From: a virus
Lineage: Duplodnaviria > Heunggongvirae > Uroviricota > Caudoviricetes
DNA length: 10,218 bases
IMG/VR virus record: IMGVR_UViG_2548876953_000015
Strand: one strand, 5' to 3'
Shown here one piece after another: positions 1 to 10,218 of the stretch. Numbering within the stretch: the first letter of the stretch is position 1; the number at the start of each line of letters is the position of its first letter. The notes beneath the pieces are model-generated. The model was not told where the DNA came from. It saw nothing but the letters and a program-made list of their open reading frames with translations, and did not search any database. The position numbers were made by a program, and so were the translations under genes.

Positions 1-622
1 TTGTCTGGGGACATTTTAGAATGGTTCAAAGGGGACATTACAGCTTGGTGTTAACAATAGCCTGCTTCTCCTTGCCTTTCGGCACGTAAGAGGCTAACCT
101 ACATATGTCTAGCATGAAATTGGCCTCAGATTAATGTTAAGCGTCTTGCAGGACGCGTAATGTTAACTGGGGCTTTTCTCTATCTGCCGTTGGTGTTCAT
201 GCCCGAGGCAGATAGCCTCAAGCACCCGCAGCCATTCTACTTAACTACCGTTACCTCGCCAATGTGAAATCAGTCAGAAAGGCGATCCATAAGAACAATA
301 GCAAGACAATAAATCGCCATTACAGCCGTAATAGCCAGCGCACATTTGAGAACCAGCACCACAACCTCCTGTATTGGACGTAGACCAGTCCTGATGAATA
401 TGAGGCTGTCTCGTCAGTGATTCAATACAACTATTGGGTATAGTTTCTCTGATTTTTTCTGTGGAAATGGGGCACAACCACTAGTCACCACCAGCACTTC
501 TTTTAATACGCAAAGTCCGACACAAGCTAACCTTCTAGTCCGCTTTGAGCGAAAAACAGCCATAATTTAGTGCCACGTATATAATGATAGAGCTATTCAA
601 GCTAGCAATTCACATGTAAAAA

Positions 623-651
623 TTCAGAGGGTAGAAGCACATAGTTATAAA
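623..651 (+). promoter_or_regulatory. Putative sigma70 promoter (TTCAGA-17 bp-TATAAA) upstream of the 595-aa gene
   Basis: Seen in sequence: -35-like ttcaga at 623..628, 17-bp spacer, -10-like tataaa at 646..651, about 80 bp upstream of the ATG at 733. A perfect tataat hexamer also lies at 580..585 but has no good -35. Hexamer matching by eye only. Confidence 0.2.
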
Positions 652-691
652 TGTTGGCTCCATCGACAAATTGCGGTCTCAAGTACATTTA

Positions 692-712
692 TTAATGTTG
701 CCCCCGCATTAA
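692..712. promoter_or_regulatory. Inverted repeat TTAATG-N9-CATTAA just upstream of the RBS of the 595-aa gene (possible operator)
   Basis: Seen in sequence: ttaatg at 692..697 and cattaa at 707..712, with a GC-rich 9-bp spacer. It ends 10 bp before the Shine-Dalgarno aaggtga (722..728). Confidence 0.3.
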
Positions 713-732
713 CAAATCATCAAGGTGACGAC

Positions 733-2520
733 ATGGACGATATTAATATCAGCCTCGACGAACTTAACACTATTGATTTATCCCCCTTAATCCAGAGTAA
801 GCTGCCAGTTACCTGCTTTGATATCACAAAGTATCTTTCTAGCCTAGGTGATGGAAGAGCGGAGATAAGACTGCTAACCCATATTTGCGGTTTTCACTTT
901 CGTCCCGAAAATCCACAGGTACCATTTGGTCCGTGCTTTCAAAGCAGCCAAGGTAGATCTGCAATTCCGGATGACATTAACGGGTTGTCGCTGGAGGTAC
1001 TTTCTCAATTTTGCCCGACGATAGAGCTACCCGAACTTCAAGCTCGTATTGCTGATACACTTTGGGTTCGTAAAATTGGTGGAATCCGTTTTCCTTTGCT
1101 GGCAGTCCGTGCTTATTATGCGTCCAGTATAGCTATTATGACATCGCAAGGGACGTGGGTTAGTGCTTTAGAACGCCTAGAGCGTGCGCTTAGGCTGTGT
1201 TGTTTTTTTCGAAAGCATACTGATTTCAGGGATGAATTTGATCAGCTTTCGGCACATCTACTAGCAGAGTATGAACGTACCAGAGAACAAGGCGATTCAC
1301 CTTATCCGCTGCGACTCCTGCAACTCGATATCGACTGTAAAGTGAGTGAGCCATCTTTTATTGCCCAGGAACTCCTGTTTCTGACAAAAAACTATCTGGC
1401 TCAAAAATTATTTTCATTTGCCGTCGATGCCTGTAAAACCGCAATCCCGATTGCGAATAGGTGCTGTGACAGAGATACACAGTTTGAATTCTGGCGGCTT
1501 CTTGCCGATACACATCTGGAAGAGTCAAAATTCCAAGATGGCGGTATGATTTCGGCAGCCTGCATGCAGAATGCTATTGAAGCACTGGCTAATATTCCAG
1601 GAACCCGAATAGAACGTCTTGCGCTGTATGAAGAAATGCGTGATTACCAAATCGAATCCCGTCACCAGATGTCTATCCTTCAGTCTCCCCCTCAAGATAT
1701 TAGTGAGATTGTCCATCAAGCCAAGAGTCGGGTAGTCGGAAGAGATTTGTTTGATATGGTTTTCAGACTTGCGATGCTGGTCTGTCGGCCAACCAGCATT
1801 GAGAGACTTAAGGCTCAAGCAATAGAACAAAAGGCCAACAGCATAGCTTGGATGTTTGGATCAACACATATTGATCATGAGGGAATGACACTTGCTCGCA
1901 TACCCGCAGGATTGGGGATTGATGATGCAAATGGGGCAGTTATTTGGCCCATAATGATGACGAGAATGCGTATCGACCATGAGTTGGCAGTAGCTGGGCA
2001 AATTATTCCTGCTACAGATGAGATCACAATGAAATATCCAATCTCGGAGGCGTTTTTTCGCGATATGTTCATCAATCATCCCTTCATCCCGTTTGGGCAT
2101 GAAGAGTTTTTCATCAAGGGTATGGTTTGCGGTTTCAATGGAGATTTTATGACGGCATGCCACGTGTTGATTCCCCAGATCGAAAATAGTCTGAGATATG
2201 TGGCTAAAATTAAAGGTGAGGAACCATCGCAGCTTCACGGGGACGGTTCGCAAGAGCGAAATGGACTCAAGGGATTACTAGATAATCCACTGATTATTGA
2301 AGCTTTCGGCGTAGACATAATTGGCAATCTTCAGGCCTTACTGGTAGATAAAATCTATGGTGATTTACGAAATCAACTAGCTCACGGATATGTGCCTGCC
2401 GGTTACTACAATCAACCTCCCTGCATTTTTGCATGGTGGCTTGTATTGCACATTCTAATGAACCCTACGGCGAGATACTGGCAAGCCACTTATGGCCAAG
2501 AGAGTGAGGCTCAGACTTAA
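733..2520 (+). CDS. Hypothetical 595-aa protein; candidate HEPN-like nuclease or abortive-infection cargo (family not recognised)
   Basis: Seen in sequence: uninterrupted 595-codon ORF with ATG at 733 and a good RBS (aaggtga, 5-6 nt spacer). It is convergent with the neighbouring prophage operon and looks AT-richer than the dic genes by eye. Near the C-terminus is D-L-R-N-Q-L-A-H-G (R546 to H551, nt 2368..2385), which matches the R-N-x3-H form of the HEPN Rx4-6H motif. The family assignment is inference; only the ORF itself is secure. Confidence 0.85.
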   Translation: MDDINISLDELNTIDLSPLIQSKLPVTCFDITKYLSSLGDGRAEIRLLTHICGFHFRPENPQVPFGPCFQSSQGRSAIPDDINGLSLEVLSQFCPTIELPELQARIADTLWVRKIGGIRFPLLAVRAYYASSIAIMTSQGTWVSALERLERALRLCCFFRKHTDFRDEFDQLSAHLLAEYERTREQGDSPYPLRLLQLDIDCKVSEPSFIAQELLFLTKNYLAQKLFSFAVDACKTAIPIANRCCDRDTQFEFWRLLADTHLEESKFQDGGMISAACMQNAIEALANIPGTRIERLALYEEMRDYQIESRHQMSILQSPPQDISEIVHQAKSRVVGRDLFDMVFRLAMLVCRPTSIERLKAQAIEQKANSIAWMFGSTHIDHEGMTLARIPAGLGIDDANGAVIWPIMMTRMRIDHELAVAGQIIPATDEITMKYPISEAFFRDMFINHPFIPFGHEEFFIKGMVCGFNGDFMTACHVLIPQIENSLRYVAKIKGEEPSQLHGDGSQERNGLKGLLDNPLIIEAFGVDIIGNLQALLVDKIYGDLRNQLAHGYVPAGYYNQPPCIFAWWLVLHILMNPTARYWQATYGQESEAQT

Positions 2521-2617
2521 AGTGAATAAGTTTACGAAGTTGGCACTTCCGGATGCATGTCCATATGAGTTGAGGCGATTTGGTTAATAAGGTTGAGTGC
2601 TGCTGAAATTATTCGAT

Positions 2618-2641
2618 GTCCGCTTTTGGCACAAAGCGGAC
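2618..2641. terminator. Stem-loop (9-bp stem, 6-nt loop) between the convergent 595-aa and 133-aa genes; possible weak bidirectional terminator
   Basis: Seen in sequence: gtccgcttt / tggcac / aaagcggac. There is no clean U-tract on either strand, so terminator function is uncertain. Confidence 0.3.
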
Positions 2642-2738
2642 AACCACGCCAGATCTACCCTGTGCCATGAAAAATGAGAATGTCAATTCACTCCTGAACT
2701 AATGCTTTTTAATCTAGTAACGTCTAAAATACCTAACA

Positions 2739-3140
2739 TTATCCCTGATAAAATGCCAGTATGCGCTGCATAACTTCACTCATCCGGCACTCGCGACAGA
2801 TTATGTTTAGGCGACTGTCGTAGCGACGTATTTCTCCATCAGGTAACGACCAGATAAGGTCCGGATCAACCACAGCTGTTTTCTTCACCTTTGCCCTCGA
2901 GAGTTTTTTGCGGGCGTTTTGCCAGTCCTTACGCGCCTGTTCAGACGGGAATAACCCGTAGCCGGAGTTGTATACATCGCCACTGGCTACCAGCTCTCTG
3001 GCAAGAACGCTCATCAGATATCTAGTCGCACCTGTTTTAGCTTCCAGTTGCCGTAACGTCTCACGACCGCTCTGGCGCACGAGTTCCACCACCTGCCCTT
3101 TAATTTTTTCCCGCTCTTCTTGTGTAAAAACTTTTGCCAC
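2739..3140 (-). CDS. Hypothetical 133-aa basic protein, distal gene of the prophage replication operon
   Basis: Seen in sequence: ORF with a GTG start at 3140 preceded by a strong Shine-Dalgarno (minus-strand aaggggga, about 5 nt spacer). It starts 40 bp downstream of the replication-gene stop on the same strand. No family recognised. Confidence 0.7.
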   Translation of the reverse strand: MAKVFTQEEREKIKGQVVELVRQSGRETLRQLEAKTGATRYLMSVLARELVASGDVYNSGYGLFPSEQARKDWQNARKKLSRAKVKKTAVVDPDLIWSLPDGEIRRYDSRLNIICRECRMSEVMQRILAFYQG

Positions 3141-3180
3141 AAGTCCCCCTTAAAATTACCTCATGACCTGAAATCAAAAC

Positions 3181-4045
3181 TTATCCTCTGAAACCAGGCG
3201 GAATTTCTGTATTCGGTTCAGAAATATGATTAACACAACGCTGTACAGGTGAACGCCCCAGGCGGATGACCAGTTCGTCCCATTTTTCGCGGAGCTTTGA
3301 CGGGCTCATGATGTTTTTTACCCAGAATGGATCCCGCTGTACCCGACCAAACATTTCACAAATTTGTCTGTGGCTTCTGCCATCCAGCATCCGCATTGTG
3401 CGCACATCATTGGCCCAGACAGTCCAGTTAGGCTCTTTTGGTCGCATGATCTCGCCATCATCACTGGCGGCCTGTTCGTAGAGACCCACGATCCGCCCCC
3501 ATATCCACTGCGCACACGCCAGATCCTCCTGGCTACCCCACTGGCGTTTTTTCGCACTAAACACAACTGCGCCAGGGTGCCGGATTAAAAAATCCTGTTC
3601 AGCCGTCTGCGGGTCCGGTTGCGAAGCTTCCGGACGAAAAGTGTTTTTATTCTCTGTAGTAATCTCTGTTGTATTCTCTGTAGGATCATCGGGCCATTTT
3701 GACCCGATGACATTGGGTCGTTTTGAACCAATGGAGCGTTTCATTTTGACCTCTTCCATCGTGTCATTTTGACCTGATGGAGCGGCGCATTTTGAACCGA
3801 TGGATTCGCTCAATTTGCCATCATCTAAAAGCTCGCTCCCATAGTTAATCGTGTAGAAATTGGTCATATCGCGCTTTGATTTATTGAGCTTTTCACAACG
3901 CAAAAGCCCCAGCGTTTTCAGACTTGCAAACGCGCGCTTTAACGTTGACTCTGACCAGAATGGGAACTGTTCCAGCCATTGTTCCGTTGTGTTGTAAATC
4001 CAGCGAACACCATCACATTCCATGCCGGAATTGGTATCTCTCAAC
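3181..4045 (-). pseudogene. Replication-initiator gene (phage O-like / replisome organiser), C-terminal 285-codon fragment cut off by the IS903-type insertion
   Basis: Seen in sequence: the minus-strand frame reads ...PLRDTNSGMECDGVRW... through to the stop at 3181..3183. The track ORF 3181..4134 only runs on into the IS left end. It is frame-continuous with the N-terminal fragment at 5103..5212 once the IS and one duplication copy are removed. Confidence 0.8.
4037..4045. repeat. Left 9-bp target-site duplication TCTCTCAAC of the IS903-type insertion
   Basis: Seen in sequence: tctctcaac at 4037..4045, identical to 5103..5111. IS903-group elements make 9-bp duplications (established knowledge). 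Confidence 0.9.
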
Positions 4046-4063
4046 GGCTTTGTTGAATAAATC
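4046..4063. repeat. IS903-type left terminal inverted repeat (GGCTTTGTTGAATAAATC)
   Basis: Seen in sequence: the 18-bp end sequence at 4046..4063 is the exact reverse complement of 5085..5102. Confidence 0.9.
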
Positions 4064-4122
4064 GAACTTTTGCTGAGTTGAAGGATCAGATCACGTATCT
4101 TCCCGACAACGCAGACCGTTCC

Positions 4123-5046
4123 GTGGCAAAGCAAAAGTTCAAAATCACCAACTGGCCCACCTACAATAAAGCCCTCATCAACCGTGGCTCCATAACTTTC
4201 TGGCTGGATGATGAGGCGATTCAGGCCTGGTATGAGTCAGCAACACCTTCTTCACGAGGCAGACCTCAGCGCTATTCTGACCTTGCCATCACGACTGTGC
4301 TGGTCATTAAACGCGTATTCAGGCTGACCCTGCGCGCTGCGCAGGGCTTTATTGATTCCATTTTTTCTCTGATGAACGTTCCGCTACGCTGCCCGGATTA
4401 CAGCTGTGTCAGCAGGCGGGCAAAGTCGGTTAATGTCAGTTTCAAAACGCCCACCCGGGGTGAAATCGCACACCTGGTAATTGATTCCACCGGGCTGAAG
4501 GTCTTCGGTGAAGGCGAGTGGAAAGTCAAAAAGCATGGCCAGGAACGCCGCCGTATCTGGCGTAAGCTGCATCTCGCCGTTGACAGTAAAACACATGAAA
4601 TCATCTGCGCTGACCTGTCGCTGAACAACGTTACGGACTCAGAGGCCTTCCCCGGGTTAATCCGGCAAACCCACCGGAAAATCAGGTCAGCCGCCGCCGA
4701 TGGCGCTTACGATACCCGGCTATGTCACGATGAACTGCGGCGTAAGAAAATCAGCGCGCTTATCCCTCCCCGAAAAGGTGCGGGTTACTGGCCCGGTGAA
4801 TATGCAGACCGTAACCGTGCAGTGGCTAATCAGCGAATGACCGGGAGTAATGCGCGGTGGAAATGGACAACAGATTACAACCGTCGCTCGATAGCGGAAA
4901 CGGCGATGTACCGGGTAAAACAGCTGTTCGGGGGTTCACTGACACTGCGTGACTACGATGGTCAGGTTGCAGAGGCTATGGCCCTGGTACGAGCGCTGAA
5001 CAAAATGACGAAAGCAGGTATGCCTGAAAGCGTGCGTATTGCCTGA
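4123..5046 (+). CDS. IS903-type transposase (DDE, IS5 family), about 307 aa from a GTG start
   Basis: Seen in sequence: the frame is open from TTG at 4078 to the stop at 5046. The translation (…KFKITNWPTYNKALINRGS…RGRPQRYSDLAITTVLVIKRVFRLTLRAAQGF…) is the IS903 transposase as I recall it. GTG at 4123 gives the 307-aa length I remember for that protein; the exact start is uncertain. Confidence 0.88.
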   Translation: MAKQKFKITNWPTYNKALINRGSITFWLDDEAIQAWYESATPSSRGRPQRYSDLAITTVLVIKRVFRLTLRAAQGFIDSIFSLMNVPLRCPDYSCVSRRAKSVNVSFKTPTRGEIAHLVIDSTGLKVFGEGEWKVKKHGQERRRIWRKLHLAVDSKTHEIICADLSLNNVTDSEAFPGLIRQTHRKIRSAAADGAYDTRLCHDELRRKKISALIPPRKGAGYWPGEYADRNRAVANQRMTGSNARWKWTTDYNRRSIAETAMYRVKQLFGGSLTLRDYDGQVAEAMALVRALNKMTKAGMPESVRIA

Positions 5047-5084
5047 AAACACAACCCGCTACGGGGGAGACTTACCCGAAATCT

Positions 5085-5102
5085 GATTTATTCAACAAAG
5101 CC
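5085..5102. repeat. IS903-type right terminal inverted repeat
   Basis: Seen in sequence: gatttattcaacaaagcc, the reverse complement of the left end. Confidence 0.9.
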
Positions 5103-5111
5103 TCTCTCAAC
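5103..5111. repeat. Right 9-bp target-site duplication TCTCTCAAC
   Basis: Seen in sequence: identical to 4037..4045. Confidence 0.9.
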
Positions 5112-5212
5112 CAGTAATGCAACTGCTGCAACACAATGGCTTCATTTAAGCCAATCTTCATCGCAAGCTGTGTGTTTATAACCAGTGGGCGTTCAGCAAA
5201 AAGAAGGCTCAT
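5103..5212 (-). pseudogene. Replication-initiator gene, N-terminal fragment (ATG at 5212; alternative TTG at 5266)
   Basis: Seen in sequence: the minus-strand frame reads MSLLFAERPLVINTQLAMKIGLNEAIVLQQLHYWLR, then enters the IS and stops at 5072 after 9 IS-encoded codons. The N-terminus resembles winged-helix phage replication initiators (from memory). ATG at 5212 has a GGA-type RBS; it overlaps the upstream gene by 20 bp. Confidence 0.75.
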
Positions 5213-5714
5213 AATTCCATCCAGCTTTTTGTTGGTATTGCTGTCGATACGCAAGTTTGAAAGCAATTGCTTTTTCTATAAGTTCGTCAGTTTCACGATC
5301 CACTACGGCAGGATCAGCAAAAAGCAGTCCGGACTCCACCACATCGCCATATTCTTTGTTTAACCCGGCGATCATGTACGTGATGCTTTTTCCGTCACTA
5401 ATTTCACGATACAACCTGAAATCATTAATCCGGATAGCCTCCATAATTGCAGGCACTAGCGCCGTGAACTTTTCACGCTTATCCCTGGTGTCGATAGCCT
5501 TCCAGCGTTCGAATATCTTCACTCGATTAACGCCAAGCGCTCGCTGATCAACCGCGCCACCTTCATCTGTGACACGCTGAACATCGATGTTCGGGCGCTC
5601 TTTCAAAGCCCAGAATGCTTCAGTGATTAATATCGTCGCCTGCTCCTGTGTCATTCCTGGTCGACATATCCAGGCATCCAGAGCCTCACGAGCCTGTTCA
5701 GGAGTGATTTTCAT
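5193..5714 (-). CDS. YdaT/CII-like prophage protein, 173 aa, between cro-like and replication genes
   Basis: Seen in sequence: ORF with ATG at 5714. It sits in the cII position of a lambdoid early-right operon. A central segment (…REKFTALVPAIMEAIR…) resembles the Rac prophage YdaT as I remember it (weak, from memory). Confidence 0.7.
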   Translation of the reverse strand: MKITPEQAREALDAWICRPGMTQEQATILITEAFWALKERPNIDVQRVTDEGGAVDQRALGVNRVKIFERWKAIDTRDKREKFTALVPAIMEAIRINDFRLYREISDGKSITYMIAGLNKEYGDVVESGLLFADPAVVDRETDELIEKAIAFKLAYRQQYQQKAGWNYEPSFC

Positions 5715-5925
5715 TGTTCAACCGCCCCGCCCGCTTCGTCTTACGATATTCGTCATAAACCTTGGGATCATACAGAAGCTCCCCGCCAGATGCCTCCTGT
5801 AGACGCATCGCGCGACCTTCAGGAACCAGTATCCCCCAAGCAGCAACACTTGCCAGTCTCACTCCTGCGGCATTGGCAAGCTTTGTTTTGCTGCCAAAAA
5901 AAGTAATTGCGTCAACTTTAAGCAT
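5698..5925 (-). CDS. dicC: Cro-like regulator, DicC-like (75 aa from ATG 5925; the track ORF starts one codon earlier at TTG 5928)
   Basis: Seen in sequence: small ORF divergent from the dicA-like gene, with a strong Shine-Dalgarno (minus-strand agggggc) about 5 nt before the ATG and an operator-like palindrome just upstream. Size and position match DicC of Qin-type prophages (established knowledge). Confidence 0.8.
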   Translation of the reverse strand: MLKVDAITFFGSKTKLANAAGVRLASVAAWGILVPEGRAMRLQEASGGELLYDPKVYDEYRKTKRAGRLNNENHS

Positions 5926-5939
5926 CAAAGCCCCCTCTT

Positions 5940-5955
5940 GTTAGACTTTTCTAAC
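5940..5955. promoter_or_regulatory. Operator-like perfect palindrome GTTAGA-N4-TCTAAC in the dicC-dicA intergenic region
   Basis: Seen in sequence: gttagacttttctaac, about 15 bp upstream of the dicC start and 50 bp upstream of the dicA start. The same half-sites recur at 6451..6466. Inferred to be a DicA/DicC operator. Confidence 0.5.
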
Positions 5956-6005
5956 ATTATTGTGCGCGGGATATCTAAGTCAAGAAAAATTAGAATTACC
6001 TAACT

Positions 6006-6413
6006 ATGGATACAAGAACCCTAGGCCAGCGAGTTCTGGCGCGACGAAAAGAATTACGCTTAACACAACGAGAAGCTGCGCGCCTCGCTGGAGTTGCTCA
6101 CGTCACAATTTCACAATGGGAAAGAGACGAAACCCAGCCAGTCGGAAAACGATTGTTTGCTTTAGCGGATGCTCTGAAGTGCTCACCTACATGGCTAATG
6201 TTTGGTGACGAAGACAAGGCACCAGTGCCTGCACAAGAACTTCATGTGGAAACAGAGCTAACTCCCAACCACAAAGAATTGATCGAATTATTCGATGCTC
6301 TTCCATCTTCCGAGCAGGAAGCCTTGCTGTCTGAAATGCGCGCAAGAGTAGAAAACTTCAACAAACTCTTCGAAGAAATGCTTAAAGCGCGTAAAAATAA
6401 ATCAATAAAATAA
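6006..6413 (+). CDS. dicA: Prophage repressor DicA (HTH_XRE family, 135 aa)
   Basis: Seen in sequence: 135-aa ORF with an N-terminal helix-turn-helix (…LRLTQREAARLAGVAHVTISQWERDETQP…). The C-terminus …MRARVENFNKLFEEMLKARK… closely resembles K-12 DicA as I recall it, and the length is the same (135 aa). Confidence 0.88.
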   Translation: MDTRTLGQRVLARRKELRLTQREAARLAGVAHVTISQWERDETQPVGKRLFALADALKCSPTWLMFGDEDKAPVPAQELHVETELTPNHKELIELFDALPSSEQEALLSEMRARVENFNKLFEEMLKARKNKSIK

Positions 6414-6450
6414 CATTCTTTTCAAGTGATTAGTTGCGCCCACTCTTTTT

Positions 6451-6466
6451 GTTAGACCAATCTAAC
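6451..6466. promoter_or_regulatory. Second GTTAGA-N4-TCTAAC palindrome, downstream of dicA and upstream of ydfA (candidate operator of the dicB operon promoter)
   Basis: Seen in sequence: gttagaccaatctaac has the same half-sites as 5940..5955. DicA is known to repress the dicB operon (established knowledge); the site assignment is inference. Confidence 0.45.
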
Positions 6467-6485
6467 AAAAACACTTGCCTATCAT

Positions 6486-6501
6486 GTTAGGTTATTCTAA
6501 A
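6486..6501. promoter_or_regulatory. Third, degenerate copy of the palindrome (GTTAGG-N4-TCTAAA)
   Basis: Seen in sequence: gttaggttattctaaa, one mismatch per half-site, 20 bp to the right of the second copy. Confidence 0.3.
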
Positions 6502-6580
6502 TTACTTTCCATCAAGACACCGCACGGTGTTCTCAGCAAACAGTTCCGCTACCCCGGCGTTAAGGGGAAATGAGGTCAGC

Positions 6581-6736
6581 ATGGATACTATCGATCTTGG
6601 CAACAGCGAATCTCTGGTATGTGGCATGTTCCCCAACCAGGACGGCACGTTCACCGCGATGACGTATACCAAAAGCAAAACGTTTAAAACCGAAAATGGT
6701 GCCCGTCGCTGGCTGGAAAGAAACTCAGGTGAGTGA
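6581..6736 (+). CDS. ydfA: YdfA-like small prophage protein (51 aa)
   Basis: Seen in sequence: ATG at 6581 with Shine-Dalgarno gaggt 4 nt upstream; translation MDTIDLGNSESLVCGMFPNQDGTFTAMTYTKSKTFKTENGARRWLERNSGE. It matches Qin-prophage YdfA as I recall it. The track ORF 6527..6736 is an upstream extension without an RBS. Confidence 0.8.
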   Translation: MDTIDLGNSESLVCGMFPNQDGTFTAMTYTKSKTFKTENGARRWLERNSGE

Positions 6737-6737
6737 T

Positions 6738-7313
6738 ATGGATTTCGACACAATCATGGAAAAGGCTTACGAAGAATACTTCGAAGGCCTTGCCGAAGGC
6801 GAAGAAGCTCTCAGCTTCAGTGAGTTTAAACAGGCACTCAGAATAAGAATGTGCTCTCACAATGACGCGGAGCACAAATATGAGAAGCAAAATCAGACCG
6901 CAGAAAATTTTGTTCTGGAACCCGGAGAAACGCTTTTCAAAATTCCCGTTACGTGCCCCATTTGCGGTTTTACATCAGAAGAACTTGACGACTCCTGTAA
7001 CAATCAGGAAACAACCAAGTATGTCGAAGATGATACCGAGTGCGCACGAAGAACGATTATATCCACGAGTCCAAACTCCAGGGCCAATAAATCTCACTTT
7101 GAGAGGGTGATTAATCCACTCCCCCAAACCAATAAAAAAGATGCCGGAGGACAAAAAACCCAATGGAACAACGGGATATCTGTCAAAAAAAGACGTTCCA
7201 TTAAAGACAAACAACGCAGCGCCAACAACTGTAAGCGCTTTATACCAGTAATCAATTTTCATGTTCTTAAGCGGATTTATTGGTGGTTGCGACATTGCTT
7301 AATGAATCCTTAA
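6738..7313 (+). CDS. ydfB-position ORF, open for 191 codons in this window (acidic N-terminus, CPICGF motif); 3' extent uncertain
   Basis: Seen in sequence: ATG at 6738 lies 1 nt after the ydfA stop, with Shine-Dalgarno aggtga upstream (translational coupling). The frame stays open to 7313. The distal half is K/N/R-rich with rare codons (aga, agg, ata, cga) and may not all be coding. Confidence 0.45.
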   Translation: MDFDTIMEKAYEEYFEGLAEGEEALSFSEFKQALRIRMCSHNDAEHKYEKQNQTAENFVLEPGETLFKIPVTCPICGFTSEELDDSCNNQETTKYVEDDTECARRTIISTSPNSRANKSHFERVINPLPQTNKKDAGGQKTQWNNGISVKKRRSIKDKQRSANNCKRFIPVINFHVLKRIYWWLRHCLMNP

Positions 7314-7510
7314 AACTGTGGTGATTTTAAGGATACCACCTCGCCTGACGTGGTTAAAAGCAGGCACACAACACGAAAGCGCACGGCGAAGTTCGTCTCA
7401 CTGTACGGTGTCGTTAAATTTAATTCGACCGTGCGCTTCCGGTTGTGGCAACCCGCAAAATGGCGCGGCGGTAAGTATGGCGGGGTTATTCCTTCCCCGT
7501 TGAGGACACC

Positions 7511-7547
7511 GGGTTGTCAGGTTGACCATACGCTTAAGTGACAACCC
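7511..7547 (+). other. RNA stem-loop (9-bp stem gggttgtca / tgacaaccc, 19-nt loop) 26 nt upstream of DicF; candidate processing site of the DicF precursor
   Basis: Seen in sequence: perfect 9-bp inverted repeat. DicF is known to be cut from a longer operon transcript by RNase III and RNase E (established knowledge); assigning this hairpin to that step is inference. Confidence 0.4.
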
Positions 7548-7572
7548 CGCTGCAACGCCCTCTGTTATCAAT

Positions 7573-7630
7573 TTTCTGGTGACGTTTGGCGGTATCAGTT
7601 TTACTCCGTGACTGCTCTGCCGCCGTTTTT
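7573..7630 (+). ncRNA. dicF: DicF small RNA (Hfq-dependent, ftsZ-targeting)
   Basis: Seen in sequence: tttctggtgacgtttggcggtatcagttttactccgtgactgctctgccgccgttttt matches the DicF sequence as I remember it almost base for base. It ends in a hairpin plus U-tract and sits between the ydfB/C position and dicB as in Qin. The 5' end is approximate (+/- 2 nt). Confidence 0.8.
7588..7630 (+). terminator. Intrinsic terminator forming the DicF 3' end (ggcgg…ccgcc stem followed by TTTTT)
   Basis: Seen in sequence: GC stem arms at 7588..7592 and 7620..7624, U-tract at 7626..7630. Confidence 0.55.
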
Positions 7631-7799
7631 AAAGTGAATTTTGTTATGCGGTGAATGCGGCTAAGCGCACGCGGAACAGTTAAAACCAAAAACAGTGTTA
7701 TGGGTGGATTCTCTGTATCCGACGTTAATTGTTAACTGGTTAACGTCACCTGGAGGCACCAGGCACTGCATCACAAAATTTATTGTTGAGGACGCGATA

Positions 7800-7988
7800 A
7801 TGAAAACGTTATTACCAAACGTTAATACGTCTGAAGGTTGTTTTGAAATTGGTGTCACTATCAGTAACCCTGTATTTACTGAAGATGCCATTAACAAGAG
7901 AAAACAAGAACGGGAGCTATTAAATAAAATATGCATTGTTTCAATGCTGGCTCGTTTACGTCTGATGCCAAAAGGATGTGCACAATGA
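7800..7988 (+). CDS. dicB: Cell-division inhibitor DicB (62 aa)
   Basis: Seen in sequence: ATG at 7800 with Shine-Dalgarno gagga 8 nt upstream; translation MKTLLPNVNTSEGCFEIGVTISNPVFTEDAINKRKQERELLNKICIVSMLARLRLMPKGCAQ matches DicB as I recall it. The track ORF 7695..7988 is an unsupported N-terminal extension. Confidence 0.88.
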   Translation: MKTLLPNVNTSEGCFEIGVTISNPVFTEDAINKRKQERELLNKICIVSMLARLRLMPKGCAQ

Positions 7989-8176
7989 ATTCAGCATTTG
8001 CGCTTGTTCTGACAGTTTTTCTTGTTTCCGGAGTGCCAGTTGATATTGCAGTCAGTGTTCACAGGACAATGCAGGAGTGTATGACTGCAGCAACCGAACA
8101 GAAAATTCCCGGTAACTGTTACCCGGTCGATAAAGTTATTAACCAGGATAATATCGAAATCCCGGCAGGTCTTTAA
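7985..8176 (+). CDS. ydfD: YdfD-like small membrane lysis protein (63 aa)
   Basis: Seen in sequence: ATG at 7985 overlaps the dicB stop (ATGA). Translation MNSAFALVLTVFLVSGVPVDIAVSVHRTMQECMTAATEQKIPGNCYPVDKVINQDNIEIPAGL has an N-terminal hydrophobic helix and matches YdfD of Qin as I recall it. Confidence 0.85.
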   Translation: MNSAFALVLTVFLVSGVPVDIAVSVHRTMQECMTAATEQKIPGNCYPVDKVINQDNIEIPAGL

Positions 8177-8269
8177 AACAGTTCCGTAATAAATATCCGG
8201 TTTCATTCTTATATGCCAGCAATGGCAGGGATTTGTTCATCCTTAAATCTGTCATGAGGTTAAAACAAA

Positions 8270-10218
8270 ATGAGTAAAGTCTTTATTTGCGCCGCTATTC
8301 CTGACGAACTGGCAACAAGGGAAGAAGGCGCTGTGGCTGTAGCCACAGCCATTGAAGCTGGCGACGAACGCCGTGCTCGAGCAAAATTTCACTGGCAATT
8401 CCTGGAACATTATCCGGCTGCTCAGGACTGCGCTTATAAATTTATTGTCTGCGAGGATAAACCTGGCATACCCCGCCCTGCCCTCGATTCATGGGATGCT
8501 GAATATATGCAGGAAAACCGCTGGGATGAGGAGTCTGCTTCTTTTGTCCCGAATGAGACTGAATCCGATCCGATGAACGTCACTTTTGACAAGCTGGCCC
8601 CTGAAGTACAGAACGCTGTCATGGTTAAGTTCGACACATGTGAAAACATCACCGTTGATATGGTGATTAGCGCGCAGGAATTGTTGCAGGAAGACATGGC
8701 AACATTCGACGGACATATCGTTGAAGCGTTGATGAAAATGCCAGAAGTTAACGCCATGTATCCGGAGCTTAAGTTGCACGCCATTGGGTGGGTTAAGCAT
8801 AAATGTATTCCTGGTGCTAAATGGCCCGAAATTCAGGCAGAGATGCGCATCTGGAAAAAACGTCGCGAAGGTGAACGCAAGGAAACCGGAAAATACACGT
8901 CTGTTGTTGATCTCGCACGCGCCAGAGCCAATCAACCGTACACTGAAAATTCAACAGGAAAAATCAGCCCGGTCATTGCTGCCATTCATCGCGAATACAA
9001 GCAGACATGGAAAACACTGGATGACGAACTGGCCTACGCTCTCTGGCCTGGTGATGTGGATGCCGGAAACATTGACGGCAGCATCCATCGCTGGGCAAAA
9101 AATGAAGTTATCGACAACGACCGCGAAGACTGGAAGCGTATCTCGGCATCAATGCGCAAACAGCCTGATGCCCTTCGCTACGACCGCCAGACTATTTTTG
9201 GCCTTGTCCGTGAGCGTCCGATCGACATTCACAAAGATCCCGTAGCACTGAACAAATATATCTGCGAATACCTGACGACAAAGGGCGTGTTTGAGAATGA
9301 AGAAACAGACCTGGGCACTGTTGATGTTCTCCAGTCATCAGAAACACAAACTGATGCAGTGGAAACTGAGGTATCTGATATCCCAAAAAATGAAACCGCG
9401 CCGGAAGCTGAACCATCTGTAGAGCGTGAGGGGCCGTTCTATTTCCTCTTCGCAGATAAGGACGGAGAAAAATACGGTCGCGCAAACAAACTTTCTGGTC
9501 TGGATAAGGCACTGGCTGCTGGCGCCACTGAAATCACAAAAGAAGAATATTTTGCCCGAAAAAATGGCACATACACGGGCTTACCGCAAAATGTAGATAC
9601 CGCTGAAGATTCAGAACAACCAGAGCCGATAAAAGTTACCGCTGACGAAGTAAACAAAATTATGCAGGCAGCCAATATCAGCCAGCCTGACGCTGATAAG
9701 TTGCTTGCTGCATCACGTGGTGAATTTGTTGAAGGGATTAGTGACCCGAATGATCCGAAATGGGTTAAGGGGATCCAGACCCGCGATTCTGTGAACCAGA
9801 ACCAGCATGAATCGGAACGGAACTACCAAAAAGCGGAACAAAACAGTCCAAATGCGTTACAAAACGAGCCAGTAACGAAACAGCCTGAACCAGTAGCGCA
9901 ACAGGAAGTGGAAAAAGTCTGCACCGCCTGCGGTCAGACCGGCGGCGGCAACTGCCCTGATTGTGGCGCGGTGATGGGCGACGCAACATACCAGGAAACA
10001 TTCGATGAAGAGTATCAGGTTGAAGTTCAGGAAGATGATCCGGAGGAAATGCAAGGCGCTGAACATCCACACAAGGAGAACACTGGCGGCAATCAGCATC
10101 ACAATAGCGATAATGAAACTGGCGAGACGGCAGATCACCCAATTAAGGTGAACGGTCATCACGAAATCACATCCACCAGCAGGACGTGTGACCATCTAAT
10201 GATCGACCTTGAAACCAT
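8270..10218 (+). CDS. Large ydfE-position prophage protein, at least 649 aa, 3' end beyond the window
   Basis: Seen in sequence: ATG at 8270 with Shine-Dalgarno tgaggt 9 nt upstream, 94 bp after ydfD. I translated it line by line and found no stop through 10218; it is missing from the ORF track only because it has no stop in the window. It contains a CxxC-x7-CxxC knuckle (CTACGQTGGGNCPDC, nt 9920..9964) and an acidic, His-rich tail. Function unknown. Confidence 0.8.
   Translation, partial: MSKVFICAAIPDELATREEGAVAVATAIEAGDERRARAKFHWQFLEHYPAAQDCAYKFIVCEDKPGIPRPALDSWDAEYMQENRWDEESASFVPNETESDPMNVTFDKLAPEVQNAVMVKFDTCENITVDMVISAQELLQEDMATFDGHIVEALMKMPEVNAMYPELKLHAIGWVKHKCIPGAKWPEIQAEMRIWKKRREGERKETGKYTSVVDLARARANQPYTENSTGKISPVIAAIHREYKQTWKTLDDELAYALWPGDVDAGNIDGSIHRWAKNEVIDNDREDWKRISASMRKQPDALRYDRQTIFGLVRERPIDIHKDPVALNKYICEYLTTKGVFENEETDLGTVDVLQSSETQTDAVETEVSDIPKNETAPEAEPSVEREGPFYFLFADKDGEKYGRANKLSGLDKALAAGATEITKEEYFARKNGTYTGLPQNVDTAEDSEQPEPIKVTADEVNKIMQAANISQPDADKLLAASRGEFVEGISDPNDPKWVKGIQTRDSVNQNQHESERNYQKAEQNSPNALQNEPVTKQPEPVAQQEVEKVCTACGQTGGGNCPDCGAVMGDATYQETFDEEYQVEVQEDDPEEMQGAEHPHKENTGGNQHHNSDNETGETADHPIKVNGHHEITSTSRTCDHLMIDLET

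Follow-up and report, generated by a model that had tools for sequence, protein, structure and literature searches.

A 2013 survey placed the DUF4209 family among the HEPN families, and it overlaps the C6orf70/ERMARD family (Anantharaman et al., PMC3710099). That survey records the C6orf70 family with a conserved Rx4-6H motif, a TPR fusion, a distribution given as "Bacteria > Eukaryotes" and an occurrence "in R-M related operons". Its bacterial DUF4209 versions are described or predicted as catalytically active, and for the eukaryotic ERMARD-family proteins the prediction is RNA degradation at the ER membrane (PMC3710099). An architecture in which a HEPN nuclease is joined to a non-catalytic domain in one polypeptide is also found in HEC-08, DS-11, DS-38, PD-T7-4, AbiV and AbiU, and in HEC-08 and DS-11 mutation of a HEPN motif residue abolishes defence. 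The HEC-08/DS-11 group differs from the protein described below in its partner domains (zinc ribbon, CBS) and in that its HEPN domains belong to different Pfam families.

The family is also on record in two catalogues of defence candidates. PADLOC includes it as PDC-S39, one of 145 untested "phage defence candidates" selected by guilt by embedding from among genes that lie inside BREX, DISARM and type I R-M systems (Payne et al.). PDC-S39 is a computational candidate only, and DefensePredictor excluded PDCs from its "known" systems as unvalidated (bioRxiv version). In Table S5 of DefensePredictor (PMC13092281), the label "Predicted novel defense gene" is given to an E. coli DUF4209 protein of 595 aa (1788 nt), WP_021514655.1, at a mean log-odds of 4.34; a second DUF4209 protein, of 602 aa (WP_000710784.1), also appears in that table with a mean log-odds of 7.4. 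In the DefensePredictor table, HHblits connects the DUF4209 protein only weakly to the C-terminal domain of AbiJ (67% probability over 19% of the query). Neither accession, nor the term "DUF4209", is present in Table S6 (screened units) or Table S8 (domains of validated systems). In the literature searched, PDC-S39 was otherwise mentioned only in the PADLOC results of E. coli O157:H7 and P. aeruginosa PAO1, no published phenotype for PDC-S39 was found, and no paper with DUF7380 was found. Searches with PF24098, the RefSeq accession, ERMARD plus HEPN, P2-EC46, and hokD plus hotspot returned nothing further.

The window analysed here, a stretch of 10,218 nucleotides of viral DNA (IMGVR_UViG_2548876953_000015), carries a DUF4209 gene whose product has the same sequence as the E. 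coli ATCC 25922 protein WP_000340969.1 (Table 1). An earlier note, made from the sequence of this DNA without database searches, had proposed the gene as an undescribed single-gene anti-phage or toxin determinant. The ORF on which it rested is real, with an ATG start and a ribosome-binding site. The gene is not undescribed, given the HEPN assignment of 2013, the PDC-S39 entry and the Table S5 listing; three earlier computational studies have already flagged the family as a defence candidate, and it is not new as a discovery. WP_021514655.1 is probably the same allele as the window protein, judging by species, length and annotation alone; it is not listed among the 15 cluster members shown for the window protein. 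We assign a probability of roughly 0.6 to the reading that the gene product is a cytoplasmic, single-chain anti-phage HEPN ribonuclease effector, encoded by a self-contained cassette in a slot of a Qin-like prophage.

Table 1. Features of the DUF4209 locus; positions count from the first nucleotide of the window
Feature	Position	Strand	Basis
hok leader/sok antisense RNA region, left flank of the slot	56..227	-	Rfam RF01794, full length, 106.9 bits, E 4.4e-24
Mechanical ORF, 67 aa	274..477	-	ORF scan
Left cassette end, degenerate copy of the CCGCTTT-N6-AAAGCGG hairpin	538..562	.	Repeat families, junction sequences
Mobile single-gene cassette, 2.1 kb (193 nt upstream, gene, 121 nt downstream)	540..2641	+	
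AGGTGA, Shine-Dalgarno-like, 4 nt 5' of the ATG	723..728	+	Direct sequence reading
Gene for the DUF7380/TPR-like/HEPN protein	733..2520	+	ORF with ATG start, 595 aa
DUF7380 domain, residues 4-166	742..1230	+	Pfam PF24098, E 3.4e-34
TPR-like alpha-helical solenoid, ~residues 84-312, overlapping the end of DUF7380; putative sensor/regulatory module	982..1668	+	
HEPN domain, ~residues 457-594	2101..2514	+	
P-Q-I-E-N-S-L-R helix motif within the HEPN domain, residues 481-488	2173..2196	+	Conservation
Pfam DUF4209 match, residues 484-573	2182..2451	+	
R-N-x3-H HEPN catalytic signature, RNQLAH, R546..H551	2368..2385	+	
Right cassette end, perfect hairpin with 10-bp stem, TGTCCGCTTT-tggcac-AAAGCGGACA, without U-tract	2617..2642	.	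Inverted repeat, RNA fold
DUF977 gene, right flank of the slot, convergent, first gene of the replication module	2739..3140	-	ORF and ATCC 25922 annotation

The protein is composed of a DUF7380 domain, a TPR-like solenoid and a DUF4209 region. Both Pfam domains score above their curated gathering cut-offs (118.6 bits against 27 for DUF7380; 33.9 bits against 22.3, with E 3e-8, for PF13910, the DUF4209 model), so that the part of the protein outside the HEPN signature, which the earlier note did not recognize, can be named. A PADLOC profile search with the full protein, which that note had put forward as a check, gives PDC-S39 with an E-value of 2e-102: the match to model PDLC05012 (E 2.1e-102) is full length, with residues 43-581 aligned to profile positions 54-602 of 615, and a second PDC-S39 model, PDLC05011, matches at 7.3e-102. 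The window protein is a member of PDC-S39 with no sequence-level difference from it. No other PADLOC model matches at E<=1, and AbiU, AbiV, AbiJ, ApeA, PD-T7-4 and HEC-08, among others, are unmatched. An NCBIfam search with the protein gave no match, sequence searches of the PDB with the whole protein or a C-terminal profile gave nothing useful, and Foldseek against viral structures (BFVD) returned zero matches at E<=0.001.

In a full-length structure model (pLDDT 90.4), the C-terminal domain is an all-alpha helical bundle with the HEPN fold, in agreement with what the earlier note expected. The R-N-x3-H signature lies exactly where that note placed it, within a DLRNQLAHG segment that begins at residue 544, and is an instance of the Rx4-6H motif of the HEPN superfamily. 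Its chance expectation, roughly estimated as 0.02 at the time, comes to 0.03 per protein when computed from the protein's own amino-acid composition. The loose Rx4-6H pattern occurs four times in the 595 residues against 2.9 expected; thus, only the R-N-x3-H form and its conservation are informative.

Conservation of this dyad is close to complete. The earlier note had named invariance of R546 and H551 in homologs as a test of its reading, and in an alignment of 260 homologs (median identity 25%, minimum 19%) R546 is kept in all 260 and H551 in 259. N547 is present in 235, with H in its place in 22. A second set of polar residues in the HEPN helix motif is conserved to a similar degree (Q482 and E484 in 258 sequences each, R488 in 259), and this Q482/E484/R488 motif is also invariant in two smaller alignments, A1 and A3; in A3, all 25 members match DUF4209. 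A1, a 51-sequence alignment reaching down to 25% identity, has ten invariant columns, which include R546, H551, G552, Q482, E484, S486 and R488. Toward the N terminus, R105, D108, Y128 and R151 of the DUF7380 domain are near-invariant (at least 97% of the 260 sequences). These data bear on the idea that the HEPN domain serves only for binding and has no nuclease activity, like MtlR and the HEPN domains of nucleotidyltransferase systems. Such an explanation is very improbable, because the Rx4H dyad is retained in 259-260 of 260 sequences together with the second conserved polar helix motif, and because the motif is recorded as conserved, and catalysis predicted, in the 2013 survey (PMC3710099).

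The gene had been termed an orphan, a description that the size of the family contradicts. A family profile searched against 1.84 billion cluster representatives matches 7565 of them at E<=0.001 and 2909 at E<=1e-30. The best 150 profile matches are all ~600 aa long and align end to end. Matches in genomes come from Gammaproteobacteria, Cyanobacteria, Verrucomicrobia, Chloroflexi, Nitrospirae, Alphaproteobacteria and Bacillota, with a patchy spread. The window protein resembles C6orf70/ERMARD proteins in its above-cut-off DUF4209 match, its retained Rx4-6H motif and its TPR-like fusion. However, eukaryotic ERMARD members are described as having a transmembrane segment and localizing to the ER, whereas the only hydrophobic C-terminal stretch of the bacterial protein belongs to the last modelled HEPN helix, and the bacterial protein has the extra N-terminal DUF7380 domain.

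The matching region of ATCC 25922 is a Qin-like lambdoid prophage, in which the locus is 100% identical at the gene; the window is 99.5-100% identical over two aligned segments. The gene order in ATCC 25922 is rem, hokD, the DUF4209 gene, and then the convergent DUF977 gene, the O-like replication gene and YdaT-like and Cro/CI-like genes, beyond which lie a DicA-like gene, ydfA, dicB and others. The DUF977 gene is the convergent downstream neighbour that the earlier note had seen, and hokD lies immediately to the left of the sok region. The same note held that the gene is AT-richer than its surroundings; the direction is correct, but the difference is slight (44.9% GC compared with 47.7% in the remaining window).

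The limits of the transferable unit are revealed by comparison with a conjugative IncFIB/IncFII plasmid of Klebsiella pneumoniae (NZ_CP031801.1). Blastn aligns the two at 96.6% identity over 2102 nt, and on both sides the flanks outside the cassette are unrelated. Because plasmid identity is confined to the cassette, the moving unit is the gene with its 193 nt of 5' and 121 nt of 3' sequence. No further ORF of at least 50 aa occurs within these limits, as expected for the stand-alone single-gene unit that the earlier note described. Proteins encoded by the Klebsiella plasmid copies are 97.5% identical to the window protein and also match PDC-S39. The left-end hairpin is intact in the plasmid copy, and the right hairpin coincides with the end of plasmid homology. 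These end hairpins may be recombination sites, or terminators that are alike by chance. A consensus scan downstream of the gene detected no U-tract terminator. The hairpins were also considered as the ends of an integron cassette, an idea that was rejected upon direct reading of the boundaries, where GTTRRRY core sites are absent.

The same position in related prophages holds other cargo. Between hok/sok and DUF977, ATCC 25922 and the window carry the DUF4209 gene; strain GE3 has an AIPR-family AbiU-like protein (PADLOC AbiU, 7e-24); strain EcE.CRE.COL has a TPR protein together with a DUF262 protein for which PADLOC gives HEC-06 (9e-221), HEC-06 being a GmrSD-like candidate within the tested set of Payne et al. 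Strain 23CRST046 has a 269-aa hypothetical protein at this site, the Qin prophage of K-12 has relBE, ydfV and flxA, and ATCC 8739 has relBE. The cargo swap relative to GE3 starts at ~531 and ends at ~2631, within ~10 nt of the cassette boundaries. With the same flanks and differing defence or toxin-antitoxin cargo across related elements, the slot behaves as a defence-cargo hotspot, and the cargo position proposed in the earlier note is borne out by the defence genes that sibling prophages hold there. No clean empty site was found among the prophages compared; BL21(DE3) has instead a deletion that joins window position 382 to 2844. The P2-like phage vB_EcoM-569R9 encodes a distant PDC-S39 member (643 aa, E 8.5e-85) in the interval from gpA to the portal gene, and a related fragment from ECOR46 was deposited as "P2-EC46". 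In P2, the gpA-to-portal region carries old and tin.

This setting could also suit an addiction or competition toxin that serves the prophage or plasmid, either by stabilizing it or by acting against competing elements, without protecting against lytic phages. Toxin-antitoxin cargo is carried in the slot region, with hok/sok adjoining and relBE in K-12; copies reside on conjugative IncF plasmids, the Klebsiella copy being 1.6 kb from an antirestriction gene; and the closest structural matches are the HEPN toxins of HEPN-MNT pairs (SO_3166, PDB 5yep; 7ae2), although sequence identity to these is 6-13%. However, those toxins are ~130 aa in length and are neutralized by an adjacent MNT antitoxin, whereas here HEPN is the tail of a 595-aa protein. 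The neighbours of the DUF4209 gene are the sok RNA and DUF977; an adjacent MNT antitoxin gene is absent, no MNT nucleotidyltransferase is found nearby, and the cassette has no antitoxin-sized partner ORF. This absence of an antitoxin gene weakens the toxin explanation, the main rival to a defence role. Moreover, the length of 595 aa and the large regulatory region at the N terminus are more in keeping with a self-regulated sensor-effector than with a free toxin. We therefore consider an element toxin unlikely, while recognizing that toxin-antitoxin and defence roles are not mutually exclusive.

The genomic neighbourhoods of homologs are mixed. The two genes on either side of each homolog in a non-redundant subset of loci (150 proteins) were scanned with PADLOC, and the result is given as a raw tally. 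Neighbours matched in this way include type I, II and IIG methylases, PD-T4-6, PDC-S05, PDC-S46, AriA-like and dynamin-like proteins, and several ABC-type ATPases; in Deefgea, a Lamassu LmuB-like protein is encoded directly upstream of the homolog. Complete MADS systems were rejected as neighbours, since the mad3 and mad8 matches are mostly partial and come from ABC-type ATPases. In 27 of 80 homolog loci, mostly cyanobacterial, a PIN-domain protein of ~140 aa is encoded directly downstream on the same strand. It was rejected as a conserved partner, being absent at E. coli and other enterobacterial, Vibrio and Pseudomonas loci, and thus lies outside the E. coli unit. Many homologs (for example, those of Vibrio cholerae and Pseudomonas trivialis) form small islets amid housekeeping genes without a recognizable defence neighbour.

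The housekeeping surroundings of many bacterial homologs would be compatible with a non-defence protein of RNA processing or regulation, comparable to ERMARD/C6orf70, that acts on host or prophage transcripts in stress, and the Pfam family does include eukaryotic proteins with a predicted role in RNA decay at the ER membrane. Such a non-defence function is quite unlikely given the distribution of the gene. Carriage is sporadic: among 5426 complete E. coli genomes, 152 (2.8%) have the gene, all in the chromosome and all at least 99% identical, that is, as one near-identical allele. The gene also travels on prophages, plasmids and a P2-like phage, and in the slot it exchanges with Abi and restriction cargo.

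For an anti-phage effector, the following mechanism can be proposed. The C-terminal HEPN domain, through R546 and H551 and aided by Q482, E484 and R488, would act as a metal-independent endoribonuclease. By the precedent of other HEPN enzymes (PMC3710099 and the HEC-08 and DS-11 mutants), activity needs two HEPN domains side by side; each chain here supplies one, and we thus infer that two chains pair into a homodimer with a composite active site. The DUF7380 domain and the TPR-like solenoid may hold the nuclease off and sense an infection cue, whether a protein of the phage or a change in the cell. The freed nuclease would cut cellular RNA, phage RNA or both, and the ensuing growth arrest or abortive infection would stop phage production. 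We place about even odds on the more specific proposal of an infection-triggered RNase whose DUF7380/TPR module, with its R105/D108/Y128/R151 cluster, is a previously unstudied sensor.

The gene is a well-supported yet already catalogued single-gene defence candidate. Its HEPN nature, its PDC-S39 status and an independent machine-learning call were on record; the present analysis adds the limits of the 2.1-kb cassette, the slot hotspot, the position of the P2-like homolog and the conserved cluster of N-terminal residues. If the proposed role is correct, a function would be gained for a family thousands strong (~7,500 clusters at 50% identity, in many phyla) that is carried by prophages, P2-like phages and conjugative plasmids, and a first experimental handle would be obtained on prokaryotic relatives of human ERMARD. 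Since E. coli ATCC 25922, a standard quality-control strain, carries the gene, a test would be cheap. In Qin-like prophages, the interval from hok/sok to the DUF977/replication genes also offers a compact and readily spotted site in which to search for further defence cargo.

Like the homologs in islets without defence neighbours, two further observations count against a defence role: the prophage in the window's strain is decayed, and a consensus scan of the + strand upstream of the gene found no promoter. In the window, 1057 bp of inserted DNA with a 9-bp duplication at its borders (4046..5102) split the O-like replication gene; judging by this length and duplication, the insert is presumably an IS903-group element of the IS5 family, and a second IS adjoins the hok leader. 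Because the prophage is decayed by IS insertion, expression in this strain is only presumed. These two insertions and the missing consensus promoter, like the copies split by IS2 or IS3-family elements in a few strains, could mean that the gene is a silent relic, intact in appearance and unexpressed in a decaying prophage. We regard this explanation as highly unlikely: of the 152 copies in E. coli, 147 match 80% or more of the gene, the exact protein occurs on 866 contigs, and the 193 nt upstream move with the gene onto plasmids, which suggests that the cassette brings its own expression signals.

The DNA upstream of the gene had been described as ~730 bp free of ORFs. It has no annotated coding sequence in ATCC 25922, but it does contain the sok RNA, an IS-adjacent end and the 67-aa mechanical ORF. 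Positions 1..56 are the end of a sequence whose neighbour in ATCC 8739 is an ISNCY-family transposase pseudogene. The 67-aa ORF was rejected as a gene: in the part conserved with GE3, four of five substitutions fall at codon positions 1 or 2, and it is thus probably non-coding. Closer to the DUF4209 gene, a TTCAGA-17-TATAAA pair at ~624..651 was picked out by eye only.

The prophage site between hok/sok and the DUF977 gene, which holds the DUF4209 gene in the window, carries different cargo in sibling prophages (see the table). The 269-aa hypothetical protein found there in one strain has no PADLOC match, and the two slot cargo proteins that lack such matches may be candidates in their own right.

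The cassette comprising the DUF4209 gene and its flanks, which is shared with Klebsiella IncF plasmids, has variants of a single hairpin (CCGCTTT-N6-AAAGCGG) at its two ends. The breakpoints of the cargo swap relative to strain GE3 lie within ~10 nt of these hairpin positions. The hairpins might be recombination sites or terminators, or their placement might be coincidental.

Homologs of the DUF4209 protein also occur in other settings. A 643-aa member of PDC-S39, the PADLOC candidate family that the protein matches, lies between gpA and portal gene Q in the P2-like phage vB_EcoM-569R9. This interval corresponds to the variable region that carries old and tin in P2. A PIN-domain protein of ~140 aa is encoded in the same orientation, ~150 nt downstream, at 27 of 80 homolog loci, most of them cyanobacterial, and one Chthoniobacterales locus (L029) also has a PIN-domain gene downstream. 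Such gene pairs may represent a two-nuclease variant of the system. The downstream PIN-domain gene is absent from the E. coli loci. In several E. coli strains, IS2 or IS3-family (IS1203) insertions split the DUF4209 gene, and the resulting "DUF7380" and "DUF4209" fragments are annotated separately.

Within the DUF7380 domain, residues R105, D108, W111, Y128 and R151 (window 1045..1185) form a second cluster with conservation of at least 95%, distant along the sequence from the HEPN motif. The cluster might serve as a ligand pocket, as a second active site or as the interface gating the nuclease.

To the left of the slot, the hokD coding sequence directly adjoins the sok region in E. coli ATCC 25922. 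In the window it is replaced by other DNA, with the junction at 56/57, and window 1..56 has no match to ATCC 25922. Positions 1..70 are present at 100% identity in ~796 E. coli genomes. Because the counterpart of window 1..56 adjoins an ISNCY-family transposase pseudogene in ATCC 8739, this segment looks like the end of an IS placed directly against the hok leader. A 67-codon ORF at 274..477 (-), with a C-terminus rich in Cys and Gly (GGCGAGSQMCAGYYGCNGDLLSCYCSYGSPF), is unannotated in ATCC 25922. It is probably non-coding, since four of five substitutions relative to GE3 in the conserved part fall at codon positions 1 or 2.

To the right, the O-like replication gene is interrupted by a 1057-bp insertion that contains a transposase ORF of 322 codons (4078..5046) and is missing from ATCC 25922. 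Its length and target duplication are compatible with membership of the IS903 group (IS5 family). The DicF small RNA is present, in keeping with the Qin-like character of the dic region.

Features of the window and of compared loci (L) and hits (H)
Feature	Position	Strand	Remark
sok (hok leader/antisense RNA)	window 56..227	(-)	Rfam, full-length match
Cassette-end hairpins	window 538..562 and 2617..2642; L088 6809 and 8909		CCGCTTT-N6-AAAGCGG versions
Insertion, 1057 bp	window 4046..5102		9-bp target duplication
DicF small RNA	window 7574..7625	(+)	Rfam RF00039, 72.5 bits
AbiU-like AIPR protein	L091:5508-7283		slot cargo, GE3
TPR protein + HEC-06 (DUF262)	L094:4905-8164		slot cargo, EcE.CRE.COL
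269-aa hypothetical protein	L093:4954-5763		slot cargo, 23CRST046
relBE-ydfV-flxA	L087:3347-4738		slot cargo, K-12 Qin
PDC-S39 member	L089:4041-5972 (vB_EcoM-569R9); AM157366.1 (P2-EC46, related fragment)		
Downstream PIN-domain protein	L032, L033, L044, L047 (L047:11677-12105), L051, L054, L064, others	same strand	
Split DUF4209 gene copies	L092:1779-4879; H19, H20, H33

What the first reader, a model, noticed from the sequence alone, without database searches (positions are those of the whole stretch)
3181..5266. IS903-type element precisely interrupts the prophage replication-initiator gene; the original ORF can be rebuilt in frame
A complete 1057-bp IS903-type element (18-bp perfect terminal repeats) sits at 4046..5102, flanked by identical 9-bp duplications TCTCTCAAC (4037..4045 and 5103..5111). 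Removing the IS and one duplication copy joins the two minus-strand fragments into one continuous 321-codon gene (…QLHYWLR|DTNSGMECDG…). The intact duplications and undamaged IS suggest a recent event. It leaves the prophage replication-defective while keeping the immunity region and the dicB-operon genes. The truncated N-terminal product (36 native residues plus 9 IS-encoded) could still be made.
Basis: seen in the sequence. Interest (0 to 1): 0.55.

Follow-up and report, generated by a model that had tools for sequence, protein, structure and literature searches.

The report
IS903B insertion splitting prophage replication gene
A common 1-kb jumping gene (IS903B) has landed cleanly inside the DNA-replication starter gene of a Qin-type dormant virus in an E. 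coli chromosome, almost certainly disabling that gene; this is a real but ordinary step in prophage decay.

Summary
Window 4046-5102 is a complete 1057-bp IS903B with perfect 18-bp terminal repeats. It is 100% identical to annotated plasmid copies and is flanked by a 9-bp duplication, TCTCTCAAC. Removing the IS and one duplicate copy restores a 321-codon minus-strand gene identical to E. coli DEC9B WP_000054488. The unoccupied site occurs in 1724 of 5426 complete E. coli genomes.

The gene is a lambda-O-like replication initiator:
- It matches PHROG 391 at 7.5e-92.
- Five iteron-like repeats plus an AT-rich tract lie inside its coding sequence.
- It follows cro-like and cII-like genes.
- Isolated phages carry 96-97% identical copies.

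The IS enters at codon 37, inside the winged-helix domain. Loss of replication is inferred, not shown.

Only one complete genome (bovine strain 7_33_46A) shares the left junction. There, 8.4 kb to the right of the IS is deleted, so the window looks like the precursor state.

IS disruption of prophage genes is routine, so interest is low. One side lead: the protein ends in a DnaT-like tail, and no P- or DnaC-type loader gene follows it.

The parts
4046..5102 (+). Complete IS903B insertion sequence (1057 bp). Orientation is given by its transposase, which is antisense to the interrupted phage gene.
   Evidence: 100% identical over its full length to plasmid copies annotated 'IS5-like element IS903B family transposase'. 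100% identical to the copy in NZ_CP074819.1.
4046..4063 (.). Left terminal inverted repeat (IRL), 18 bp: GGCTTTGTTGAATAAATC
   Evidence: Exact reverse complement of 5085-5102.
5085..5102 (.). Right terminal inverted repeat (IRR), 18 bp
4123..5046 (+). Intact transposase gene: 307 aa from GTG 4123. PGAP and the ORF list use TTG 4078, giving 322 aa.
   Evidence: ORF list. Pfam DDE_Tnp_1_5 3.4e-40 and DDE_Tnp_1 6.6e-33. NCBIfam transpos_IS5_2 6.2e-107. The 307-aa start is from my knowledge of IS903.
4037..4045 (.). Left copy of the 9-bp target-site duplication TCTCTCAAC
   Evidence: The target is single-copy in empty-site genomes.
5103..5111 (.). Right copy of the 9-bp target-site duplication TCTCTCAAC
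5072..5212 (-). 5' fragment of the O-like initiator gene. The ATG is at 5212, with native codons 1-36. It reads into IRR and stops at 5074-5072, giving a possible 46-aa peptide.
   Evidence: The start matches the annotated start of WP_000054487/8. It overlaps the end of the ydaT/cII-like gene by 20 nt.
3181..4045 (-). 3' fragment of the O-like initiator gene (codon 37 to the stop at 3183-3181). An IS-internal TTG at 4134 is in frame with it, giving a 317-aa hybrid ORF that is probably not expressed.
   Evidence: No outward promoter-like site at the IS end.
3687..3825 (.). Iteron-like array inside the initiator gene. Five copies of CATTTTGAMC lie at 3695, 3719, 3742, 3765 and 3788 (spacing 23-24 bp), each within a partly dyad-symmetric 23-bp unit. 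This is the putative prophage origin and it is intact.
   Evidence: the repeat finder D1/D2. TRF period 23. Motif scan. The part of the array compared (the two downstream units plus the AT-rich tract) is nearly identical in phages HannyBb and PhiR42_1. It encodes the disordered linker 110-174 of the model.
3640..3686 (.). AT-rich tract with ATTCTCTGTAG repeats, directly downstream of the iterons in the gene's direction. Putative unwinding region.
   Evidence: GC 0.37 for 3640-3699. Repeats D7 and TRF period 12.
2739..3140 (-). Downstream 133-aa DUF977 / 'Ren-like' gene. It is last in the same early-right transcription unit and exposed to polarity from the IS.
   Evidence: Pfam DUF977 6e-27. 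PHROG 142 1.9e-44.
5193..5714 (-). YdaT-family / cII-like gene directly upstream of the initiator
   Evidence: Pfam YdaT_toxin. PHROG 163 'CII-like transcriptional activator' 2.3e-40.
5698..5928 (-). dicC / Cro-like gene, first gene of the rightward early operon
   Evidence: Pfam P22_Cro 2.7e-11. Annotated DicC in relatives.
5956..5983 (-). pR-like sigma-70 promoter (TTGACT-16-AATAAT), presumed to drive dicC, ydaT, the O gene and DUF977
   Evidence: Consensus scan, 10/12. Function is inferred.
6006..6413 (+). dicA / cI-like repressor gene (immunity region retained)
   Evidence: Pfam HTH_3 1.5e-14.
7574..8176 (+). Retained dicB operon end: DicF sRNA 7574-7625, dicB 7800-7988, ydfD 7985-8176
   Evidence: Rfam DicF 72.5 bits. 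ORFs. Annotation of relatives.

Best explanation
A copy of IS903B (IS5 family) transposed into codon 37 of the lambda-O-like replication initiator gene of a Qin/mEp460-type lambdoid prophage and made the usual 9-bp target duplication. The insertion falls inside the N-terminal winged-helix domain. It separates the first 36 residues from the rest of that domain, the iteron-encoding linker, the C-terminal domain and the DnaT-like tail.

Transcripts from the pR-like promoter now meet a stop codon 10 codons into the IS. They must then cross about 1 kb of untranslated sequence antisense to the transposase gene. I therefore infer that no functional initiator is made, and that the downstream DUF977 gene is probably under-expressed through polarity. 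The origin (iterons plus AT-rich tract) stays intact, so in principle it could still fire if a matching initiator were supplied in trans.

The initiator is not needed in the repressed lysogen, so the insertion is expected to be neutral or mildly beneficial to the host. It grounds the prophage while the immunity genes, the dicB operon, sok and a candidate defence gene are kept. The event is recent and confined to a narrow lineage. In a sister genome the same IS copy has since been associated with loss of 8.4 kb to its right.
For: SHOWN
- IS anatomy and the duplication.
- 100% identity to annotated IS903B copies.
- An intact DDE transposase.
- Empty site with a single-copy target and contiguous flanks, found in 1724 of 5426 genomes.
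- The rebuilt protein is identical to WP_000054488.
- Gene order cro-like, cII-like, O-like, Ren-like.
- Isolated phages HannyBb, PhiR42_1 and mEp460_ev081 carry 96-97% identical full-length genes in the same order.
- The left junction is shared at 100% by 7_33_46A over window 57-5102. There the sequence jumps from the IS end to rspB codon 16, 8426 bp away in ATCC 25922 coordinates.

INFERRED
- Loss of initiator function.
- Polarity on DUF977: no outward promoter-like site at the IS end.
- Neutrality in the lysogen.
Against: - No experiment shows that this prophage could replicate before the insertion. In the sister genome its capsid/protease gene is annotated as frameshifted, and Qin-type prophages are often already defective.
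- The initiator has no Pfam or NCBIfam match.
- The structural model is only medium confidence: mean pLDDT 60.8, from a shallow 20-sequence alignment.
- An in-frame hybrid ORF starts at an IS-internal TTG (4134), and an internal Met42 exists. An N-terminally altered protein is therefore not strictly excluded.
- The complete occupied site, with both junctions, was found in no other sequence searched.
Confidence: 0.9

Rival explanations
1. The insertion is functionally irrelevant because the prophage was already dead. On this view the IS simply landed in decaying, unselected DNA, and nothing about replication changed.
For: - Qin-type prophages carry several pseudogenes in relatives: cspF, ydfB, and a frameshifted capsid/protease fusion in 7_33_46A.
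- Other IS elements sit nearby in relatives: IS2, an IS3-family element, and an IS903-group element in ydaT.
- Frameshift alleles of the same initiator gene are common: P0013 has 91 member sequences.
- The left end of the window abuts an ISNCY remnant.
Against: - The rebuilt gene has no other lesion and is identical to intact alleles.
- 7_33_46A still has an almost complete head, tail and lysis gene set.
- Near-identical genes function in isolated phages.
- The capsid frameshift has not been shown to be present in the window's source.
Confidence: 0.3
2. The structure is not a simple transposition. It could be an assembly chimera, or the product of recombination between two IS903B copies, with the 9-bp repeat arising by coincidence.
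For: The right junction (IS end plus TCTCTCAAC plus the 5' gene fragment) was found in no complete E. coli genome, no GTDB representative genome and no metagenome contig.
Against: - The two flanks are contiguous in hundreds of genomes and overlap by exactly the 9-bp target. Recombination between unrelated IS copies would not give that.
- The chance of an identical 9-mer at both ends is about 4e-6.
- The left junction is independently present in a finished genome.
Confidence: 0.02
3. The interrupted gene is not an origin-binding initiator. It could instead be a DnaD/DnaT-like primosomal adaptor or a transcription factor, in which case the repeats inside it are only protein-coding repeats (IGSK motifs).
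For: - There is no Pfam or NCBIfam hit.
- Some PHROG hits are labelled 'DnaD-like helicase loader' or 'primosomal protein'.
- The C-terminal tail resembles DnaT.
Against: - The best PHROG match by far is O-like initiation.
- The repeats have internal dyad symmetry and 23-24 bp phasing, and an AT-rich tract follows them, as at lambda ori. They also lie in the region coding a disordered linker, as in lambda O. The lambda comparison is from my own knowledge.
- The position after the cII-like gene matches lambda O.
Confidence: 0.08

Closest known systems
IS903 / IS903B (IS5 family, IS903 group), e.g. the ends of Tn903 and the chromosomal and plasmid copies common in Klebsiella and E. coli
   Same: 1057 bp, 18-bp perfect terminal repeats, 9-bp target duplication and a single DDE transposase. 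It is 100% nucleotide-identical to copies annotated IS903B. Gene inactivation by IS903B is widely reported, for example in wbaZ and cirA of K. pneumoniae (PMC9769513, PMC13618097).
   Different: Nothing in the element itself differs. The target flanks match the published preferred motif WTTYA-N9-TRAAW (PMC2577343, Table 1) at only 5 of 10 positions, so this is not a preferred site.
Bacteriophage lambda O protein and ori-lambda (initiator gene containing its own origin)
   Same: The gene follows the cro-like and cII-like genes in the pR operon. The protein has an N-terminal DNA-binding domain, a flexible linker and a C-terminal domain. Iterons with dyad symmetry, followed by an AT-rich tract, lie inside the coding sequence. 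It matches a PHROG 'O-like' family. The lambda features are from established knowledge.
   Different: There is no match to any Pfam model, including the lambda O-type family. There are five repeats spaced 23-24 bp apart. No P-type or DnaC-type loader gene follows; the next gene is DUF977/Ren-like. The C-terminus carries a DnaT-like IPPGFRG tail.
Qin (Kim) cryptic prophage of E. coli K-12 and the dicA-dicC-dicF-dicB region
   Same: It shares dicA-like and dicC-like genes, ydfA, DicF, dicB and ydfD. Relatives are integrated between ydfJ and rspB/ynfA.
   Different: From my knowledge, the K-12 Qin has lost the replication genes. This variant kept a complete initiator gene until the IS hit, and it carries a DUF7380/DUF4209 (PDC-S39) gene where K-12-like variants have relBE-ydfV-flxA.
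IS-mediated adjacent deletion (two-step: insertion, then deletion)
   Same: The window shows step 1 (insertion with duplication). Sister genome 7_33_46A has the identical IS and left flank but has lost 8426 bp starting exactly at the right IS end, with no duplication. Adjacent deletions are described as common for IS903 and as multistep events in the LTEE (PMC11708052).
   Different: The ancestor-descendant relation is inferred from two genomes, not observed. Homologous recombination with a second IS903B copy once present in rspB would give the same product.

Membership tests
IS903B (IS5 family, IS903 group) | Length about 1057 bp with perfect 18-bp terminal inverted repeats | tested here: met
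   4046-5102 is 1057 bp; IRL equals the reverse complement of IRR at 18/18.
IS903B (IS5 family, IS903 group) | 9-bp direct target duplication | tested here: met
   TCTCTCAAC on both sides. It is single-copy at empty sites.
IS903B (IS5 family, IS903 group) | One DDE transposase of the IS5 type, uninterrupted | tested here: met
   Pfam DDE_Tnp_1_5 and DDE_Tnp_1. NCBIfam transpos_IS5_2 357 bits against a cut-off of 140.
IS903B (IS5 family, IS903 group) | Near-identity in nucleotide sequence to the named isoform | tested here: met
   100% over 1057 bp to six plasmid copies, five of them annotated IS903B by PGAP (H4 is unannotated); 1093 records at >=99%. It was not compared with the ISfinder reference entry itself.
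IS903B (IS5 family, IS903 group) | Preferred palindromic target WTTYA-N9-TRAAW (a preference, not a requirement) | tested here: inconclusive
   The flanks TGGTA / CAGTA match 5 of 10 positions. Motif from PMC2577343, Table 1.
Lambda-O-type phage replication initiator | Sequence match to a curated initiator family | tested here: inconclusive
   PHROG 391 'replication initiation O-like' at 7.5e-92, but no Pfam and no NCBIfam hit at E<=0.01.
Lambda-O-type phage replication initiator | N-terminal winged-helix DNA-binding domain | tested here: met
Lambda-O-type phage replication initiator | Origin (iterons plus AT-rich tract) inside its own coding sequence | tested here: met
   Five phased repeats at 3695-3797 and an AT-rich tract at 3640-3686. 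The compared downstream part is nearly identical in isolated phages. Binding was not tested.
Lambda-O-type phage replication initiator | Position in the early-right operon after the cro and cII analogues | tested here: met
   The order is dicC/cro-like, ydaT/cII-like, O-like. The same order occurs in HannyBb and PhiR42_1.
Lambda-O-type phage replication initiator | Adjacent partner gene for a helicase loader (lambda P, DnaC-like or DnaB-like) | tested here: not met
   The next gene is DUF977/Ren-like, then a methyltransferase in the phages. No loader-like gene is present.
Lambda-O-type phage replication initiator | Demonstrated origin binding and requirement for replication | not testable with these tools
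   Needs EMSA or footprinting and phage genetics.
Qin-type (dicB-operon) lambdoid prophage | dicA/dicC immunity pair with DicF, dicB and ydfD | tested here: met
   Pfam HTH_3 and P22_Cro. Rfam DicF 72.5 bits. DicB and YdfD ORFs. Annotation of 99.7-99.9% identical relatives.
Qin-type (dicB-operon) lambdoid prophage | Integration between ydfJ and rspB/ynfA | not testable with these tools
   The window does not reach the prophage ends. Relatives ATCC 25922 and 7_33_46A are integrated there.

The most novel reading that the evidence does not exclude
The interrupted gene may represent a P-less class of lambdoid initiators. On this reading an origin-binding winged-helix protein recruits the host DnaB-DnaC machinery itself, through a C-terminal tail copied from the restart protein DnaT. 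The tail here is ...VNHISEPNTEIPPGFRG, against DnaT's ...[17 protein letters not shown]. The IPxGFRG tip is conserved in homologues even where the preceding linker differs. That would explain why no loader gene follows the initiator in viable phages of this type. The IS insertion would then uncouple origin recognition from a DnaT-mimic module.
Probability: 0.25. Interest if true: 0.5.

Novelty: already known. Interest (0 to 1): 0.17.

Why it matters
For the source strain, this Qin-type prophage very probably cannot start its own DNA replication. It is therefore likely locked in the chromosome while still supplying its repressor/immunity genes, DicF/DicB, sok and a candidate defence gene.

Together with strain 7_33_46A, the window gives a clean natural example of the two-step route by which an IS first splits an essential phage gene and is then associated with deletion of the neighbouring immunity and integration genes.

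None of this is surprising to a specialist. It is useful for annotation: the two fragments should be called one pseudogene, and the 3687-3825 repeats a putative origin. It may also serve as a lineage marker.

Tried and rejected
- Complete occupied site elsewhere. The whole-window search gave only 89%-coverage (empty-site) hits. The right-junction query found 0 of 5426 genomes. The exact 42-mer right junction was absent from GTDB representative genomes and from metagenome contigs. Only the left junction was found, once.
- P0013. I suspected this 279-aa cluster with 91 members was the gene call left by the IS. It is a C-terminal frameshift allele at an A-run, unrelated to the IS.
- Curated family for the initiator. 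Pfam, NCBIfam and a PDB sequence search gave none; the PDB search matched only the DnaT-like tail.
- Outward promoter. The scan found none at the IS left end that could drive the 3' fragment or DUF977. By eye, TTCAAC-17-CCAATT across the junction is too weak.
- Insertion hot spot. IS elements in close relatives lie elsewhere: IS2 upstream of the DUF4209 gene, an IS3-family element inside it, and an IS903-group element in ydaT. The initiator gene itself is therefore not a hot spot, and the target matches the IS903 preference only weakly.
- DnaT tail in the literature. I read the DnaT literature for a defined role of the extreme C-terminal tail. The papers read do not assign one.
Full report
**1. 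The observation**

Reading the window directly and checking it by script confirms every coordinate.
- 4046-5102 is 1057 bp.
- Its first 18 bases (GGCTTTGTTGAATAAATC) are the exact reverse complement of its last 18. Identity falls off immediately inside.
- TCTCTCAAC lies at 4037-4045 and again at 5103-5111, and the direct repeat does not extend further.
- The repeat finder reports the same terminal inverted repeat as its top inverted pair.
- The element holds one long ORF on the plus strand (4078-5046). It matches Pfam DDE_Tnp_1_5 and DDE_Tnp_1 and the NCBIfam IS5 equivalog (357 bits against a cut-off of 140).
- The whole 1057 bp is 100% identical to copies on several E. coli and Klebsiella plasmids that PGAP annotates as IS903B. 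At least 5000 plasmid records carry a relative.

**2. The empty site and the rebuilt gene**

- A megablast of the whole window against 5426 complete E. coli genomes gave best hits of 99.7-99.9% identity that all cover 89% of the query, i.e. everything except the IS.
- Pairwise BLAST to ATCC 25922 and EC1722-1 shows window 57-4045 and 5103-10218 aligning to adjacent stretches that overlap by exactly nine bases. The target is therefore single-copy there and the flanks are contiguous.
- A 404-bp query spanning the rebuilt junction is present at >=80% coverage in 1724 genomes, 786 of them at >=99% identity.
- After removing the IS and one duplicate copy, the minus strand reads through as 321 codons from the ATG at window 5212.
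- The product is identical to WP_000054488 of strain DEC9B and differs at one residue from WP_000054487. Some RefSeq records name that protein 'phage replication protein O', and others call it 'hypothetical protein'.
- A search of the 5.8-billion-protein collection found 4263 homologues at E<=1e-5, and full-length ones are 321-330 aa.

**3. What the interrupted gene is**

Pfam and NCBIfam give nothing. Four independent lines identify a lambda-O-like initiator.
- **Sequence family.** PHROG 391 'replication initiation O-like' matches residues 17-321 at 7.5e-92. Weaker hits go to other initiator, DnaD-like and primosomal PHROGs.
- **Structure.** An AlphaFold2 model of the 98%-identical cluster representative, built on a shallow 20-sequence alignment (mean pLDDT 60.8), shows four parts:
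  - a helix/strand winged-helix domain at residues ~10-108;
  - a disordered linker at 110-174;
  - a helical domain at 180-297;
  - a disordered tail at 298-321.

- **Origin-like repeats.** The DNA that encodes the linker contains five copies of CATTTTGAMC at 3695, 3719, 3742, 3765 and 3788.
  - They are spaced 23-24 bp apart, each within a partly palindromic 23-bp unit.
  - A tract of 37% GC with its own short repeats follows them in the direction of the gene.
  - This is the layout of ori-lambda inside gene O (established knowledge).
  - The overlapping part of the array is nearly identical in phages HannyBb and PhiR42_1.
- **Gene order.** The order is cI-like (dicA) | cro-like (dicC), cII-like (YdaT family), this gene, Ren-like (DUF977). 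The same order, with a 96-97% identical 321-aa gene, occurs in the isolated phages HannyBb, PhiR42_1 and mEp460_ev081.

**4. What the insertion does (inference)**

- The IS enters between the second and third base of codon 37, at the end of predicted helix 22-37 of the winged-helix domain.
- The 5' fragment now reads 36 native residues, one hybrid Glu codon and nine IS-encoded residues before TAA at 5074-5072, giving 46 aa.
- The 3' fragment has no start of its own apart from an IS-internal TTG at 4134, which happens to be in frame, and Met42.
- The consensus scan found no outward promoter-like site at the IS end. The only good early promoter is TTGACT-16-AATAAT at 5983-5956 upstream of dicC.
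- The transposase gene is antisense to the phage operon.
- I infer that no functional initiator is produced, and that DUF977 suffers polarity rather than activation.
- The iterons stay intact, so the origin could respond to a matching initiator supplied in trans.
- The operon is repressed in a lysogen, so the insertion should cost the host nothing.
- Whether the prophage could replicate beforehand is unknown. The sister genome has a nearly complete structural and lysis gene set, but its capsid/protease gene is annotated as frameshifted.

**5. Age and relatives**

- Only one complete genome shares a junction: NZ_CP074819.1, strain 7_33_46A (bovine, Nebraska). It is 100% identical to window 57-5102 with no mismatch.
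- In that genome the sequence to the right of the IS is rspB codon 16.
- Relative to ATCC 25922, 8426 bp are missing there. The lost segment holds the 5' initiator fragment, ydaT, dicC, dicA, the dicB operon, the exonuclease gene, xis, int and most of rspB.
- The window therefore looks like the precursor (insertion with duplication) and 7_33_46A like a derivative. The likely route is IS903 adjacent deletion, which is described as common for this element (PMC11708052). Recombination with a second IS copy is the alternative.
- The perfect duplication, the intact transposase, and flanks 99.9% identical to empty-site genomes all fit a recent event.
- The target flanks match the published IS903 preference WTTYA-N9-TRAAW at only 5 of 10 positions (PMC2577343).
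- IS elements in other relatives lie in other genes: IS2, an IS3-family element, and an independent IS903-group element in ydaT of strains E92 and E94. This is general IS bombardment of the prophage, not a hot spot in this gene.

**6. Comparison with what is known, and novelty**

The element is IS903B itself. The gene belongs to a recognised, though poorly curated, family of O-like initiators. IS disruption of prophage genes followed by deletion is a textbook route of prophage decay. I rate the finding as already known in kind and of low interest. Its practical value is for annotation and as a lineage marker.

**7. The most novel lead, outside the finding proper**

- The last 20 residues of the initiator (VNHISEPNTEIPPGFRG) closely match the C-terminus of the host restart protein DnaT ([20 protein letters not shown]; PDB 2ru8, 6aep, 9zbt_D; E 0.003-0.008 with a 51-aa query).
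- The IPxGFRG tip is kept in homologues whose preceding linker differs.
- No P-like or DnaC-like loader gene follows the initiator, even in viable phages.
- A DnaT-mimicking recruitment tail would explain that, but nothing here tests it. The DnaT papers I read assign no specific role to the extreme tail.

Noticed in passing
window 1-227: Window 56-227 (minus strand) is a full sok antitoxin RNA (Rfam RF01794, 106.9 bits). The hokD coding sequence that follows it in ATCC 25922, DEC9B and 7_33_46A is absent. Homology to those genomes stops at base 57, the second base of the hokD start codon. Bases 1-56 instead match the sequence next to a truncated ISNCY/IS1202-like (ISEsa1-family) transposase pseudogene in ATCC 8739, E2865 and about 796 genomes. 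The source therefore differs from 7_33_46A here and may have the K-12-like relBE-hokD arrangement to the left, with sok orphaned.
   Followed up: partly
window 3181-3250 (minus strand; last ~21 codons of the initiator gene): The C-terminal tail VNHISEPNTEIPPGFRG is nearly the same as the C-terminus of E. coli DnaT (PDB 2ru8, 6aep, 9zbt_D). The IPxGFRG tip is conserved across homologues. No helicase-loader gene follows the initiator in the window or in phages HannyBb and PhiR42_1.
   Followed up: partly
window 733-2520 (+): The 595-aa DUF7380/DUF4209 protein, on the strand opposite to the phage early operon, matches the PADLOC candidate defence family PDC-S39 (2e-102). It replaces the relBE-ydfV-flxA segment of K-12-like Qin variants, and relatives have it hit by IS2 (upstream) or an IS3-family element (inside).
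   Followed up: partly
L003 (NZ_CP074819.1) 9257/9258; corresponds to window 5102: In strain 7_33_46A the same IS903B copy is followed directly by rspB codon 16. Relative to ATCC 25922, 8426 bp are missing, including the immunity region, the dicB operon, xis, int and most of rspB. This is an IS-adjacent deletion or an IS-IS recombination product.
   Followed up: yes
L013 (NZ_CP119740.1, strain E94) 3780-5366: An independent IS903-group element (about 96.5% identical) splits the neighbouring ydaT/cII-like gene of the same prophage type in bovine strains E92 and E94 from China.
   Followed up: partly
window ~3300-3315 (T-run on the plus strand, codons FWVKN of the initiator): Frameshifted alleles of the same gene ending ...FWVKTS or ...FWVKKKTS exist in public assemblies (P0013 with 91 member sequences; P0024). 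They point to a slippery A-run or to homopolymer sequencing errors.
   Followed up: partly
window 2739-3140 (-): The DUF977 gene after the initiator is labelled 'Ren-like exclusion protein' by PHROGs (1.9e-44) and 'LygF' in one phage record. Its role in a replication module that lacks a loader gene is unclear.
   Followed up: no

Follow-up and report, generated by a model that had tools for sequence, protein, structure and literature searches.

Four conserved dyads flanking dicA in a Qin-like prophage are predicted operators of a DicA-type repressor

The four short dyads that flank the dicA-like gene in the window (the whole 10,218-nt stretch of DNA analysed here) very probably constitute the operators for dimers of a DicA-type repressor, in a layout of the P22 immC type, and the Cro-like DicC protein probably shares them. 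This reading, drawn from sequence comparison, is built on the sites themselves, their non-random occurrence, their positions relative to the promoters, their conservation across related loci and the parallel changes in the DNA-binding helices of the repressors encoded beside them. What emerges is a new allele of a known switch system and not a new mechanism, the layout of Escherichia coli K-12 having been described in the 1980s.

The window is best described as the immunity region of a Qin-like lambdoid prophage, allelic and with a divergent dicA. The original prediction had named dicC-like, dicA, ydfA, dicF and dicB genes here, assignments that are borne out by Pfam, Rfam and identity to the K-12 counterparts:

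5193-5714, minus strand: YdaT-family gene, from the domain search
5698-5925, minus strand: dicC-like gene (Cro analogue), 75 aa; Pfam P22_Cro 2.6e-11; 85% identical to K-12 DicC
6006-6413, plus strand: dicA-like repressor gene, 135 aa; Pfam HTH_3 1.5e-14; 56% identical to K-12 DicA over its full length
6581-6736, plus strand: ydfA, the first gene of the operon; Pfam DUF1391 4.8e-27
7574-7625, plus strand: DicF small RNA; Rfam RF00039, 72.5 bits
7800-7988, plus strand: dicB, cell-division inhibitor; Pfam DicB 1.9e-40

The dicC-like and dicA-like genes are divergent and separated by an 80-bp spacer, and no Shine-Dalgarno sequence was seen for the dicA-like gene. Its product combines an N-terminal HTH_3 domain, in the absence of a peptidase domain (Pfam returned HTH families only), with a C-terminal motif, EMRARVxNFNKLFEE, that is conserved in K-12 DicA; full-length similarity and the same genomic neighbours place it in the DicA (Qin) orthologue group. 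Many E. coli chromosomes carry prophages that match the region at 99.8-99.9% identity. In E. coli DEC9B the related element ends with an integrase adjoining rspB, and 566 of 5,426 complete E. coli genomes (about 10%) contain 80% or more of the 1,071-bp core.

Perfect copies of GTTAGA-N4-TCTAAC occur only twice in the window on either strand, and these, at 5940-5955 and 6451-6466, together with a degenerate copy at 6486-6501, are exactly where and what the original prediction had read. Its count of three was nevertheless incomplete, as there are four sites with up to two mismatches. The additional one, at 5989-6004, ends one base ahead of the dicA ATG (6006) and turns the proposed one-plus-two arrangement around dicA into two plus two, the pair between dicA and ydfA being retained:

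5940-5955: O1, strong predicted operator; GTTAGACTTTTCTAAC, perfect match; homologue of K-12 Oc
5989-6004: O2, weak site; ATTAGAATTACCTAAC, two mismatches; homologue of K-12 Oa
6451-6466: O3, strong predicted operator; GTTAGACCAATCTAAC, perfect match; core of the palindrome at 6446-6471
6486-6501: O4, weaker predicted operator; GTTAGGTTATTCTAAA, two mismatches to GTTAGA-N4-TCTAAC

Against a chance baseline of 200 dinucleotide-preserving shuffles, the two perfect dyads compare with an expectation of zero (0/200 shuffles gave any), and the four matches at up to two mismatches with 0.23 expected in the window, a count that no shuffle attained. Relaxing the threshold to three mismatches adds just two more matches in the window, both outside the two spacers and at chance level. 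All four sites fall within the dicC-dicA spacer and the 167-bp dicA-ydfA spacer, that is, within 247 of the 10,218 nt. The symmetry of the strong sites extends beyond the 16-mer: O1 lies in a longer dyad at 5938-5957 (TTGTTAGA...TCTAACA), and O3 is the core of a perfect 11+4+11 palindrome of 26 bp at 6446-6471 (TTTTTGTTAGA-CCAA-TCTAACAAAAA). The two weak sites, O2 and O4, are 89% reverse-complementary to each other over 18 nt. Together, the four sites yield the consensus (TT)GTTAG(A/G)-N4-(T/C)CTAAC(AA). They are spaced 49 bp apart in the dicC/dicA pair and 35 bp apart in the dicA-ydfA pair; as these distances correspond to non-integral numbers of helical turns, adjacent cooperativity in the style of lambda is not evident. 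A third, Om-like site was sought in both spacers at up to three mismatches and none was found. The spacers also contain orphan half-site motifs, viz., CTAA at 5975 and TTAG at 6430.

The dyads occupy specific positions relative to the promoters of the two early transcription units:

5955-5983, minus strand: dicC promoter; -35 TTGACT at 5983-5978, -10 AATAAT at 5961-5956; scan score 10/12
6475-6503, plus strand: inferred dicB-operon promoter (dicBp); -35 TTGCCT at 6475-6480, 17-bp spacer, -10 TAAATT at 6498-6503

The dicC promoter was the sole promoter called by a scan of 5650-6800, and 10 lineages share an unchanged -35 (plus-strand AGTCAA). An alternative -10, ATAATG at 5960-5955, would leave a 17-bp spacer. 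O1 starts immediately 3' of the dicC -10, abutting it, and spans the expected dicC start (about 5948-5950). This matches K-12, where the dicC promoter was mapped by 5'RACE and Oc overlaps its -10 (PMC3441716). The dicBp candidate scores 8/12, under the threshold of the promoter scan; the dicA-ydfA spacer, which reads cacTTGCCTatcatGTTAGGTTATTCTAAATTac, aligns base for base with its K-12 equivalent, cacTTGACCgatatGTTAGTCATGGCTAATCTtg, such that TTGCCT-17-TAAATT of the window pairs with TTGACC-17-TAATCT of K-12. The start of the dicB-operon transcript would be expected near 6510-6511, within a conserved CATCAA. O3 sits just upstream of the dicBp -35, and O4 lies between the -35 and the -10, its right half overlapping the latter. 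Finally, O2 contains a probable dicA -10, TAGAAT at 5991-5996, which ends 9 nt ahead of the ATG. A leaderless dicA mRNA, starting at about 6003-6006, is plausible here by analogy with the cI mRNA of lambda, which is leaderless when made from PRM.

This placement is conserved well beyond the allele in the window. The comparison took in 21 DicA loci (one genome per species), nine loci taken from records of phages and E. coli, and a further ~36 loci, among the matches listed, in viral contigs with the motif beside a DicA homologue. In every locus of the GTTAG type there is a site at -66/-67 and another at -17 from the dicA ATG, with two more sites about 35 bp apart 3' of the dicA stop codon. More generally, the site positions are kept in more than 40 related loci: at the start of the dicC promoter, at the dicA start, and on both sides of the dicBp -35 and over its -10. 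When 10-11 lineages sharing 48-100% protein identity were aligned for footprinting, conservation coincided exactly with the half-sites TGTTAG/CTAAC, the dicC -35, the stretch TTTAGAAT..CTAACTATG, and the TTG and -10 (TAnnnT) of dicBp; the last two are conserved in 11 lineages and O2 is conserved at -17 in 10. Near-identical alleles reveal the same constraint at finer grain, with the central four bases varying in O1 (CTTT, TATT, TTTT) between fixed GTTAGA and CTAAC, and in O3 (CCAA, TCAA, CTAA) between fixed half-sites. In O4 the left half-site follows the immunity type (GTTAG, CTTAG, ATGAG), and the right half is kept constant by the TAnnnT pattern of the -10.

A second line of evidence comes from the co-variation of the dyads with the predicted DNA-binding helices of the adjacent repressors. 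There are at least six immunity types, each with its own dyad at the same positions, of which the following illustrate the pairing of DicA helix and dyad:

LTQR...VAHVTISQWE with GTTAGA-N4-TCTAAC: the window allele, Citrobacter (74% identity), locus L074 (71%) and a viral lineage with a 128-aa protein (52-56%)
LSQAALGK...VAHVTISQWE with CTTAG(A/G)TTTTCCTAAG (CTTAG(A/G)-N4-CCTAAG): PPompW/O157 prophages and Enterobacter
VSGSSISLWE with ATTGAGTTTTCTCAAT (ATTGAG-N4-CTCAAT): mEp460 and HannyBb
KSSVSVFKWE with TAAC-N4-GTTA: phiES15 and relatives

The first combination is thus maintained in four lineages spanning 52-100% identity, and the helix-turn-helix region of DicC changes in step with the DicA helices and the dyad. 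When the O1 of each locus was matched to dicA-ydfA spacers, it scored 10.0/12 against its own or same-group spacers and 7.9/12 against those of other groups, and 0 of 10,000 permutations equalled the observed value. The automatic choice of O1 took a wrong 16-mer in five loci (L010, L015, L018, L019 and L020), the only effect of which is a weaker signal. This cognate pattern reads as the signature of repressor-specific operators. The original prediction had set conservation in other dicA-carrying prophages as a point on which it could fail; the retention of positions in more than 40 loci, along with half-sites that switch with the helix-turn-helix type of DicA and DicC, answers that question in its favour.

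Among the closest known relatives of this switch is that of the Qin prophage of K-12. There, according to later citations (PMC3441716, PMC10448788), Bejar et al. (1988) used the sequence to propose three operators at dicC/dicA, named Oc, Om and Oa, along with others at dicBp. The Oc site (TTGTTAGTCATAACTAACAA) binds DicA, as established by an in vivo repression assay, point mutations that escape titration and EMSA with crude extract (PMC3441716), and the change of its CTAAC to CTCAC abolishes this binding (PMC3441716). At Oc, DicA represses dicC and enables dicA, whereas Om and Oa, each assayed alone in vivo, show no DicA binding (PMC3441716). DicA also represses dicBp by about 100-fold or more, and deletion of dicA derepresses this promoter (PMC10448788); a 2020 survey lists the location of DicA binding at dicB as unknown or low-evidence (PMC7567609). 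Our literature search for DicA with dicB and EMSA returned no binding study beyond Yun 2012; there was no study of the window dicA allele in the literature searched and nothing on operators in a paper on O157:H7 DicC.

The window shares with K-12 Qin the gene order ydaT/ydfX, dicC, dicA, ydfA, DicF and dicB, the site positions (67 and 17 nt ahead of the dicA ATG, and to either side of the dicBp -35), and the GTTAG...CTAAC core. The geometry offered by the original prediction as a direct reading of the DNA is correct here but not new, the same layout having been predicted for Qin in 1988. The two systems differ in that the DicA proteins are just 56% identical, the 16-mer has A/T at positions 6 and 11 in the window but T/A in K-12 Oc (GTTAGT...ACTAAC), and the more upstream of the dicBp sites is perfectly palindromic in the window and degenerate in K-12 (GTTAGCTATAGCATAC). 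Further, two sites are detectable per region in the window, compared with the three proposed for K-12.

The window also resembles P22 immC. Residues 1-71 of the window DicA match the N-terminal domain of the P22 c2 repressor (PDB 1adr, 2r1j) at E 1e-18, DicC belongs to the P22_Cro family, and in both systems the repressor and cro genes are divergent and a second operator cluster lies at the leftward early promoter. The P22 repressor recognizes rotationally symmetric sites of 18 bp, contacting positions 2-7 and 12-17 and none at 8-11 (PMC4267663). That 6-4-6 succession of contacted, uncontacted and contacted bases is the layout of xGTTAGA-NNNN-TCTAACx in the window. In contrast, the window DicA has 135 aa and lacks the RecA-cleavable C-terminal peptidase domain (LexA/S24 type, for self-cleavage and oligomerization), compared to the 216 aa of c2, and is thus c2-like at the DNA but a short DicA-type repressor. 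The half-site also differs, being GTTAGA in the window and of the TTAAG type in P22, as does the clustering, with two sites 35-49 bp apart per cluster in the former and three adjacent sites in the latter. With lambda CI/Cro (OR1-3 and OL1-3) the system shares a logic, namely one repressor acting through one family of dyads to turn off the early promoters on the rightward (cro) and leftward sides and to regulate its own gene, with a weak site over the repressor's own promoter; however, the DNA-binding specificity is unrelated, and neither adjacent cooperative pairs nor looping is evident in the window. In a different direction, GfoR and GfhR of the Gifsy prophages are likewise short HTH repressors without a self-cleavage domain, which are inactivated by antirepressors. 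K-12 DicA is relieved by Rem, an antirepressor of Qin (PMC10448788), and no rem-like gene was found within the window.

These comparisons suggest how the switch would operate. The repressor bound at O1 would shut off dicC, ydaT and the replication genes and, by analogy with K-12, would also stimulate transcription of dicA. O2, which covers the probable dicA -10 and the virtually leaderless start of that gene, would be OR3-like, serving negative autoregulation or as a DicC site. With O3 and O4 occupied, RNA polymerase would be excluded and ydfA-dicF-dicB-ydfD would remain silent. For the window allele we infer the binding itself, the preference of each protein for particular sites, the activation of dicA and the leaderless dicA mRNA. 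The central proposal of the original prediction, a single DicA-type repressor controlling its own switch and the dicB-operon promoter, is supported by the promoter placement, its recurrence in over 40 loci and the K-12 Oc precedent.

We are less confident that the two weak sites act as operators than that the perfect ones do, and whether O2 is a genuine operator is the main real uncertainty: it may be mostly the dicA -10 and start, a site preferred by DicC, or a weak OR3-like site. The view that restricts the operators to O1 and O3, possibly with O4, and takes O2 as an A/T-rich, TTAG/CTAA-like look-alike created by the -10 (TAGAAT) and the leaderless start of dicA, carries a sizeable minority of the probability. 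It accounts for the want of a Shine-Dalgarno sequence, for the near constancy of O2 in immunity groups with different O1, and for its spacer bases AT, which complete TAGAAT and are conserved in 10/10 lineages while the spacers of O1 and O3 vary; it also agrees with the K-12 homologue of O2, Oa, for which no in vivo DicA binding was found (PMC3441716). Yet O2 presents both half-sites, TTAGA and CTAAC, at the exact 6-4-6 spacing, and in the ATTGAG group it drifts toward the group consensus (ATTAAG...CTAAAT). Moreover, lambdoid switches typically include a weak, OR3-like site that depends on cooperativity or is favoured by Cro, and a role as operator and a role as -10 and start are not mutually exclusive. 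On a more speculative reading, dicA is expressed from a leaderless mRNA with its -10 inside O2, which would make O2 an autoregulatory site of the lambda OR3/PRM kind.

The remaining alternatives bear on the dyads as a set or on O3. That they are mainly targets of DicC rather than of DicA is unlikely: the DicC helix-turn-helix does co-vary with the operator type, and DicC, listed in annotation as a dicB regulator, represses dicA when overexpressed (PMC10448788), but binding of K-12 DicA to Oc was demonstrated genetically and by crude-extract EMSA (PMC3441716) and it is the deletion of dicA that derepresses dicBp (PMC10448788). As lambdoid repressors and Cro proteins share operators, DicC binding would be an addition to DicA binding and not an alternative to it. 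The palindrome at 6446-6471 could instead be an RNA hairpin that terminates or stabilizes the dicA transcript, given that it lies 33 nt 3' of the dicA stop and can fold into a hairpin with 11 bp at -9.3 kcal/mol (z = -5.2). We regard this as very improbable, since the sequence of the stem, and not just its pairing, is conserved and equals that of the promoter-located O1, and its arms change with the repressor type; as a terminator it was rejected outright in view of this conservation, the lack of a U-tract 3' on either strand and a terminator scan that made no call. Least credible of all is that A/T-rich intergenic DNA produced the repeats by chance. Isolated matches do occur: searching viral contigs for TGTTAGA-N4-TCTAACA, with its 14 specified bases, found at least 120 stretches. 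Among the matches listed, about 70% lack a nearby DicA homologue and represent chance or unrelated elements (e.g., L042); the remaining matches listed belong to the same allele, with two matches 511 bp apart, or to DicA-like lineages. In the window, however, the observed counts of two and four against expectations of 0 and 0.23, the conserved positions and the co-variation of the sequence with the repressor effectively refute this explanation.

The reading of the four dyads as operators of a DicA-type repressor leaves the understanding of how such switches work unchanged. What it offers is a base-level operator map, in a two-plus-two arrangement, for the dicA allele of about a tenth of complete E. 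coli genomes. The comparative evidence indicates where DicA should bind at the dicB promoter, a location that in K-12 had previously been just predicted, and the map can be put to use in annotation and in the design of reporter and derepression experiments on dicB and DicF. A more tentative implication, which we consider doubtful, concerns specificity. Four lineages at 52-100% identity keep both helix 3 (VAHVTISQWE) and the exact dyad, and K-12 keeps the GTTAG core; on these grounds, distant DicA alleles may have retained their operator specificity, and Qin-like prophages that seem hetero-immune may cross-repress each other's dicC and dicB promoters. If so, the DicA of one element would silence the toxic dicB operon of another residing in the same cell.

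Beyond the immediate relatives of the window, the same dyad (GTTAGA-N4-TCTAAC) recurs in a lineage of 128-aa DicA-like proteins, represented by the viral-contig loci L043, L044 and L046 and, among the matches listed, about 14 more viral loci. These proteins share only 52-56% identity with the window protein, a 135-aa DicA-like HTH_3 repressor, yet their helix 3 is identical (VAHVTISQWE). Their operator at -67 relative to the dicA ATG, TGTTAGATTT(T/G)TCTAACA, is likewise identical to that of the window, and they also possess a -17 site and two sites at their own leftward promoter. We additionally recovered an A/T-rich viral contig, L042 (IMGVR_UViG_3300012020_000462), on which ATGTTAGAGTAGTCTAACAA occurs three times exactly and twice as a near match, at intervals of about 23 bp (2139-2226); no DicA homologue was found on this contig. 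These repeats appear to belong to an unrelated element in which this dyad serves for tandem operators or iterons.

In the ydfA-dicB operon, the leader (6511-6580) is retained even between hetero-immune loci, i.e., related prophage loci with a different DicA helix-turn-helix and dyad type. It comprises, in order, CATCAA, the hairpin CACCGCACGGTG, CTCAGCAAA, GTTCCGCT and a second hairpin, CCCCGGCGTTAAGGGG, which shows compensatory changes in two of its four predicted pairs. Other lineages display GTTCTGAC and CCCCGGAAAGACGGG at this position. The leader had no Rfam match at the gathering score; it may represent an RNA element, whether nut-like or of another kind.

The following features lie around this region:

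56-227, minus strand: sok antitoxin RNA (Rfam RF01794, 106.9 bits)
733-2520, plus strand: gene for a 595-aa DUF4209-domain protein (annotation from E. coli DEC9B, which has a related prophage)
3181-4134 and 5072-5266, minus strand: replication O-like gene in two pieces
4078-5046: 322-aa transposase ORF
6696-7313, plus strand: 205-aa ORF downstream of ydfA

This last ORF spans the place that in K-12 is occupied by the separate small genes ydfB and ydfC. An annotated 618-nt CDS of equal length is seen at the corresponding place in HannyBb, a phage with another DicA immunity type. In DEC9B, ydfB is annotated as incomplete.

The O-like gene is interrupted by a 1,057-bp insertion relative to DEC9B (4046-5102), which encloses the transposase ORF and is flanked on both sides by a 9-bp target duplication. 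Its size and the length of the duplication suggest an IS903/IS102-like element of the IS5 family.

The sok match identifies the left end of the window as the prophage hokD/sok module. Situated between this module and the prophage replication genes, the DUF4209 gene is possibly accessory cargo of the prophage.

What the first reader, a model, noticed from the sequence alone, without database searches (positions are those of the whole stretch)
8270..10218. Large ydfE-position protein (at least 649 aa) is intact here, with a CxxC-x7-CxxC zinc knuckle and an acidic, His-rich tail
Downstream of ydfD an uninterrupted ORF runs off the window end; it is absent from the ORF track only because it has no stop. 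As I recall, the K-12 counterpart (ydfE) is an IS-disrupted pseudogene, so the full-length protein is essentially unstudied. Notable features are a Cys4 knuckle at nt 9920..9964 and a very acidic C-terminal region rich in His (…HPHKENTGGNQHHNSD…HH…). It sits where lambdoid phages carry early-left recombination or host-takeover genes.
Basis: partly seen in the sequence, partly recalled or inferred. Interest (0 to 1): 0.5.

Follow-up and report, generated by a model that had tools for sequence, protein, structure and literature searches.

The report
Prophage exonuclease gene cut by window
The open reading frame is the first 79% of a common, already annotated 823-residue prophage gene that joins a RecE-like scaffold to a 3'-to-5' DNA exonuclease domain, so the zinc knuckle and acidic 'tail' are an internal linker shared with RecE, not a new kind of protein.

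Summary
An ATG at 8270 opens 649 stop-free codons to the window end, with CTACGQTGGGNCPDC at nt 9920-9964 and an acidic, His-rich stretch after it. K-12 ydfE is the IS2-truncated first 256 codons of this gene (99% identical).

The interpretation needs correcting.
- **The gene is cut by the window.** In 99.8%-identical genomes it runs 174 more codons, giving an 823-aa protein (WP_000048304.1, 'exonuclease').
- **The last window residues begin a nuclease domain.** '...MIDLET' is the Exo I motif of a C-terminal DexA/Rv2179c-like DEDDh 3'-5' exonuclease domain (Pfam E 2e-67).
- **The acidic 'tail' is a linker.** It is predicted to be disordered and evolves almost neutrally.
- **Residues 262-627 are homologous to the non-catalytic part of Rac RecE.** The Cys4 and acidic segment is nearly the same as in RecE.
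- **The scaffold carries different nucleases.** Relatives have either the DEDDh domain (no recT next door) or the RecE PD-(D/E)XK domain (followed by recT).

At least 80% of the window part of the gene is present in 3489 of 5426 complete E. coli genomes, and the gene occurs in viable phages. Pfam has YdfE_N and YdfE_C families. Two 2025 papers already list such nucleases. No biochemical study of the full-length protein was found.

The parts
8270..10218 (+). First 649 codons (79%) of a 2472-nt, 823-codon prophage exonuclease gene; the stop lies about 520 nt beyond the window end
   Evidence: The region is 99.8% identical to NZ_CP074760 CDS WP_000048304.1 'exonuclease'.
8270..9304 (+). YdfE_N region (aa 1-345): three confidently predicted small subdomains (aa 1-96 alpha/beta, 105-205 helical, 245-345 helical). 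Aa 1-256 is all that K-12 keeps; aa 262-345 is shared with RecE 278-360.
9305..9424 (+). Acidic linker, aa 346-385; evolves almost neutrally
   Evidence: 28% Asp/Glu in aa 346-388. 50% identity and dN/dS 0.75 against the phage Evi allele.
9425..9589 (+). Small alpha/beta domain, aa 386-440 (GPFYF...GRANK...EI..EEY), conserved across the family but absent from K-12 RecE
   Evidence: pLDDT 84-95. dN/dS 0.08. Alignment A3 and module map.
9677..9784 (+). Most conserved peptide of the central region, aa 470-505 (LAAsRGEFVEGISDPNDPKW); shared with RecE and with relatives carrying either nuclease type
   Evidence: Alignment A3 consensus. dN/dS 0.07. RecE alignment.
9785..9913 (+). Gln/Asn/Glu-rich predicted disordered spacer, aa 506-548
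   Evidence: 32% Gln/Asn in aa 506-549. pLDDT below 50.
9920..9964 (+). Cys4 zinc-ribbon-like knuckle CxxC-x7-CxxC, aa 551-565. Also present in RecE (CNACGQTGGDNCPDC). The four Cys are invariant wherever the module exists, but the module is missing from many relatives.
   Evidence: pLDDT 57-72 with two short strands. Chance estimate 2e-4.
9980..10192 (+). Acidic, His-rich predicted disordered linker, aa 571-641; near-identical in RecE aa 538-592. Site of the crossovers that exchange nuclease domains.
   Evidence: pLDDT about 40. dN/dS 0.80. RecE alignment. Hybrid proteins P0001 and P0010 have different crossover points.
10193..10218 (+). Start of the DEDDh 3'-5' exonuclease domain (aa 642-813 in the full protein). 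The Exo I motif D646-x-E648 ('MIDLET') is the last thing in the window.
   Evidence: Pfam PF16473 E 2.2e-67 over aa 642-813. D646, E648, D746, H796 and D801 align with T4 DexA D7, E9, D119, H186 and D191. The best structural match is DexA 8KEL.
7574..8176 (+). Upstream genes of the same early-left operon: DicF RNA (7574-7625), dicB (7800-7988), ydfD (7985-8176)
   Evidence: Rfam RF00039 at 72.5 bits. Pfam DicB and DUF1482. Same gene order in DEC9B, K-12 and phage HannyBb.

Best explanation
The ORF is the 5' part of a lambdoid-phage early-left (PL/DicA-controlled) gene for a modular 823-aa nuclease. It has a RecE-type non-catalytic scaffold of about 640 aa, made of three small N-terminal subdomains, a small alpha/beta domain, a conserved RGEFVEGISDPNDPKW peptide, a Cys4 zinc ribbon and disordered acidic spacers. 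This scaffold is tethered by a flexible acidic, His-rich linker to a C-terminal DexA-like DEDDh exonuclease. That exonuclease would remove nucleotides from free 3' ends of DNA by two-metal catalysis (D646, E648, D746, H796, D801). The architecture, the homologies, the conservation pattern, and the exchange of DEDDh and RecE-type PD-(D/E)XK domains on the same scaffold at the conserved Cys4/acidic segment are all shown here. The rest is inferred. After prophage induction or infection the protein is probably made with DicF, DicB and YdfD. It probably acts on linear DNA ends during lytic DNA metabolism, trimming or destroying 3' tails and scavenging broken DNA as T4 DexA does. It is unlikely to generate 3' tails for annealing as RecE does, which fits the absence of a recT partner. 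The scaffold probably provides targeting or oligomerisation that does not depend on nuclease polarity. The Cys4 knuckle probably binds zinc as a small structural or DNA/protein-contact element.
For: Full-length sequence and gene order. DEDDh domain: Pfam E 2e-67; catalytic residues aligned to DexA; best fold match is DexA 8KEL, then RNase T and oligoribonuclease. RecE homology over aa 262-627: BLASTP E 1e-60 and NCBIfam PRK09709 positions 271-600, E 2e-82. Domain exchange: the same about 630-aa scaffold at 97% identity is fused to PF12684 in P0001-P0010, followed there by recT; RecE_N plus DEDDh occurs in P0128; crossover points differ between P0001 and P0010; recE and this gene share 442 nt at 78% identity. 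Order and disorder: AlphaFold2. Selection: dN/dS 0.07-0.16 in folded modules and 0.75-1.0 in linkers. Prevalence and presence in viable phages (HannyBb, Evi, mEp460_ev081). [quoted passage not shown]
Against: No activity, substrate (DNA or RNA) or phenotype has been measured for this protein. Pfam and NCBI name the domain an exoribonuclease, after Rv2179c. Identity to DexA is only 28%. The scaffold has no fold match that indicates a function. The Cys4 module is missing from many relatives, so it cannot be essential to the family. The dN/dS values come from a single allele pair. In this window the prophage's O-like replication gene is split by an IS, so the gene may not be expressed in a lytic cycle here.
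Confidence: 0.6

Rival explanations
1. It is an anti-phage exclusion nuclease of the 'HREX' type. Like the E. coli DexA homologue EcD, the DEDDh domain would spare unmodified host DNA and degrade 5hmC-modified DNA of superinfecting T-even phages, so the prophage protects its host.
For: Kang et al. 2025 (PMC12153337) showed that EcD cuts 5hmC DNA only and blocks T4. Their census of DexA homologues contains members of this family: WP_089627656.1 (823 aa), WP_171937808.1 (826 aa) and phage Evi VUF53858.1. Other products of the same operon (DicB) are known to affect phage infection (my knowledge, not checked here). The window also carries a PDC-S39 defence candidate.
Against: EcD is a different, stand-alone protein that starts MIDTET, and no such variant occurs among 377 family sequences. 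The DexA residues assigned to 5hmC recognition are not kept: W152 aligns with Tyr766 and D169 with Ala785. Asp90, whose loss defines the EcD-like state, is retained as Asp718. The gene sits in the repressed early-left operon next to xis and int, not in a lysogen-expressed moron position.
Confidence: 0.15
2. It is a recombination exonuclease equivalent to RecE. It would prepare DNA ends for homologous recombination of phage DNA, using host functions (RecA, or RecBCD and Chi) in place of a phage annealing protein.
For: It occupies the same position as recE, just upstream of xis and int. It shares about 365 aa of scaffold with RecE. Older annotations call it exodeoxyribonuclease VIII.
Against: The nuclease has the opposite polarity (DEDDh 3'-5') and the PD-(D/E)XK domain is absent. 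No recT, bet or erf gene lies in the operon of DEC9B, HannyBb or this window. recT does follow the PD-(D/E)XK variant. DnaQ-type 3'-5' nucleases usually inhibit recombination (PMC12315714), and loss of host ExoI enhances RecET assembly (title of PMC13048471).
Confidence: 0.12
3. It is an exoribonuclease, as NCBI and Pfam name the domain. It would trim or degrade RNA 3' ends during phage development, for example host RNAs or the polycistronic dicF-dicB transcript.
For: The best Pfam family is 'Rv2179c-like 3'-5' exoribonuclease'. Fold neighbours include RNase T, oligoribonuclease and REXO2. The gene is in the same operon as the DicF sRNA.
Against: The closest solved relative by both sequence and fold is the DNA exonuclease DexA. 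The scaffold is shared with a dsDNA exonuclease (RecE). Many DEDDh enzymes act on both nucleic acids, so the family name does not decide the substrate.
Confidence: 0.08

Closest known systems
E. coli K-12 ydfE (b1577, Qin prophage pseudogene); Pfam YdfE_N (PF27430) and YdfE_C (PF27432)
   Same: Aa 1-256 are 99% identical. Same position after dicB and ydfD. Near-identical full-length proteins carry both Pfam families.
   Different: K-12 keeps only the first 256 codons, because IS2E and a deletion removed the rest. Here the gene is intact at least to codon 649, and in 99.8%-identical genomes to codon 823.
RecE (exonuclease VIII) of the Rac prophage
   Same: The central 330-365 aa are homologous, and the stretch from the RGEFVxGISDPNDPKW peptide through the Cys4 knuckle and acidic His-rich segment is nearly the same. 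The position upstream of xis and int is the same, and so is the layout of a long non-catalytic region in front of a C-terminal nuclease.
   Different: The first 260 aa are unrelated to RecE's Exonuc_VIII domain. The nuclease is a DEDDh 3'-5' domain instead of the PD-(D/E)XK 5'-3' domain. There is no recT partner. It scores 278 bits against an NCBIfam cutoff of 1269.
Phage T4 DexA (PDB 8KEL/8KEN) and its E. coli homologue EcD ('HREX', Kang et al. 2025)
   Same: The C-terminal domain has the same DEDDh fold and the same five catalytic residues. DexA is the best match by sequence (E 1e-6 against PDB) and by fold. Family members are already listed as DexA homologues in that paper's Table S3.
   Different: Identity is 28%. 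DexA's extra loops are missing. The W152 and D169 equivalents are not conserved. The domain is fused to a 640-aa scaffold, whereas DexA and EcD are about 200-aa stand-alone proteins.
DnaQ-type nuclease genes and 'RecE-2' proteins of lambdoid early-left operons (Genome Res 2025, PMC12315714)
   Same: [quoted passage not shown] It also reports RecE relatives without a recognisable nuclease domain. Both match what I see in this family.
   Different: I could not confirm from the text that this exact protein is in their panel, because the supplementary tables are not held. The paper does not describe the shared scaffold or the domain exchange.

Membership tests
YdfE family (Pfam YdfE_N PF27430 + YdfE_C PF27432; K-12 ydfE) | N-terminus orthologous to K-12 ydfE | tested here: met
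   254 of 256 residues identical; same flanking genes dicB and ydfD.
YdfE family (Pfam YdfE_N PF27430 + YdfE_C PF27432; K-12 ydfE) | Match to the two Pfam models | tested here: inconclusive
   The local Pfam copy lacks these models. Precomputed hits exist for every listed homologue at 86-97% identity, so membership is very likely but was not scored on this sequence.
DEDDh (DnaQ-like) 3'-5' exonucleases, Rv2179c/DexA-like (PF16473) | Exo I motif D-x-E | tested here: met
   D646-L-E648 in 'MIDLET', the last residues encoded in the window.
DEDDh (DnaQ-like) 3'-5' exonucleases, Rv2179c/DexA-like (PF16473) | Exo II Asp, Exo III H-x4-D, and a full domain match above the Pfam threshold | tested here: met
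   D746, H796 and D801; PF16473 at 226.6 bits against a cutoff of 27. Measured on the full-length 99.8%-identical gene L001; this part lies outside the window.
DEDDh (DnaQ-like) 3'-5' exonucleases, Rv2179c/DexA-like (PF16473) | 3'-5' exonuclease activity, and substrate (DNA or RNA) | not testable with these tools
   This needs biochemistry.
RecE / exodeoxyribonuclease VIII (NCBIfam PRK09709 equivalog) | C-terminal PD-(D/E)XK nuclease domain (PF12684) | tested here: not met
   No PF12684 hit; a DEDDh domain is there instead. The BLASTP alignment to RecE stops at RecE residue 592.
RecE / exodeoxyribonuclease VIII (NCBIfam PRK09709 equivalog) | Whole-protein score above the equivalog cutoff, and the N-terminal Exonuc_VIII domain (PF06630) | tested here: not met
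   277.6 bits against a cutoff of 1269, covering only model positions 271-600. No PF06630 hit.
RecE / exodeoxyribonuclease VIII (NCBIfam PRK09709 equivalog) | Adjacent recT annealing-protein gene | tested here: not met
   The gene is followed directly by xis and int in DEC9B, HannyBb and PPompW. recT follows only the PD-(D/E)XK variant.
HREX exonucleases (T4 DexA / E. coli EcD) | Residues assigned to 5hmC recognition (DexA W152, D169), and loss of the tetramer residue D90 in the defence form | tested here: not met
   These positions align with Tyr766, Ala785 and Asp718. The alignment is at 28% identity, so the D169 position is uncertain.
HREX exonucleases (T4 DexA / E. coli EcD) | Selective degradation of 5hmC DNA and protection from T4 | not testable with these tools
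   This needs nuclease assays and plaque assays.
Cys4 zinc ribbon / knuckle | Four Cys in a CxxC-xn-CxxC arrangement, invariant among homologues that carry the module | tested here: met
   All four Cys are kept in RecE and in the six representative sequences that carry the motif (P0009, P0128, P0133, P0134, P0160, P0237), which are 48-84% identical in the region aligned in A3. The model shows two short strands at moderate confidence.
Cys4 zinc ribbon / knuckle | Zinc binding | not testable with these tools
   This needs metal analysis of purified protein.

The most novel reading that the evidence does not exclude
The roughly 600-aa RecE/YdfE scaffold may be a nuclease-agnostic delivery platform. 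Its conserved peptide (RGEFVEGISDPNDPKW), small domains and zinc ribbon would dock onto a host or phage DNA-end or replisome factor. The acidic, His-rich linker would act as a flexible or autoinhibitory tether. Phages would then plug in nucleases of opposite polarity, or none at all, to switch between promoting end resection (RecE type, with RecT) and destroying 3' tails (DEDDh type). The second mode could suppress recombination or replication of competitors or of the host. If so, the long-unexplained N-terminal two-thirds of RecE could be studied through these natural domain swaps.
Probability: 0.2. Interest if true: 0.6.

Novelty: already known. Interest (0 to 1): 0.25.

Why it matters
As it stands this corrects an annotation. 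The window cuts a very common prophage gene just where its catalytic domain begins, so a linker looked like a tail. The gene still has some value. It shows that the non-catalytic two-thirds of RecE, a standard recombineering protein whose N-terminal region is still described as of unknown function, is a mobile scaffold that nature combines with nucleases of opposite polarity. The protein is present in about two-thirds of complete E. coli genomes but not in K-12, which may be one reason it has not been studied. Comparing the DEDDh and PD-(D/E)XK versions on the same scaffold could show what the scaffold does. It could also show whether DnaQ-type nucleases in phages without recombination modules help or hinder recombination.

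Tried and rejected
- **Recovering the EcD gene from its primer sequences.** A 23-mer found nothing in IMG/VR. A 20-mer gave one chance match on an unrelated contig. The gene was probably synthetic or is not in that collection, so a direct comparison of EcD with this domain was not possible. EcD starts MIDTET, which no family member does.
- **PADLOC.** The only hit was a weak generic DEDDh model (E 1.7e-5), which gives no support for a known defence system.
- **Chi-site enrichment.** This was meant to link the phage to the 'no Rec module, RecBCD-dependent' class. The window has no Chi on the + strand and two on the - strand, and whole phage genomes were not analysed, so the result is uninformative.
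- **Pfam scan of ten relatives with unassigned C-terminal regions of about 300 aa.** No domain was found. This is consistent with the published 'RecE-2' proteins that lack a nuclease.
- **One literature search was wasted.** 'RecE' matched 'receptor'.
- **The idea that the gene might be a decaying pseudogene was rejected.** The frame is intact, the folded modules have dN/dS of 0.07-0.16, and the gene occurs in plaque-forming phages.
Full report
**Observation**

The region was read and translated. An ATG at 8270 follows an in-frame stop at 8261 and a GAGG ten bases upstream. It opens 649 codons that reach the window end without a stop. With 11 cysteines in 649 residues, such a CxxC-x(5-12)-CxxC arrangement appears in 39 of 200,000 random placements. 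Residues 571-641 are 27% Asp/Glu and 10% His, with a net charge of -16. The description of the sequence is correct.

**What the ORF belongs to**

A megablast of the region against 5426 complete E. coli genomes found a copy covering at least 80% of it in 3489 genomes, many at 99.7-99.8% identity. All are annotated 'exonuclease' or '3'-5' exonuclease'.

In strain DEC9B the gene continues for 174 more codons, giving an 823-aa protein, WP_000048304.1. It lies between dicB-ydfD and xis-int of a Qin-like prophage next to rspB. The window therefore cuts the gene at 79% of its length.

The last residues encoded in the window...CDHLMIDLET, are the start of a Pfam Rv2179c-like DEDDh exonuclease domain (aa 642-813, E 2.2e-67). 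D646 and E648 form the Exo I motif. D746, H796 and D801 complete the DEDDh set and align with T4 DexA D7, E9, D119, H186 and D191.

**The K-12 counterpart**

The ydfE pseudogene (b1577) matches aa 1-256 with 254 of 256 residues identical, and IS2E then interrupts it.

**Relation to RecE**

NCBIfam's exonuclease VIII model matches aa 246-623 at model positions 271-600 (E 2e-82). This is far below the equivalog cutoff.

A direct comparison with K-12 RecE aligns aa 262-627 with RecE 278-592. Identity is 39% overall. From the RGEFVxGISDPNDPKW peptide through the Cys4 knuckle (RecE: CNACGQTGGDNCPDC) and the acidic His-rich segment, the two sequences are nearly the same. The alignment ends just before the structurally defined RecE nuclease domain.

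It sits immediately in front of the catalytic domain in both proteins.

**Modular architecture and domain exchange**

A search of 5.8 billion proteins returned about 8000 relatives. All 120 listed carry the Pfam families PF27430 and PF27432, which a context look-up names YdfE_N and YdfE_C.

- Most have PF16473, the DEDDh domain; one 90% cluster alone has 23,183 members.
- Proteins P0001-P0010 (900 aa) are 97% identical to the window protein over about 630 aa and then switch to PF12684, the RecE-type PD-(D/E)XK domain.
- The switch point differs between P0001 and P0010, which indicates independent crossovers inside the acidic segment.
- In the contig carrying P0010 the hybrid gene is followed by recT, ralR, xisR, intR and ttcA. 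This is a Qin left arm joined to a Rac right arm.
- recE and this gene share 442 nt at 78% identity, with an exact run of 45 nt.
- Only 8 of 5426 complete genomes hold such a YdfE-N::PD-(D/E)XK gene.

An exhaustive HMMER scan of 1.84 billion representative proteins found only 247 clusters, so the family is narrow. Mapping modules onto the longer representatives shows all four combinations of N-terminal type (YdfE or RecE Exonuc_VIII) and nuclease type (DEDDh or PD-(D/E)XK). It also shows a longer PF12684 variant, and proteins with about 300 C-terminal residues that hit no Pfam domain.

The Cys4 knuckle occurs in only a subset of relatives. Others have a GxGxFS[IV][ED]GL[ML] motif at that place.

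**Structure predictions**

Residues 1-350 were modelled with 15 diverse sequences. The model has a mean pLDDT of 84.8 but a pTM of 0.36. This means three confident small subdomains (1-96, 105-205, 245-345) without a fixed mutual arrangement. No informative fold match was found:

- Foldseek against BFVD: E above 0.1.
- PDB sequence or profile searches: no meaningful hit.

Residues 380-823 gave the following:

| Residues | Prediction |
|---|---|
| 386-440 | Confident small alpha/beta domain |
| Around the conserved peptide | Moderately confident helices |
| 501-545 | Disordered (pLDDT below 50) |
| Cys4 region | pLDDT 57-72, two short strands |
| 579-636 (the acidic His-rich stretch) | Disordered (pLDDT about 40) |
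| 642-819 | Well-folded DEDDh domain |

The best structural match of the DEDDh domain is T4 DexA (8KEL), followed by RNase T and oligoribonucleases.

**Selection**

I compared the window-type allele with the phage Evi allele (84% identical in protein) by the Nei-Gojobori method.

| Region | dN/dS |
|---|---|
| N1 (aa 1-260) | 0.11 |
| N2 (aa 261-345) | 0.14 |
| Small domain (aa 386-440) | 0.08 |
| Conserved peptide (aa 470-505) | 0.07 |
| DEDDh (aa 642-823) | 0.16 |
| Linker (aa 346-385) | 0.75 |
| Linker (aa 441-469) | 1.0 |
| Acidic His-rich segment (aa 571-641) | 0.80 |

The folded modules are under purifying selection and the linkers evolve almost neutrally. This fits a linker kept for its composition rather than its sequence.

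dS ranges from 0.07 (Cys4) to 1.06 (DEDDh) along the gene, which is the mark of a mosaic history. This is a single pair of alleles and should be read as indicative only.

**Biological context**

The gene is the last one of the early-left operon before xis and int. In the window the order is the dicA-like repressor gene (6006-6413), DicF RNA (7574-7625, Rfam 72.5 bits), dicB, ydfD and then this gene. The 93-nt gap before it holds no convincing promoter or terminator beyond chance.

The same arrangement occurs in the isolated phage HannyBb (99.2% protein identity). The gene itself also occurs in phages PhiR42_1, Evi and mEp460_ev081 and in PPompW prophages. No annealing protein (RecT, Bet or Erf) is encoded in these operons.

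**Literature**

No functional study of ydfE turned up. Two 2025 papers bear on the gene.

Kang et al. (NAR, PMC12153337) solved T4 DexA. They showed that a stand-alone E. coli homologue, EcD, degrades only 5hmC DNA and protects against T4 ('HREX').
- Their Table S3 of DexA homologues contains WP_089627656.1 and WP_171937808.1. I matched these to 823- and 826-aa members of this family. It also contains the phage Evi protein VUF53858.1.
- The paper never mentions prophages or the 640-aa extension.
- It notes that K-12 lacks DexA homologues, which the IS2 truncation explains.
- EcD itself starts MIDTET and is not a member of this family.
- The residues assigned to 5hmC recognition are not conserved here: W152 aligns with Tyr766 and D169 with Ala785. 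Asp90 is retained as Asp718.

[quoted passage not shown] It remarks that such nucleases usually inhibit recombination. It also reports 'RecE-2' proteins without a nuclease domain.

**Most likely mechanism**

The protein is a phage early modular nuclease. A RecE-type scaffold is tethered by a flexible acidic linker to a DexA-like two-metal 3'-5' exonuclease.

I consider it most likely (about 0.6) that it acts on DNA 3' ends during lytic DNA metabolism, trimming or destroying 3' tails or scavenging broken DNA. It would not create 3' tails for annealing as RecE does. The reversed polarity and the lack of a recT partner fit this, whereas recT does accompany the PD-(D/E)XK version on the same scaffold.

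The scaffold's role (targeting, oligomerisation or partner binding) and the zinc binding of the Cys4 knuckle are inferences.

The rivals are:
- an HREX-like exclusion nuclease (0.15);
- a true RecE-like recombination function that uses host partners (0.12);
- an RNase (0.08).

**Verdict**

The finding is real but ordinary in kind. It is a very common gene, already annotated and already given Pfam families, that the window truncates. The 'zinc knuckle and acidic tail' is the RecE-type pre-nuclease linker.

The residual interest lies in the natural exchange of nucleases of opposite polarity on a scaffold whose function is still unknown, and in the complete lack of biochemistry on the full-length protein.

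Noticed in passing
window 4046-5102: A 1057-bp IS903-type insertion sequence. It has 33-nt terminal inverted repeats (GGCTTTGTTGAATAAATC...) and a DDE transposase ORF at 4078-5046. It splits the O-like replication initiation gene on the minus strand. It is absent from the otherwise collinear DEC9B prophage and from phage HannyBb, so this prophage copy is probably replication-defective.
   Followed up: partly
window 733-2520 (+): A 595-aa DUF7380 + DUF4209 protein matches the PADLOC candidate defence family PDC-S39 (E 2e-102). It sits between the hok/sok locus and the replication genes, where K-12 Qin carries relBE-ydfV-flxA instead.
   Followed up: partly
window 7574-7625 (+) and 56-227 (-): [quoted passage not shown]
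   Followed up: no
L004 8001-10703 (GCA_902847425.1 contig CADHHL010000186): A 900-aa hybrid ORF (YdfE scaffold plus RecE nuclease) joins the left arm of a Qin-like prophage (rem, hokD, relBE, flxA, dicB, ydfD) to the right arm of Rac (recT, ralR, xisR, intR, ttcA, dbpA). This is what recombination between the two oppositely oriented prophages across the replication terminus would give. Crossover points differ between P0001 and P0010. Only 8 of 5426 complete genomes have a gene of this architecture.
   Followed up: partly
alignment A3, columns about 150-175 (relatives from the representative search, e.g. P0228, P0139, P0136): Family members that lack the Cys4 knuckle carry a conserved GxGxFS[IV][ED]GL[ML] peptide at the equivalent position. 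It may be an alternative short interaction motif.
   Followed up: no
P0126, P0129, P0135, P0136, P0152, P0171, P0187, P0190 (C-terminal about 300 aa): Relatives with the YdfE-type N-terminus have long C-terminal regions with no Pfam hit at all. They probably correspond to the 'RecE-2' proteins without a nuclease domain mentioned in PMC12315714.
   Followed up: partly
window 6696-7313 (+): A 205-aa ORF lies in the early-left operon between the repressor gene and DicF. It has no Pfam match and matches only a PHROG of unknown function (phrog_35040). It is also present in phage HannyBb. It covers the position where K-12 has ydfA, ydfB and ydfC.
   Followed up: no
L009 2101-4568 (PPompW_EH1846): In the PPompW prophages of EHEC O26-type strains, the orthologous exonuclease gene is annotated as frameshifted by a deletion. 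The gene is therefore not intact in every lineage.
   Followed up: no
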